DNA from: Candidatus Poribacteria bacterium | Lineage (GTDB): Bacteria > Poribacteria > WGA-4E > WGA-3G | Direction of reading: 5' to 3' | NCBI GenBank assembly: GCA_012270795.1 | Contig: JAAXHO010000056.1 | Location: 18,486 to 82,485, forward strand | DNA length: 64,000 nt | Shown here: positions 1-64,000 of the stretch, piece by piece | Position numbering within the stretch: position 1 is the first letter of the stretch | How the letters are laid out: each line of letters begins with the position of its first letter | The notes under the pieces: model-generated | Databases searched by the model: none | What the model was told of the DNA's origin: nothing | The model's input: the letters and a program-made list of their open reading frames with translations, nothing else | Made by a program: the position numbers and the translations under genes

Positions 1-7
1 TTCTTTG

Positions 8-32
8 GTAGGAGCGACCTCCTGGTCGCGAC
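8..32 (+). repeat. GTAG-type REP-like hairpin (family C)
   Basis: GTAGGAGCGACCTCCTGGTCGCGAC; near-identical copies at 18127, 20362, 36209 and about 56053-56164. Confidence 0.7.
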
Positions 33-160
33 GCGCACATGTTGTCTCTTGTAGAAAACGTTTCTCATCCCTTCAGAATTATGCAACCGTTTTGCATCTA
101 ATTTGCGTCAGTATATTACAATATGCGAATAATCAAGTTATCGCTTACGGATGGCATGCT

Positions 161-1069
161 ATGAAAAATGACATTGTTGAACTCATCCAACGAATCCTCG
201 CTGACGATGAAGCAGCATTTACCGAACTTGTAAATCAATACAAAAAACAAGTTCACGCGCTTGCATGGCGAAAAACTCAAGATTACCATATCGCACAAGA
301 CATTACACAGGAAGTCTTCCTAAAAGTCTTTCAAGAACTTCACACACTGAGAGACCCGCCCCTTTTTTCAGGCTGGCTCTACGTAATAACTGCTAACTTA
401 TGCGCAACATGGCACCGCAAAAAACGGATACCAACGCAACCATTGGAAAACGAAGAAATCACAATGCAAGAGAAAGATTTCTATTCCCAACATGTCGTTG
501 AAGAACGGACAAAAACTGCTGTTGAGGCACAACGTGAAGTTGTCAAAAAACTACTCGCAAAACTGAAAGAGAGTGAACGCACAGTCATGACACTTCACTA
601 TCTCGGTGAGATGACAATAGAAGATATAAGCAAGTTTATCGGAGTTTCTGCGGGAACGATCAAAAGCCGCCTGCAACGCGCACGCAACCGGTTACAGAAG
701 GAGGAAACGATGATTAAAGAAGCACTCGAACATTTTCAAATTACACCTAACCTGACCGACAATATTTTAAAAGAAGTTGCTCGTTTAAAACCTACTACAC
801 CTGCTGCCAGCAAACCTTTAATCCCTTGGGTAGTTGCTACAACAGGGGCTGTCTTAATTGTAATAATGTTGGGCATAAGCAGCCAATTCTCAACCCGGTT
901 CCAGCAACCCTATAGCTTAGATGCACAGACTGAAACGACAGTTGAACTCATTGATGCACCACTTTTACTAAATCTTGATTCAAAACCTGATGCGCGTCGC
1001 CAACTCGGTAATGCAAACGCCCCGGCAATACGAATAACAGTCAACAGAATCCAGATGAGGTATCATTAG
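161..1069 (+). CDS. ECF (sigma-70 family) sigma factor, N-terminal part of a frameshifted sigma-TM-beta-propeller fusion
   Basis: Region 2 (AQDITQEVFLKVF...FSGWLYVIT) and region 4 (ERTVMTLHYL..MTIEDISKFIGVSAGTIKSRLQRAR), then a TM helix (PWVVATTGAVLIVIMLG). Coding continues in the -1 frame from about 1021. Confidence 0.85.
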   Translation: MKNDIVELIQRILADDEAAFTELVNQYKKQVHALAWRKTQDYHIAQDITQEVFLKVFQELHTLRDPPLFSGWLYVITANLCATWHRKKRIPTQPLENEEITMQEKDFYSQHVVEERTKTAVEAQREVVKKLLAKLKESERTVMTLHYLGEMTIEDISKFIGVSAGTIKSRLQRARNRLQKEETMIKEALEHFQITPNLTDNILKEVARLKPTTPAASKPLIPWVVATTGAVLIVIMLGISSQFSTRFQQPYSLDAQTETTVELIDAPLLLNLDSKPDARRQLGNANAPAIRITVNRIQMRYH

Positions 1070-2595
1070 CAGCTGTCCAAGATAACGCTGGAGACGATTC
1101 TATATCTAAAAAACAGTGGATTGAGTATGAACGTGAATCATTCGTTAATCCAAGTAATTTACTGGCGACACCTGAAGGTGAACTTTATACTTTATCTGGA
1201 TGGGGACACCTCTACAAATTGAAAAACAATGGTGAAAGTTGGGAATATATCATTGATATGAGTTTATTAGAAAAAAATTTTGTGGATGGTGACACGCTTA
1301 TGGCAAAGTGGAACGGTATCCTATATATGATGTGGCATAATAAATTCTATGCTTCTAAAGATGACGGAAAAACGTGGGATTTGATACATGAACTGGAAAT
1401 GCCTGCTGGGACAAGTTCAAGGTTTTGGTATCCGGTGGATCTGGTGTTAACGGAAAAGACTTTCTATCTGATTTTCTCAGAAACAGCATATCGTTCTGAA
1501 GACCAAGGCAAAACTTGGAAAGAGATGAGCGATGAATTTACAAACCCACCCGATTCTATCATAGTTATACAAGACACACTATTTGCGACATCAGACACAG
1601 AACTCTATCGCAAGGGCAATGATAGTTGGAAAAGATTAGAATTGCCAACTCCTGAAGAAGTTAATGTACATACAGTTGCAGGAACGAAAGATTATTTGTA
1701 TGTAATGGTAATAGACCCCTACTTCATTCCTGGCGTGGCAAATGAGGGAAGACAGCGCGCGTGGTGGATTCTGCGTTCAACGGACTTAGGGAATACATGG
1801 AAGGATATAACACCGACAAACGCTTGGCCAATAAAAGGAGAACCACCCTATGCAACGCTAATCGCTACTGGTGAGAACATCTTGATAATGGAGAAAGGTA
1901 TGGTTGCATCAACTGATGCAGGAGACACATGGCTGCCTCCGTTGAAACCCAATGTTTCCCCTTCAATGGATTCTTATTCACCTGCAGCTGTATTAAATGA
2001 CCGTATCATCTATGTTGGTAGTGACGAAGGTTTCAAACGTTCAAGTGATGGCGGAAAATCATGGGACAGTGTTGAGATTCCCGCAAAAAGGAAGTTTACA
2101 CGAAATATAGATAATCTAATCGTGTATGATGGAAGCGAGAAATCCCAAAAAGCCCGTCCAGCAGTCTATGCAAAGTCTTGGATAACAATAGTAAAAACTA
2201 CCGACAAAGGAAAATCATGGAAATCCATAAAACTGGATGTACCAATGACAGCATCTGTAAGAGATGATCAACCTAAAATCCTCAGAATAATAAACGCTGA
2301 TGATATACTTTATGCAAAAGGTGAAAGGGTTACCGATGAAGTCAATCTCTATCAGATTTCCGATGATGGTAATACGTTAAATCAGATTAAAGGTCCGCCA
2401 ACCCTGAATTCCAGAATGTTAATGAACAAGTTACGGCATATCAGAAATAACCCTCCTGCTTCGTCAGATAAGTCTTATGTTGAAGAACTGCAAGAAAACT
2501 TTGTTGGCGCAACACAATTTTTCAAGGATTTGGTAGAATTAGCACAAAGTGATTTTCAAAACCAACACTTTCTATCATCGCCTTCAAAGATATAA
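1021..2595 (+). CDS. Extracytoplasmic BNR/Asp-box beta-propeller part of the ECF fusion (no start of its own)
   Basis: Asp-box motifs SKDDGKTW, SEDQGKTW, STDLGNTW, STDAGDTW, SSDGGKSW, TTDKGKSW. Frame is open from 1021 (PGNTNNSQQNPDEVSLAAVQ...) into the TTG-called ORF at 1219. Confidence 0.75.
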   Translation, partial: PGNTNNSQQNPDEVSLAAVQDNAGDDSISKKQWIEYERESFVNPSNLLATPEGELYTLSGWGHLYKLKNNGESWEYIIDMSLLEKNFVDGDTLMAKWNGILYMMWHNKFYASKDDGKTWDLIHELEMPAGTSSRFWYPVDLVLTEKTFYLIFSETAYRSEDQGKTWKEMSDEFTNPPDSIIVIQDTLFATSDTELYRKGNDSWKRLELPTPEEVNVHTVAGTKDYLYVMVIDPYFIPGVANEGRQRAWWILRSTDLGNTWKDITPTNAWPIKGEPPYATLIATGENILIMEKGMVASTDAGDTWLPPLKPNVSPSMDSYSPAAVLNDRIIYVGSDEGFKRSSDGGKSWDSVEIPAKRKFTRNIDNLIVYDGSEKSQKARPAVYAKSWITIVKTTDKGKSWKSIKLDVPMTASVRDDQPKILRIINADDILYAKGERVTDEVNLYQISDDGNTLNQIKGPPTLNSRMLMNKLRHIRNNPPASSDKSYVEELQENFVGATQFFKDLVELAQSDFQNQHFLSSPSKI

Positions 2596-2900
2596 AATGC
2601 TTAGGACCCAAAGTCTATGTAGCAACGGATGCTGGTGTAACTATGTCAAAAAATGAAACACAATGGCAAGCTATCACTGATGCAGCAGGTGAAAATCTCG
2701 TTATGGAACACTTAGCTGTTGATGATAAATGGCTTTGTGGAATTACTGAGAATACAGGGATTTATCTATTAGTAAATGACACATGGGAACAAATTGTATC
2801 AGAGATTCTTGATAAAGTGACCTCTCTCGCTATTGATGGAAATACATTATACGTCGGCACACTGAAGCGCGGTATGCTCCACTACAATCTTTCAGAATAA
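2553..2900 (+). CDS. Last propeller blades of the ECF fusion, in a third frame
   Basis: Frame is open from 2553 (..AFKDIKCLGPKVYVATDAGVTMSK..SLAIDGNTLYVGT) and reads as propeller blades. Confidence 0.6.
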   Translation, partial: FSKPTLSIIAFKDIKCLGPKVYVATDAGVTMSKNETQWQAITDAAGENLVMEHLAVDDKWLCGITENTGIYLLVNDTWEQIVSEILDKVTSLAIDGNTLYVGTLKRGMLHYNLSE

Positions 2901-2933
2901 AACAACGAACCTTCAAGCGAGGCAATCTCTTCT

Positions 2934-3006
2934 GTAGGAACGACCCGGGGAATGCCATTGGGCGAATGCGCGCATGACATTCCCCATGATTCATACCGTT
3001 GATTTC
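2934..3006 (-). repeat. REP family C variant segment
   Basis: Reverse complement GAAATCAACGGTATGAAT...GGCATTCCCCGGGTCG matches about 56075-56142. Confidence 0.55.
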
Positions 3007-3069
3007 GCACTATAATGGAAAATAGGATGTTTGTGCAAAAACTTTGCACACCTGAACACCCCCCAAAAT

Positions 3070-3098
3070 TTGACAATTCACACATTTCATGTTATAAT
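3070..3098 (+). promoter_or_regulatory. Sigma-70 promoter of the epimerase/dehydrogenase operon
   Basis: Perfect TTGACA-17 bp-TATAAT with an extended -10 TG. Confidence 0.8.
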
Positions 3099-3138
3099 GT
3101 TAAAATAAGTAAACTTGCGATTGGATTGGAGAAATAAC

Positions 3139-3870
3139 TTGCCGACTCCTGAAAGGCAACACCCTAATACCACAGAGGCAAAGATTCGCATAGCACCCTC
3201 CGTGATGTGTGCCGATCTCTGTAATTTGGAAACAGACATTCGGGAATTGGAGAAATCGGGAATAAACCTGCTACATTTTGACTTGATGGACGCACACTTC
3301 GTGCCAAATATGCCGATAGGTTTGGCACTCATTGACCAATTACGACAAAAAACAGATTGCGATTTCGACATTCACCTGATGGTGGAAAATAACGATTTTT
3401 TCGTGGAAGCAGTTGCGGACATTGGCGTTCAACAAATCGCTGTCCATGCAGAAGCTGCAACGCATCTGGATAGAACTCTATCAGAAATTCAAGGACATGG
3501 TATAAAAGCAGGGGTCGCTTTGAACCCAGCGACACCACTTTTCGCGATGCAGTATGTTATTGATCGACTTGACTTTGTGCTCATTATGACGGTCAATCCG
3601 GGTTTCGCTGGCCAGAAATTGGTGCCAGCGACACTACAAAAAATTGTGGATTGTCAAGCATTTTTGAATGAACGCGGTGTGAATATCCCCATTGAAGTGG
3701 ATGGGAACGTCAGTTTTCAAAATATACCGAAAATGGTTGCAGCAGGCGCGGACATCTTAGTCGGTGGCAGCAGTAGTGTTTTTCATAAAACAGGTTCGCG
3801 CTCAGAAAATATAGAAAAAATACATCAAGCCATTTCACTTGGACTTGCCAAAAGAGGGTGTGATGCATAA
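3139..3870 (+). CDS. rpe: Ribulose-phosphate 3-epimerase family (Rpe/AlsE-like)
   Basis: IAPSVMCAD, HFDLMDAHFVPN, DIHLMV, MTVNPGFAGQ, EVDG. TTG start with GGAG RBS. Confidence 0.85.
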   Translation: MPTPERQHPNTTEAKIRIAPSVMCADLCNLETDIRELEKSGINLLHFDLMDAHFVPNMPIGLALIDQLRQKTDCDFDIHLMVENNDFFVEAVADIGVQQIAVHAEAATHLDRTLSEIQGHGIKAGVALNPATPLFAMQYVIDRLDFVLIMTVNPGFAGQKLVPATLQKIVDCQAFLNERGVNIPIEVDGNVSFQNIPKMVAAGADILVGGSSSVFHKTGSRSENIEKIHQAISLGLAKRGCDA

Positions 3871-4927
3871 CAATTTGATGCAGGCACTTGTCCTGTATGA
3901 TGTTGGGGATTTGCGGTTAGCACAAATACCCATTCCAAACGTCTCTGAAGGACAGGTCCGAATTCGAATCGGCTTTTGTGGTGTTTGTGGTTCAGATATT
4001 CCGAGGGTATTCTCTAAAGGCACTTACAGTTTTCCCACTGTCTGCGGACATGAATTTGCTGGAACAATAGATAAATGCGGTTCAGGTGTTGAAGACTTCA
4101 CGGAAGGTGATAAGGTAGTCGTTTTTCCACTGATCTGGTGTGGTAAGTGTGATGCCTGTGAAAGAGGCAAATATGTCCAATGCAGCGATTACGATTACCT
4201 CGGTTCGAGAAGTGACGGTGCTTTTGCCGAATATGTTGTCGCACCGAAAGAGAATATTATCCGTGTTCCAGATGACGTTTCATTAGAAGAAGCAGCACAG
4301 ACTGAACCCGCTGCTGTAGCACTCCATGCCTTGCGGAGAGTACAAGATACGTTTGTCAACAAGACAGTAGCAATCTTCGGAGCCGGCCCGATAGGATTGA
4401 TGGTAGCGCAGTGGGCAAGGATAATGGGGACTGCACAGATATCCTTGTTTGATATTGTCACGGAGAAACTTGAGTTAGCAAAACGTCTCGGCTTTACTAG
4501 TGTCTTTAACAGCAGATTAGGAGATCCTGTTGATGCAGTGAACGCACAGACTGAAGGCAAAGGAGCACATGTTTGTATTGAAGCAGCAGGAGTACCGCAA
4601 ACTTTTCTTCATGCATTAGGTAGTGTGCGGCGCGGTGGCAGGGCAGTCTTGCTTGGTAACCCTATTGCAGATGTACCCCTACCCGCATCGCTTATCTCAC
4701 AACTTATGCGACGTGAGGTTCGCGTCTTAGGAACATGGAACTCCGATTTTAGCGTATCTGGAAACGATGACGATTGGCGAACAGTACTACAAACAGTGGC
4801 TTCTGGCAAATTGGACCTCTCACCGCTGATTACACACAAGGTTCCGTTAACAGATGGCACAAAAATGCTACACATGATGAAGGAAAAAAGCGAGTTTTAT
4901 GCAAAGGTGCTTATACATCCAACATAA
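3863..4927 (+). CDS. Zn-dependent polyol(-phosphate) dehydrogenase, GatD-like
   Basis: CGSD, GHEFAG, structural Zn C-x2-C-x2-C-x7-C, GAGPIG. Start overlaps the rpe stop. Confidence 0.85.
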   Translation: MHNNLMQALVLYDVGDLRLAQIPIPNVSEGQVRIRIGFCGVCGSDIPRVFSKGTYSFPTVCGHEFAGTIDKCGSGVEDFTEGDKVVVFPLIWCGKCDACERGKYVQCSDYDYLGSRSDGAFAEYVVAPKENIIRVPDDVSLEEAAQTEPAAVALHALRRVQDTFVNKTVAIFGAGPIGLMVAQWARIMGTAQISLFDIVTEKLELAKRLGFTSVFNSRLGDPVDAVNAQTEGKGAHVCIEAAGVPQTFLHALGSVRRGGRAVLLGNPIADVPLPASLISQLMRREVRVLGTWNSDFSVSGNDDDWRTVLQTVASGKLDLSPLITHKVPLTDGTKMLHMMKEKSEFYAKVLIHPT

Positions 4928-4971
4928 AATTGAAAACGGGTATTAGGCACTCACAATAAAAAAAGGAAACT

Positions 4972-6024
4972 ATGAAAGCGGCTATATTTGAAAGCCTTGA
5001 AAATCTAAGTGTACAAGATGTTCCGGAACCGGAAATAGATAACGACTCTGCACTGATGCGCGTCGAAGCAGTCAGTATTTGTGGATCAGATGTCCGTATC
5101 TTCCATCATGGCAATCCCCGAGTCAAACCCCCAACAATTATCGGACACGAAAATTCAGGTGTAATTGTCAAAGTCGGTAAAAATGTGACACGTGTGAAGA
5201 AAGGTGACCGCGTCTCCATCGGTGCGGATGTACCTTGTGGACAATGCCATTGGTGCCGTAACGGACTCGGCAACAACTGCGAAATTAACTACGCTATCGG
5301 TTACCAGATACCTGGTGCATTCGCCCAATATATGAAACTCCCCCGACTGGTGCTGGAAGAAGGACCTGTTACCCCATTTGACACCACCCTCAGTTTTGAT
5401 GAAGCTGCCCTCGCTGAACCCCTTGCATGTGCAATAAATGGACTTGAATTAGTCAATATGTCTCTCGGTAAAACCGTTGTCATTATCGGTTTGGGACCAA
5501 TCGGTTGTATGATAATTGACCTTGCTCGCGTGATGGGGGCAACTAAAGTAATCGGCATTCAACGCAGTAAACTCCGAATGGAGATCGCAAAATTTTACGA
5601 AGCGGATGTCTATATCGCCTCTGAAGAGGAGGATGTGGTGGAACGCTGCCGAGAAGAAACAGATGGAGAAGGACCAGATATAGTCGTCACAACATGCGCG
5701 TCCGTTGAAGCACACGAACAGGGGGTTGAAATGGTAGCACACCGCGGGTATGTCAATCTGTTCGGTGGATTGCCAAAAACCATGCGACCAATGAGTGTGC
5801 TTTCCAACACAATACACTATAAAGAATGTTTTGTTACCGGTTCACATGGATGTGTGCCACGGCACCATGAATTAGCAGTTCGACTCCTTGAAAAAGGTTT
5901 AGTCCGTGTACAACCACTTATCACACATCATTTTCCACTTGTTGAAATTGAAAAAGCTTTTGAAGCAATGGAATCCCGAAAGGGTATGAAGATTATGATT
6001 CATCCTCACGCTGCACCTACATAA
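4972..6024 (+). CDS. Zn-dependent alcohol/polyol dehydrogenase (iditol 2-dehydrogenase-like)
   Basis: ICGSD, GHENSG, CGQCHWCRNG..C, GLGPIG. Confidence 0.85.
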   Translation: MKAAIFESLENLSVQDVPEPEIDNDSALMRVEAVSICGSDVRIFHHGNPRVKPPTIIGHENSGVIVKVGKNVTRVKKGDRVSIGADVPCGQCHWCRNGLGNNCEINYAIGYQIPGAFAQYMKLPRLVLEEGPVTPFDTTLSFDEAALAEPLACAINGLELVNMSLGKTVVIIGLGPIGCMIIDLARVMGATKVIGIQRSKLRMEIAKFYEADVYIASEEEDVVERCREETDGEGPDIVVTTCASVEAHEQGVEMVAHRGYVNLFGGLPKTMRPMSVLSNTIHYKECFVTGSHGCVPRHHELAVRLLEKGLVRVQPLITHHFPLVEIEKAFEAMESRKGMKIMIHPHAAPT

Positions 6025-6055
6025 TACAGCGCAGCACAAATAACAAGAAACAATT

Positions 6056-6571
6056 ATGAGTGATTTTACCAAATTTATAAGAGACATACCGAATTTCCCT
6101 AAACCCGGCGTGTCTTTTAAAGATATTACACCACTATTAGGAAATGGATCAGCCTTTAATGCTGCAGTTGAAGTATTTGTAAACCGTTTTAGATCAGAAG
6201 TGATAGATGTCATCGTAGGCATTGACGCTCGAGGTTTTATTCTCGGCGCAGCTCTAGCACATCGTCTAGGTATCGGCTTTGTTCCTATCCGTAAAAGTGG
6301 CAAGTTACCCTTTGATTGCTATGAAGTGACCTACGACCTTGAATACGGTGCTGACACACTCGCCATCCATCAAGATGCTTTTCCAAGAGGAAGCCGCGTC
6401 CTTGTATGTGATGACGTATTAGCTACCGGTGGAACTTTGGCAGCATCGGTTGAACTCGTCAAAAAAGTTGGTGGGAACATAGTAGGCATCGCACTGTTTT
6501 TAGAGCTTACAGAATTTGAGGGGCGAAAGAAAGTAGGAAATCAGCCGATCTTTTCTCTCGTCGAATTTTAG
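6056..6571 (+). CDS. apt: Adenine phosphoribosyltransferase
   Basis: IRDIPNFPKPGVSFKDIT, DARGF, RKSGKLP, DDVLATGGT. Confidence 0.95.
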   Translation: MSDFTKFIRDIPNFPKPGVSFKDITPLLGNGSAFNAAVEVFVNRFRSEVIDVIVGIDARGFILGAALAHRLGIGFVPIRKSGKLPFDCYEVTYDLEYGADTLAIHQDAFPRGSRVLVCDDVLATGGTLAASVELVKKVGGNIVGIALFLELTEFEGRKKVGNQPIFSLVEF

Positions 6572-6652
6572 CAGAGACTGTGCTTTAATTTCATTTTACG
6601 CATATCAAAAGAATGCAACAGATTGTAACAAAAATAAGGTTTAGCGGTAAGC

Positions 6653-6725
6653 GCGCCTGTAGCTCAGGGGATAGAGCAGGGGCTTCCTAAGCCTCGTGTC
6701 GGGGGTTCGATTCCTCCCAGGCGCA
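6653..6725 (+). tRNA. tRNA-Arg(CCT)
   Basis: Acceptor GCGCCTG/CAGGCGC, anticodon arm GGGGC-TTCCTAA-GCCTC, T arm GGTTCGATTCC. CCA is not fully encoded (CCT follows). Confidence 0.95.
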
Positions 6726-6789
6726 CCTACAAAACTTTCTGTAGTATTCTACCGTACAAAAATATCGTTTTAGAATATAGGAGCATTTG

Positions 6790-8736
6790 ATGTACAGATT
6801 CAATATCTGGAAAATTGTTTTAATCTTAGGTGTATTGCTGTTATCAGTTATATACCTTATCCCTACACCAGATAGATTTTACCTTCCTTTGTATGGAAAT
6901 CTACCACTGAATTTACAGGAGGTACTACCCCCATTTGAAGTCACAGATGATAGTGCTTTCAAAGTTGACTTAACTGACGTAAAATTACCGACAGGAACAA
7001 GTTTTCAAGAAGCAATCGATGAAATTCAGGTTGTCTTTAATGTCCAAATGGAAAAACTTGGATTTAAGGAAGAGGTAGACTATCAGTTTGATACGACAGA
7101 AACAAAGGAATTCTTCGTAAAACTTATCTCTGAGAAAGCGAAAGAAGAGCCTGCCACAACGTTGGAGAATTTACACCTTTTCGGAAGCCTTCCAATTACG
7201 TTGCGGAAGATACTACCCAACAACCGATTGAAGTTAGGCTTAGACCTGAAAGGTGGTGTCCACCTCGTCCTTGAAGTTGACCTTGAAAAGTCAAAAAGAG
7301 AATTGCTAAAAACAAATTCATTCTCTATTCCTGAGATGCTAAAGGCAGAAGATATCTTATGCCGTCAAGCTGAACAGGTAAGTGGTGAAGACGCACTCAA
7401 CGTGCTGGTTCAAATCCCTTCTCGATTCAAGTCTGATCCCGAACAAAAGAAAGAGTATTTGGAGAAAGCTGTCAAACTTCTAAACGATATTGAATTCTTT
7501 GAGGATGTACAAGTTATATCTGAAAAGGAAGCACAATCAACATATCAGTTACGTCTAAGTCCGAAAGGAATGCAAGAATACAGCGACAAGGCAATTCAGC
7601 AAGTATTGATTGTCTTACGCAATCGCGTAGATGCTTTCGGTGTGGCAGAACCATCTATCCGCCAGGAAGCAAACCGTCCACGTATTATCATTGAATTGCC
7701 GGGCGCAAAAGATTCCTCCGGTCCACTTCGGATTGTGCAAACGATGGGACGTTTAGAATTCAAGATGGTAAAAAAATCCCCTTCAGGCGGCAGTATATGG
7801 GCGGGTTCAGCAGATACTGTCCCACCAGATAACCTCCCCGAGGATGCCGAAATCCGTTACCATTATGAAACAGGTGGCTGGTATGTTGTGGAGAGCCCAG
7901 TGCTCCTAACAGGGCAAAACATTGATGATGCCAGACCTTCTACAGGAAATACAAGCTTTGAAATCGTTGTCCTAATGGATTTTGACAGTGAAGGTGAAAA
8001 CAAATTTGCAAAAATCACTGGCGACCATATCGGTGAACATCTTGCAATCTTGCTTGACGATAAAGTACAATCTGCCCCTGTCATCAATACACAGATTAGA
8101 GGTAATGCAGTTATTGAAGGTAGTTTTACCTTCCAAGAAGCTGAATATCTTTCAAATATCTTGAAGGCGGGTGCTTTCCCAGTCGGTGTGCAAGTTGGAG
8201 AAGAACGGACTGTCGGTCCCTCCCTCGGTCAAAAGTCTATTGAAAATGGAGTCAAAGCCGCTATTATTGGATTAGGTTTTGTCTTGGTCTTCATGATAAT
8301 CTACTACCGATTATCTGGCCTTATTGCCATTGTTGCACTCGTGTTTAATATGATAATTATACTTGGTGCGTTGGCAGGATTTGGCGCAGCACTGACACTG
8401 CCCGGTATCGCTGGACTTGTACTTACTATCGGTATGGCTGTTGATGCAAATGTCCTCATCTTTGAACGAATACGGGAGGAATTGCGATCAGGTAAAAAGG
8501 TTTGGGCTGCAATTACAAGCGGCTACCAACGCGCATTTATAACGATCTTGGATGCTAACCTCACAACGTTCTTTACTGCCCTTGTTCTTTACCATTTCGG
8601 CACTGGTCCAATTAAAGGTTTTGCAATTACGCTCGGTATTGGTATCCTTGCAAGTATGTTCACAGCAATTATTGTCACACGCGAGATATACGGGTTAGCA
8701 ATCGGAAATAGAGATGTGGAAAAATTAAGCATCTGA
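6790..8736 (+). CDS. secD: Protein translocase subunit SecD
   Basis: LGLDLKGG, LRNRVDAFGVAEP, RIIIELPG, VGPSLG, GMAVDANVLIFERIREE. Confidence 0.95.
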   Translation: MYRFNIWKIVLILGVLLLSVIYLIPTPDRFYLPLYGNLPLNLQEVLPPFEVTDDSAFKVDLTDVKLPTGTSFQEAIDEIQVVFNVQMEKLGFKEEVDYQFDTTETKEFFVKLISEKAKEEPATTLENLHLFGSLPITLRKILPNNRLKLGLDLKGGVHLVLEVDLEKSKRELLKTNSFSIPEMLKAEDILCRQAEQVSGEDALNVLVQIPSRFKSDPEQKKEYLEKAVKLLNDIEFFEDVQVISEKEAQSTYQLRLSPKGMQEYSDKAIQQVLIVLRNRVDAFGVAEPSIRQEANRPRIIIELPGAKDSSGPLRIVQTMGRLEFKMVKKSPSGGSIWAGSADTVPPDNLPEDAEIRYHYETGGWYVVESPVLLTGQNIDDARPSTGNTSFEIVVLMDFDSEGENKFAKITGDHIGEHLAILLDDKVQSAPVINTQIRGNAVIEGSFTFQEAEYLSNILKAGAFPVGVQVGEERTVGPSLGQKSIENGVKAAIIGLGFVLVFMIIYYRLSGLIAIVALVFNMIIILGALAGFGAALTLPGIAGLVLTIGMAVDANVLIFERIREELRSGKKVWAAITSGYQRAFITILDANLTTFFTALVLYHFGTGPIKGFAITLGIGILASMFTAIIVTREIYGLAIGNRDVEKLSI

Positions 8737-8850
8737 TGTTTTAGAATACAAGCATCCTAATGATTGTCAAGAATCATATAATTTCTTAAACCGCCCGACA
8801 TAAGACACGCTACTTCCAATCGGGCAAAGCGACTATAGAAGGATAAAAAA

Positions 8851-10017
8851 TTGGAATTTCTAAAAAATACAAACATTGATTTTATCAATAAACATCGTAC
8901 CGGATTTTTGGTCTCTACTGTGTTGATAACAATCGGCATCGTTTTTCTTATGTTTCATGGCGGACCGAATTTTGGTATTGACTTCCGTGGCGGTGTAAAA
9001 GTTGAAGCCGTCTTTGACAGAACAGTAACTGAAGATGAACTGAAAACTAAACTAGCTGAATTAGGCTACGAGGATGTCAAAATACAACTTGACCCGAATG
9101 AAAACAGAGCTTTCGTCTCCATGGGGCATCGCCCAGAATTTCAAGAACAGACAGTAAATATACCTATTCTGAGAGACCCTGGGGATGCAACGGCTACAAC
9201 CCTACATGTTAACAGCACTGCCGAAAAAAAACATCTGTTAAAACCTGGAGAAACCGTAGAATTGATTGACGGTGATTTACAACAACGCAACGAGATCCTC
9301 ACTGTAACACCTACTGAAGATGGCACTGCAATTCAGGTGACTTTTGCAAACGAAGTCGGGATAGATCTAACAGAAAATGCAACTATTCAAATACAAGCAA
9401 GCATCGGTGGGATTCTCACAGAAGCACTCCTTGAAGGTGGAGACGGTTGGAAAGCAGTCTCTGACAGTGTAAATGTTACTGAAGTCGGTCCCAGCGTTGG
9501 GCGCGACCTAAAATGGTCCGCACTCTGGTCAGTCCTTTCGTCAATCGCAATTTTATTGATTTACATCTCTTGGCGGTTTGAATTCCGTTTTGCCATCGGT
9601 GCTATTGCAGCACTTGTTCACGATGTGTTAATCACATTAGGGATTTTCGCGGTGTTTTCAAAAGAGATCAATTTGCCTACCGTCGCTGCATTTCTCACAA
9701 TTATCGGGTATTCACTAAACGACACAATTGTTGTATTTGACCGAATCCGAGAAAACGGTATATCTCTGCGTGGCACAGAATACACAGAGGTGCTAAACCG
9801 CAGCATCAATCAATCACTCAGCCGTACCGTTATCACCTCAATTACAACGCTTTTTGTTGTCGTTGTAATTTTCGCTTTATCCAGTTCAGGAGAAGAGATT
9901 AACACATTTGCCTTAGCTCTCATTGTAGGGGTGTTAATTGGAACATATTCCTCTGTCTTCATCGCGAGTCCAATCCTGCACATCTGGCATCAAAGACAAC
10001 ATCAAGCAAAGGCATAG
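8851..10017 (+). CDS. secF: Protein translocase subunit SecF (extra periplasmic insert)
   Basis: FGIDFRGG, VGPSVG, GYSLNDTIVVFDRIREN, SLSRTVITS. TTG start. Confidence 0.95.
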   Translation: MEFLKNTNIDFINKHRTGFLVSTVLITIGIVFLMFHGGPNFGIDFRGGVKVEAVFDRTVTEDELKTKLAELGYEDVKIQLDPNENRAFVSMGHRPEFQEQTVNIPILRDPGDATATTLHVNSTAEKKHLLKPGETVELIDGDLQQRNEILTVTPTEDGTAIQVTFANEVGIDLTENATIQIQASIGGILTEALLEGGDGWKAVSDSVNVTEVGPSVGRDLKWSALWSVLSSIAILLIYISWRFEFRFAIGAIAALVHDVLITLGIFAVFSKEINLPTVAAFLTIIGYSLNDTIVVFDRIRENGISLRGTEYTEVLNRSINQSLSRTVITSITTLFVVVVIFALSSSGEEINTFALALIVGVLIGTYSSVFIASPILHIWHQRQHQAKA

Positions 10018-10021
10018 AATT

Positions 10022-10768
10022 ATGAAAGTATTGGTCTTTAACTCTTATACAACCGGACAAAAACATAAGCTTGACAACCCTTTGAGTAGTGAAGATTGCA
10101 GTTCACCTGATCGTCTTAAGGCGCGTATCAAAGAACTGTGCGGTTTCAACGCAGAAGGATGGTATGATAAAGACAGAGATTATCGCCTACCCGCTGCCGA
10201 AATGTTTACCGGCCCCCTGTTTATTCAACTGAGGGAAGGGCTAAAACAGATACGTGAACACGAACAATACGATAAGAACACCATTGACCTCTATTTTCCA
10301 TGGTATTATTGCCGTGTTGATGGAAAGATGATTCCGGTTGGTGAGAATGATACGATTGTCCCTTTTGACACTGCCCCCCTTCACGAACTTGAGGTATTAG
10401 AATTCGGTGGGAATGGAGTCCCTGAACGTACAGTTGATTTGCTTGAGAGTTACGACCTCGTTATTTCGCTATTGAGACAGGATGATATTGAATCATTGCA
10501 ACGCGTTTTTGAGGTGGAACGTGCTGTAACGATGGTTTTTCTGCTCCCAAAAAGCCAAAGAAAAGCAGTGAATGAAGATTTACCGAACGTCCACGTTGTT
10601 GAAACTGGCAGGGATCTGCAGAAAAGTCTCCGCACCTCAAATTATGCATTGAAGGGTGTTGTGATAAGAAGACTGTGCGAAGCTGCATGCCGTGACGTCT
10701 TTCAGGTGTTTGAGGAAGTCAAGCAAAATCCACAACGGTTAATTGAGATCGTTCTAAATAAGAGTTAA
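10022..10768 (+). CDS. Hypothetical protein, weakly DUF6884/YaaA-like
   Basis: PAAEMFTG and IVPFD resemble the PA.xMYxG / I.PYD pattern of that fold. Starts 4 nt after the secF stop. Confidence 0.55.
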   Translation: MKVLVFNSYTTGQKHKLDNPLSSEDCSSPDRLKARIKELCGFNAEGWYDKDRDYRLPAAEMFTGPLFIQLREGLKQIREHEQYDKNTIDLYFPWYYCRVDGKMIPVGENDTIVPFDTAPLHELEVLEFGGNGVPERTVDLLESYDLVISLLRQDDIESLQRVFEVERAVTMVFLLPKSQRKAVNEDLPNVHVVETGRDLQKSLRTSNYALKGVVIRRLCEAACRDVFQVFEEVKQNPQRLIEIVLNKS

Positions 10769-10799
10769 CCAGTAATATGTTGGTTTGCGAGGAAGAAAA

Positions 10800-12176
10800 A
10801 TGAACCTCTCAATACCCCTTACCGAGTCCAATGCATTCCCCGTTATCGGTGAATCCGAAGCGATGCGGAACGTCTGGCATCAAGTGGAACAGGTTGCACC
10901 AACGAATGCAACTGTCCTTATTACTGGTGAAACAGGTGTCGGAAAAGAGGTCGTGGCACAGGTTATCCACGAAAAGAGCCTACGGAAAGACCGACTCTTC
11001 AAAGCTGTCAATTGTGGTGTGTTTTATCAAGACCTGCTTCAAAGCGAACTCTTTGGGCATGAGAAAGGGGCATTTACAGGTGCAACAAACCAACGCCGCG
11101 GTGTATTTGAACTTGCTCACGGTGGCACACTCTTCCTTGATGAAATAGGCGAAATGTCCCCCGAAGTACAAGTCAAATTCCTCCGAGTCCTAGAAACACA
11201 AGAGTTCACACGACTTGGTGGTGAGAGAAACGTCAAAGTTGATGTCCGCATTATCGCTGCAACAAACGTTGACCTCGAAAAATCGGTTAAAGACGAGAAA
11301 TTTAGACAAGACCTTTACTATAGATTGAACCTTTTCCATATCCAGATTCCACCCCTACGTGACAGACGCGAAGATATACCACTTTTCGTAGATGCATTTA
11401 TCTCCGAATTAAGCGAAAAACACAATAAAGATGTTACCGGTATAACACGGGAAGCACGTGACTATCTCAAAAAAGCAGACTGGCCGGGCAATATCCGTCA
11501 ACTCAAAAATGCGGTTGAGTCCGCTATTATCTTAACAGCAACCGAGGAACTTGAACTCACAGATTTTTCCACGCATCCAGAACCTGAATATCCTCAATAT
11601 CCTGTGAAAATTCTTGACGAACCGGGTACATCTATACAGGTCGTCAACCAAAATGCTGAAACGATAGCAGCAGAAAATGTCACCATTTACAAGACAATTC
11701 TGGGGCTCATTCTCTCCGCAGTCCGTTTGCTCGAACCGAATACTACCTATCACACTGAGATACCAACCTTAATTCCTGAAGATGATACCAGTTGGTTGCA
11801 GATAACGGATAACGAAGATACGGCAATCGTCTTGCGGAAAACACTTGAGGTGTTATCTACTATTGCAAAGGCACTTGAAAATCGCACACAAGACGATGTT
11901 ATTTCAATTACAACTCCGTTAGAACATCAGCAAGGAACTAAAAAGGTGGGGGGAGAATATCTTACAGTGATTGATGATGAGGATGCTATCGGCAAAGTTG
12001 GTATGACGATGACCCAGATTGAACGGGAAGCCATCGAGAAAACGTTGACTGAAACAGGTGGGAACAAAACGGAAGCAGCAAAGATTCTGGATATCGGAGT
12101 GCGTACGTTATACCGCAAACTGGATGAGTATGAACAGGATACTAACAATACGCATGAACCGCAAATTCAGGAATAA
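10800..12176 (+). CDS. Sigma-54 enhancer-binding protein (AAA+ plus Fis HTH) with no N-terminal sensor
   Basis: GETGVGKE, ELFGHEKGAFTGA, LFLDEIGE, RIIAATN, FRQDLYYRL, WPGNIRQL, C-terminal HTH. Confidence 0.9.
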   Translation: MNLSIPLTESNAFPVIGESEAMRNVWHQVEQVAPTNATVLITGETGVGKEVVAQVIHEKSLRKDRLFKAVNCGVFYQDLLQSELFGHEKGAFTGATNQRRGVFELAHGGTLFLDEIGEMSPEVQVKFLRVLETQEFTRLGGERNVKVDVRIIAATNVDLEKSVKDEKFRQDLYYRLNLFHIQIPPLRDRREDIPLFVDAFISELSEKHNKDVTGITREARDYLKKADWPGNIRQLKNAVESAIILTATEELELTDFSTHPEPEYPQYPVKILDEPGTSIQVVNQNAETIAAENVTIYKTILGLILSAVRLLEPNTTYHTEIPTLIPEDDTSWLQITDNEDTAIVLRKTLEVLSTIAKALENRTQDDVISITTPLEHQQGTKKVGGEYLTVIDDEDAIGKVGMTMTQIEREAIEKTLTETGGNKTEAAKILDIGVRTLYRKLDEYEQDTNNTHEPQIQE

Positions 12177-12183
12177 CGCTATC

Positions 12184-12721
12184 TCACACAAATAACGCTT
12201 TCACTTGACACTGAAATCCTTCAATCACATCCCCGCCATCAAGTATGTCATCCCCATGCAAAATGGTAATATCTTCAGGGGACCGATACACCTCCACAGT
12301 TTCTCTACGTGGATTTATTACCCACACCATTGCACAACCATTCATCAACCTTTTCTTCAATCGCTGCGTAAGTATCGCTTGGGGAGATGACCTCAACAGC
12401 AAGATCAGGGGCACCTTCCCAATACCCTTTCGGAATGCCTTGTTCCTCAATGGCAGCTTGACGAACAAACGCTGCATCTGGCGCACGAACGGTGTCGGGA
12501 TTCTGATAGAGCCTGAATCCAGTCCCAGCACCACAAACAGAACCTAAGTTATGCATATTTATGTGTTCTTCAAGGAAACTACCAATTTTAGCTAATAGTA
12601 CACCATGTCTAAATCCAGTCGCTGGCGTTCTGCGTATGACTCCTTTCACCAATTCATAACGATAACCGTCATCAGGCAGTTTCCACAGGTCTTCAGCAGT
12701 TATGAGTGTATGATCAACTAA
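12184..12721 (-). pseudogene. Uma2 family (PD-(D/E)XK) endonuclease, frameshifted and lacking a start codon
   Basis: YELVKG, RAPDAAFV, APDLAVEVISPSD in one frame and GCAMVWVINPRRETVEVY in another; shift near 12335. Confidence 0.8.
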
Positions 12722-12743
12722 TGATAATGCTGATCTGGATTGC

Positions 12744-12965
12744 TTATATGCTTTCACTTTCTTTTGTCTGCTTAAAATAGTCAGGTGGGAGTTCAGCAAT
12801 TTCAAGAACTCCTTGAAGTCGGGCGGTAGTTGAATCGTAGCCATAGTTGATCTGCCGCATCAATTCAAGAGCTTCCATACGTTCCTGTGGTGTCTTGGAT
12901 TTCCAATATTCCTTGTCACCAGATTTTTCAAAAAGCATAGTGATAGAAAATGCGGTCTTGTCCAT
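12744..12965 (-). CDS. Small protein of the type found upstream of nucleotidyltransferase genes
   Basis: MDKTAFSI...YWKSKTPQERMEALELMRQINYGYD..ARLQGVLEI pattern. Confidence 0.6.
   Translation of the reverse strand: MDKTAFSITMLFEKSGDKEYWKSKTPQERMEALELMRQINYGYDSTTARLQGVLEIAELPPDYFKQTKESESI
12785..12844 (-). pseudogene. 20-codon stub of a nucleotidyltransferase-like gene
   Basis: MATIQLPPDFKEFLKLLNSH resembles the N-terminus of that family; the expected YLLIGGYAV continuation is absent. Confidence 0.5.
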
Positions 12966-13066
12966 TTTATAGGAATTTTTGTCTTTTGGATTTGAATTGT
13001 CTTTTGCTTTCATTGTAGCGTATTGCACCTATGATAACTGAAGTGTAACAAGATGTTGCGTGTAAA

Positions 13067-14080
13067 TCAGTCTGCCTCTGGCGGTTCAACCTTTTCCAGC
13101 AGCTGCGAGATAATATCAAGACTGGTAATACCATCCGCTTCAGCATTGAAGTTTGTCAAGATTCGGTGGCGCAGAACCGGTTTTGCAACGGCTTTGATGT
13201 CCTCATAACTGACGTGATAACGACCGTGCATGATTGCACGTGCCTTTGCCCCCAAAACAAGGTATTGAGATGCCCGTGGTCCTGCCCCCCAATTGACCCA
13301 ATCGCGGATAAAATCTGGTGCATCGGGATGAGTCGGACGCGTATTCAAACTCAATTCTACTGCATAGTCTACCATCGCTTCTGCAATTGGAACTTTGCGC
13401 ACAATCTGCTGTAATCGTAACACCTGTTCACCCGTGATGACCGGTTGTATGTCGGGTTCATACGCAGAGGTAGTTGTCATCACAATTTCTTTTTCCTCAG
13501 CTTTGTTTGGATAATCAATGTAGATATTGAACATAAAGCGATCAAGCTGTGCTTCCGGTAGTGGATAAGTGCCTTCCTGTTCGATTGGGTTCTGAGTGGC
13601 TAACACAAAAAACGGTAGTTCTAATGCGTAAGTATTGCCGCCTGCTGTCACCTTATATTCTTGCATCGCCTGTAGGAGTGCAGCTTGTGTTTTCGGTGGT
13701 GTGCGGTTGATTTCATCAGCAAGAACGATGTTCGCGAATACAGGACCTTTGATAAAACGAAATGCACGGTTACCCGTATTCACGTCTTCTTCTATAATAT
13801 CCGTTCCAATAATATCCGAAGGCATAAGGTCAGGCGTGAACTGAATGCGATTGAAAGGGAGTTCCAGAATATTGGCGAAAGTACTGATAAGCAAAGTTTT
13901 TGCTAACCCGGGCACACCTACAAGCAAGCAGTGCCCTTGTGAGAAAAGGGCAATAAGGAGTTGGTCAATAACATCGCTTTGCCCTACAATACGTTTTTTT
14001 AGTTCGGTCAATATATTTTCACGAGCGGCTTTTAAGAACTCTGCGGCTTCTAAATCAGCTTCAATGCGGTCGTTTTCCAT
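13067..14080 (-). CDS. moxR: MoxR family AAA+ ATPase
   Basis: GVPGLAKT, RIQFTPDLMPSDI, LADEINRTPPKTQAALL, ATQNPIEQEGTYPLPEAQLDRF. Confidence 0.95.
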   Translation of the reverse strand: MENDRIEADLEAAEFLKAARENILTELKKRIVGQSDVIDQLLIALFSQGHCLLVGVPGLAKTLLISTFANILELPFNRIQFTPDLMPSDIIGTDIIEEDVNTGNRAFRFIKGPVFANIVLADEINRTPPKTQAALLQAMQEYKVTAGGNTYALELPFFVLATQNPIEQEGTYPLPEAQLDRFMFNIYIDYPNKAEEKEIVMTTTSAYEPDIQPVITGEQVLRLQQIVRKVPIAEAMVDYAVELSLNTRPTHPDAPDFIRDWVNWGAGPRASQYLVLGAKARAIMHGRYHVSYEDIKAVAKPVLRHRILTNFNAEADGITSLDIISQLLEKVEPPEAD

Positions 14081-14142
14081 CAATCTTCCTTCCATATTTA
14101 TTGTGTTAACATTACAAATTGCGGCGTGCTGAAGGTGTTATA

Positions 14143-15198
14143 TTACGGTTCTGCTCTCCAAACTTGGAGTCCATCAAAATCAAAGTTAAAATCAATAATT
14201 CGTGTGCCTGCTTCTTCCAGTTTTTGTCGGACATTGTGTTCGCGTGTGGGTTGGCAGTAAAAGAGAAGACAACCCCCGCCACCAGCTCCACAAGCTTTCC
14301 CACCAATTGCCCCGTGTTCTATTGCGACTTTGAATAGTTTATCTATCTGTTCATTGGTTACAGATGCATGTAGTTTTTTTTGATTTTTCCAATTTTCAGT
14401 TAGAAGTTCGCCAAATTCCGTTAAACGCCCGCGAATTAAAGCGGTTTTTGTTGAATCTGCTATTGCTTTTAGGTTTTCTAAAGCTTTTCTAACACTCGGT
14501 TCATCACTTTTATACGCTTGCGTGACGTTCTGATGGATATTGCCTGAAAGACGGGACTGTCCGGTGTAGCAGAGGACAAGGTTCTTTTCAAGTTCGTATT
14601 GAATGTGCGCTGGCAGTTTTATGGGTGAAGTTTTTACCTCTGCCCCTTGAAATTCCATAAAGTTAATGCCGCCGATAGCACTTGCGTAATGGTCCTGTTT
14701 GCCACCGAGTATACCGAGTTCATGACGTTCAATACTACTTGCGAGTTCGGCGTATTGATATGGAAGATATGTTACGTCCTTAAGTGCACCGAGTACACCA
14801 ATGAGTGTTACACCCATCGCAGCGGATGTACCGAGTCCGCTTCCTGGCTGTGCGTTGGACTGTGTAATCAGGTCAAAACTTCCGAATTGTATTGACATCT
14901 GTCGGACTGCGGCTTTTACGAGATCAATGTTTCCATCATATTCAAGTTGGCGTACATCTTCTGCCTCAACAAACGTATCATAATCCGCAGAATAGATTCT
15001 GATTTTTTTGTCTAAAACACGTTGTAGTTCAACGGAATCGGGGAACTCCGTTTGGCTTTCACAGACAAGTGTTGCATAAGCGTATCTATTGATCGCACCA
15101 TTGATAACAAGTCCTTTAGATTCTTCAGTGAAAAGGGCAACATCACTCCAACCCCCTGCGAAATCAATACGAACAGGGGCTCTTGTTCTGATTAACAT
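14143..15198 (-). CDS. GHMP kinase, HddA-like sugar-phosphate kinase
   Basis: RAPVRIDFAGGWSD, PGSGLGTSAA, GGKQDHY, GGKACGAGGGG. Confidence 0.88.
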   Translation of the reverse strand: MLIRTRAPVRIDFAGGWSDVALFTEESKGLVINGAINRYAYATLVCESQTEFPDSVELQRVLDKKIRIYSADYDTFVEAEDVRQLEYDGNIDLVKAAVRQMSIQFGSFDLITQSNAQPGSGLGTSAAMGVTLIGVLGALKDVTYLPYQYAELASSIERHELGILGGKQDHYASAIGGINFMEFQGAEVKTSPIKLPAHIQYELEKNLVLCYTGQSRLSGNIHQNVTQAYKSDEPSVRKALENLKAIADSTKTALIRGRLTEFGELLTENWKNQKKLHASVTNEQIDKLFKVAIEHGAIGGKACGAGGGGCLLFYCQPTREHNVRQKLEEAGTRIIDFNFDFDGLQVWRAEP

Positions 15199-15349
15199 TA
15201 AAGTTCTCCTGCAATTGACACTTTACCATTGACATCTCCTGAATCCAAGTTATTGCTTACAAAGAATAGAGACGTATATTATCTATAATAGCATAGTAAT
15301 AGTGTATTTTCAATTACTTTTTACAACCTATCTCAAGGTGCATAGTTCA

Positions 15350-15479
15350 CAGAGGCATTCAATTGTCGAATTTCGCTATTGTTGGAGGGGTTTCTAACCC
15401 CGAATTTTCATGCTGGGTATCTAAATCAGGGTTAGAAACCCCTCCAACAATAGCGAAATTCGACAATTGAATGCCTCTG
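15350..15479. mobile_element. MITE family A (CAGAGGCATTCAATTGTCGA ends) carrying an inverted REP pair
   Basis: About 50 bp perfect inverted repeat; flanks ATAGTTCA / GTAGTTCA. Confidence 0.8.
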
Positions 15480-15663
15480 GTAGTTCATTTTTTACTTGCA
15501 TACTAAACTGTGCTAATGTATCCTATAAGTCTATCCTTATGATCCTTTTGCACTGGACACGCGATTCGGTGAATTTGGACAAATTTGCATTTATGAGATA
15601 CGTTGTAACTGGCACACTTTAAAATAGGCTAACGCAACTGTTATATCAGAAAGGAGCTCACTT

Positions 15664-16152
15664 ATGAATCACACGTATAGGATCCTCACAACCTTTATCC
15701 TCGTCTCTTTAGTCGTTATCATCGGTTGTTCAAGTAATACGGAAAAATCAAAAGACGGCGGTGACGAAGAATCAGGTACCGAACTTGCACTGGACGAAAC
15801 CTACGATAAGGTCAGAAATGGCGCGCGCCTCATTTTGAATCACAACGCAGAGGACAATTCCTTTATAGGAACAGTAGAAAACACCACCGACGAAACCTTA
15901 AAGCAGGTCAGAGTTGAAGTCCATTTATCAAATGGAAAAGAACTTGGGCCGACTCCCGCATCAGACCTAAAACCGAGTGAAAAAAGACCAATACAGCTCA
16001 AGGCAACAAGTACAGACTTTGATGGGTGGACAGCACACCCTGAAGTCGGCACTGATGAACATAGGGACAGCGAACATGAACAAGAAGGTGGTGAACATGA
16101 CAAAGAAGACAACAACGAACACAAAAGGGAAGGTGGCGATGAACACAAGTAG
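15664..16152 (+). CDS. Lipoprotein, FxLYD-like Ig domain with a Glu/His-rich tail
   Basis: Lipobox VIIGC, GTVENTTDETL..VRVEV, tail EHRDSEHEQEGGEHD. Confidence 0.75.
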   Translation: MNHTYRILTTFILVSLVVIIGCSSNTEKSKDGGDEESGTELALDETYDKVRNGARLILNHNAEDNSFIGTVENTTDETLKQVRVEVHLSNGKELGPTPASDLKPSEKRPIQLKATSTDFDGWTAHPEVGTDEHRDSEHEQEGGEHDKEDNNEHKREGGDEHK

Positions 16153-16191
16153 GCACAATACTTCAGTTTTATACTTATACTAATTTCTGTT

Positions 16192-17601
16192 TCATCTTGA
16201 GTGCCAATCTCCTGTGACTTCTTCAAACTGCGCAACCGGTTCAAACGCCTCGTCGTAATCCCCACCATTATGGCTAACCTTACATGAGCGAAGCCATTCG
16301 CGCAGGGTCTCGCGGGTTTGCCCGACATACTCACGTTGTTCATTTACCAAGTTAGTCGTTTCTGCACGGTCTTTAATCATGTCAAAACACATATCTTCGC
16401 TGCCATCATTGGATAGGTTGGTCAAGCACTTATAACGGTTGTCCATCATTGCGATGGTCGGTGCGCCAAACATTGAGCCTTTTCCACTGTTGAACCGATA
16501 CGGAATCGGTGTGGGGCGTTCTGTCATGTCGCCTTCAATGGTCGGTAGCAGACTGATGCCGTCAATCGGACGCTTATCTGGCATTTCATAGTCCATGACC
16601 TCGGCGATTGTCGGGAAGTAATCCAACGTACTGCACGGCATTTCCACCACGCGCCCGGGGTCTGCATGCCCCGGCCAGTGCAATAACGCAGGTACACCCA
16701 CGCCACCATCAAACAAAGATCGTTTTCGCCCGCGCAAACCACCTGTTGATCCCCGGTTGCGTCCATCTTGACCTGTGCGGCCTTCAGGTCCATTGTCCGA
16801 ACAGAACCAGATCATGGTGTTCTGGGCTACGCCCCATGCTGCCAAAGTGTGATACAACCCTCCCACCTGATCGTCTATAGCGGTAATACAGCCGTAATAG
16901 TGTTGCTCATTTTCGCTGTATTCGGCGTACATTTTGCGATATTCCGGGCCGGCAACGACCGGCGTATGAGGGGCGTGAAACCATATCGTCGTAAAAAACG
17001 GTTCGGCATTTTCAATAGCTTGTTCAATAAATGGAATCGCGCGATCCATCAACACCCGGGAATCACATCCTGCCAGATTTTCCGTTGCCAGTTTTCCATT
17101 CTCATAATAAGGCGATGCCCAAGGGCGGTCCAAACGCTTTCCATTTCCCTGAATATCTACTGCAGGATCCCATGTAGGAACTGCATACTCCGTAGCAAAA
17201 GACGTATCGTAATCCCGCTCCCACGGCGGGGCGTAATTGCGTTTTGGATTACGATTGCGCTTGCCCGAATAATTCGGGTCCAGTGTGCCCAGATGCCATT
17301 TACCAAAATGACCGGTGGTATAACCATAGGATTTTAACATGCGTGCCAGGGTTATTTCCTGTGCCGGTAAGTGCCCACGATTCGCATGTGTTACCCCATA
17401 TCGAAAATAGTGTCGCCCGGTTAAACATGTCCCCCGCGTTGGAGAGCACACCGGACCCCCCGCATAAAATCGCGTGAACCGGATCCCATTACTCGCAAGA
17501 CGATCCAAATTCGGGGTTTTGATTATCTCATTTCCGTTAAATCCCACATCGCCATAACCCAGGTCATCACACATCATCAAGATTATATTAGGTTTACTCA
17601 T
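16192..17601 (-). CDS. Cys-type sulfatase
   Basis: PNIILMMCDDLG, CSPTRGTCLTGR, GKWHLG, SDNG. Confidence 0.95.
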   Translation of the reverse strand: MSKPNIILMMCDDLGYGDVGFNGNEIIKTPNLDRLASNGIRFTRFYAGGPVCSPTRGTCLTGRHYFRYGVTHANRGHLPAQEITLARMLKSYGYTTGHFGKWHLGTLDPNYSGKRNRNPKRNYAPPWERDYDTSFATEYAVPTWDPAVDIQGNGKRLDRPWASPYYENGKLATENLAGCDSRVLMDRAIPFIEQAIENAEPFFTTIWFHAPHTPVVAGPEYRKMYAEYSENEQHYYGCITAIDDQVGGLYHTLAAWGVAQNTMIWFCSDNGPEGRTGQDGRNRGSTGGLRGRKRSLFDGGVGVPALLHWPGHADPGRVVEMPCSTLDYFPTIAEVMDYEMPDKRPIDGISLLPTIEGDMTERPTPIPYRFNSGKGSMFGAPTIAMMDNRYKCLTNLSNDGSEDMCFDMIKDRAETTNLVNEQREYVGQTRETLREWLRSCKVSHNGGDYDEAFEPVAQFEEVTGDWHSR

Positions 17602-17723
17602 TTTTTAGCCGCCATTTCTACCCACTGTTATGTTCATCAACAGGCATTTGTAATCGTGTTTGGAATGATGGGTATAATTTAAAGGAAAACAGAACTAATG
17701 TCAAGTATTTTATATATGAAGGG

Positions 17724-18003
17724 CAGAGGCATTCAATTGTCGGATTTCGTTGTTGTTGTTGGAGGGGTTTCTAACCCCGATTTGTCAAGCTCGGCTGGAA
17801 AGGTTGATGTAGGTATCTTTTCCGTGTTTTCCGCGTCCTCCGTGCCTTCCGCGATTCTGTCTGAACCAGGATTTACAGGATTACCAGATTTCCAGGATTA
17901 CTATATCAAGGTTTTTTGATGTGCGTTGGTGTCATCTTTTGAAATAGGATCTGATGAGAAAAATCCTGAAAATCTGGAAATCCTGCAAATCCTGGTTCAG
18001 ACA
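17724..18003. mobile_element. Composite repeat: family A arm, REP, linker and family B MITE (17858-18003)
   Basis: B ends TGTCTGAACCAGGATTT...AAATCCTGGTTCAGACA with internal CAGGATT sub-repeats; same composite at 19644-19933. Confidence 0.75.
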
Positions 18004-18057
18004 AGGGACAAAACTTAAAAAAGACCTAATTCTACAAAACAGTAGTATAGTAAAAGT

Positions 18058-18205
18058 CAGAGGCATTCAATTGTCGAATTTCGCTATTGTTGGAGGGGGT
18101 TCAACCCCGAATTTTCCTTATCTTCTGTAGGAGCGACCAGAGGTCGCTCCTACCTTAACATACCTATGTTAGATTATGCGCTAAATCGACAATTGAATGC
18201 CTCTG
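18058..18205. mobile_element. MITE family A with REP-A and REP-C cargo
   Basis: 20 bp perfect TIR; perfect 10 bp target duplication TAGTAAAAGT (18048-57 and 18206-15). Confidence 0.85.
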
Positions 18206-18251
18206 TAGTAAAAGTAGAAATTAGTAGGACATTTTTTTGTTTTATGATATC

Positions 18252-19499
18252 CTATTCACTCGTTTCTGCCTCCGCAGCTAACTTTTCTGCTTCCGCAGCT
18301 AACTGTCTGATCTTTTTGAATTCTTTTTGTACAGCCTGCCTTGTCCGTTCATCAGTGTTGAGGTCATTCATCCATTTTTCAAGTACTCCAATTGCTACTT
18401 CAAAATCCTGTGTAATGGGTGAAAACGAAACACCCACATAATCTTGTGCAGCTCTATACGCAGCTAACTGTTTGACCTCTATTATCTCGTATGGTATACG
18501 TTCCTTTTTCCATTCCTCAGTGTTGTGATTCATCAACTTTTCAAATGCTTCAATTGATTTGTCAAAATCACCTATAGAAAACCGAACACCCATATCTGAA
18601 TACGTAGCACCCAGACAATGTAGTGCATTTTCAAAGGCGTCATTGCTATCCGGGTACTTTTTAATGACAGTTTGTAAGTACTTAACAGCATTTCTCCCAT
18701 ATTTTTTAGCGTCTTTTGAGAAACTACTCGGAATCATACTTGCGTAAGTGGCTCCGATTTCCAAGTGTAGATTCGGAAGTAAACCCGTCGTATTGTCAGG
18801 GTCTTTCTTTAAGACCTTTCGACTATATGGAAGAGCCTTCTCAATCTGTTCTTGCTCCAGATACGTCATTGCCAATTCGTAATTTAGCTTCACATCGTCA
18901 GGCATCATTTCGCTTATTTTAAGTGCCTTCTCAATTTCGTTCTTACTGAGATAGAAGATACCGAATTCTCGGTTTAGATCTATATCATCAGGCATCATTT
19001 CAAGAATCGGTTCTGCTTTCTCAATTTGGTGTCGTTGGACATAGAGAATTGCGATTTCACAGTTCAGTTTAACATCATCAGGCGTCTTCTTCAATTTTGC
19101 TAATTTCTCCTGAAATGCCTTCTCTTTATTCAACGTTTCTTGCATCACAGGTAAGAATTTCTCAGGTGACGCGTAACCGCTATTGTGGTTCGTAATGAGA
19201 CCACCATCCGGACTTACAAAAAGGATAGTGGGATAAAAACTAACGCCGAACTTGTTGTTTGTTTCCGCGTTGATGGGTTGTTCTTTGATGTTTGGATTAA
19301 CTTTGACTGTAATGAACTTTTCAGAAAGGGTGATAACATCTGCGTTGGTGTAGGTGTTGGCATCCAGCCGCTTACACCAGTATCACGAATCTGTATAGAA
19401 GTCCATCATGATCAGTTTACCGGTTTCGGCAGATTGTTTCATTGCCTCTTCAATAGACGTTCCCCATTTGACTTGGGCTTTTTCCGCTTCTTGTGCCAT
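18252..19499 (-). CDS. Probable selenoprotein: thioredoxin (U-x-x-C)-TPR fusion, 415 aa
   Basis: AAGGAG RBS and ATG at 19499; DFYTDS-TGA-YWCKRLD; frame stays open through the Trx fold (FYPTILFVSPDG) into TPRs; SECIS-like hairpin after the TGA. Confidence 0.85.
19346..19379 (-). promoter_or_regulatory. Putative bacterial SECIS element
   Basis: UGA-UAC-[UGGUGUA]-AGC-[GGC]-UGGAU-[GCC]-AACACC-[UACACCA]; apical loop 16 nt after UGA with G at loop position 2. Confidence 0.7.
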
Positions 19500-19643
19500 T
19501 GTGAATTCTCTCCTTATTGTAGGACTATAAATGAAAGTATCTCCTAAACGCTTTGAATAGAGACACAATCAGTAGCATTTCTGTTATTAAGTAACATAAT
19601 ACCACATTTTAGATTTATTGTCCAGAAAAAAGAAGATTAGGGT

Positions 19644-19933
19644 CAGAGGCATTCAAGTGTCACAATGCGTCATTGTTGGAGGGGTTTCTAACCCCGATTT
19701 GTCAAGCTCGGGTGGGGTTGATATAGGTATCTTTTCCGTACGCATTCCGTGCCTTCCGCGATTCTGTCTGAACCAGGATTTACAGGATTACCAGATTTCC
19801 AGGATTTTTCTCATCAAATCTTATTCCAAAAGAGAACATAAACGCGCATCAAAAGCCCTTGATGAGGTAAATCCTGGTAATCTGGTAATCCTGCAAATCC
19901 TGGTTCAGACAAAAGCAAAAACTTTACACACCC
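19644..19933. mobile_element. Second copy of the A-arm/REP/B-MITE composite
   Basis: Direct repeat of 17724-18003, ending AAAAGCAAAAACTTTACACACCC. Confidence 0.75.
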
Positions 19934-20361
19934 AAACTTCAGAGGAGTTCAATTGTCACGTATAGAAACCCAATAGATTATACCTGATATCCATTGTTCT
20001 CAAAACAGAAAACACAACAAACCCACATCACCATAAGGTATAATATAACCCATACATCTAAATAAAATCTAAACAAAGATCACCAAAATGACAGACAGAT
20101 AAATCAGAGAACACAAGCAGCTGAAAAGCCCAAAACTAAAACAAAATTACACTACAAAAAAACGAGAAAAACCCCATTTAGTTGTTTTTTTTCAAATTTC
20201 GCAAATTTATAAAACCTTCATAAAACAATACCACGACAAGATCGAAAGCACTTTTGCAAAAATTACAAAAAACGCAAAAAAAAAACAACTAAAAAAATTT
20301 CACGATCAGGACAAGGTTCACAACTATGGTAGATTATGAAATTAATTACACACTTTCACAG

Positions 20362-20386
20362 GTAGGAGCGACCTCTGGTCGCGACC
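20362..20386 (+). repeat. REP family C hairpin
   Basis: GTAGGAGCGACCTCTGGTCGCGACC. Confidence 0.7.
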
Positions 20387-20516
20387 GGGAGGGCACTCTT
20401 ACCGAATGAAAGAATAGAATACGGACATGACAACCAATATGGTAAATTGTAAAAATGTAAACTTATTTGCAAACTTCATCATAGTTAGGGAATATTCTTT
20501 GCAATAAAGGTTAATA

Positions 20517-20737
20517 TAGGTATCTTTTCCGTGTTTTCCGCGTCCTCCGTGCCTTCCGCGATTCTGTCTGAACCAGGATTTCCAGGATTACCAGATTTTC
20601 AGGATAAGATATTGGTGCATTATGATGCTATTCAAAGTTGACATAAATCTGCGTCACAAATCCTTGATGAGATAATCCTGAAAATCAGTAAATCCTGGAA
20701 ATCCTGGTTCAGACAAAAGCAAAAACTTTACACACCC
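20517..20737. mobile_element. Family B MITE with the same left linker
   Basis: TIRs at 20565 and 20715; linker nearly identical to 17811-17857. Confidence 0.75.
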
Positions 20738-20837
20738 TAAAACAACTTTGCTTTGACATTTATTGTATGATATACTATGAGTCGTCAAGTTCAGAGAACA
20801 GTTTCAACATATATTCATGCTGACAGAACCACAAACA

Positions 20838-23441
20838 ATGAAAATATCTTTTATCGCCATTCTCCTATTATTTACAACATTTCTATCTGTAGGACATGCA
20901 ATACCGCCAGACAAAGAACTCCAACACGCGATTGAAACGGCACGTAGGTTTACCCAACTCAAACCGAGGTATACCCCAAACGAAATAACCGAATGTGCAA
21001 CCGACAGCTTTGTCACAATCGCAAAGAATTGGCGAAACCTACCCACAACCTATCGCAATGAATTGAAGCCGATTTTCCTACGTCCTGGTCTACCCGGTAG
21101 TTTCTTCGGGGATACCCAGTTATCAGAACACTTCAACACCCCGCACTTCAAGCTGCACTACACGCGCGTCGGTCCACAAGCACCACCACTTGAGGATTTT
21201 CACCCACGCAATGGGGTCCCCGATTATGTTGATCTCTGTGCGGATGCAATGGAACGCGCTTATCACGTCCAAATTGACCTGATGGGTTTCAAAAAACCAT
21301 ACACAGATTTCTGGGCAGCACAGAACGGGGGTGACCATAAAATGGATGTCTACCTGTTCACATTTCCCGCACTCGGTATCACCACCGCAGATTGGTTTGA
21401 GGGACGCGTGTTGTCTACCGCGTTAACCATTGCCCCCTATTTCATGATCAATTCCCGTATTTACGATTACGTAGGAAAAGCAGAAGGGAAACGTTACCTT
21501 GAAACAACCTGCGCGCATGAATTCCTGCACGGCATTCAGTTCGCATATAACGCCTACATGCCGACATGGTTCATGGAAGCATCCGCAACTTGGATAGAAG
21601 TCATGACCTACGATGGCGGCGTAATTGACGATGGAGACACGATCCCTGACCCTGACGAACCTAACGAAACTAATTCCTACAACTATTACATACATCAACT
21701 TCGCCGCTGGTTTCTTATTCCAGATATTTCACTGGAAAGTCGTATCGGTGATCACGAATACGGTTCGGTGATATGGGCACTCTATATGGCACAACGGTTC
21801 GGATACGATACTATTCGGCAGTTTTACACAAACACAACTGATGGCAGCTTCAGAGAGTTTGGTAACTTCTACGATGTATTCATAGACAATGGGACAACAC
21901 TTGCTGAAGCATTCAAAACTTTCACTGTATGGAACTATTTCACACATACCCGCGCCAATACAACAACCGAAATCAAGGGGTACGTCAATGCAGAGAGATT
22001 TCCACCCGTTGCTATTCATCCAAATGATGTTCACACAACCTATCCTATCAGTATAGATTTCAACTCCGAATCAATGCCAGAACACTTTGCTTGTAGGTAC
22101 ATAGTCTTCCGTCCCACTGGAATTATGCCGGAATTTGCTATCAAAATTGATGGTGCAGACCTCGGCCCCATAGATATGAGTCTGTTGACAAATGAAGATC
22201 GCGGAAATATTGAGAGAGAATTGACACGTCTCGCCAATACCGGTTTGCGGGGATGGGCTGCAAAATTCATCGTCAAGAAACGGAACGGTCTCACAGAAAT
22301 CAGGGAAGCATTCACCTATCACCGTTCGCAAGAAGCACAGATAACCTTCACAGATTTTGGCGGAATCATAGAGGAGATAATCCTCATCCTTATCAATATG
22401 CATCCCGATGTCGAGCAAGTTATTATTCCCGGTGGCACTTTTGGTGGTTCTGTCAGTTATACGGCTGGTGCACCGCCATCAGGCACACTCGCAGATGTGC
22501 AAGTATCACAAGGCAGTAGAGGTCCAATCATCAAATGGACTATGGACGACCCAACCGACATTCAGGAAGTTGCAATCGTGCGAAAACGTTACATAGCAGA
22601 AAATGAAACGGATATGCCTGAACCTTTTCAAACTGCTGATGAAGTCCGGGCCGCAGTGGATCGCAACGGAGATGGCATCCCCGAAGACGATATAACTATT
22701 GTCGGACGTGTTAACGTGACGCAAACTCAGTTTGAAGATACCACCGTTTTCCAAGATGTAGATCTGGATTTTGACGATCCAAATAACGTCCATTATTACT
22801 ATGCAGTTGTCCCCGTTAACGCCATAGGCATTATGGGTACTCCAAATATCGTACCAGATAGTATTTCACCAACTCTGACCACAGCCAACGGTGCACCGTC
22901 CTTTTTTATCACAACCCAACCGCATCGTATAGGTGAGTGGAACGTTGAAGTTCAAAGCACACATTCACTGCAGAGTGCACCACAACTCACAGTAGAAAGT
23001 CCTAAAAAAGACAGTTATACCATCATATTGACACAAGAGACCGCAACAAAATGGCGTGGTACCCTCCGAACAAACGGATTCCCACCAACTGGGACCTATC
23101 TCTATAAGATTAGTGGGATGACCCCTTCTGGCATTGCAGGTAATAAGATTTGGCAAGGACGCACCTTCAACTATGTGGCAAATAGCACACATCGAAAAGT
23201 ATTGGTTGCCCCCAATCCGATCCGTGCAGCACAAACGAACCAACACCTAACCTTCTACCCAAATGGCCTAACCGTTGAAATATATGATATAGCAGGGAAC
23301 AAAATCAAGGTAATTGATAACGCATCAGAATGGGATTGCACAAATCAACAAGGTGGAAAAGTCTGCGCTGGTTTGTATTTCTTCCGTGCTACCGATGGAA
23401 ACGGCTATCAAAGTACCGGTAAATTCTCTGTGGTGAAATAA
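20838..23441 (+). CDS. Secreted HEXXH metalloprotease (MXAN_6640-like) with a T9SS/FlgD-like C-terminal domain
   Basis: Signal peptide, CAHEFLHGIQ, WFMEASA, C-terminal APNP...VEIYDIAG..IK...W...GLYFFR. Confidence 0.8.
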   Translation: MKISFIAILLLFTTFLSVGHAIPPDKELQHAIETARRFTQLKPRYTPNEITECATDSFVTIAKNWRNLPTTYRNELKPIFLRPGLPGSFFGDTQLSEHFNTPHFKLHYTRVGPQAPPLEDFHPRNGVPDYVDLCADAMERAYHVQIDLMGFKKPYTDFWAAQNGGDHKMDVYLFTFPALGITTADWFEGRVLSTALTIAPYFMINSRIYDYVGKAEGKRYLETTCAHEFLHGIQFAYNAYMPTWFMEASATWIEVMTYDGGVIDDGDTIPDPDEPNETNSYNYYIHQLRRWFLIPDISLESRIGDHEYGSVIWALYMAQRFGYDTIRQFYTNTTDGSFREFGNFYDVFIDNGTTLAEAFKTFTVWNYFTHTRANTTTEIKGYVNAERFPPVAIHPNDVHTTYPISIDFNSESMPEHFACRYIVFRPTGIMPEFAIKIDGADLGPIDMSLLTNEDRGNIERELTRLANTGLRGWAAKFIVKKRNGLTEIREAFTYHRSQEAQITFTDFGGIIEEIILILINMHPDVEQVIIPGGTFGGSVSYTAGAPPSGTLADVQVSQGSRGPIIKWTMDDPTDIQEVAIVRKRYIAENETDMPEPFQTADEVRAAVDRNGDGIPEDDITIVGRVNVTQTQFEDTTVFQDVDLDFDDPNNVHYYYAVVPVNAIGIMGTPNIVPDSISPTLTTANGAPSFFITTQPHRIGEWNVEVQSTHSLQSAPQLTVESPKKDSYTIILTQETATKWRGTLRTNGFPPTGTYLYKISGMTPSGIAGNKIWQGRTFNYVANSTHRKVLVAPNPIRAAQTNQHLTFYPNGLTVEIYDIAGNKIKVIDNASEWDCTNQQGGKVCAGLYFFRATDGNGYQSTGKFSVVK

Positions 23442-24331
23442 TGAAAAATTGTCAGTTGTCAGTTATCAGTTGTCAGTTAAAGAAGAGTCTGATGTATATC
23501 AGGCATCTTTTACTGAAAACCAAAAACCAAACACCGAAAATCATCATATTCCTCTTACTATTTCTTGTGAGTTGCGGAGATGAAGGATTGATTGATCCGC
23601 ACGGTGAAACCACACTGCCATCTCCAGACACAACGGGAACGTTACAAGCAATTGATTTTCCGACAGATACAGGATCCGCATGGACATACATCAACATTGA
23701 CACGAACGAGGAATTCACACTTCGTGTGGGTGGCACCCGTGACATCAGCGGAACAACACACCGTCAAATGACCATTAGTGAAATAGCTCCCATAGATCCA
23801 GAAGAACTTAACCTTGATACAGTTGACCATTTGGCAGCGAATGCGTATTACTTCCGATTAGACACCGACTTTTATGATGGATTTGCATTTCCGATTTTGG
23901 CGACATACTTTAACAAAACCCCACAGGCACTGGTAGAATCCGCTTTTGATGTGTTTCTTCCAGTCCAAAATCCGGTGTTTCATCAAAAACATTTTCCACC
24001 ACGCCGGTTGTGGGATTTTCCATTAGAGGTCGGCAAAGAGTGGGTCGTTTTTGACAAAACTGCTGGAACACCAGCGACTGCCACCCGCTATGTCGCAGAA
24101 AAAGATGTTGAAATTACCGTACCAGCAGGGACTTACAGCACTTACGTTGTCTACGAAGAGATTATCTATGGTGACAGGGCGGACTCATCAATTCGCTTGA
24201 TTAGTCCGCTTGCTGTTTACTGGGTTGCACCATCGGTCGGTGTCGTCCAGTATAGATTCAGTCGCTACCGGGCTACAGATACATTTCAGACACAAACCTT
24301 TGCCCTAAAAAATGTTTATCTACCTGAATAG
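23441..24331 (+). CDS. Lipoprotein of unknown function
   Basis: Lipobox FLVSC, ITVPAGTY..W.APSVG motif; start overlaps the upstream stop. Confidence 0.75.
   Translation: MKNCQLSVISCQLKKSLMYIRHLLLKTKNQTPKIIIFLLLFLVSCGDEGLIDPHGETTLPSPDTTGTLQAIDFPTDTGSAWTYINIDTNEEFTLRVGGTRDISGTTHRQMTISEIAPIDPEELNLDTVDHLAANAYYFRLDTDFYDGFAFPILATYFNKTPQALVESAFDVFLPVQNPVFHQKHFPPRRLWDFPLEVGKEWVVFDKTAGTPATATRYVAEKDVEITVPAGTYSTYVVYEEIIYGDRADSSIRLISPLAVYWVAPSVGVVQYRFSRYRATDTFQTQTFALKNVYLPE
23449..23542. repeat. Heptamer (GTCAGTT)n inverted-arm element inside a coding 5' end
   Basis: GTCAGTT GTCAGTT ATCAGTT GTCAGTT AA with a degenerate right arm; relatives at 24330-24413 and 24603-24636. Confidence 0.65.
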
Positions 24332-24458
24332 TTGTCAATCTTCAGTTGTCAGTTTTCAGTTACAAGAGATTTCAGATTTAATCACGCGCCGCTTACTGAT
24401 AACTGATGGCTATTATAGTAAAATCTATAATTATCTATACATTTTGTATCTGTCTGAT

Positions 24459-24490
24459 CTCCCCTTGCTTGCGGGGGGATAAAGGGGGGT
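24459..24490 (-). repeat. GC-rich palindromic repeat
   Basis: Reverse complement ACCCCCCTTTATCCCCCCGCAAGCAAGGGGA is nearly identical to 57669-57700. Confidence 0.65.
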
Positions 24491-24652
24491 AATCTTTCAT
24501 GTGTAAACTTAATTGTGGATTCTACTATAAGAAGTGTTTTACAACAATCTACCCAAATTTGATGTTTTTCAAGGAGCAATGAATTGCTACAGAGTTCCAC
24601 TTTAACTGACAACCGACAACCGACAACTGACAACTATTTGGCACATCGGAAC

Positions 24653-25885
24653 ATGCCCATTATTATCATTGGTGGTGGCATTCACGGCATCTCCATTGCC
24701 ATGCGACTGCTACGCGACAAGCCTAACGCAGCACAACATATCGCCATCGTAGACCGGCATCCGAAACCCCTCACCGAATGGCGACACAAAACAGTACGGC
24801 AAGGCATGACGTTTCTCCGATCACCAGCAGTGCATCATATCACCCCTGACGCATTAGGTATCGTTGACTATGCAAAAGAACACAACCGATCAGATGAGTT
24901 AGCACCACCATATTCGCAACCCTCTACCGCACTCTTTTGGGACTATTGCAACGATGCTCTTGCTGTATCAGGATTACAAATCCCTCCTATGGGTCATAAC
25001 ATCTATTATCAGTTTGAGGTGGCTAAATTGCGATGGGACAAAGGTTCAGGTAAATATCCGTTCCGACTGATTTCAACGAATAATGAAGGGTTCCGCAGCC
25101 GTTGCGTTATCCTCGCTATCGGTTCTGATGATTGTGCTTACATGCCACCTGAATTTACTGACTGGCAAAGACGTTACCCTGACAAGATTGTCCACGCCTC
25201 CCAATTTTCGGTGAATACTACGCAAAATATAGGTGATGGTGAAAAGATTGTAATTGTGGGAGGCGGATTAACAGCAGGCACACTTGCTAAAAGTCTCAGT
25301 GAACAAGGACATCACGTGGTACTTATTGCACGGAAGCAGTTGAAGACAGAGCAGTTCGATTTTCCGCCAATCTGGTTAGGTCCAAAAACTCTCGGTGAAT
25401 TTGCAAGTGAGACCGACTTTCAACGACGATACCAAATAATCCAAGAGAATAGAGGAGAAGGCAGTATCACACCAGATGTGATGGAAACACTGAAACCTTC
25501 TAATAATGTCAAGATCTATTCTGAAACCTATATACGCGATATCGTCTGCACACGCGGTCTACAAGTGACGACAACACGCGGTATTATTTCAGATGTGTCT
25601 CGTATTATTCTTGCAACAGGATATAGATTTAACCTGCGCCGTTACGGTTTTTTAAGGGAACTATTTCAGCAGTACCCGATCCCACTTGTCTGTGGTCTTC
25701 CAAAACTTGATGCTAACCTGCAATTCTACCCGATTGAGAATTTGTTTGGATCAGGGACTGTTGCACAGCTTCAGATTGGTCCTGCCGCGGGTAACATTGC
25801 GGGTGCAAACCTCGCTTATCAACGTTTCCGGGAAAAACTCATCGCCCACCTCCCGCATACCATACACCCTTATGTTGACATATAA
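24653..25885 (+). CDS. FAD/NAD(P)-binding oxidoreductase
   Basis: IIIGGGIHG, FLRSP, VILAIG, IVIVGGGLTA, ILATGY. Confidence 0.85.
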   Translation: MPIIIIGGGIHGISIAMRLLRDKPNAAQHIAIVDRHPKPLTEWRHKTVRQGMTFLRSPAVHHITPDALGIVDYAKEHNRSDELAPPYSQPSTALFWDYCNDALAVSGLQIPPMGHNIYYQFEVAKLRWDKGSGKYPFRLISTNNEGFRSRCVILAIGSDDCAYMPPEFTDWQRRYPDKIVHASQFSVNTTQNIGDGEKIVIVGGGLTAGTLAKSLSEQGHHVVLIARKQLKTEQFDFPPIWLGPKTLGEFASETDFQRRYQIIQENRGEGSITPDVMETLKPSNNVKIYSETYIRDIVCTRGLQVTTTRGIISDVSRIILATGYRFNLRRYGFLRELFQQYPIPLVCGLPKLDANLQFYPIENLFGSGTVAQLQIGPAAGNIAGANLAYQRFREKLIAHLPHTIHPYVDI

Positions 25886-25908
25886 AGGTTTTGCAAGCTC
25901 AATTCAAC

Positions 25909-27423
25909 TTATAAACGCAATAGCGTCAACTGCTTATCTGTAAAGTGCCGTTCCATCTTTCGCATCGGCTCAAGCCACTGCTGCGGTAGACGGATAAGAC
26001 TCCGCAAACTGCTCGGATTTTCAAAATAGGTATCATCTATCTGCCAAAATTGCAAGTGCGGAAATGTCTCGTTGTTATGGTAAAACGTTCCCATGTCCGC
26101 TGCCTCTTGACGCATGCCTGCACTTACAGGCTCTATTGTGATAAATATACCGATTGCATCGTTTTTATCCATCACACGGCAAAATGCCCGGACTTGTGCA
26201 ATTGTGGGCTTACCGCTTTTCACTTCTGCAAGGATACGCGTATCTGTTGTTTCTGCTGTTTCTGCGTCCCACAATGTGATATGCCCGACATGTGCCTCGC
26301 CATCCTTACCACCGTCACCAGTTGATCGTGTCGGTTGAAGTCCAAGCCGTGTAACTGCCCAGTTAGAGAAATCGTGATATTTCCTCTCGTCACGAACAAG
26401 CATGCGAACTTCCTGCATGTTTGTCGGGTAGCCGTGGATTTCGTAGTCTCTTGAAGGTTCTAACCCGTGCCTGTCAGCAAGACGGCGGCGCATCGGATCA
26501 AGCGAAAGAATTGTGAGGTCAATGCCTATCCAGAACCGATTGAGCGTGTGCGCTGCGTCTATTGTCGTGCCACAACCTGCAAACGGATCCATCACAAGTT
26601 CGTTTTCGTTGCTGGAAGCTTTTATCATGCGTTCATAAAGGGCGCGCGGTTTTTGTGTCGGATAGCCGAGGCGTTCTTTGGAAGATGGCATAACAGGTTG
26701 CATCACCCACCAATCTTCTGGGTGTTTTCCTTTCTCGTTCATATTGTAGTTATCATAGACTTTATCTCCTCTGAACGCCCTCGCCTTATATTTTAGTCTT
26801 TCTTGGCTTTCTTCTGAATAAGGCTGTCTAATGTCATCAACATTAAAAGTTATATTATTCGTTTTCGTATATCTAAATATTATATCGTGTTTTCTTGAAA
26901 AATCTTTTTTGGGAACGCCGCCACCTCTATAGCACCACACAATCTCATTCCTAAAAAATTCATTTTTGCTATGATTATTCTGATCCCAAATCGCGTCCAT
27001 CACACCTTTGAGATAGTGACTTGCTGTCGGGTCGCAGTGTAGATAAATGCTTCCTGTGTCTTTGAGAATGCGGTACATCTCCGCCAGCCGCGGTCCCATA
27101 AATGCCAAATATGCACGCATTGCACCTTTGTTGCCAGATACAGCGTTTTGTAGCACAAGGTCATAACCTTTCAGGCAGGTATCCAATGCTTTGTAAGTGT
27201 CGCTGGTGCGGGCGCGTCTTTCTATGTCGGCGCGGGAATCTTTTGCGGGGTCGTCCCATGTCCATGTATCTGTGAACGCTTTGGATTGTGCCAGCGAGTC
27301 GGTGAGAAACGCGTTGTAGTCGCGTCCGCTGTTAAAGGATGGATCGGTGCATATTAGGTCAACGCGTTTCTCGTCCATTTCCCGCATCACTTCAAGGTTG
27401 TCGCCAAAGTATAGTTTATTCAT
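25909..27423 (-). CDS. N6/N4 DNA methyltransferase fused to an Mrr-like PD-(D/E)XK nuclease domain
   Basis: LYFGDNL, DLICTDPSFN (motif IV variant), YPTQKP, DPFAGCGTT; C-terminal GDGGKDG...AEVKSG. Confidence 0.88.
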   Translation of the reverse strand: MNKLYFGDNLEVMREMDEKRVDLICTDPSFNSGRDYNAFLTDSLAQSKAFTDTWTWDDPAKDSRADIERRARTSDTYKALDTCLKGYDLVLQNAVSGNKGAMRAYLAFMGPRLAEMYRILKDTGSIYLHCDPTASHYLKGVMDAIWDQNNHSKNEFFRNEIVWCYRGGGVPKKDFSRKHDIIFRYTKTNNITFNVDDIRQPYSEESQERLKYKARAFRGDKVYDNYNMNEKGKHPEDWWVMQPVMPSSKERLGYPTQKPRALYERMIKASSNENELVMDPFAGCGTTIDAAHTLNRFWIGIDLTILSLDPMRRRLADRHGLEPSRDYEIHGYPTNMQEVRMLVRDERKYHDFSNWAVTRLGLQPTRSTGDGGKDGEAHVGHITLWDAETAETTDTRILAEVKSGKPTIAQVRAFCRVMDKNDAIGIFITIEPVSAGMRQEAADMGTFYHNNETFPHLQFWQIDDTYFENPSSLRSLIRLPQQWLEPMRKMERHFTDKQLTLLRL

Positions 27424-28602
27424 TTGAGTTTAATTTGAGGCTAAGAAGTTCGTATTTTGGATTAGTGAGTTCATTTGTGGCTTCGCTTCGTTCGGTGATT
27501 TCATGAATTTCAGCGGTGTATTTTAGATTTAGTGTTATGTTTTCCACAGTTTCAAAGACTTCGTCTGCTATGTCTCCGGTATAAGTTTTTTCTGAAGTTT
27601 TTATTTCAAATCTATTGGTTCTAAGATGGGCAGCAATTAGAATGCCGGTAATAGTAAATCTTGACGGTGCTTCTTCCTGAAATTGTTCAAGAATTTCAAT
27701 TACTTCTTGCATTTGAGAGTTGGATAGATATGCCGTTCCACCTCGGTCTGGATTTGGTGATTTCCATGTGAATTTGGTATCTATTACCGATTCGCGTAGT
27801 GATTTGATAAGCTCAGCGTAGTTCTTGGCTACCCTTAGTCTTAAATTGCCTAAGAGTTTCTTGAGTTTGTCTTGGTTGGTTTCAGCATTGAGGAGTTCAA
27901 AAAATTTTTCAATCGCGTCACCACATTCATAATTATCAAAAAGGTGTAGTTGAGTAATTTCTGGAGAGACAAGATGAATATTGAATGAACCAGGATGAAC
28001 ATGCAGAAGGGAAAATTGCATGTTGTTCCTGATTTCCTCAGTGCCCCGTTCTGAGTTGCTACAGATCATTCCTATAGTGTTAATTACATTTTGTAATTTT
28101 CCAAAAATAATGCTTAAGAATGATATAGGTGCTTGTGTTTTAGGACCTTCAGAAAGATTGAAAGTTAGATTCAGTCTTTCTTGCTTGGTGGATTTTACTA
28201 TTTCTTCTACATTGCTTACCACTGGAGTGTTTCGATTTCAATATCAAGACATTCACCGGGTAGTGGCAGCATATCCTCAGGTATCCGATCCGATTGGACA
28301 GAATCTGTTTGGATAGGAGCATCTTCCTTGTATGGAACCCGGACTTGAATTGCATATCGATTTTCAGAGTCAGCGAATGCATCGTGAAGATCAATTTTGC
28401 CGTATCGAATAAGGTTTAGTCTTTCAGTGGAAACAGCAACGCATAGCCAAGTTAAAAACTGGTCATCTTCAGCCGCAGCTACAACGAGGTAATGATGGCC
28501 TGAAGCATTTTTACAAGAGTATAGTACAGGTTGATCGTAGTATTCGTAGATTTCTACAATCTCAAGTTCCCCTAACTCTGGAATATTGAGTATATTAACC
28601 AT
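27416..28602 (-). CDS. DUF6575-like protein, about 395 aa once a 1-nt frameshift near 28225 is repaired
   Basis: LEIVEIYEYYDQPVLYSCKN N-terminal domain; junction ACA CTC C[C]A GTG GTA AGC would read TLPVVSNVEE. Confidence 0.65.
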
Positions 28603-28635
28603 CTTATTTATCTTCCCAGAATTACTATCTTCTTT

Positions 28636-29046
28636 TTATTCACTTATTACCCTAAAAACAAGCCAAGGTTCTGCTCCAATGGGTATCCACCATGTATGAT
28701 GAGATTTTTCATAAGATGGTGTATGTTGGATAAAACCAAGCGTTGAATTGAGTTCGCCTTTAGCTGTTTTCCTATTTCTTAAGTGCCCTATTCTATTCTT
28801 GAGTCGTTCAAAAAGTCTGGGAATATCCTTTGGGTCAGTATAAACTGAGGCTCCACAGATTCTAATATTTGGTTCAGGATATCTACCCGGGAATTCTTCC
28901 CAAGTAGATAAGAAATCTTCGGCTTGTGGTGGATCATTTCGCACAAGCCGATAAACTGTCCCTGAAGCAGGTTCAGATTCTTCAGGTGGACAGTTTTCTG
29001 GGTAATAGTCTGGCCACTGCAACTCGGTAGTCCTTTCATCCAGCAT
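28636..29046 (-). CDS. Small protein with ADP-ribosyltransferase-fold-like motifs
   Basis: PENCPP, VYRLV, GASVYT, HHTWW. Confidence 0.6.
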   Translation of the reverse strand: MLDERTTELQWPDYYPENCPPEESEPASGTVYRLVRNDPPQAEDFLSTWEEFPGRYPEPNIRICGASVYTDPKDIPRLFERLKNRIGHLRNRKTAKGELNSTLGFIQHTPSYEKSHHTWWIPIGAEPWLVFRVISE

Positions 29047-29797
29047 GCTATTGATTACCGAGTGCTACATTTTACGTTTTTACACTACGACATATTATAA
29101 CATACGTTTAAATAAATTTCAAAAAATTTGATCGATATTCGGAAGTGTGTTAATTTTATAAGTTGATTATAGAATACGTTATTTTTAAAATAATGTCAAT
29201 TTTTTCTATCAATAGTCAAAAAATACTGTTGTGTAGAGGTGTTATCAGTCCCATAAATTTACGTTTTCTTGTAGGAAATGTTGTCAATTCTCCCCGCAAA
29301 GACTGTTGATTTTGCGTTTTTTCTTGGACGATTAACCCTTAAAACGTTACCAAATAGACACTTTTTTCGTTTTTTTGGTAACATTTATAATGTGATGTAA
29401 ACCCAGTAGTAGAAAGTGTTAACAGGTAATTTCTTGTAAATTGAAAAAATATTTTTTTGGAAAGTGTAACATTTTAAAATTTGTTGTCCTTTTATATTAT
29501 AAGCAGAATGTGTCAGTTTTATAGATGTAGACATAATATTTTATCATAAGTTTAATGTGTGAAGCATATTATAACACATATAATAATGTGTGTCAAGTAT
29601 TTTTAACGTTTGTTGCGGTTAATTTTGCTTTTTATAGTATTGTTTATATTATATCGCGTCATGCATGTCAGTTTCCAAATTGTCTTTGGTGTGGAACAAT
29701 AGATATCCAATAAATATCCAATAGATTTACGTTAATGCTTCATAATGTATTTGAAAACTGGACAATTAAATGCCTTTGGACGAAAATGCATGCCCTA

Positions 29798-29826
29798 TTG
29801 ACATTTTTTAGGAGTTGCATTATATT
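29798..29826 (+). promoter_or_regulatory. Sigma-70 promoter
   Basis: TTGACA-17 bp-TATATT ahead of the AAGGA RBS and ATG at 29868. Confidence 0.6.
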
Positions 29827-29867
29827 ATTAATGATTTATACTCTATTTTTAGAAAGGATTTACAGAA

Positions 29868-30279
29868 ATGGCAAACGAAACACATAATATTGATATGGAT
29901 AACCTACCTATGCACAGGTATATTACTATGTTACATTTGATTGCAGTTAAGAAATCTAATTTTATTGAAATTAGGGGATTTGTTATGCATAAAAATGGAA
30001 ACTGGATTTCCAATAGCTTATTTAGCCAAGAATGTACTGGGAGGAATCATCAAAGTAATAGAAGATATTAGCAAAGAATGGGATGAAGACATACCTCTCC
30101 CGAACGCATTTGTATTTGACAGGCATGGTAAATTTACATCACATATCTGTGAATACGTATTTGGGGATAGAGACAATCAACCAGACAAACAGGTTGCCGA
30201 TGACTATTTTGAGCGTGTTATATCTTATCCCAGATGGGATGATGTATTAGAAGTGTTTAGACATCTGGCATTTGAATAA
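29868..30279 (+). CDS. Small hypothetical protein, probably one frameshifted gene
   Basis: ORFs 29868-30071 and 29941-30279 overlap at a GGGG run; the C-terminal part has PLPNAFVFDRHG. Confidence 0.4.
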
Positions 30280-30350
30280 TCAATACATAGCAGAAGTCTA
30301 TTTAGTTTTCAATATATTTTTAATGGTTGTTGGTTATTAAATTAATGTTA

Positions 30351-30575
30351 TACCATTTCAAATAAATTATATTCCATTTGCTGTTTTCGTTATATAATCA
30401 GAATTTGTTATACTCGCAATAGTAGTTTTCGTGTATTTACTCAATATTTGGGTAAGTTTTTCCTGCATTTCTTTTAGTGAAGTAACACATTCTCAAACAA
30501 CTTTGCTTTGATGTCTTGCCAAAGTCTTTCTATAGGGTTCAACTCCGGACTATAAGGTGGCAAGTAAAGTCCGAA
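30351..30575 (-). mobile_element. IS630/Tc1-type transposase 3' remnant with its terminal repeat
   Basis: YLPPYSPELNPIERLWQDIK then, after a frameshift, LKEMQEKLTQIL...TANGI* followed by the end TACCATTTC at 30351. Confidence 0.75.
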
Positions 30576-30606
30576 ATAAAGAAAAGGCGCGCAAAAATAG
30601 CGCGCC
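30576..30606 (-). terminator. Rho-independent terminator of the Gfo gene
   Basis: GGCGCG-N9-CGCGCC then TTTTCTTTAT on the minus strand. Confidence 0.7.
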
Positions 30607-30621
30607 CAATAAAAAATGACA

Positions 30622-31575
30622 CTAACCAGCAAGAGAGATAACACCCTTCTTACGCTGCAAAACAGCATCATAGAACCGCATCGTCCCCACACAGTCATGA
30701 ATACTTGCTATAGGTTCACGATCCTCACGAATCGCATGCACAAACTCAGTGAGACTAATACCATCACCTGTCAACTCCCCATTCCGCTCATCAGAAAAGT
30801 TCGACTTAAAGGTATTACCACCACCTGTATAGTGTTCAAAACCCCACAGCCCTTCTAATACGATATATTCATGCTGCCCAGTTATTTCAATGTGGTCATA
30901 ATTGCGCTGCCACAAACGTTGACTTGAGAGTTGCAAAGTTCCAACCGCACCGTTCGTATATTCAACAGCAACAGCAAATGAACCCTGATTGCCAACCTCG
31001 TTGTGAAATACACAAAGTTCATTGACATCCGCACCAGCGATATGCCGTGCTAAATCAAAGTGATGGATAGCAAAATCAAGAAGATATGCTTTCACCGACC
31101 CATACGCACCACTACAGAACGAACAGAAAAGTTGTGTAAGTTGACCAAAAGACTCAGTCTGCATGATACGTCTCGCTTCCCGCACACCCAGACTAAAACG
31201 TCGTTGAAAGTTCACCATCAATGTCTTGCCATGCTTTTCCGCTGCTTCTGCCAAAATAAGCGTTTCTTCAAGAGATGGCGCAGGCGGTTTCGGTGTGAAA
31301 ACATGATAGCCTGCCGCAAGCGTCTCAAGCACCAACGGCTGCCTCGGATCCGGTCCCATACTGATTATTACTGCTTCCAAATCCTCTTTTTCAAACATCT
31401 CATGACGATCTAAGTAATATCTACCCGTACCAAATTTCCCAGCGGCAGCTTTCGCGCGATTCTCATCCGCATCGCAAACCGCTTGTAATGCAACTGGTGC
31501 TAAATGCAACGCAGGGTAGATCGTGTGTCTCGCGAAACCACCAGCACCCAAAAATCCAATTCGCAGAGGTTCCAT
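30622..31575 (-). CDS. Gfo/Idh/MocA family oxidoreductase
   Basis: IGFLGAGG, HVFTPKP, VNFQRRF, DFAIHHFD. Confidence 0.9.
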   Translation of the reverse strand: MEPLRIGFLGAGGFARHTIYPALHLAPVALQAVCDADENRAKAAAGKFGTGRYYLDRHEMFEKEDLEAVIISMGPDPRQPLVLETLAAGYHVFTPKPPAPSLEETLILAEAAEKHGKTLMVNFQRRFSLGVREARRIMQTESFGQLTQLFCSFCSGAYGSVKAYLLDFAIHHFDLARHIAGADVNELCVFHNEVGNQGSFAVAVEYTNGAVGTLQLSSQRLWQRNYDHIEITGQHEYIVLEGLWGFEHYTGGGNTFKSNFSDERNGELTGDGISLTEFVHAIREDREPIASIHDCVGTMRFYDAVLQRKKGVISLAG

Positions 31576-31675
31576 ATATTTTCCTTTATTCGCTTTCAAA
31601 GCGTGTATAATAAAATAAGATTTATACCAAATTTACCATACACACATTTATCTGTAAAGAAAAATCATAAACGAC

Positions 31676-31775
31676 CAGAGGCATTCAATTGTCGAGTTTT
31701 GTTGTAGGAGGGGTTTCTAACTCCGATTTGAGATACACAGCAGCAGAAATCAGGGTTAGAAACCCCTCTAACAAT
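31676..31775. mobile_element. MITE family A, right end degenerate
   Basis: CAGAGGCATTCAATTGTCGA plus a REP pair with the same spacer as 61856. Confidence 0.7.
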
Positions 31776-31872
31776 GATTTTTACTCAACCAATTTGCTGA
31801 AATTCTGTCAAAAGACAACGCGCGCATTTCACAATAAAACTTTATGCCTATCACACTGATAACAAAAATAGC

Positions 31873-33240
31873 ATGCAGAAAAAAAGAGACAATTAACGAC
31901 GTAACTTCGGATTTGCACTACTGCAAGGCACTTTCATGCGAATCAACCTCGCCTTTGTAGACCCAGGCACAGTGCTTTCCGCCTTTGTCCATAAACTCAC
32001 CGAATCTAATCTCTTAGTAGGTTTGACTGGTTCAATGCTGTCAGCCGGTTGGATGTGGCCCCAACTCCTTGTTTCCAATCTGCTGGAACATCGCCAACGT
32101 AAAATGCCATATTACGCATTCGGAATGAGTATCCGTGTGTTTGCATGGTTCGCGATATTCCTTTGCACCATCCGAATTGGCGCGGAAAACCCGTTCATTC
32201 TTGCAGGCTGTTTCTTAGGGTTCTATTTCCTATCTTCATCCGCTATGGGGGTATCCACGTTGCCTTACATGGACATCGTCTCTAAATCCATAGAACCGAA
32301 TCGACGCGCACGCTTCTTCAGTCTACGTCAGCTTTTCGGAGGCTTTTTCGGCATCTGGGTTGGTTTCTTCGTACGCGCAATGCTCGGAAAAGAGGACGAA
32401 TTTACTGGTATACTCGGATGGATAACACTAATATTTAGAACACTCACATTAGATGTCATCAAATTCATCTTCCAAACAGAAATTGAACTCGGATTTCCTT
32501 CCAATTATGCCGTGCTCTTTATCTGTTCGGTGATCGCTGCCTTTTTCTCCTTTATCAGTTTCTTAGGGATACGGGAACCCATTCATCCTGTCAACACAAA
32601 ACGCCAACCAATATGGCAACACCTAAAGCAGGGACCACACTTCTTACGCACAGATAAGAATTATCGACGCTTCATTTTCTTCCGAATCGGCACGCATTTT
32701 TCTGGAATGGCATCTCCGTTTTTTGTCCCGTATGCAATTGATGAATTAGGCGTACCAGAAGCCACCATCGGGTTCTTCATCATAAGTGCCGCGTTGAGTG
32801 GAGTCGTTTCAAACGCTTTTTGGGGATACGTCGGTGAAAAATATGGTGTACGCTGGTTGCTGATTATCACTGCAGGATTGATGGCATTACCACCCATCAT
32901 CGCATTCTATTCTGGCATATTACCAACCACTCTATACGTACCTGCCTACCTGCGAATCTTCACTGTCGGCGGCATATTGGCAAACGGTGTGATGGTCGGA
33001 TTTATGGCATATATGCTAAACATCGCGCCACCCCGCAGCCGACCCAGTTACATTGGGTTCATGAACACAATACTTTTACCTGCAAGCTTTGCACCTGTCA
33101 TAGGCGGGCTCCTCGTACCGAGAATAGGGTATCGGTGGTTATTTGCTATCTGCTTCGGTATCTGTCTTATCGCCTTCCGTTTCGCAATCGGGCTACAGGA
33201 AATCATGCACGAAAATGAAACTGAAGAAGACATAATTTAA
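31873..33240 (+). CDS. MFS transporter with an in-frame TAA at codon 8 (31894); ORF track restarts at 31936
   Basis: About 12 hydrophobic segments; upstream MQKKRDN*RRNFGFALLQGTF is in frame. Confidence 0.75.
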
Positions 33241-33320
33241 GTTCTTATATTGTTATCTAAAATAGACATTATAACGGTTTAATTGTCCATATATTTTAGT
33301 CTCTAATAAATCTAAAATGC

Positions 33321-33508
33321 GTAGGTCGGGTTTCGCTGTGCTCTACCTATAAGTGTAAACTTAAGGAATATATTCCATTGTTGGAGGGGTTTCTAACCCC
33401 GATTAGACAGGTTTTTGCTCAAGAAATCGGGGTTAGAAACCCCTCCAACAAGAGGTTCATTATCTTAAGTTTACACCTATGGGTTTCGCTGTGCTCTACC
33501 CGACCTAC
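33321..33508. mobile_element. MITE (GTGTAAACTTAAG ends, REP-A pair cargo) inserted in a REP-D hairpin
   Basis: TIRs at 33353 and 33476; 20 bp direct repeat GGGTTTCGCTGTGCTCTACC at 33328-47 and 33481-500. Confidence 0.75.
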
Positions 33509-33613
33509 AACCTGAAGTTTGACTGAATAACCTTGCCTATTGTTAAAATGATTTGAGATTAAACCGTTATATGATATACTAACATTTACAAAAGGATTAT
33601 GTCTGCATTGTTA

Positions 33614-33755
33614 TACCATTTCTAATTGACAAATTGCCATAACATATTGTAGGTCGGGTAGAGCTTGCGAAACCCGACACGTTTAGTGCCTGTCGGGTTT
33701 CGCTGTGCTCTACCCGACCTACGAAATAATGTAAGATTATCATATAGAAATGGTA
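33614..33755. mobile_element. MITE family G with a REP-D pair
   Basis: TACCATTTCTA...TAGAAATGGTA flanked by TTA/TTA. Confidence 0.75.
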
Positions 33756-33793
33756 TTATAACATCACAATTAGCATAACTGGAGTCCCTTCTT

Positions 33794-36090
33794 ATGAAAA
33801 ACAGGATATTATTGTTTTCAACCATCCTTATTACAACTTTTTCATTTGTCTTGAATATCTTTGCCCAAGACCACACAAAGTGGAGTTTGCCCGATGGTGC
33901 CAAAACACGTATCGGCAAAGGTTATATAGTGGATATGAAGTATTCGCCAGATGACACTAGACTCGCTGTTGCTACATCTATCGGTATTTGGATATATGAC
34001 ACCAAAACTTTCAAAGAACTCGCTCTATTTAGCGTTAGCAATTCTGCACATTACGGCGATAGGAGTTTCTCTTTCAGTCCGGATGGAAATACACTTGCAA
34101 GTTTTCAGGATAGAGAAGGCATTAAACTGTGGGATGTAAACTCAGGAACATTTAAGCAAATCCCAATAAAAAACCATAATAGTAGTGATCCCATGTTATT
34201 CAGTCCAGATAGACAGACCTATGCAAGTATAAGATTCAATGATATTCATTTATGGGATGTGGTTACAGGCGAGTCCAAACACACCCTCAAAAAGCATAAG
34301 GAAAATTTGAGTAGTTTGTCGTTTAGTCCAGATGGTCAAACGCTTGCAAGTGGCAGTAAAGATCAAACGATCTGTCTTTGGGATGTTGCCACTGGGGAAC
34401 TCAAGAAAACACTAACAGGACATCCAGCACCTGTCACCAAACTTTCGTTCAGTCCGGATGGTAGTACACTTACAAGTGTCAGTGATGACAAGACAATCTT
34501 TTTATGGGATATATCCACAGGAGAACGCAAAAAGACATTCGCCAATCAAGGTTTGATCACCGAACCGCTTGAACCCCAAGAAAAAATTGAAAACTTTTTT
34601 TCAGTCCGGATGGTAGCACACTTGCAACTGTAGGATTCAACAATACGATTCGGTTGTGGGATACTACGACAGGTTCACTCAAGCAAACTTTCACCAGTCC
34701 AGATACAGATATAAATCAAACAGACGATGAAAAAAAGATACAAACCATGCTGTTCAGTCCGGATAAACGTACTGTTATAAGTTTAACTCAAGGCGGCATA
34801 ATCCGCTTATGGGATGTTTCTACTGAACAGCACAAACAACTCATGGGCAATACTGGCTACCCAAATACCATCTGCTTAAGTACTGATGGGAATACACTCG
34901 CTACTGCGGGTTGGGATCATACCATTCACTTGTGGGATCTCACTACGCGCAAACACAAAAAAAGCATTATAGGATATTATCATAGTAATTACGCAGGTTT
35001 TACACGCGATCACACAATTATCTTGCTGAGCCCCGACAGCAGTAAAGTCGCAAGCATTAACCGGAACAACACTATTTACCTATGCGATACAAGTACTGGA
35101 CGGCAACAACCTCTTGTGACAGAAACTCAGAAAGTTATACACTTAAGGGATAACAACATTTTATTTAGTCCAGACAGTGACACCCTCGCAGCCGTGAGTC
35201 CACAAGGTATCATACAATTATGGGATGCAAATACAGGTAAATACAAACACACCCTAAAAACACAAGGTGCAACAAAAACCTCAGTCAATCATCCGATTAC
35301 TATCTACGGTACTTCCTTCAGTCCTGATAGTCGCACGCTTGCCAATGTGAGTATCGACCATAACATCCATTTATGGAATACCACAACAGGAAGGCTTAAA
35401 AGTACACTCAAAGGGCATAAGAATAAGGTCAACTGTGTCTCGTTTAGTTCAGATGGAAAGACACTTGTAAGTGAGAGTCAAGACAGAACTTTACGCTTAT
35501 GGGATGTTGCCACAGGTAAACACAAGCAGACTATTTCAAACCAAGTTCAGTCAGTCAATCGAAAATCTTTTTCTGTCTCTATTACAACTTTCAGTTTAGA
35601 TAATGCAACACTTGCAAGTAGCAATCAGGATGGTTCCATCTACTTGTGGGATGTTGCCACAGCAAAACGAAAAGCAACATTCAAAGGGCATGCAGATGCT
35701 ATCTCCAGTATCACTTTCAGTCCAGATGGACTCACTTTCGCAAGCACGAGTGTGGACGGTTCAATCCGTTTGTGGGATGTTGGAACAGGACAACAAAAGC
35801 AGGCAATTGCTGGATATAAGAAAACCAAATGGTGCGTATTTTTCTATCCTAATGGTTTGGTGTTGGCAAGCTGGGCAGTAAATGGGTTTGCCAGTATTGG
35901 ACAGGAAAATGTCCAGTTGTGGGATTTAGCAACTGGTGAACTTAAAAAAGAACTGAGCGGACATGCTCGCAATGTTTCTTCACTATCTTTCAGTGCTGAT
36001 GGAAAAACTCTCGTGAGTGGGAGTGATGACGGAACTGTGCTTGTGTGGGATATGCCTTCTATAATTAACACTTTTGATTCCTCAGAATAG
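33794..36090 (+). CDS. Secreted WD40-repeat protein 1, split by a T7 run at 34595-34601
   Basis: Signal peptide, WSLPDGAKTRIGKG, many FSPDG..LAS..D..I.LWD repeats; one more T restores FFFSPDGSTLAT. Confidence 0.85.
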
Positions 36091-36165
36091 TATGTGTATT
36101 ACAAAAAATAGCATTTTCAATTTGCGTAAAGTGTAGATATAAAAATTTGTCCATCTCATAAATAA

Positions 36166-36319
36166 TACCATTTCTAATTAACAATGTCTCATTAGTTGTG
36201 GAGAACTGGTAGGAGCGACCTCCCGGTCGCGACCAGGAGGTCGTTCCTACCGAAGAGAGACATCCAACCAGCGAAAAAAGTGAAATTCCTTAATGGGACA
36301 ATATTAATTAGAATTGGTA
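36166..36319. mobile_element. MITE family G with a REP-C pair
   Basis: TAA/TAA duplication; reverse-complement homologue of 55984-56207. Confidence 0.8.
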
Positions 36320-36344
36320 TAAAGTGCTATAAGGAGATAATTAG

Positions 36345-38303
36345 ATGAAAATGAGGAAGCGTTCAATTTATTTAATTCTGGCAGCCGTTTTTGCTATTCT
36401 AATTCTGAGTATTGTTATAACACGATTTCAAGGTGGAACAATCCTTCACCGATTTTCACAAAGTGATACAATTCTTCATGAATCACCGCAACTGCATCTG
36501 CCCGATGGAGTGAAAGCACGTTTCGGGAAAGGTGGAATAATTCAGATAGCGTATTCACCTGACGGTGCTATGTTAGCAGTCGTGACTAAAATTGGCATTT
36601 GGCTCTATGATATTGACAATACTGAAAACTTTTCACTGTTAATGCCCCACACAACCAGAATCAAATGTATAACGTTCAGTCCAGATGGAAAAACACTCGC
36701 AAGCGGAAGTGAAAACAAAATCATTCGCTTATGGGATGTTAATACAGGTACACAAAAGCAAGCCTTTATAGGACATAATGCAGAAATCTTTGATCTGGCA
36801 TTCAGTCCGAATGGGAAAACACTCGCAAGCGTGAGCATGCATGAGATCAACTTGTGGGATATTATCACAGGCACGCATAAACAAACATTCAATCGGGGTT
36901 CATTCTATAACTCTTGTATGTCATTCAACACAAATGGATTGACGATTGCAAGTGTGAACCGAAGTATAAACGATGATGACACTATTCAACTGTCCGACGT
37001 TTTCACAGGACAGCAGAAGAACATACTCAAAGGACATGAAGAATCTATTAGGGAGCTATCTTTCAGTCCAGATGGAGAAATCTTAGCGAGTGCAGGGCTG
37101 GACAATATAATTTACTTATGGAATGTCAACACTGGAGAACATAAGAAATTACTTGATGGACACAAATCTATTATTGGAAGCATGGTGTTTAGTCCAGATG
37201 GAAGAACGCTCGCTACTGGAAGTTGGGACGACACCATTCGACTATGGAATGTTAACACAGGGAAGCACAAGAAAACACTCAAAGGGCATAAGTCTTCTGT
37301 CTATCATTTATCTTTCAGTCCAGATGGGAAAACGCTCGCAAGTGGCGCAACCGACGGTACCATTCGTTTGTGGGATGTCAACACAGGAAAACATCAGATA
37401 GCAACCACAGGACATATTCAGAGTGTCGATAATATATGGTTTAACCCGGCTGGAGAAACTCTTGCCAGTAGGAGTTTTGGAGAGTTACACTTGTGGGATG
37501 TCAATACTGGGAAACACAAGAGAACCCTTGAAGGACATAAGAACGGGATTGCCAGCTTTTCATTTAGTCCGGATGGGAAAATGTTCGCTACTGGAGGTGG
37601 CGACAAAACAATATGCCTGTGGGACACAAATTCAGGGAAGTCCAAGAAAATCCTCAAAGGACATACGGATAGGATCTATAATTTATCGTTCAGTCCAAAT
37701 GGAAAGATTCTTGTTAGTTTGAGTAGTGACAAAACAATCCGACTATGGGATGTAGACACAGGCACACATAAGCAAACGCTAACGGGACATACAGATGAAA
37801 TCAGGAAGGTAATATTTAGTCCGGCTGGACAGACGCTTGCCAGTGCTGGGACAGAGGACAACACCATCCGGTTGTGGAATGTCAAAACGGGACAGAATAC
37901 ACAAATTTCTACAGGAGTTAAAAATAGTCTCTTAAGCTTCATGAGCTTCATGTTTAGTCCAGATGGTCAGACACTCGCGAATTCCTATCGGACAGATGTT
38001 CAATTGTGGGATGCTGCCACGGGAGAACAAAAGAAAACACTTAAAGGGCATACACGTTCTATTGACAATATAGCATTAAGTTCGGATGGGCGCACTCTGG
38101 TAAGTGCTGGTTGGGATCGGACCATCCGACTATGGGATGTTGATACAGGTACACATAAGAAAACTCTTAAAGGACACATGGCTCATGTTGAGGATACAGC
38201 GTTTAGTCCTGATGGAAAAACCCTCGCAAGTGCAAGTTTTGATGGCACAGTGCTACTATGGGACATCGCATCCATAATGAACGAAACAGATAATGCAAAG
38301 TAA
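36345..38303 (+). CDS. WD40-repeat protein 2 with N-terminal anchor
   Basis: LHLPDGVKARFGKG and about 13 WD repeats. Confidence 0.92.
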   Translation: MKMRKRSIYLILAAVFAILILSIVITRFQGGTILHRFSQSDTILHESPQLHLPDGVKARFGKGGIIQIAYSPDGAMLAVVTKIGIWLYDIDNTENFSLLMPHTTRIKCITFSPDGKTLASGSENKIIRLWDVNTGTQKQAFIGHNAEIFDLAFSPNGKTLASVSMHEINLWDIITGTHKQTFNRGSFYNSCMSFNTNGLTIASVNRSINDDDTIQLSDVFTGQQKNILKGHEESIRELSFSPDGEILASAGLDNIIYLWNVNTGEHKKLLDGHKSIIGSMVFSPDGRTLATGSWDDTIRLWNVNTGKHKKTLKGHKSSVYHLSFSPDGKTLASGATDGTIRLWDVNTGKHQIATTGHIQSVDNIWFNPAGETLASRSFGELHLWDVNTGKHKRTLEGHKNGIASFSFSPDGKMFATGGGDKTICLWDTNSGKSKKILKGHTDRIYNLSFSPNGKILVSLSSDKTIRLWDVDTGTHKQTLTGHTDEIRKVIFSPAGQTLASAGTEDNTIRLWNVKTGQNTQISTGVKNSLLSFMSFMFSPDGQTLANSYRTDVQLWDAATGEQKKTLKGHTRSIDNIALSSDGRTLVSAGWDRTIRLWDVDTGTHKKTLKGHMAHVEDTAFSPDGKTLASASFDGTVLLWDIASIMNETDNAK

Positions 38304-38346
38304 TATCACCTGACTTGAGATGATATTTCAATAGGAGTACCCTTAG

Positions 38347-40350
38347 ATGAAAAAAACGTTGTTTTCTATTTTCTGGCTGTTGCTTATTGTTTTCATGCAT
38401 TGCCTACCGTATGCCTCTGCCCAAGACTACACGCAATGGAGTTTGCCCGATGGAGCTAAGTTGCGTCTTGGTAAAGGAGATATAGAGGATATGCAGTACT
38501 CCCCAAATGGCACTATGTTAGCAATATCCGGTTCAATAGGCATCTGGCTTTATGATGCACAAACCTTACAAGAGATTGCACTGCTAACAGAAAAGAAAGA
38601 ACTAAATGTACGCACGTATAATAGCATAGCGTTTAGTCCAAATGGTGAGACGCTGGTAAGTGCATGTAATTCAGCAAGGTTTGGTATGGGTATAAGACTT
38701 TGGGATGTTCCCGATAAAAAGATTAGAAAGAAATATCAAAAAAATGTCTCTGCTTATTATTATATAGTCTTGTATAGTCCGGATGGGAATACAATCACAG
38801 GTGTAAGTTATAATAAAATTCAGTTTTGGGATGCTCAATCAGGCACTGAAAAAGAAACCGAGATAGAACATCAGGACGGTTTCTCTTGTATGACCTTCAG
38901 TCCCAATAGCAAAACAATCGCAACGGGTAATAAAACTGGAGAGATACACCTATGGGATGTCAATACAGGTAAAGAAAAACAGAAACTCACCGGACACAAG
39001 AAAAAAGTATTCAGTGTGGCATTCAGTCCTGATGGGAAGACCGTAGCAAGCGGAAGCGAAGACCATACTATCCGTTTCTGGAATGCTGAAATTGGAAAAC
39101 AGATGAGCATCCTGAAAGGACATACAGGATCGGTCTATAGTATCTCATTCAGTCCAAATGGAAAAACAATCGCAAGTGGAAGCAATGACAAAACTATTCG
39201 CCTATGGGATACAACAACAGCAAAACAGATGAAACTTTTGAACTTTGAAGATCATGTTGGTCATGTTGCGTTTAGTCCAGATGGGAAAACTTTAGCAAGT
39301 GCCAATTCACATCACATAATCCGCTTGTGGGACGTTAAATCAGGAAAACAGATCAATTTGACGAAAGGACATGGTCACTATGTTAGAGGTATCTTTTATA
39401 GTCCCGATGGTAAAACAATCGCAAGTACGAGTACCGATAACACGATTCGTTTGTGGGATGCAGGAACTGGACGACACAAAAAAGACCTTACGAATCAGCG
39501 TCTGTTTGATCCACAAACTAAGCGAAACTTCTATGTTGAAAATATCGCATTTAGTCCCGATGGAAAAAAACTTGTCAGCTCAACTGGAATTTTGGCAAAA
39601 GATGCGTATTTGACCGATGATTTTGGCGAAAAAAATGGGAAAAAAGATATTTACTTATGGGATACTGAAACTGGTAAATTGGTGAAAATCCTAAAAAAAT
39701 ATATAGGATACGTTGAAAGTGTTGCATTTAGCCCGGACGGAAAAATCCTTGCAACTGGCGGTGCGAATAATACTATCTACTTCTGGGATATGACGACACT
39801 AAATCATGCAAAAACACTTACAGGACATACCGAACCCGTTACAAGTTTATCTTTTAGTCCAAATGGGAAGTTACTTGCAAGTGGTAGTCAGAACGGTAGT
39901 ATACGGATTTGGAACGCAACAAGCGGTGAATTCAGGCAAACACTTACAGGTCATACGCATGAAATAGACAACCTCTCCTTCAGTTTGGATGAAAGAACAC
40001 TTGCGAGTACAAGCCAGGACAATACACTCCGTTTATGGAACTTAGACACAAATGAACAAGAACACGCACTGACTGGGATATATCAAACAGACTGGAATGT
40101 TATGTTTACTCCAAATGGGAAAACGCTTGCTTGTGAAAGTAATCCACATGGCATGATCCCAAGTCTTTTTAAGAGTATTCGTCTATGGGATGTTGTCAAT
40201 GGTGAACAAATGAAGATATACAGAGGGGCATTCACGATCCTGGATGTAATATTTAGTCCCAATGGAAGCACTATCGGAAGCGGTGGTTTAGATAGCACAA
40301 TACTTTTGTGGGATATTTCTTCTATAAATAACACACCTAAAAGAAAATAA
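38347..40350 (+). CDS. WD40-repeat protein 3
   Basis: Signal peptide, QWSLPDGAKLRLGKG, WD repeats. Confidence 0.92.
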   Translation: MKKTLFSIFWLLLIVFMHCLPYASAQDYTQWSLPDGAKLRLGKGDIEDMQYSPNGTMLAISGSIGIWLYDAQTLQEIALLTEKKELNVRTYNSIAFSPNGETLVSACNSARFGMGIRLWDVPDKKIRKKYQKNVSAYYYIVLYSPDGNTITGVSYNKIQFWDAQSGTEKETEIEHQDGFSCMTFSPNSKTIATGNKTGEIHLWDVNTGKEKQKLTGHKKKVFSVAFSPDGKTVASGSEDHTIRFWNAEIGKQMSILKGHTGSVYSISFSPNGKTIASGSNDKTIRLWDTTTAKQMKLLNFEDHVGHVAFSPDGKTLASANSHHIIRLWDVKSGKQINLTKGHGHYVRGIFYSPDGKTIASTSTDNTIRLWDAGTGRHKKDLTNQRLFDPQTKRNFYVENIAFSPDGKKLVSSTGILAKDAYLTDDFGEKNGKKDIYLWDTETGKLVKILKKYIGYVESVAFSPDGKILATGGANNTIYFWDMTTLNHAKTLTGHTEPVTSLSFSPNGKLLASGSQNGSIRIWNATSGEFRQTLTGHTHEIDNLSFSLDERTLASTSQDNTLRLWNLDTNEQEHALTGIYQTDWNVMFTPNGKTLACESNPHGMIPSLFKSIRLWDVVNGEQMKIYRGAFTILDVIFSPNGSTIGSGGLDSTILLWDISSINNTPKRK

Positions 40351-40420
40351 TAATACCGATCTGTAAGTCGTAAATAGGCAGGAAATGTATAGTAAAGCGT
40401 ATAATTACTTGGACATTTCT

Positions 40421-40444
40421 GTAGCACAACCTGTTAGGTTGTGC
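40421..40444 (+). repeat. REP family E hairpin
   Basis: GTAGCACAACCTGTTAGGTTGTGC; pair at 51259-51314. Confidence 0.65.
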
Positions 40445-40556
40445 AGAAACGGAACACACGCAGTCCGTTAGGTTTGCTAAACGCATAGATTAAAGTGTTC
40501 AGGTAATTCTAAAATTTACTATAACTGTGATGGTATAGGCAAAAGGAGATTATCAC

Positions 40557-42761
40557 ATGAAAAAAACGCTTTTGTATACTTTTGCAATTCTTGTTATTGT
40601 CTCTATCATTGTAGTACTAATTATCAGAACAATACAAGAAGCACCAGAAATTGAGATCAGTTATAATCAATACCCACAGTGGCACCTACCAGATGGTGCA
40701 AAATTACGATTGGGTAAAGGAGCAATCAATAAGATCGCATTTTCACATGATAACAACATTTTAGCAGTGGCAACCACAATCGGACTATGGCTTTATGATG
40801 GACAGAGTGGCAAAGAACTCGCATTGTTGATGCCATATATTTCTGTCAACACAATCGCATTCAGTCCTGATGGGAAAACCCTGGCAAGTGGAGGCAATGA
40901 CAAATTAGTTAGACTATGGAATATACCTGAAGGCACATATAAGCAAACGTTCATCGGTCACAAGAGCGAAATCCATAAAATTATGTTTAGTTCTGATGGG
41001 AAAACTCTCGCAAGTGCCTGTGGATGGGGTGAGATCAATCTATGGGATATAACAAATAGCACACAAAAAAAATTTAGAGGTCTCAGTAATCGCTTTGGAT
41101 GGCAGTGGCCTTATAATCCCAACTTTGCATTCAATGGTGAAAAAATAGTCATCGCAAATGTCTACGGAAAAGAAAATACTATTGAACTCACTTATCTGGA
41201 TCCTGAAGATCCAAATATTTTTCTCTCTGATCAGGATACTGAGGATCAGAAAACGATAGTTGACGTTTATTTTCCAGAAGTAAGGGAAACGACTTTCAGC
41301 CCAGATGGAAAAATTTTTGCGTATAAGAGTAAAAACAAAACTATCAACTTAAGAAATATTGATACAGTGGAACTGAAGAAAGAGATCAATTTTGAAAAAA
41401 ATAACACACCAATATATGGTGTATATAGTATAAAGTTCAACCCAAATGGCAAAACACTCATTACTGCGAATATAATAGAAAATACACTGAGTCTGTGGGA
41501 TGTGGAAACAGGACAGGAAAAGAAAACGATCTTTTGCTATCCACATAAACCGCTAAACGTATCTATTAGTCCAGATGGCAAATCACTCGCGAGCTGGGGT
41601 AGTGGAGCGTCCTTTTATTTATGGGATGTGGAAACAGGAAAACATAAACAAAGAATAACTGGACACCCATATTGGTCTTATTTCGCATCATTGAGCACAG
41701 ATGGACAAACTATTGCAAGCATAGATAGTTGGGGTAGTCGTAATAACAGCTTCTATATGAATAATATTTCAACAGGAAAACAGATAAAGATATACAATGG
41801 ACATAGAGGTGTGATTAGAGATACTGAATTTAACCCAGATGGAACTATACTTGCAACCTGCAGTGAAGATGATATTATCCGTATGTGGGATGTCACTACA
41901 GGCAAAAAATTGAAAACAATCAGATCAAAAAAAGAAATCAAATTTAATCTGGCATTCAGTCCAGATGGAAAAACACTGGCAGTAGCAAGCAGAAATGAGG
42001 AGGAAATATATCTATGGAATGCCAACTCGGGGAGACGCAAGAAAACCCTAACCAGTGTCATAAATGATGCTCAGAAACTGTTCTTCAGTCCAGATGGAAA
42101 ACACCTTGTCAGTATATCCTATAAAAATGATTTCTACGTGGGGAACGTGTCAACAGGTAAGCAGATTAAAATGTTTTCAAAACAACTAAAAAATGTATCA
42201 AATGCGGTATTTAGTCCGGACGGAACCACCTTGGCGATAACTTTCGAACGTGATTATAAAAACATGCATTCAGATGATCCAAAAAGGTCACATCAAATAG
42301 AGTTGTGGAACGTTCCTGATGCTACAAAGCAACACACTTTTATTGGGCACACAAATGATGTTACAAATGCCATTTTCAGCCCTGATGGAAAAACACTTGC
42401 AACTGGGAGCAAAGACAAAACGGTACATTTATGGGATGTCACCACGGGGCAACAAAAACATATTCTCCGAGATCGGTCTTGGATTCTTATAGGTGAAAGA
42501 CTTCTCGGTGCAGAGCACATCAAAATATTCTCTTTCAGTCCAGATGGAAAAATAATCGCACATGGGATTCATCGTGGACCTATCTACTTATGGGATACCG
42601 AAACGGGAGAACAAAAGAAGATACTCAAAGGACATACAAAATGGGTAAAAGACATTTCATTTAGTGCAGATGGACGTACCCTTACAAGTATGAGTGCCGA
42701 TGGCACAGTCCTTGTGTGGGACATTGCTTCTATACTTAGTCCTACAGACGAAGGGAAGTAA
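40557..42761 (+). CDS. WD40-repeat protein 4
   Basis: QWHLPDGAKLRLGKG, WD repeats. Confidence 0.92.
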   Translation: MKKTLLYTFAILVIVSIIVVLIIRTIQEAPEIEISYNQYPQWHLPDGAKLRLGKGAINKIAFSHDNNILAVATTIGLWLYDGQSGKELALLMPYISVNTIAFSPDGKTLASGGNDKLVRLWNIPEGTYKQTFIGHKSEIHKIMFSSDGKTLASACGWGEINLWDITNSTQKKFRGLSNRFGWQWPYNPNFAFNGEKIVIANVYGKENTIELTYLDPEDPNIFLSDQDTEDQKTIVDVYFPEVRETTFSPDGKIFAYKSKNKTINLRNIDTVELKKEINFEKNNTPIYGVYSIKFNPNGKTLITANIIENTLSLWDVETGQEKKTIFCYPHKPLNVSISPDGKSLASWGSGASFYLWDVETGKHKQRITGHPYWSYFASLSTDGQTIASIDSWGSRNNSFYMNNISTGKQIKIYNGHRGVIRDTEFNPDGTILATCSEDDIIRMWDVTTGKKLKTIRSKKEIKFNLAFSPDGKTLAVASRNEEEIYLWNANSGRRKKTLTSVINDAQKLFFSPDGKHLVSISYKNDFYVGNVSTGKQIKMFSKQLKNVSNAVFSPDGTTLAITFERDYKNMHSDDPKRSHQIELWNVPDATKQHTFIGHTNDVTNAIFSPDGKTLATGSKDKTVHLWDVTTGQQKHILRDRSWILIGERLLGAEHIKIFSFSPDGKIIAHGIHRGPIYLWDTETGEQKKILKGHTKWVKDISFSADGRTLTSMSADGTVLVWDIASILSPTDEGK

Positions 42762-42817
42762 TAGGCAGGAAATGTATCTGAAATGGAATAATCAAAAGGA
42801 GATTATCAAATGAAAAA

Positions 42818-45061
42818 ATGGATTATGAAAAAAATAGGCAAATTTATATTACTGTATTCATTGCTCTTTTCTCTATTATTATTTTAATGCAAATTTCCCG
42901 CACAATACAAGAAGCACCCGAAATTGAGATCAGTTATAATCAATACCCACAGTGGCACCTACCAGATGGTGCAAAATTGCGATTGGGTAAAGGAGCAATC
43001 AATAAGATCGCATTTTCACATGATAACACCACGTTAGCAGTGGCAACCACAATCGGACTATGGCTCTATGATGGACAGAGTGGTAAAGAACTTGCATTGT
43101 TGATGCCACATATTTCTGTCAACACAATCGCATTCAGTCCTGATGGTAAAACCCTGGCAAGTGGAGGCGATGACAAATTAGTTAGACTATGGAATATGCC
43201 TGAAGGCACACATAGACAAACGCTCATCGGTCACAGATATAGAATTTTTAATGTTGTATTCAGTGCTGATGGAAAAACACTCGCAAGTACCAGCACCCGC
43301 GAAACCAATCTATGGGATATAACAACAAACACACACAAGCAAGCCTTTCATAGATTTCACTTTGATAGAGAAGAATACATTGCATTTAATCATGCACAAG
43401 TCATCGTCACTGATGTTAATAGAAATGCTAATACTGTTGAAATAGAATATCTGGGTAATGAAAACCAGAATATAACATTTGATGCCAATCTGCCAGTAAC
43501 ATGGACAATGACTTTCAGTTCGGATGGAAAAGTTCTTGCGTACGAAATTGAAGAAAATAAAGGAAGAAAAACCTATAGGAAAGAAGACCATTCTATCATC
43601 TTAAGGAATGTTGATACAGGGGAACTGGTGCAAAAATTCAAAAATACATCCGAGTATGTTGTTGAAAGTATGACGTTCAGTGCAAATGGCAAAACACTCA
43701 TTACTGCGGATCTGATAAAAAGCACACTGACTCTGTGGGATGTGGAAACAGGACAGGAAAAGAAAACGATCTCTTGCGATCCACATAGACCGCGTTTCGT
43801 ATCCATCAGTCCGGATGGGAAATCGCTCGTGAGTTGGAGTGACGCAGCGTCCTTCTACCTATGGGATATTTCAACAGGAACGTCTAAGCAAGTAATCACA
43901 GAACATCTTTCTTGTCCGCATTTCCCACAATCATCCTTAAGTGCCGATGGAAAAATCCTTGTCAGCAGTGATGGGTTAATTCTTAGAGATAACTTCTATC
44001 TAAGTGATATAACAACAGGAAAACAGATAAAAATATATGATGGACATTCAAGTCTGATTAGAGATGCTGAATTAAACCCTGATGGAACTATACTTGCAAC
44101 ATGCAGTGAAGACAAAACTATCGGTTTCTGGGATGTCACTACGGGCAAAAAATTGAAAACAATCAGAACAAAAGAAGGATACTTTACAAATCTGGCATTC
44201 AGTCCAGATGGAAAAATACTCGCAGGAGCCAGCGAAAATAAGGAAATATATCTATGGAATGCCGACTCGGGGAGACGTAAGAAAACCCTAACCGGACTCA
44301 TAGATGATACCCATAGACTGTACTTCAGTCTGGATCTGTTTTTCAGTCCTGATGGAAAACACCTTTCCTGTGTGAGTAATAAGGGTGTTTTCTACGTGTG
44401 GGATGTGTCAACTGGTAAACAAAATGAAATATTCTCAGAACAACTAAAAAATGTATCAAATGCGGCATTCAGTCCGGACGGATCCACTTTGGCGATAACT
44501 TTCAAACATGATTATAAAAACACGCATTCAGGTGAACCCAAAAAATCCCATCATATAGAGTTGTGGAACGTTCCTGATGCTACAAAGCAACACACTTTTA
44601 TTGGACACACAAATGATGTTACAAATGCCATTTTCAGTCCTGATGGAAAAACACTTGCAACTGGCAGCGAAGACAAAACTATACGCTTGTGGGATGTCAA
44701 CACGGGACAACAAAAACATATTCTCCGAGATCAGTCTTGGATTCTTAGAGATCAGTCTTGGATTCTTAGAGATCAGTCTTGGATTCTTAGAGGTGAAAGG
44801 CATTCCGCTGATAAACACTTCCAAACGTTGTCTTTCAGTCCAGATGGAAAAATTCTCGCAAATGGGATTAATCATGGACCTATCTATTTATGGAATACTG
44901 AAACGGGAGAACAAAAGAAGATACTCCAAGGACATACCAAATGTATAAAGGACATTTCATTTAGTACAGATGGGGGTACGCTGACAAGTATGAATGGCGA
45001 TGGTACGGTCCTTGTATGGGACATTGCATCTATACTTAGTCCTACAAACAAATCAGATTAG
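42818..45061 (+). CDS. WD40-repeat protein 5, recent paralogue of protein 4
   Basis: Near-identical 5' block to 40557; the RBS-positioned ATG at 42810 is out of frame (A7 run). Confidence 0.9.
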   Translation: MDYEKNRQIYITVFIALFSIIILMQISRTIQEAPEIEISYNQYPQWHLPDGAKLRLGKGAINKIAFSHDNTTLAVATTIGLWLYDGQSGKELALLMPHISVNTIAFSPDGKTLASGGDDKLVRLWNMPEGTHRQTLIGHRYRIFNVVFSADGKTLASTSTRETNLWDITTNTHKQAFHRFHFDREEYIAFNHAQVIVTDVNRNANTVEIEYLGNENQNITFDANLPVTWTMTFSSDGKVLAYEIEENKGRKTYRKEDHSIILRNVDTGELVQKFKNTSEYVVESMTFSANGKTLITADLIKSTLTLWDVETGQEKKTISCDPHRPRFVSISPDGKSLVSWSDAASFYLWDISTGTSKQVITEHLSCPHFPQSSLSADGKILVSSDGLILRDNFYLSDITTGKQIKIYDGHSSLIRDAELNPDGTILATCSEDKTIGFWDVTTGKKLKTIRTKEGYFTNLAFSPDGKILAGASENKEIYLWNADSGRRKKTLTGLIDDTHRLYFSLDLFFSPDGKHLSCVSNKGVFYVWDVSTGKQNEIFSEQLKNVSNAAFSPDGSTLAITFKHDYKNTHSGEPKKSHHIELWNVPDATKQHTFIGHTNDVTNAIFSPDGKTLATGSEDKTIRLWDVNTGQQKHILRDQSWILRDQSWILRDQSWILRGERHSADKHFQTLSFSPDGKILANGINHGPIYLWNTETGEQKKILQGHTKCIKDISFSTDGGTLTSMNGDGTVLVWDIASILSPTNKSD
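44727..44789 (+). repeat. In-frame 21 bp x3 tandem repeat
   Basis: GAGATCAGTCTTGGATTCTTA x3, encoding (ILRDQSW)3. Confidence 0.95.
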
Positions 45062-45100
45062 ATAGTAGGATTATTTAATTGGCAGAAAGGATGTTTTCAG

Positions 45101-47200
45101 ATGAAAAAGACACTGTTTTTTACCCTTTTAGTCATCGCAATAACCTCAATTATTGTGGTACTTACTATTGTTCCAAGGCAGGATCAACCTGAACCTGAAA
45201 CATTTATCCCTGAAAACCCGCAATGGCATTTGCCAGATGGTGTAAAAGCTCGCATCGGTAAAGGGGTTGTAAAAATGATGCAGTATTCCCCTGATGGCAA
45301 TGTTTTAGCTGTTGTTAGTTCCATTGGTATATGGCTGTACGATGCACATAGTGGTGAGACAAAATCATTCCTTCCGGTACATTCAACACAGATAACTGGT
45401 ATAGCATTCACGCCAGATAGTCAAACCCTTGCGAGTGGGAATAGAGAAGGCTCTATCCAGTTGTGGGATGTCCCCACTGGTACCTACAAGCAATCCTTCA
45501 TTAAAGAGCGGATGTGGTCAATTAGTAGTCTTGCATTCATTGACAATGGACAAACGTTAGTCAGTGCGGCAGACTTTCATACTTTGGGTTTTTGGGATGT
45601 TACGACAGGTAAACTTGAGAAATCTCTCACCCAAGGCTATTCACGCGATAATACTGTGTTCAGCACAGATGGTAAGACACTTGCAAGCGGAAGTTATGGA
45701 AGGATTATCAGACTATGGGATGTTCAATCGGGGGAACAAAGGAAATCCGTCATTGAACATGAAAATATTGTTTCAAGTTTCTTATTTAGTCCTGATGGAA
45801 AAACACTTGTAACTGTGGTTTCTGATAGTAGTATCCACTTATGGGATGTTGCAACACTCAAACACAAACACACAATTCGAGAAGATTGGAATTGGGATTC
45901 TAAACCTGCGTTTAGTCCGGATGGAACAATCCTCGCGCATCCGAACAAAGACAATACTGTCCGTTTCTGGGATGTTGCCACAGGCACGCTTAAGCAAACA
46001 ATCACAGGACATACATCCCCGGTCAAGATAGTAGCATTTAGTCCGGATGGAAAAACTTTAGCGAGTTGGAGTAAACACGGGCCGCTCCATCTATGGGATG
46101 TTGCTACAGGCAAACAAAAGCATACAATCTCGGGACATACGACCGAATTTACCACAGTTTTGCTCAGTTCAGATGGAAAAACTTTAGCAATTCAAAAAGG
46201 TAAGGAAGATAAAACAATTCATCTTTGGAACGCGACAACAGGCGAGTATAAGAAAACACTTATAGGACATAAGAAAGAGATTAGAGATGCATCATTTAAT
46301 CCAGATGGAACAATTCTCGCGACTGCAAGTGCAGATAAAACCATTCGTCTTTGGAATGTTGCAACGGGTGAACACAAGAAAACGGTTAAAGGACATAGAA
46401 AACTTGCCTCTACGCTTGCGCTCAATCCGGATGGGGGGACGCTCGCGAGTATGAGTGGAGAAGGTATTATTTGTTTATGGGATGTAGACACAGGTAAACG
46501 TAAAAAAGTGCTCAAGGCATACACTGGAGGTCTTTATAAAACTGCATTTAGTCCGGATGGAAAGACACTTGTTAGTCAAAATTGGAATGGTACTTTTCAA
46601 TTATGGGATGTTGCTACTGGCAAGCAGAAAAAAACAGGTATTATATCTGGTGCTGAGACTATACATAACGACTTAACCAAACTTAGTCCAGATTTTCAGA
46701 CGGTGGCAACTGTACTGCCTAAGCTTAAAGGAATACCACGCCCATATATTCAGATTGGCTTATGGGATGTTGCGACAGGAGAACAGGAGCATACTCTTAT
46801 TGGGCATACTGATAGTATTTTATCCATTTCTTTCAGTCCAGATGGTAGCAGACTGGCAAGCAGCGCGAATGAAACAACTGTCCGAATGTGGGATGTAACA
46901 ACTGGTGAACAGAAACAAACATTCGCACTTCAAGATTTACCAAACCCAAGAAATACTGTTGGAGATGTCGCTTTCAGTCCGGATGGTAGTATCCTTGTAT
47001 GTAGTATGTGGGAAGGGCCTATCTATTTATGGGATGCGTTCACAACAGAACGAAAGAAAATACTCATAGGACATGCTAAGCAGATAGTTAGTATGTCATT
47101 TAGTGCAGACAATCGGACCTTCGCAAGTGAAAGTAAAGACGGCACAGTCCTTGTATGGGATATTTCATCAATATCAGAAACAACAGACGATACACCCTAA
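45101..47200 (+). CDS. WD40-repeat protein 6
   Basis: QWHLPDGVKARIGKG, WD repeats. Confidence 0.92.
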   Translation: MKKTLFFTLLVIAITSIIVVLTIVPRQDQPEPETFIPENPQWHLPDGVKARIGKGVVKMMQYSPDGNVLAVVSSIGIWLYDAHSGETKSFLPVHSTQITGIAFTPDSQTLASGNREGSIQLWDVPTGTYKQSFIKERMWSISSLAFIDNGQTLVSAADFHTLGFWDVTTGKLEKSLTQGYSRDNTVFSTDGKTLASGSYGRIIRLWDVQSGEQRKSVIEHENIVSSFLFSPDGKTLVTVVSDSSIHLWDVATLKHKHTIREDWNWDSKPAFSPDGTILAHPNKDNTVRFWDVATGTLKQTITGHTSPVKIVAFSPDGKTLASWSKHGPLHLWDVATGKQKHTISGHTTEFTTVLLSSDGKTLAIQKGKEDKTIHLWNATTGEYKKTLIGHKKEIRDASFNPDGTILATASADKTIRLWNVATGEHKKTVKGHRKLASTLALNPDGGTLASMSGEGIICLWDVDTGKRKKVLKAYTGGLYKTAFSPDGKTLVSQNWNGTFQLWDVATGKQKKTGIISGAETIHNDLTKLSPDFQTVATVLPKLKGIPRPYIQIGLWDVATGEQEHTLIGHTDSILSISFSPDGSRLASSANETTVRMWDVTTGEQKQTFALQDLPNPRNTVGDVAFSPDGSILVCSMWEGPIYLWDAFTTERKKILIGHAKQIVSMSFSADNRTFASESKDGTVLVWDISSISETTDDTP

Positions 47201-47403
47201 TACCGTATGTCATACACAACCGCACAAACCATGAAAACTACGTAATCCGCTATCAGAGCAACACAACTTTTTCCGCTTATATGTATCACTTAAACCACAA
47301 TATTTTATTGACGGAGGAGAAGACAGAATGTTATACTATATAAAAGACGTAGCTATAAGGTTTATAATGACTTTTGTTTTAAGAAGTTTACCGGATAGGA
47401 ATC

Positions 47404-47586
47404 ATGGGACCAGGTATAATGGAACTATTGCTGGCAATACCCCTCTACGTTGTAGCTGTAACTACCATGGCATTAGGAGTTGCATTGGGAATCAGATGGG
47501 GTTTGAAGTGGATGTTAAAAGATATTTCAAGAGATCCGGAAATTGAAGAATGTCTTAAAAGGATTTTCAAACAGTCTGAAAAATAG
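47404..47586 (+). CDS. Small single-pass membrane protein
   Basis: AGGA RBS, one hydrophobic helix and a charged tail. Confidence 0.5.
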   Translation: MGPGIMELLLAIPLYVVAVTTMALGVALGIRWGLKWMLKDISRDPEIEECLKRIFKQSEK

Positions 47587-47644
47587 GAACAAAACGATTT
47601 CATTTTTATATGGTAGCATGCATTTATATGTGTTGTTAGTCATT

Positions 47645-47686
47645 ATAATGGCATTTAGAATTAAAATAATGGCATTTAGAATTAAA
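47645..47686 (+). repeat. 21 bp x2 tandem duplication
   Basis: ATAATGGCATTTAGAATTAAA repeated upstream of the Rpn gene. Confidence 0.75.
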
Positions 47687-47737
47687 AGACATTTTTGCAG
47701 GGTTATTTAGTTTTAAGAATTTTCAATAAGGAGCAAA

Positions 47738-48643
47738 ATGGCAAGTTTTGACACTACCTCTAAAAAACAGATTGAAACAAACCCTCAAGACTTTGTCCAC
47801 CTCTGTTTCGGATTTGAAGCAACGAACATCACAGTGCTGGAGATCATTACCCCAGAACAACCTACCGTTGAAATGCATCAGGCGGATTCACTCATCAAAG
47901 CGGTGTACAACGGTAAAGAGGTACTTGTGCATTTTGAATTTCAAACTACCGATAGTTATGATCCGGAGATGTCCCTTCGGATGGCTGATTATATCATAAG
48001 GGCGATTGAAGCATATCGTTTGCCGGTTTATTCTAATGTGATTTACCTACGCCCAGATGCTGGCAAAAACGATCCAGGAAGATATGCACAAAATATTGAA
48101 CATTATAATATCTCAATTGAATATCAAGTCTTTCGACTGATTGATCTTGATGGACAAAAGGTCCTTGACTCGAGGTTTATAGGATTGGTCCCCTTTACAC
48201 CGCTGATGGGACACAAAACGGATATAGATGCTGCCCAATGGCTTCGGCGTTGTGTTCAAGTTGCTGATAGCATTGATGTACCGAACAAGGCAGCATATCT
48301 CGGAAACCTTGCTATTTTGGGAAATATAGTTTATGATTCACAAACAATTTTGGATATTATATCGGAGGAAACCATGCAACACCCACCCATTGCTGAATAC
48401 GTAGCACCACAAGCGCACGAAAAAGGATTCCAAAAAGGCATTGAACAAGGCATCCAAGAAGGCACGCGCAAACACATCCTTGAGATTCTAACTCTTCAAT
48501 TTGGAGATAACACCGCACAGAATTTTAAGGCATCCATAGAGTCAATAGATGACTTGCAGCGGCTTGAGGTGTTATTTCGTGCTGCGCTCCAGGCAAAACA
48601 CGAAGACGATTTCAGGCAAACTATAAATGAAACCCGTGAATAA
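47738..48643 (+). CDS. Rpn family recombination-promoting nuclease/putative transposase
   Basis: DSLIK..VLVHFEFQT (PD-(D/E)XK), MSLRMADYIIR, C-terminal GIEQGIQEG. Confidence 0.8.
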   Translation: MASFDTTSKKQIETNPQDFVHLCFGFEATNITVLEIITPEQPTVEMHQADSLIKAVYNGKEVLVHFEFQTTDSYDPEMSLRMADYIIRAIEAYRLPVYSNVIYLRPDAGKNDPGRYAQNIEHYNISIEYQVFRLIDLDGQKVLDSRFIGLVPFTPLMGHKTDIDAAQWLRRCVQVADSIDVPNKAAYLGNLAILGNIVYDSQTILDIISEETMQHPPIAEYVAPQAHEKGFQKGIEQGIQEGTRKHILEILTLQFGDNTAQNFKASIESIDDLQRLEVLFRAALQAKHEDDFRQTINETRE

Positions 48644-48734
48644 TACCGAATTAACGCAACTTGTCCAGCCAGGAACTTGTACCTTATCCTGTTGAGTAGG
48701 CAATGTCCCGCTAATTCTAAACTTTACTATAATA

Positions 48735-49628
48735 ATGTCAGAAAAACAGCGAAATCAAGAAGAACTCTTCATTGAACTACTGGAAAAAGCAGATGACCTG
48801 TTAAACCGATGGCAAACACCATCGATTCAATCAGCAGAGCAAGTCCTTGATGATTATATCGCCTTTCGGTGGCGACCCCAAAATGGAATAGGACAGATCG
48901 TCCCTGTCAAGCATCCGTATCTTGTTGATACAACAGATTTAATCGGAATCGACACACAAATCAAGGCACTGGATAGGAACACGCGTCAGTTCTTGCATAA
49001 AGCACCTGCAAACCATGCGCTCTTGTGGGGAGACCGTGGCACAGGAAAATCTTCCCTTGTCAAAGCAATGCTGAACCGATACGCTGACGAAGGACTACGA
49101 CTCATAAGCATTGAAAAAGAGGGATTGGCATATCTCCATGAGATCACAGAAATATTATGGGAACGCCCGGAAAGGTACCTGCTTTTCTGTGATGACCTCG
49201 CTTTTAACGAAGACGAACCTGAATATCGTGAACTGAAAGCGATGTTAGAAGGGGGAATCGCCGCACAACCAGAGAACGTGCTTATTTATGCAACGTCAAA
49301 CCGCCGCCATCTGATGCCACGACTGGTAAATGAAAACAGATTTCCACAAAACGATGAAGATGAACTCTATCCACGTGAGGCAACTGAGGAGAAAGTTTCG
49401 CTAAGTGACCGTTTTGGATTACGTATCGCGTTTTATCGGATTACGCAGAAAACATATTTACAGATTGTTTCCCATTACGCACAAAAACAGGGGATCTCTG
49501 TGCCAACCGAGGAATTGCATCGTGCAGCGTTAGAATGGGAAGCTACCGCCAGTGGGCGTTCCGGACGAGTCGCATTTCAGTTCGTCGCAGACCTCACAGG
49601 AAAAATCGCACTGAAGGATATTGAATAG
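48735..49628 (+). CDS. DUF815 family AAA+ ATPase
   Basis: ANHALLWGDRGTGKSSLVK, FCDDLAF, YATSNRRHL, SLSDRFG, RSGRVA. Confidence 0.9.
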   Translation: MSEKQRNQEELFIELLEKADDLLNRWQTPSIQSAEQVLDDYIAFRWRPQNGIGQIVPVKHPYLVDTTDLIGIDTQIKALDRNTRQFLHKAPANHALLWGDRGTGKSSLVKAMLNRYADEGLRLISIEKEGLAYLHEITEILWERPERYLLFCDDLAFNEDEPEYRELKAMLEGGIAAQPENVLIYATSNRRHLMPRLVNENRFPQNDEDELYPREATEEKVSLSDRFGLRIAFYRITQKTYLQIVSHYAQKQGISVPTEELHRAALEWEATASGRSGRVAFQFVADLTGKIALKDIE

Positions 49629-49675
49629 TTGAAATCTTAATACACCGAATTCTATGCAATCAGGAAAACAAATCT

Positions 49676-50452
49676 ATGAGTGACCTACAGACACAGCAAT
49701 ACCTCTTTGACGTACAAGGTTATTTAGTTGTTGAAAACGTATTAGATTCAGAAGAAGTAGTTGAACTCAATGAACGAATTGATGAACAAAACCTCCCTAC
49801 ACCCGGAAAGGTGCAAAGATTTGGAAGTGCCCCTGATGGACCTGGCTTTTTGCAATGGGGAAAATCATTTTGTTCACTGCTTGATCACCCAAAAATCATG
49901 GATATTCTACGTTTCCGATTAGGAGATTGTTTTCGCCTTGACCGTATTTACGGCATGTATATGAACAACGGAATGCAAAGAGGTGGACTGCATGCAGATT
50001 ACGGCGCATCATCACCGACATCAAAAGCAAAACCCGGTGAGTATTACCCTTTCCGAGATAACGAAATACACAACGGATTTGTCGTCGTAACATGGAACCT
50101 CGCGGATACAGGACCAGAACACGGAGGATTTTGCTGTATACCGGGTAGCCACAAAAGTAATTACAAACTACCGCAGGAGATAGCTGCCGATCCCGAAAAA
50201 GCATCATGCGTCATCATCCCAAACGCACCAACAGGCTCCGCTATACTATTCAGTGAAGCACTCACGCACGGAACTGCCGCATGGAACGGAAAACATCAGA
50301 GACGCTCACTATTATACAAATACTGTGTTTCACACATGGCGTGGACTTCAAGACGTGTCGCACTACCAAAGAATATAGAATTAACTGAACGACAAAAAAT
50401 ACTGTTCCGCGAACCAGCGGACCCACACAGGCACTTTCCATCACTCTTTTGA
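49676..50452 (+). CDS. Phytanoyl-CoA dioxygenase (PhyH) family 2OG-Fe(II) oxygenase
   Basis: HAD, GFCCIPGSHK, EALTHG, RRSLLYKY. Confidence 0.88.
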   Translation: MSDLQTQQYLFDVQGYLVVENVLDSEEVVELNERIDEQNLPTPGKVQRFGSAPDGPGFLQWGKSFCSLLDHPKIMDILRFRLGDCFRLDRIYGMYMNNGMQRGGLHADYGASSPTSKAKPGEYYPFRDNEIHNGFVVVTWNLADTGPEHGGFCCIPGSHKSNYKLPQEIAADPEKASCVIIPNAPTGSAILFSEALTHGTAAWNGKHQRRSLLYKYCVSHMAWTSRRVALPKNIELTERQKILFREPADPHRHFPSLF

Positions 50453-50593
50453 AACTGAATTGTTAAATTGGCAACGGCTTTCTCATTACAAAACCGTTGC
50501 TTATCTTGAAGATGAAAAAACGTATATCCAAATACAATATAAATCGGTGGACAATCTTGAATTGTCCCTTAACTAAATAAAATGGAGGTATTT

Positions 50594-51229
50594 ATGAATA
50601 CTCGTATAATGGTCTGTTTAACTGCCATATTTTTATTAGGCAGCTTAATTCTCATACAAACCACAAACGCTGCCCTAAAAAAGGGCACATTGCGTGTGAG
50701 CGGTGATAATCAATGGGTAGTTTTCATCAACGGTGAAGAGGTAGCAAGAAATACTGACTGGCAGATACCAACTGCTACCGATTTCACACTTGATAACGGT
50801 TTTGCACTTATTGCAGTCTATGTTCATGACAATGAAGCTGGGAATACTGGAAGAGGTGGATTCCTTGCTGATATTATCCTTGACGATAAACCAAACTATA
50901 TTGGTACTGGTGAGGAAGGATGGAAATGTGATACTGGTCAACTCCTTTCACAACGGAATGATGGTTGGGAAAAAATCAATTTCGATGATAGTGATTGGGA
51001 AACTGACCTTGAAATTATGGATAAATTTGGTGCAGGTATCTGGGGAGGTGGCACAAATAAAATGCAACAAGTTCTTAATAATCCAGATTGCACTGCAAAT
51101 TGGGTCTGGTGTGGTCCAAATGATGGAGAAGATGATATCTATTTCCGTTATACTATCGGTCAATACCCAGTTGAACCAAAAGGCAAACTCACAACTTCGT
51201 GGGCAAGCATCAAAAGTAATATTCAATAA
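50594..51229 (+). CDS. Secreted lectin-like (CBM67-like) protein with C-terminal VEPKGKLTTSW motif
   Basis: Signal peptide, SGDNQWVVFING, FDDSDW, GGAGG RBS. Confidence 0.75.
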   Translation: MNTRIMVCLTAIFLLGSLILIQTTNAALKKGTLRVSGDNQWVVFINGEEVARNTDWQIPTATDFTLDNGFALIAVYVHDNEAGNTGRGGFLADIILDDKPNYIGTGEEGWKCDTGQLLSQRNDGWEKINFDDSDWETDLEIMDKFGAGIWGGGTNKMQQVLNNPDCTANWVWCGPNDGEDDIYFRYTIGQYPVEPKGKLTTSWASIKSNIQ

Positions 51230-51387
51230 TTTTCTATGTAACTTAATTTAACACCTATGTAGCACAATCTGTTAGGTTGTGCATCTTAGTACACAAACTG
51301 GCAGTTTGTGCTACAAAAACTTGAGTTATGAGTAGGGAATGTAACCTAACTACAATACCTATTAATTCTATAAAAAAGGAGAATCAC

Positions 51388-51981
51388 ATGAAAAAATCTT
51401 TGGTTTTCGTAATTTTCATCTTATGTCTTACCGCATCATCTCTGTGGGCAGCGAAACTTCGCATAAATGGTGATAATTCCTGGGTAGGTTTCATTAACGG
51501 TGAACAGGTCGCTACGGGAGATAATTGGCAGGTCGCATCCGTCACAGAATTTGAAATGCCCGATGGGTATGCTGTCATTGCAGTTTATGTTCACGACTTT
51601 GAACCCGGTGCATCGGGTATCGGCGGTGCATTGATTGATGTCATCCTTGACGACGGCACCTATATACCATCAGATAACACATGGAAGTCGAATGCTGGCG
51701 TGCCAATTGCGGATCGAGACGACGGTTGGGAAACTATTAATTTTGACGATAGTGGTTGGGAAAACGCTATCGAACTTGCCCCATTCGGCCAAGGGGCTTG
51801 GGGCACTGGGGCAAGTGCATCCCTGACAAATCCAGCTTCAACCGCATTCTGGATTTGGGCAGGTCCCAACGATGTAGCGGATGATGTATATTTCCGAAAA
51901 ACAATCGGTGATCCACCAACACCTGTTGAACCGAACGGAAAAATCACAACCACCTGGGGCTCACTAAAAAGTCAACGATAA
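51388..51981 (+). CDS. Paralogous secreted lectin-like protein with C-terminal VEPNGKITTTW motif
   Basis: NGDNSWVGFING, FDDSGW, AGGAG RBS. Confidence 0.75.
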   Translation: MKKSLVFVIFILCLTASSLWAAKLRINGDNSWVGFINGEQVATGDNWQVASVTEFEMPDGYAVIAVYVHDFEPGASGIGGALIDVILDDGTYIPSDNTWKSNAGVPIADRDDGWETINFDDSGWENAIELAPFGQGAWGTGASASLTNPASTAFWIWAGPNDVADDVYFRKTIGDPPTPVEPNGKITTTWGSLKSQR

Positions 51982-52002
51982 GTAAAAACTCGTTCATGCT
52001 TT

Positions 52003-52038
52003 TTCTTGTAGGAGGACATCAAAACCCTCCTACAAGAA
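52003..52038. terminator. GTAG hairpin acting as a probable terminator
   Basis: TTCTTGTAGGAGG...CCTCCTACAAGAA, 13 bp stem. Confidence 0.6.
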
Positions 52039-52141
52039 CCTAAAACTATACTGAACTATAGAAACTCTTTGAGACATAACCGGTAAGAACAACCTTCCAA
52101 TCGTGACGAAAAACAGTAATTACCAGAATTAGGATTACACT

Positions 52142-52402
52142 ATGGAACAGATACGAGAACTCGCAACCTTGTTAGAATCAGGCATTGAAGACTACGATGA
52201 CCAAATGAAAATTTTGCAATCGGAACGCCTAAAATACCTCCGACTGTCAATGACAAACGGTTTCGGAACTGAAGAAGGTGACTCCAAAGAATCGTGGCTG
52301 CTCCATCTAAAACAGCTGGAAGATTCGCTGGGTGTTCGACTACAAGCACTCAAACAAGCCATTCAGAAATCGGCTGATTCCCTTAAAGAACCAGAGGCAT
52401 AA
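52142..52402 (+). CDS. Small helical hypothetical protein
   Basis: 86 aa ORF with AGGA RBS, 6 nt upstream of the next gene. Confidence 0.65.
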   Translation: MEQIRELATLLESGIEDYDDQMKILQSERLKYLRLSMTNGFGTEEGDSKESWLLHLKQLEDSLGVRLQALKQAIQKSADSLKEPEA

Positions 52403-52408
52403 ACATCA

Positions 52409-55400
52409 ATGTTTTCCCGTTTATTCCAACCGAACAAGTTACTTTACCTCCTCATATCCTCAGTTATTTCCTTCACTGTGTTGACCGCAACCGGACAAGA
52501 CATAGACACTGACAAAACCATCAGAGAAGCAATTCGACATCAAAACTTGGGATTAGCATATCTTGAAGAATCCCAACCTACAAAAGCACTCACCGAATTT
52601 ACCGAACTTGTTGACCTACTTCCTGATGAGGCAATCGGTTACGGCAACATTGCTGTGGCACACATGCGTTTGCAACAAGCTGAAACCGCTGAAGAATGGG
52701 TGAAGCGCGGATTAGATGCCGCACCAATGGATAGCCAGCTGCATTTCATCCTGTCTGAGATATATCTGTTAAAAGGGCAAACCGAACAAGCAGTAGAAGC
52801 AATGAAAGAGGCAGTACGTCTATCACCTGACAACCTTGAATTCCGATACAAACTCGTCCGACACTTCCTCGGACAACGGAACAACACAGACGCACAACGG
52901 CAAGCAGTTCAACACTTACAAGAACTCTATAGCCGTTCACCCGTAAACATCGTAATCCTATTGAAGTTAGCACAAGCTCTACTTGGTCAAGGACAACTTC
53001 AAGCAGCAGAAAAACATTGTCAGGAACTAACGATCCTGTTAGGCGATACTGACCCAGAAAAGTTAGTTTACCTTACACAAGGGATTGACGCTATAAAACA
53101 AAATGACCTTAATATCGCCTCGCGGAATATACGCATTTTTGAGAACTTGCATCGCGCAAGTCCACGCTATCAGCAAGGTATCGGTGAACTGGTGACCGAC
53201 ATACTTGGTCACCCAATAGAAGCGTTTCGGCCCGGATTCAAAGCACGTCTCAACGCCAAACACACCCCACCAATTGCCGTAGAATTTATAGACAGCACCG
53301 AACAACTCGGCCTAACTGACGGGCGAAACACCTCAACAGATAATATAACCGTTTCATTACTGGACTACAACAATGACGGTAATATTGACATTTTTACAAC
53401 AACGGGGTTACTCCTTGAGCAAGTAGATGGAAAATACACACCAGTCAAGAGTTTTCAGGAGAAAGCAAAGCAATTTTTTACAATACCACACACCGTCGCC
53501 TTTGCAGATTTGGACAAAAATGGGACACAAGATTTTGTAGTCCAGACGCAAAACGGAATAACTTATCTCCGTACAGATTCTAACCAGCAATGGGTAACAG
53601 TTTCCCTAATTCAACACGAACAACCAACAGATGATATTTCTTTCATGCTGCCTATTGATTATGACCACGATGGCGACCTGGATCTTTTTTCTGGACAATC
53701 CGGTAAGTCTATGTATCGCAATAACGGGGATGGTACCTTCCTTAATGTAACTGATCAAACTTTTGTGTTGACAAAGGAAGATACGCAATATCAGCAGCCC
53801 CACAAAGATGCTATCGCTGCGGACTTTGACGATGACGGTGATATTGATATATTGGCAATAAATAGCAGAACAGGATGCACGTTATACGATAATCTCCGTC
53901 AAGGGAAACTTCGTGCGATGATGACTGAAACAGGAATCTATCAAAGGATACCCTACTTTGCAGTTGCTTCAGCAGATTATGACAATGATAGCGACATAGA
54001 CCTGATTTTTGCCACAGAAGTTGGTATAGACCTATTCCGCAATAGAGGTGACGGAACTTTTCTGCCCGACACACGCTCAAGTGCGCAGCTTGAAAGCAGA
54101 GGTTACGACTCCTCCACGATATTAAAAAGTCTTGACTATGATAATGACGGATTTTTGGACATAATGATCATCAATAAACAAGGATTATATCTATTTCGTA
54201 ACGATGGCACAGGACGGTTCACCGAAACCAGTGCCATCATAAAAACCGAAGCACAGATGAAAAACGGCACAGCAGGTGCAGTTGCGGATTACGACAACGA
54301 CGGGGATTTAGACCTAATTTATACTAACAACAACGGACAATTACACGCACTCCAAAACAACGGAGGCAATCAGAACAACTGGATACAGATACAATTAGAG
54401 GGAATCACAACTGGCAATAACAAAGTGAATAGGAATGGAATCGGATCAAAACTTGAGGTAAAAGTAAGCGATCTTTATCAACTACAATATCTCTCACAAC
54501 AGGTCGCACACTTCGGATTAGGACAACATGCCTCTGCAGATGTCGTACGTGTTGTATGGACAAACGGTGTTCCACAAAATGTAATTGAACCAAAGGCAAA
54601 ACAGCGAATTCAGGAGAAACAGATACTGAAAGGATCATGTCCGTTTCTATATGTCTATGATGGAGAAAAATACCAATTTGTCACCGATCTGCTATGGCGC
54701 GCTCCACTCGGCTTGATCACATCTATGGGGTTTGTCGCACCCGATGAGACAAGGGATTTCATAAAAATATCTGCTTCACAAATGAAACCAAAAGACGGTA
54801 GGTATTCTATTCAGATTACTGAGGAGTTGTGGGAAACAGCATATTTTGATATGGTAAAACTGATAGCAGTTGACCATCCTACTAACACCGATATTTTCGT
54901 CAACGAACAGTACACACCCCCACCTTTTGCCGATTTCAAGATATATGGTGTGGCTGAAAAACGATACCCGCAATCTGCATCAGACCATCACGGTAATGAC
55001 ATCTCTGATGCTTTGCAAAAGGTGGATTATCAATATGCAGTTGAACACGCACCCGGTCCCTGCCAAGGGATTGTTGAGCAGCACGCCATCATCCTTGACC
55101 TTGGTGATATTCCCGACAAAGCACCTGTGACCCTCTACCTCAACGGTTGGATTTTTCCTACTGATACCAGCATCAATGTAGCACTGTCACAAAATCCGGC
55201 AATAAATCCGCAGTTCCCTTCAGTTTCAGTGAAAGACAAAGCTGATAAGTGGAAAACCGTCATTGATATGATCGGCATTCCCGCAGGAAAAAACAAGACG
55301 ATAACTATTGATCTGACAGATAGGTTTTTGTCTGATCACAGGCACGTGCGGATTGAAACCGATATGCAAATTTATTGGGATGCTGCATTTTTCACAGTAG

Positions 55401-55933
55401 GCAAACAGGATGTACCAATGCAAATCACAGAATTGAATCCCGATAGTGCCGACCTACACTATCGCGGTTTTTCAAAAATGTACCGTCCAACCCCACATGC
55501 ACCACACCTATTTGACTACCAAAAGGTTATAAAAGAAAGACAGTGGCGCGATCTTGAAGGATTTTACACACGGTATGGTGATGTCAATCCGTTATTGCAA
55601 GCAGTTGACGACATGTATGTCATCCTCAATGCTGGAGATGAAATCACGGTTGGGTTTGACGCATCACGATTGCCTGAACTTAAACCGGGTTGGACTCGGG
55701 ACTTCATCCTCTACAGCGATGGGTGGGACAAAGATGGAGATATTAACACGCTAACATCACAAACAGTTGAACCGTTGCCTTTCCACGGCATGTCTGCATA
55801 TCCATATCCAAAGACTGAACAGTATCCGAATGACAAAAAACATCAACAATATCAACTAAAATACAACACACGCCGCGTGAAACATCACCTCCCACCTTTG
55901 TCAACAGGCAAGAACAGTTTAAATCCATACTGA
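52409..55933 (+). CDS. TPR + FG-GAP/VCBS + ASPIC/UnbV (CRTAC1-like) secreted protein
   Basis: N-terminal TPRs, repeated DYDNDGDxD, QILKGSCPFLY. Confidence 0.88.
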   Translation: MFSRLFQPNKLLYLLISSVISFTVLTATGQDIDTDKTIREAIRHQNLGLAYLEESQPTKALTEFTELVDLLPDEAIGYGNIAVAHMRLQQAETAEEWVKRGLDAAPMDSQLHFILSEIYLLKGQTEQAVEAMKEAVRLSPDNLEFRYKLVRHFLGQRNNTDAQRQAVQHLQELYSRSPVNIVILLKLAQALLGQGQLQAAEKHCQELTILLGDTDPEKLVYLTQGIDAIKQNDLNIASRNIRIFENLHRASPRYQQGIGELVTDILGHPIEAFRPGFKARLNAKHTPPIAVEFIDSTEQLGLTDGRNTSTDNITVSLLDYNNDGNIDIFTTTGLLLEQVDGKYTPVKSFQEKAKQFFTIPHTVAFADLDKNGTQDFVVQTQNGITYLRTDSNQQWVTVSLIQHEQPTDDISFMLPIDYDHDGDLDLFSGQSGKSMYRNNGDGTFLNVTDQTFVLTKEDTQYQQPHKDAIAADFDDDGDIDILAINSRTGCTLYDNLRQGKLRAMMTETGIYQRIPYFAVASADYDNDSDIDLIFATEVGIDLFRNRGDGTFLPDTRSSAQLESRGYDSSTILKSLDYDNDGFLDIMIINKQGLYLFRNDGTGRFTETSAIIKTEAQMKNGTAGAVADYDNDGDLDLIYTNNNGQLHALQNNGGNQNNWIQIQLEGITTGNNKVNRNGIGSKLEVKVSDLYQLQYLSQQVAHFGLGQHASADVVRVVWTNGVPQNVIEPKAKQRIQEKQILKGSCPFLYVYDGEKYQFVTDLLWRAPLGLITSMGFVAPDETRDFIKISASQMKPKDGRYSIQITEELWETAYFDMVKLIAVDHPTNTDIFVNEQYTPPPFADFKIYGVAEKRYPQSASDHHGNDISDALQKVDYQYAVEHAPGPCQGIVEQHAIILDLGDIPDKAPVTLYLNGWIFPTDTSINVALSQNPAINPQFPSVSVKDKADKWKTVIDMIGIPAGKNKTITIDLTDRFLSDHRHVRIETDMQIYWDAAFFTVGKQDVPMQITELNPDSADLHYRGFSKMYRPTPHAPHLFDYQKVIKERQWRDLEGFYTRYGDVNPLLQAVDDMYVILNAGDEITVGFDASRLPELKPGWTRDFILYSDGWDKDGDINTLTSQTVEPLPFHGMSAYPYPKTEQYPNDKKHQQYQLKYNTRRVKHHLPPLSTGKNSLNPY

Positions 55934-55983
55934 AACATCATAGTATACGGTAGTGCAATCAGCCATAGCGACTCCCCTTATAA

Positions 55984-56207
55984 TACCAGTTCTAAAAAAT
56001 ATTGTCTCATTAAGGAATTCCACTGTTATTGCTGGTTGGAGTGTCTCTCTTCGGTAGGAGCGTCCTCCAAATCAAGAAATCAACGGTATGAATGCTCTAT
56101 AGCATTCCCCGGGTATGAATGCCTTTTGGCATTCCCCGGGTCGCGACCAGGAGGTCGCTCCTACCATATCTCTACAGGTAATGAGACATAATCAATTAGA
56201 AATGGTA
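55984..56207. mobile_element. MITE family G with expanded REP-C cargo
   Basis: TAA/TAA duplication; about 70 bp longer than the 36166 copy. Confidence 0.8.
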
Positions 56208-56215
56208 TAAGATTC

Positions 56216-56240
56216 GGTGCGGTTAGGAAACCGCACCTAC
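56216..56240 (-). repeat. REP family F hairpin
   Basis: Reverse complement GTAGGTGCGGTTTCCTAACCGCACC. Confidence 0.65.
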
Positions 56241-56292
56241 CGCACTGGGGTATTAACTTTCAGTAAATATCAATAACGGGAAACTCTTAAAA

Positions 56293-57543
56293 CTAAATAA
56301 CCCTGTCCGTTTCGGAAGTTCCCTGTTCAACCCGCCGCAAAGGGACGTATAGACATACAGTCGCAATCACCAAGATCACTGCCAAAACCGTATAAGAATA
56401 TGCATTATTATCATAGAACTTACCGTCAAGAATTGCGCCGAACATCGTCTTGACAAACCCCGGATGGGCAGATGTTTCATACAGCCAACCTCCAAGAAGC
56501 GGTCCTAAAACACGACCTAAACTCAAGAATGCATCCATTATACCGATAGCTGCACCTTGTCCAATTTGGGTTTGTTTAGAAATCCATGATGTATTCGTCG
56601 GGCGTATCAACTGATTGCCGATGCCAGTAATTGTTAGATAGATCGTTAACGTTACAAAAGAGTATGCACAGAGTAAAAGCACCATACCGAGAGCATTCAA
56701 TAACAAACCCGCAACTATTATGCGCCGTTCTCCTAACCTATTGATTAACCAACCGAGAATTCCACCTTGAAGTAGGACAACAATAGCACCCATCACCATA
56801 AACATCCATCCCATCTCTCGTTGCCCATATTCCCAAGGTTCCTCCCCAATGAACAGTGGAAACGTCGTCTCCAATCCTGCGAAACTGAATGTGGTAAAAA
56901 AGGCGATAAGAAAAAGCGGGATAAGCGGGGATTTCAATGTTGTTTGCCGGAATAGTTCGCGTGGAGAAACCCATGCGTGATGTGCTGTCTCAGTATCTTT
57001 CTGAAGGGATTCTGGCAGGAGTGACAACACAAAAAGAAATGTCAAAAATGACAATCCGCCTGCAACAAAGAAAGGTAGATCATGGCGACCCATTATCCCG
57101 CCAATACCCGGTCCGAGAATGAACCCGAGTCCCATGGCTGCGCCCATCAATCCCATGCCTTTGCCGCGCTCCTCTGTGTTGGTGACATCTGCAACATACG
57201 CCATCACACTCGGTAACACAGCTGCCGAAGCGATACCCGCAGCACCACGTGCTAAGAAAAGTGATATGTAATCTTTTGCTAAACCAAAAGCAACTAAAGC
57301 AACAGCGTTTCCAAGCAGTCCTAACAGAATGGCAGGTTTCCTGCCGTGTCTGTCTGACAATCTACCCCAGATCGGTGCAAACAGCAGCTGCATGCCAGAA
57401 TAGATAGATAATAATAAGGCGATTTTAGTTGGCGTTGCCCCAATATCTTCTGCGTAATATGCAAGATTCGGAATAATTATACCAAAACCAAGCATCACAA
57501 AAAATAGGGTTAAGAACAGGAGGAACAGTCTGGATTTTTGCAT
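56293..57543 (-). CDS. MFS transporter, TetA/DHA1-like
   Basis: GRLSDRHGRKP motif A, GFILGPGIGG motif C. Confidence 0.9.
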   Translation of the reverse strand: MQKSRLFLLFLTLFFVMLGFGIIIPNLAYYAEDIGATPTKIALLLSIYSGMQLLFAPIWGRLSDRHGRKPAILLGLLGNAVALVAFGLAKDYISLFLARGAAGIASAAVLPSVMAYVADVTNTEERGKGMGLMGAAMGLGFILGPGIGGIMGRHDLPFFVAGGLSFLTFLFVLSLLPESLQKDTETAHHAWVSPRELFRQTTLKSPLIPLFLIAFFTTFSFAGLETTFPLFIGEEPWEYGQREMGWMFMVMGAIVVLLQGGILGWLINRLGERRIIVAGLLLNALGMVLLLCAYSFVTLTIYLTITGIGNQLIRPTNTSWISKQTQIGQGAAIGIMDAFLSLGRVLGPLLGGWLYETSAHPGFVKTMFGAILDGKFYDNNAYSYTVLAVILVIATVCLYVPLRRVEQGTSETDRVI

Positions 57544-57764
57544 TCGCGGGTTGGTAGATCAGTTTCATTTCCTATAATGCACAGATGAGGTTTCACGTAG
57601 CAGCGTCTAACGGGTTATTTAGTGGTTTACTCGACAATAAATATTGGTATTTTGGACATCCTAAATTCACCCCCCTTTTATCCCCCCGCAAGCGAGGGGA
57701 AAGGATTTTTGGGTTTATTCTGTCTGTTCTATAATAAATGTTTAACAAGTAAACCATTTAGACA

Positions 57765-58721
57765 TCAGAATAATAGATTAACGGAAAATCGTTGTGTTGT
57801 ATTGTCCTGCAAGTCACCGGTTAACAGTTGGAATCCGTAATCAAGCTGAAGTGCAGTATTACTGATCGGGATCTTAGCACTTCCACCGAGGCTTAGGGTT
57901 GTCGCTGGATTACCGCTATTATTCATTCCATACCCACCTCGGACACCGATGGCTTTGTTCACCCACATCTCTATGCCCAAGCGTGTATAAATCTCACTAT
58001 TACGGGACACCACTTCAACGGCAATTAAAGTGGATTTTAATAAGTTTGTGATTGCTGCCCCTTGGGCACTCATCTCTGCTATGGATTCAAGGTTGTATAC
58101 AATCCCGGCTCTGATGTTCAGCGGGACTGTGTCTATTTCTGTCTCTGAAATACTAACGTCTGCTGGCAGTAAATTCTCCACCGACACTCCGATGCTGAGA
58201 CTATTGATAGGTTTTGCCAAAAGACCGAGATCAAGGGAAACGGCAGATCTTGATGTTTGAGCAAAATACGGATTCTCTATGACGGAGGGGGTTGTCTCAT
58301 CAAAAGTGGTGCCAAAAAGTTTCAGGTTAAGTCCAAATCCCAATTGTCTTATGAGGGTGCGTCCGTAAGAGATACGTATCGTCTGTTCCTGATAAATCGC
58401 TGAGTCTTCTGCCAGTTGTCCGAAGTTAGCACCGAAAGTTCCCAATCCTCCGATAGGGATTATGCCGCCAATTGTGTTGTAGTTAATGAGTCCATTAAAT
58501 CGTTGTGCATAAGTAGCACCGAATTGTATTTTATCAATATAGGCTAAACCTGCGGCATTATAATGTGAAGCGTTGCTATCATCAGCGAGTGCGACAAATG
58601 CACCGCCAAGACCTAATGGACGCGCTCCTACTCCTGTGTCGTTAAAAGCAGCATAGGTTGATGCGGGAAGCAATAAGGCTATGAACAGTATATAAACACA
58701 TCTCAGTCTATGTTTCTTCAT
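57765..58721 (-). CDS. PorV/PorQ-like outer-membrane beta-barrel
   Basis: GARPLGLGGAFVALADD...YNAAGL, C-terminal FSVNLLF. Confidence 0.8.
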   Translation of the reverse strand: MKKHRLRCVYILFIALLLPASTYAAFNDTGVGARPLGLGGAFVALADDSNASHYNAAGLAYIDKIQFGATYAQRFNGLINYNTIGGIIPIGGLGTFGANFGQLAEDSAIYQEQTIRISYGRTLIRQLGFGLNLKLFGTTFDETTPSVIENPYFAQTSRSAVSLDLGLLAKPINSLSIGVSVENLLPADVSISETEIDTVPLNIRAGIVYNLESIAEMSAQGAAITNLLKSTLIAVEVVSRNSEIYTRLGIEMWVNKAIGVRGGYGMNNSGNPATTLSLGGSAKIPISNTALQLDYGFQLLTGDLQDNTTQRFSVNLLF

Positions 58722-58729
58722 GATTTCTC

Positions 58730-59368
58730 CTACGGTGTGCCTGTCATCGGAACAAAACTGACACCTGTTATTGTTGTCGTTTCTACTTTACCTGAACATT
58801 TGTTTATTAAGAATAGTTGTTGTAATTCAGCACCGACAGGGATGGCCATGCGTCCACCGTCAGCGAGTTGCTGTGTAAGCCGATAAGGTATTTTTGGGGG
58901 GGCGGCTGTTACGAGTATACCATCATAAGGTGCGTATTCAATCCACCCATAATAACCGTTCCCCTGTTTTAAATAGACATTACGATAGTTTAACGCTTCT
59001 AATCTTTCTTTAGCACTTTCTGCAAGTTCAGGTAATATCTCTACAGAATATACTTCCTTGGCAAGTTCAGCCAAAACTGCTGTCTGATACCCACACCCGG
59101 TTCCGATTTCAAGTACTTTAGAATTTTGTGTCAGTTCAAGTAAATCTGTCATTAGTGCAACGATATAGGGTTGTGATATTGTTTGTCCTTTGTCTATTGG
59201 CAGCGGTCTATCTTGATATGCCCATTTTTGATATTCGTGTGTTACAAATAGATGTCTTTGGATTTTCTCCATTGCAGCCAATATATCAGGATTTTGTATA
59301 TCCCTGTTTGCGATTTGGTTACGCACCATTTTCCTTCTGGCATTAGCAAATTCATCGGCATGCATCAT
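58730..59368 (-). CDS. pcm: Protein-L-isoaspartate O-methyltransferase
   Basis: GQTISQPYIVA, VLEIGTGCGYQ, APYDGILVTAA (alternative start 59395). Confidence 0.95.
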   Translation of the reverse strand: MMHADEFANARRKMVRNQIANRDIQNPDILAAMEKIQRHLFVTHEYQKWAYQDRPLPIDKGQTISQPYIVALMTDLLELTQNSKVLEIGTGCGYQTAVLAELAKEVYSVEILPELAESAKERLEALNYRNVYLKQGNGYYGWIEYAPYDGILVTAAPPKIPYRLTQQLADGGRMAIPVGAELQQLFLINKCSGKVETTTITGVSFVPMTGTP

Positions 59369-59400
59369 GATACGCCTTCTCCGATTTTCAGACATGAAGT

Positions 59401-61776
59401 TTATGAACCGACGTATACTTCATAAGGCATCAATAGAAAGATTCTATGTTTCTTTATGATATTCAGCAATTTTAAACTGGTTGGTTGTCCAAAGAACTGA
59501 TATATGTCTGATAACGGTGCAAGTTTCTCGGTAGAAATCAGTCTAATGTTACCTAACAACTGTGTGAACCAAGCAGGTCTTGGTAAACGTACAACTTGAA
59601 CGACCTGTTTTTCCAAACCTGCGCGTTTTTTTGCTATTGAGAGTGCATCGCTGAGTCCCCCGAGTTCATCGACTAACCCCTTCTCTTTTGCTTGCCGTCC
59701 TGTCCAGACGCGGCCGCGTGCGACTTGATCGACTTCCTCCTTCGTCAATTGGTCCCTTCCCGACGCGACTTTGGTGATAAAATCGTCATAAATCTCCTTG
59801 ATTTGTCTCTGAACGATCTCCTGTTCATGTGGTGGATAATCACTGTAATCGCTATAAAAGTCTGCGTGTGCGCCACGTTGGATTATCTCTTTCTTGATGC
59901 CAATTTTTTCATACAACCCCTTGAAACTATACTTTCCGCCGATTACACCGATTGACCCTGTAATGGTGCCGGGTTCTGCGACAATGACATCTGCAGGCGC
60001 AGCGATATAATATCCACCAGAGGCAGCAACGTCTCCCATAGAGACAACAAGCGGTTTTACCTCAGTGAGTCGCATAAGTTCGTTCCATATTATGTCTGCT
60101 GCGACGACTAATCCACCACCACTATCAATCCGCAAGACAACTGCCTTAATGGATGAGGTTTCTCGCGTATACTTGATGGCGCGGGCTATTGTGTCTGCCC
60201 CCATCACCGAAGTACCAGTCAATAAGTCAGAAAAACTTTCTCCGGTTAACATCATACCCGTAGCTTCAACCACAGCGATTTTCGGTTTTGGCACCGTCCA
60301 AGCATGTGGGTACAATCCGCTTCTTAGATAATCATTGAGCTTAATCAGTTTAACTTCAGTGTCTGCAAGCTGCCTGGCAATGACCTTCAGGCTGTCTTCA
60401 TAAAGTAGTTCGTCAACAATGTTTGCATTTTGTGCTTCTTTTGCAGTATAGGGACCTTTATCAATCAACTTCATCACAGCACCTGGTGTCCAGCCTCGTG
60501 CAGATGCAATATCTACAGTAAGTTGATCGTATAGATCGTCAAGAAGTGCATTCTGGTTTTCACGATGTGGCTCTGCCATGTCTTTACGTGTATATGCTGC
60601 TGCCGCAGATTTGTATTCACCGATGTGTTCAAGATGTGCTTGAATACCGAGTTTGTCCAGGGCACCTTTGTAGAAGGCACGTTCGGATCGCAACCCAATC
60701 AGACGTAGATCAGCACTTGGATGCATCAAGATGGCATCACATGCAGATGCAACGATGTAGTCACCGGTTGAGCAATCAGTGATATAACACATGACAACTT
60801 TGCCCGCATTCTTGAATTCCATGATAGCATTTCGTATCTCTTGAAATTGTCCCATACCGTAATTGCTGCCGTCCATTCGGATTAAAGCCCCTGCGATATC
60901 TTTGTCCCATTTGGCAATTCGGAGTGCAGCGTCAAGTCGTTCCATTCCTAAATCAAGAAAAAGCCGTTTGCGAAAAATCGGTTTTGTTATAGATGCCGAT
61001 GAGAAGTGCATGTACCCCACACCTGCGTTGGATACCCCACCTTCATCAAAGTCGTTGACTGTGCCGAAACCGAAATTGCCGATGTTGATGCCGAACCGAA
61101 TGTCATAACTCTTGTCACTGTTATATGTGCCACGTAGTATCAGTTCACGAATAGGCCGAATTTCAAGACCGTAACTTAGGTCTAATTCGCTAAAGTCTTG
61201 GGTTTTTCGGACATCAAAGGAGAAGGTGGTACGCCAGGTTCCTGGGCGTAGTGCTATCCCCATATCGTAAATTCGCGGCACTTTTTGATTAAGTAGTGTT
61301 GGACGGTTAAGGTCGCGCCCTATCCCACCAATTGAAAAAAAACGTCTACGATACATCAAACCGATAGATAGAGACTTATACTTATCATAGGTCTCATTAT
61401 CGGAGTTGATCCAGCTATAGTTTGTTCCCCAATATAAACCGTTTCCGAGATGTTGTCCAGCAGCCAGGCTGTATCTTGTAAAATCTATATCGTTTGGCGC
61501 GTTCACAAATTCCATGCCAAACCCACTACTGGGTGCGGAGATAAAAAACGCGTCATCGCCGGGGGGGTCGCTGCGATATGTTCTGAGATAGTACAGGTTC
61601 AGTGCGCGGTGAGTCCCTAATCCTGCGGGGTTGAAGAAAGTGGCTAACGCATCATCGCTCATAGCCACAGAATTTGTGGGGAGATGTGTACTTGCTTTTG
61701 GTGATTTGGCTATAGCAATTATTGGAAATAGACTCAAAATAAAGAGAATGTTTATTAGCGTTTTTTGCAGACTCAC
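59401..61776 (-). CDS. sppA: SppA (S49) protease fused to an N-terminal beta-strand-rich domain
   Basis: GEYKSA, LRIDSGGG, SMGDVAASGGYY, TITGSIGV, GRVWTG; GTG start with AAGGA RBS. Confidence 0.88.
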   Translation of the reverse strand: MSLQKTLINILFILSLFPIIAIAKSPKASTHLPTNSVAMSDDALATFFNPAGLGTHRALNLYYLRTYRSDPPGDDAFFISAPSSGFGMEFVNAPNDIDFTRYSLAAGQHLGNGLYWGTNYSWINSDNETYDKYKSLSIGLMYRRRFFSIGGIGRDLNRPTLLNQKVPRIYDMGIALRPGTWRTTFSFDVRKTQDFSELDLSYGLEIRPIRELILRGTYNSDKSYDIRFGINIGNFGFGTVNDFDEGGVSNAGVGYMHFSSASITKPIFRKRLFLDLGMERLDAALRIAKWDKDIAGALIRMDGSNYGMGQFQEIRNAIMEFKNAGKVVMCYITDCSTGDYIVASACDAILMHPSADLRLIGLRSERAFYKGALDKLGIQAHLEHIGEYKSAAAAYTRKDMAEPHRENQNALLDDLYDQLTVDIASARGWTPGAVMKLIDKGPYTAKEAQNANIVDELLYEDSLKVIARQLADTEVKLIKLNDYLRSGLYPHAWTVPKPKIAVVEATGMMLTGESFSDLLTGTSVMGADTIARAIKYTRETSSIKAVVLRIDSGGGLVVAADIIWNELMRLTEVKPLVVSMGDVAASGGYYIAAPADVIVAEPGTITGSIGVIGGKYSFKGLYEKIGIKKEIIQRGAHADFYSDYSDYPPHEQEIVQRQIKEIYDDFITKVASGRDQLTKEEVDQVARGRVWTGRQAKEKGLVDELGGLSDALSIAKKRAGLEKQVVQVVRLPRPAWFTQLLGNIRLISTEKLAPLSDIYQFFGQPTSLKLLNIIKKHRIFLLMPYEVYVGS

Positions 61777-61855
61777 TGGATTGTCCTTTTCGTTTGGGGA
61801 ATATATCTTATTAAGATAGCACATATACACAGAAATGACAAGAAAAACATCAGGA

Positions 61856-61983
61856 CAGAGGCATTCAATTGTCGAGTTTCGTTGTTGGAGGGGTTTCTAA
61901 CCCCGAATTGAGATACACAGCAGCAGAAATCGGGGTTAGAAACCCCTCCAACAATGTTGCTTTGTGACAATTGAATACTTCTG
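61856..61983. mobile_element. MITE family A inserted at the tip of a family B element
   Basis: Flanks AACATCAGGA / AACATCAGGG (9/10). Confidence 0.8.
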
Positions 61984-61988
61984 AACAT

Positions 61989-62166
61989 CAGGGTGTGTAA
62001 AGTTTTTGCTTATGTCTGAACCAGGATTTGCAGGATTATCAGATTTTCAGGATGATGAGTTTGAGGTATAGCGCACCATTCATAAGTTGGCATAAGTCTG
62101 TGTCATAAAAACTATTGATGAGGTAATCTTGGTAATCTGATAATCCTGCAAATCCTGGTTCAGACA
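61989..62166. mobile_element. Family B MITE
   Basis: CAGGGTGTGTAAAGTTTTTGC...TGTCTGAACCAGG...CCTGGTTCAGACA. Confidence 0.75.
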
Positions 62167-62340
62167 AAGGGAATATCAAATAAAATAATCCAATCCGATT
62201 CATATAACAAACTTTTAATTAACCTGAAAAATTCAAATTCTTAAAACTATGGTATAAGATGGAACTCACAAAAAGAAAAAGGCAGATACCCAAAACGGAT
62301 ACCTACCTACTTGGTAAATATAGATTATAGCCTAACTTTG

Positions 62341-64000
62341 TCAGGATACATAAATATAGTAACTATATTCATAACATGGCTGACCCGATGCACTGGAATG
62401 CGGATAAATGTATGCTGTGATCTTATACACACCCCCTCTGGCACCAGAAGGAATCGTAAAACTAAACGTCACCTCTGTCCCAATAGTAGAACCTTGCGCG
62501 TAAGTTGTCGGAAACAACTCGTCACCGTAATGTCGACTATCCCAGGCGGCAATAAATACCAATGCACTATCGCATATCCACCTGATTTCGTAATCAACTT
62601 GGCAGTATGTGAGTCACCCGGTGCTAATGAAGGCATCTGTTGACCGTTCACAGTCGCTAAAGACGCACCCACAGGATATAAACCTGGCGCGGTAGGCGTT
62701 GATGTACTCGTGGATGTCGTATCCGTGCTAGTACTATCACTTGTAGAAGTGGATGTATCAGTTGTATCGCATGCAGAACACTCGCTCGTACTCGTACATG
62801 AGGCGCAATCGTGTGAACCATCGGTAGATGTTGACTCGCCGCCATCATTCGAACAAGTTGAGCACTCGCTTGTACACGTATCGCAATCGGGTGTGTTATT
62901 AGCAGGTTCGGATATCCTATCTTCACCAACGTAGGGATCAGACTTATTAGAGTGATGAGTCCCCGTAAAATCCGAATCAGTTTCATTATGATCAAATAAA
63001 GCAAGTAAACACGGCTTAAAGGCAGCACCACAGACACGACTACCTCCGCCAAACTCCAAGATGATTTTTTTACAAGTGTACACTTTATGTTCTTTCTCTT
63101 CCTCAGAGTGATTTGAAGCACAACTATACCAAGTTTCACTACAGACATTTGTAAAAGTATCTGTGTTATAATCAGCACACGTCACAAGATGGGTTGAATA
63201 CGCTTCATAGGCAGTTCGATGCATATCAGTACATGCAACACTACCTTTACACTTTTGATCATATGCAAGTGGAGTTATACTTACTTCGTTCCAATGTAAA
63301 TGCGGATCCATTAGATGGTTAGTAGTGCCAAGTCTATCGCCATATCTATCTGTTATCAAATGATAATATCCTGAAGTTTTCTGACTTACCCCTTCCTGAT
63401 ATTCACCAAACACCCTACTGCCATCAGAACCAATAGTAACTGATACACCATTGATGGATGAATAAAGTTGTTCAACGGATAAGGAACTGCTATTTGCATC
63501 AATATATAGTCCACCATCGTGATCTACTTCCATCTGTAAATACTGAAAATAAAAGTCAAGATACTCGTCATGTTGAGATTTTTGATAGGCAACCGCAGCG
63601 TCATAACCTGCTAATACCGTCTCAAACGCCTTGATATATGACACTCTATTTAGTATCCGATTACCCGTTTCGCTTGATCCTTTATATGTCTGATAAGCAT
63701 TTAAAAAAGTAGGACCATACGAAGCAAGAGTAGCAAGCGCACTGGTTCCACCTGTAGGAATAGCTGCAATCGCTCCCAAAAATGTATTTAAAGCAGCATT
63801 TATTCTGGCACTGTTCCCTGCTTTAATTGCGCCCTCATTATCTGCCCAACTTTTATTGAGATCAGTTATAACTATTTTTGACTCTAAAATCTTAGTTTGC
63901 CTCGGACCTAACTTTTTTTCTATAATTTCGTATTTATGCACAATAAGATTATACTTGTTGGCTCGTTCTGTTCCCGCGGGTTGATTTGGATGTGAATCTA
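62341..64000 (-). CDS. Large Cys/His- and Thr/Ser-rich protein, 5' end outside the window, 1-nt frameshift near 62542
   Basis: Frame is open to the window edge; CxxC clusters; one more G joins LLPPG to DSRHYGDELF...YIYVS*. Confidence 0.7.

What the first reader, a model, noticed from the sequence alone, without database searches (positions are those of the whole stretch)
18252..19499. Hidden selenoprotein: thioredoxin (U-Y-W-C)-TPR fusion with a SECIS hairpin
Seen: ORFs 19383-19568 and 18252-19148 are in the same frame, separated only by one TGA (19385-19383). That TGA sits where the N-terminal Cys of a thioredoxin CxxC belongs (DFYTDS-U-YWCKRLD). The frame continues through a complete Trx fold into TPR repeats. 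Immediately after the TGA is a hairpin with a 7 bp lower stem, 3 bp upper stem and UGGAU loop 16 nt from the UGA, which fits the bacterial SECIS model. Inference: a 415 aa cytoplasmic Sec-oxidoreductase whose TPRs target client proteins, missed by standard gene callers.
Basis: partly seen in the sequence, partly recalled or inferred. Interest (0 to 1): 0.82.

Follow-up and report, generated by a model that had tools for sequence, protein, structure and literature searches.

The report
Unannotated thioredoxin-TPR selenoprotein gene in Poribacteria
This is very probably a real selenocysteine-containing redox protein (a thioredoxin-like domain fused to TPR repeats) that gene callers cut in two at its UGA codon in every sponge-symbiont (Poribacteria) genome examined; the mechanism is canonical, so it is a solid but unsurprising new selenoprotein.

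Summary
A minus-strand gene (ATG 19499, TAG 18252) has one in-frame TGA at 19385-19383 (codon 39), at the first-Cys position of a thioredoxin CxxC (U-Y-W-C), followed by TPR repeats (415 aa).

Evidence for Sec:
- All 33 related Candidatus Poribacteria loci that reach this site, and two metagenome loci, carry TGA there. None has TAA, TAG or Cys, down to 46% identity.
- dN/dS is about 0.17 on both sides of the codon.
- The next 13 nt, CGGC-UGGAU-GCCG, are nearly invariant even at synonymous sites. They fit the published bacterial SECIS model, with the loop 16 nt from the UGA.
- Homologues from other lineages read DFYTDW-C-GW-C-KRLD, giving a Sec/Cys pair.
- TGA is an ordinary stop elsewhere in the window.
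- Published tables list SelA, SelB and SelD in Poribacteria.

- Only the apical hairpin is conserved, not the 7-bp lower stem.
- Most family members have a signal peptide. This copy belongs to a paralogue clade that lost it and gained a C-terminal extension.
- One low-coverage contig has TGG (Trp).

Database entries for the family are truncated fragments. Verdict: genuine, canonical mechanism, new member of the UxxC thioredoxin-fold selenoproteins. Sec insertion itself is inferred.

The parts
18252..19499 (-). Complete coding sequence of the selenoprotein: 415 codons including UGA-39, plus the TAG stop at 18254-18252.
   Evidence: Searches show one frame with a single internal TGA. tblastn matches run through residues 1-415 in related loci. 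dN/dS is 0.175 upstream and 0.164 downstream of the UGA.
19383..19385 (-). In-frame UGA, proposed Sec codon 39. It is the first position of the U-Y-W-C redox motif; the partner Cys codon TGT lies at 19376-19374.
   Evidence: TGA in 34/34 sequences. It aligns to the first Cys of CGPC in PDB 2kuc and to the first Cys of CGWC in distant homologues. No read variant in four runs.
19358..19370 (-). Apical SECIS hairpin CGGC-UGGAU-GCC(A). The family consensus is a 4-bp CGGC/GCCG stem; this copy has A at 19358, leaving 3 bp plus a C.A mismatch.
   Evidence: Synonymous sites are frozen: CGG 34/34, CUG 34/34, GAU 32/34, GCC 33/34. It is the only helix of the shared hairpin that RNAalifold keeps. Pair probability exceeds 0.59 in 27/34 sequences. 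The G allele at 19358 is the majority in read data.
19346..19379 (-).
   Evidence: Minimum free energy is -11.9 kcal/mol for the 51 nt from the UGA. Across the family the lower stem is 82% paired in this register and 81% in an alternative register, with no covariation.
19137..19487 (-). Thioredoxin-fold domain, residues about 5-121, of the Thioredoxin_7 / Thioredoxin_2 / DsbD-gamma-like type. It includes the YPT cis-proline motif.
   Evidence: Pfam. PDB hits 2kuc, TXNDC12 and the DsbD C-terminal domain. 797 homologues at E <= 1e-3.
18480..19097 (-). TPR-like helical repeat region, residues about 135-340. It includes three 90-nt (30-aa) MPDDVKLN...EKAL repeats.
   Evidence: Pfam TPR_17, TPR_19, TPR_2, TPR_1 and others. 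Direct repeats D4 have 90-nt spacing. The AlphaFold model of homologue P0014 has pLDDT above 90 in this region, and Foldseek matches TPR superhelices.
18255..18479 (-). Clade-specific C-terminal extension of about 75 aa, with an internal 165-nt duplication.
   Evidence: In alignment A1 it is present only in the window copy, P0004 and P0013. Repeat D5.
19508..19515 (-). Shine-Dalgarno-like AAGGAGAG, 8 nt upstream of the ATG.
   Evidence: Read directly from the sequence. The same position, translated as 'IRRE(L/F)', precedes the start in the homologous loci.
19596..19624 (-). Sigma-70-like promoter candidate: TGGACA, 17-nt spacer, TATTAT with an upstream TG.
   Evidence: 10 of 12 matches. This is a consensus match only.

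Best explanation
The gene encodes one 415-residue selenoprotein. During translation the UGA at codon 39 is read as selenocysteine. The proposed route is that the elongation factor SelB, carrying Sec-tRNA(Sec), binds the small hairpin CGGC-UGGAU-GCCG. That hairpin lies in the coding sequence 12 nt after the UGA, so its loop starts 16 nt after it. SelB then delivers Sec to the ribosome.

The product is a thioredoxin-fold thiol-disulfide oxidoreductase of the Thioredoxin_7 / DsbD-gamma-like type. Its attacking residue in the U-x-x-C motif is Sec instead of Cys. It is fused to a TPR superhelix that most likely docks a partner or substrate protein.

In most Poribacteria the protein has a signal peptide and would act in the periplasm. 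The window copy belongs to a paralogue clade that lost the signal peptide just after the start codon and gained a C-terminal extension, so it would act in the cytoplasm.

Shown here: the conserved UGA, purifying selection on both sides, nucleotide-level constraint on the hairpin, Cys homologues, the domain identities and the mis-annotation.
Inferred: Sec insertion itself, SelB binding, the direction of redox chemistry, the compartment and the role of the TPR repeats.
For: 1. TGA sits at the same codon in 34/34 sequences (window plus 33 loci; protein identity down to 46%), never TAA or TAG. Two metagenome loci agree.
2. Mean dN/dS is 0.175 for the 27 codons before the UGA and 0.164 for the 62 codons after it, in the same frame.
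3. The codons for R-L-D-A after the motif are fixed as CGG, CUG, GAU and GCC (34/34, 34/34, 32/34, 33/34). Other conserved 4- or 6-fold degenerate codons in the same alignment have 0.44-1.97 bits of codon entropy. R, L and A are the three lowest of 21 such columns, about 1 in 1330 if ranks were random.
4. The hairpin meets the published bacterial SECIS constraints quoted in PMC13188914. The loop is 5 nt, G is in the second position and is followed by G, the upper stem is 4 bp in the family, the spacing is 16 nt, and the minimum free energy is -10.4 to -19.9 kcal/mol.
5. Cys homologues read DFYTDW-C-GW-C-KRLD. Many have a signal peptide and a TPR-like tail. PDB 2kuc aligns its CGPC to U-YW-C.
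6. TGA ends 7 of 38 long ORFs in the window, so the codon is not reassigned.
7. Poribacteria bin70, bin44 and WGA-3G are listed with SelA, SelB and SelD (Slaby 2017, PMC5649159, Table S4). Sec-containing group 4 hydrogenases are reported from Poribacteria (PMC13582414).
8. No variant occurs at the TGA or in the hairpin in four runs. A metatranscriptome contig spans 18663-19589 across the UGA.
9. Database proteins of this family are fragments. 57 of the 58 family hits are 231-315 aa tails; the exception is the full-length Trp variant P0014. Seven further entries are 74-78 aa heads ending exactly at the UGA.
Against: - No selA, selB, selC or selD was seen in the window or in the flanks of the loci. 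Sec machinery in this particular genome is therefore not shown; it rests on literature for the phylum.
- No Rfam family matched.
- The hairpin shows no compensatory changes because it is invariant, and the lower stem is ambiguous.
- The window's own copy has a weakened 3-bp apical stem (A at 19358), with pair probability 0.6.
- One homologue (P0014 / L036, a contig labelled 5x) has TGG (Trp) at the site while keeping the hairpin.
- There is no protein-level evidence of selenium.
Confidence: 0.85

Rival explanations
1. The UGA is a true stop. Only the TPR part is made as a functional protein, from an internal start such as GTG 19148. The upstream 38 codons would be a leader peptide or a remnant of a decayed thioredoxin domain.
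For: This is how all gene callers read the locus. The TPR part alone folds confidently in the model of a homologue.
Against: The 78 codons between the UGA and the first candidate internal start encode most of a thioredoxin fold. They are under purifying selection (dN/dS 0.164). A stop within a domain would not stay at one codon as TGA, and only TGA, across 34 genomes. The called starts differ between genomes.
Confidence: 0.04
2. The UGA is read through without selenocysteine. For example the hairpin could stimulate near-cognate insertion of Trp or Cys, giving a W-x-x-C or C-x-x-C protein.
For: A natural TGG (Trp) variant exists with the hairpin retained. Sec machinery was not found in the sequence at hand.
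Against: The codon is at the catalytic first-Cys position, and distant homologues always have Cys there, not Trp. The hairpin meets the SECIS constraints. SelA, SelB and SelD are reported in Poribacteria. The Trp variant is one contig labelled 5x, with clustered differences around the site.
Confidence: 0.07
3. The locus is a pseudogene, or the TGA is a sequencing or assembly error in place of TGT/TGC.
For: Within this window there is a single in-frame stop and nothing else to go on.
Against: 34 independent assemblies agree on TGA. Four read sets show no variant there. Selection acts on both sides of the codon.
Confidence: 0.01
4. UGA is reassigned in this lineage, to Trp or Gly as in genetic codes 4 or 25.
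For: None beyond the in-frame TGA itself.
Against: TGA terminates 7 of 38 ORFs of 200 aa or more in the window, including the 1174-aa ORF ending at 55933. No other convincing TGA-interrupted gene is present.
Confidence: 0.01

Closest known systems
UxxC thioredoxin-fold bacterial selenoproteins, in particular the catalogued 'Thiol:disulfide interchange protein' family (PF13098, UxxC; table in PMC13188914)
   Same: Both have a PF13098 / Thioredoxin_7-type domain. Sec is at the first position of the redox motif with Cys at the fourth. The SECIS hairpin lies in the coding sequence directly after the UGA, and Cys-containing homologues exist.
   Different: This protein carries a roughly 290-aa TPR tail. 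It is confined, as far as searched, to Candidatus Poribacteria, and it exists as two paralogues with and without a signal peptide. Orthology to the catalogued example (WP_011366075.1) could not be tested. Neither review mentions a TPR-fused form.
Cys-containing Trx-TPR proteins of other bacteria, unnamed 'thioredoxin family proteins' such as P0093, P0100, P0075, P0110 and P0116
   Same: They share the DFYTDW-C-GW-C-K(R/K)LD motif, the signal peptide, the YPT cis-proline motif and a TPR-like C-terminal half. They are the Cys counterparts of this family.
   Different: They have Cys instead of Sec. Their C-terminal halves are divergent. They are not functionally characterised as far as these tools show.
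CnoX (YbbN) chaperedoxin of E. coli and Caulobacter. This comparison rests on my own knowledge of the family.
   Same: The architecture is the same: an N-terminal thioredoxin domain fused to C-terminal TPR repeats. CnoX is cytoplasmic, like the window copy, and Pfam TPR_19 / TPR_20 hits occur in both. It is a plausible functional analogy, a redox-active domain plus a client-binding scaffold.
   Different: No YbbN structure appeared among PDB sequence hits at E <= 0.01. The thioredoxin domain here is of the DsbD-gamma / Thioredoxin_7 type. Most family members are exported. Sec replaces Cys or Ser at the first motif position.
NCBIfam NF041199 Trx7/PDZ domain-containing (seleno)protein and NF045694 TsoB
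   Same: They are selenoproteins built on the same Thioredoxin_7 / DsbD-like domain.
   Different: Scores are 21 and 54 bits against cut-offs of 300 and 805. The Trx7/PDZ family has CxxU and a PDZ domain. TsoB is a rhodanese/DsbD fusion.

Membership tests
Bacterial selenoprotein gene (SelB/SECIS-dependent UGA recoding) | In-frame UGA conserved among orthologues, with coding conservation on both sides | tested here: met
   TGA in 34/34 sequences. dN/dS is 0.175 upstream and 0.164 downstream.
Bacterial selenoprotein gene (SelB/SECIS-dependent UGA recoding) | Cys-containing homologues align Cys with the UGA | tested here: met
   P0074, P0093, P0100, P0071 and others read DFYTDW-C-GW-C-K. The CGPC of 2kuc aligns to the motif.
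Bacterial selenoprotein gene (SelB/SECIS-dependent UGA recoding) | bSECIS model from PMC13188914 Fig. 2: 3-9 nt apical loop, at least 4 bp upper stem, G in the first two loop positions, 16-37 nt from the UGA, minimum free energy <= -7.5 kcal/mol | tested here: met
   The loop is UGGAU, the family stem is CGGC/GCCG, the spacing is 16 nt, and the energy is -10.4 to -19.9 kcal/mol. The window's own copy has only 3 bp plus C.A in the upper stem, which is borderline. bSECISearch itself was not run.
Bacterial selenoprotein gene (SelB/SECIS-dependent UGA recoding) | selA, selB, selC (tRNA-Sec) and selD present in the same genome | not testable with these tools
   None was found in the 64-kb window or in the flanks of the loci. 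The literature lists SelA, SelB and SelD COGs in Poribacteria bin70, bin44 and WGA-3G, and Sec hydrogenases in the phylum.
Bacterial selenoprotein gene (SelB/SECIS-dependent UGA recoding) | Selenium demonstrably present in the protein (75Se labelling or mass spectrometry) | not testable with these tools
   This needs an experiment.
Thioredoxin-fold CxxC oxidoreductase (Pfam Thioredoxin_2 / Thioredoxin_7) | Domain score above the Pfam gathering threshold | tested here: met
   PF13098 scores 39.5 against 27, PF13899 38.6 against 27 and PF03190 37.5 against 27.
Thioredoxin-fold CxxC oxidoreductase (Pfam Thioredoxin_2 / Thioredoxin_7) | Active-site (C/U)xxC plus the conserved cis-proline loop | tested here: met
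   U39-Y-W-C42 is present, and F-Y-P-T-I-L-F aligns with 'ypt+lf' of 2kuc.
Thioredoxin-fold CxxC oxidoreductase (Pfam Thioredoxin_2 / Thioredoxin_7) | Thioredoxin fold confirmed by a structure model | tested here: inconclusive
   In the AlphaFold model of homologue P0014, residues 1-115 have pLDDT below 50 because the alignment has no depth there.
CnoX / YbbN chaperedoxin | Detectable sequence homology to YbbN in addition to the Trx + TPR architecture | tested here: not met
   The architecture is shared, but no YbbN chain is among the 23 PDB hits at E <= 0.01. Foldseek finds only generic TPR proteins.
NCBIfam NF041199 Trx7/PDZ (seleno)protein | Score above the curated cut-off, a CxxU motif and a PDZ domain | tested here: not met
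   21.1 bits against a cut-off of 300. The motif here is UxxC and there is no PDZ domain.
DsbD (C-terminal gamma domain) | Full-length DsbD with a membrane domain | tested here: not met
   NF001419 scores 43.5 bits against 330, and only the last roughly 117 profile positions match. The similarity is at domain level only.

The most novel reading that the evidence does not exclude
The Poribacteria Trx-TPR proteins may be a distinct, previously uncatalogued selenoprotein family that is obligately Sec-dependent across a whole candidate phylum. No Cys form was found in 36 loci. There is an exported paralogue and a cytoplasmic paralogue, and an invariant 13-nt SelB-binding hairpin is superimposed on the conserved KRLD motif. 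If the TPR repeats bind clients, this would be a selenium-dependent 'chaperedoxin' in sponge symbionts. It would also be a marker of selenium dependence in the sponge holobiont, in line with the reported enrichment of SelA and SelB in sponge symbionts.
Probability: 0.4. Interest if true: 0.55.

Novelty: new member of a known kind. Interest (0 to 1): 0.42.

Why it matters
- It corrects a systematic annotation error. Apart from one Trp variant, every public protein entry found for this family (64 entries) is a head or tail fragment. At least 34 Poribacteria MAGs carry the unrecognised full-length gene.
- It adds direct genomic evidence that Poribacteria, dominant and uncultivated sponge symbionts, use selenocysteine.
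- It supplies a compact, phylum-wide conserved SECIS (CGGC-UGGAU-GCCG, 12 nt after the UGA). This could be used to find further selenoprotein genes in these genomes.
- The pair of exported and signal-less paralogues offers a natural comparison for what a Trx-TPR fusion does in two compartments.
- The mechanism itself is the canonical bacterial one, so a selenoprotein specialist would find it expected rather than surprising.

Tried and rejected
- Rfam at gathering thresholds found only a tRNA and no SECIS family.
- ARAGORN found no tRNA-Sec in the window or in 34 loci.
- Window ORFs with SelA-, SelB- or SelD-like lengths are not Sec machinery. They are a sigma-54 activator, SecD and a Zn-dehydrogenase.
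- A scan for other TGA-interrupted genes in the window gave no second convincing candidate. The apical hairpin motif occurs only once in the window.
- The word-indexed protein search with the N-terminal domain returned only the 74-78 aa head fragments. The exhaustive HMMER search was needed to reach the Cys homologues.
- Covariation analysis gave nothing. The apical helix is invariant, and two alternative lower stems are each about 81% paired and no better than shuffles.
- The AlphaFold model of homologue P0014 resolved only the TPR half. Foldseek then gave only generic TPR matches.
- The metagenome scan added only two informative loci.
- Neighbouring genes give no functional link: sulfatase, GHMP kinase, MoxR ATPase, Uma2, and two ORFs without Pfam hits.
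- Code reassignment, pseudogene and sequencing error were considered and rejected.

Full report
**1. The observation**

On the minus strand an ATG at 19499-19497 follows a Shine-Dalgarno-like AAGGAGAG (19515-19508). The reading frame then runs to TAG at 18254-18252 with one interruption, TGA at 19385-19383, which is codon 39. The translation around it is LIMMDFYTDS-*-YWCKRLD. With Cys placed at the stop, Pfam reports Thioredoxin_2 (39.5 bits, cut-off 27), Thioredoxin_7 (38.6/27) and Thioredox_DsbH (37.5/27) for residues about 5-120. It reports a series of TPR families for residues about 135-290.

As a single sequence, however, it folds no better than shuffled controls (z = -0.82). The description is therefore accurate. 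Significance has to come from comparison with other genomes.

**2. Comparative evidence for recoding**

The protein search returned only Candidatus Poribacteria entries plus one weak, unrelated hit. With one exception all family entries are truncated: 231-315 aa tails that begin downstream of the active site. The search with the N-terminal domain later returned 74-78 aa heads that end exactly before the UGA.

A scan of one genome per species returned 34 Poribacteria loci, and tblastn aligned through the stop in them. In all 33 loci that include the N-terminus, and in the window, the codon at this position is TGA. It is never TAA, TAG or a sense codon, although the proteins diverge to 46% identity. 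Two further metagenome loci agree.

Mean pairwise dN/dS is 0.175 for the 27 codons before the UGA and 0.164 for the 62 codons after it, in one frame. Both sides are therefore translated and constrained together.

TGA terminates 7 of 38 long ORFs in the window, which excludes codon reassignment. Four public read sets show no variant at 19383-19385, while flanking codons do vary. A metatranscriptome contig covers 18663-19589 continuously across the UGA.

**3. The RNA element**

Directly after the U-x-x-C-(K/D) codons, the four codons for R-L-D-A are CGG CUG GAU GCC in 34/34, 34/34, 32/34 and 33/34 sequences. The next base is G in 33/34. In the same alignment, other conserved 4- or 6-fold degenerate codons have 0.44-1.97 bits of codon entropy. 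R, L and A are the three lowest of 21 such columns. CGG is not the usual Arg codon here; another Arg column uses AGA throughout.

This frozen stretch forms CGGC-UGGAU-GCCG. It is the only helix of the shared hairpin that RNAalifold retains. It is predicted with probability above 0.59 in 27 of 34 sequences.

The element meets the published bacterial SECIS constraints quoted in PMC13188914:
- apical loop of 3-9 nt;
- upper stem of at least 4 bp;
- G within the first two loop positions, usually followed by G or U;
- 16-37 nt between the UGA and the loop;
- minimum free energy of -7.5 kcal/mol or lower.

There is no covariation, because nothing in the helix varies. Below it, two alternative lower stems are each about 81% paired across the family and no better than shuffles.

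The window's own copy has A instead of G at 19358 (Asn for Asp), which weakens the fourth pair. In the read sets the G allele is the majority.

**4. The Sec/Cys pair and the fold**

An exhaustive HMMER search used the 94 residues after the UGA as query. It found 797 proteins at E <= 1e-3. Sampled members from other lineages read DFYTDW-C-GW-C-K(R/K)LD. Most have an N-terminal signal peptide and several have a TPR-like C-terminal half. They are the Cys counterparts expected for a genuine selenoprotein.

Among solved structures the closest are 2kuc (a putative disulphide isomerase whose CGPC aligns with U-YW-C), TXNDC12/ERp18 and the C-terminal domain of DsbD. The cis-proline motif (YPT) is present.

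An AlphaFold model of the one full-length database homologue, P0014, resolved the C-terminal half with pLDDT above 90 as a TPR superhelix. It left the thioredoxin part unresolved for lack of alignment depth. Foldseek matched only generic TPR proteins.

**5. Sec machinery**

No tRNA-Sec, selA, selB or selD lies in the window or in the flanks of the loci. This point rests on published data:
- Slaby et al. 2017 (PMC5649159) Table S4 lists SelA, SelB and SelD COGs in both Poribacteria bins (bin70, bin44) and in the single-cell genome WGA-3G.
- A 2026 survey reports Sec-containing group 4 hydrogenases from Poribacteria (PMC13582414).

The machinery is not verified for the genome this window comes from.

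**6.

Twenty-six loci begin MFNSVFYRH...LLMIAVAMPAIAQ-, a typical signal peptide. This is inferred from a charged start, a hydrophobic core and an AxA site; no predictor was run. The window and L001-L007 start at the same ribosome-binding site but lack that segment (MAQEAEKAQVKWG...). They also carry an extra C-terminal extension of about 75 aa with an internal duplication.

Single genomes hold both forms: PCPOR2a has L001 and L017, RHO2_bin_17 has L002 and L022, and SB0662_bin_35 has L003 and L013. 'Cytoplasmic' is therefore reasonable for this copy, but the family is mainly exported. The number of 30-residue MPDDVKLN...EKAL repeats varies between orthologues.

**7. The one discordant datum**

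P0014, on contig L036 (labelled '5x'), is 93.7% identical in DNA to L024. It reads GAT TCG TGG GGT TCG TGT where L024 reads GAA TGG TGA GGA TGG TGC. That puts Trp at the Sec position, with both flanking Trp codons changed to Ser and the hairpin retained. It could be a real loss-of-Sec variant or an error in a low-coverage assembly. It does not outweigh the other 34 sequences, but it is recorded as unexplained.

**8. Mechanism and function**

The most likely mechanism is canonical. SelB carrying Sec-tRNA(Sec) binds the apical hairpin and decodes UGA-39. The product is a thiol-disulfide oxidoreductase in which Sec is the exposed attacking residue of U-x-x-C. The TPR superhelix would serve as a docking surface.

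The domain type (DsbD-gamma / Thioredoxin_7) and the signal peptides point to a periplasmic reductase or isomerase role for the main clade. For the signal-less clade a CnoX-like arrangement in the cytoplasm is an analogy, not a demonstrated homology; no YbbN hit appeared. Neighbouring genes give no functional clue.

**9. Comparison with what is known, and novelty**

UxxC thioredoxin-fold selenoproteins are the commonest kind of bacterial selenoprotein. A 'thiol:disulfide interchange protein' family (PF13098, UxxC) is already catalogued. No NCBIfam model reaches its cut-off; the nearest are TsoB/DsbD at domain level and Trx7/PDZ at 21 bits against 300. Two recent reviews do not mention a TPR-fused form or Poribacteria.

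I therefore file this as a new member of a known kind. It is a real, phylum-wide, uniformly mis-annotated selenoprotein with an ordinary mechanism. Confidence that the UGA encodes Sec is about 0.85. Confidence in the specific cellular role is much lower.

Noticed in passing
window 17700-18115, 19640-19940, 20500-20740 and 62016-62163: There are four copies of a repeat element of roughly 250-400 nt. Each contains a long internal inverted repeat (arms about 45 nt, TTCTGTCTGAACCAGGATTTNCAGGATTACCAGATTT..., 87-95% complementary) and looks MITE- or REP-like. Three copies bracket the selenoprotein gene on both sides. In translation they give the recurring 'SEPGFxGLPDFQD' pseudo-ORFs.
   Followed up: partly
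L036:6001-7173 (protein P0014): This is the only full-length database homologue. It has TGG (Trp) at the Sec position and TCG (Ser) in place of both neighbouring Trp codons, while the SECIS hairpin is intact. The contig is labelled 5x coverage, so it is either a real Sec-to-Trp variant or an assembly error.
   Followed up: partly
window 19358: The window has A on the minus strand (Asn, which breaks the fourth SECIS base pair). Most depth in four public runs has G (Asp, pair restored), so the window carries a minority allele.
   Followed up: yes
window 19352-19409, runs X17 and X20: Sponge metatranscriptome contigs at 75-86x word depth match only this short conserved stretch and diverge on both sides. 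They come from a paralogue or another strain, probably the signal-peptide form, which appears well expressed.
   Followed up: no
window 20817-23441 and 23441-24331 (+): Adjacent 874-aa and 296-aa ORFs have no Pfam match at E <= 1e-5. They are divergently oriented from the selenoprotein gene.
   Followed up: no
window 16192-17601 (-) and 12305-12844 (-): A sulfatase gene lies directly downstream of the selenoprotein gene, and a Uma2-family endonuclease gene lies further on. The Uma2 COG is listed as enriched in a sponge-symbiont group that includes Poribacteria in Slaby 2017 Table S4.
   Followed up: no
window 18858-19086 (-): Three tandem 90-nt (30-aa) repeats encode MPDDVKLN...EKAL units. The copy number differs between orthologues, from 3 to 6.
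   Followed up: partly
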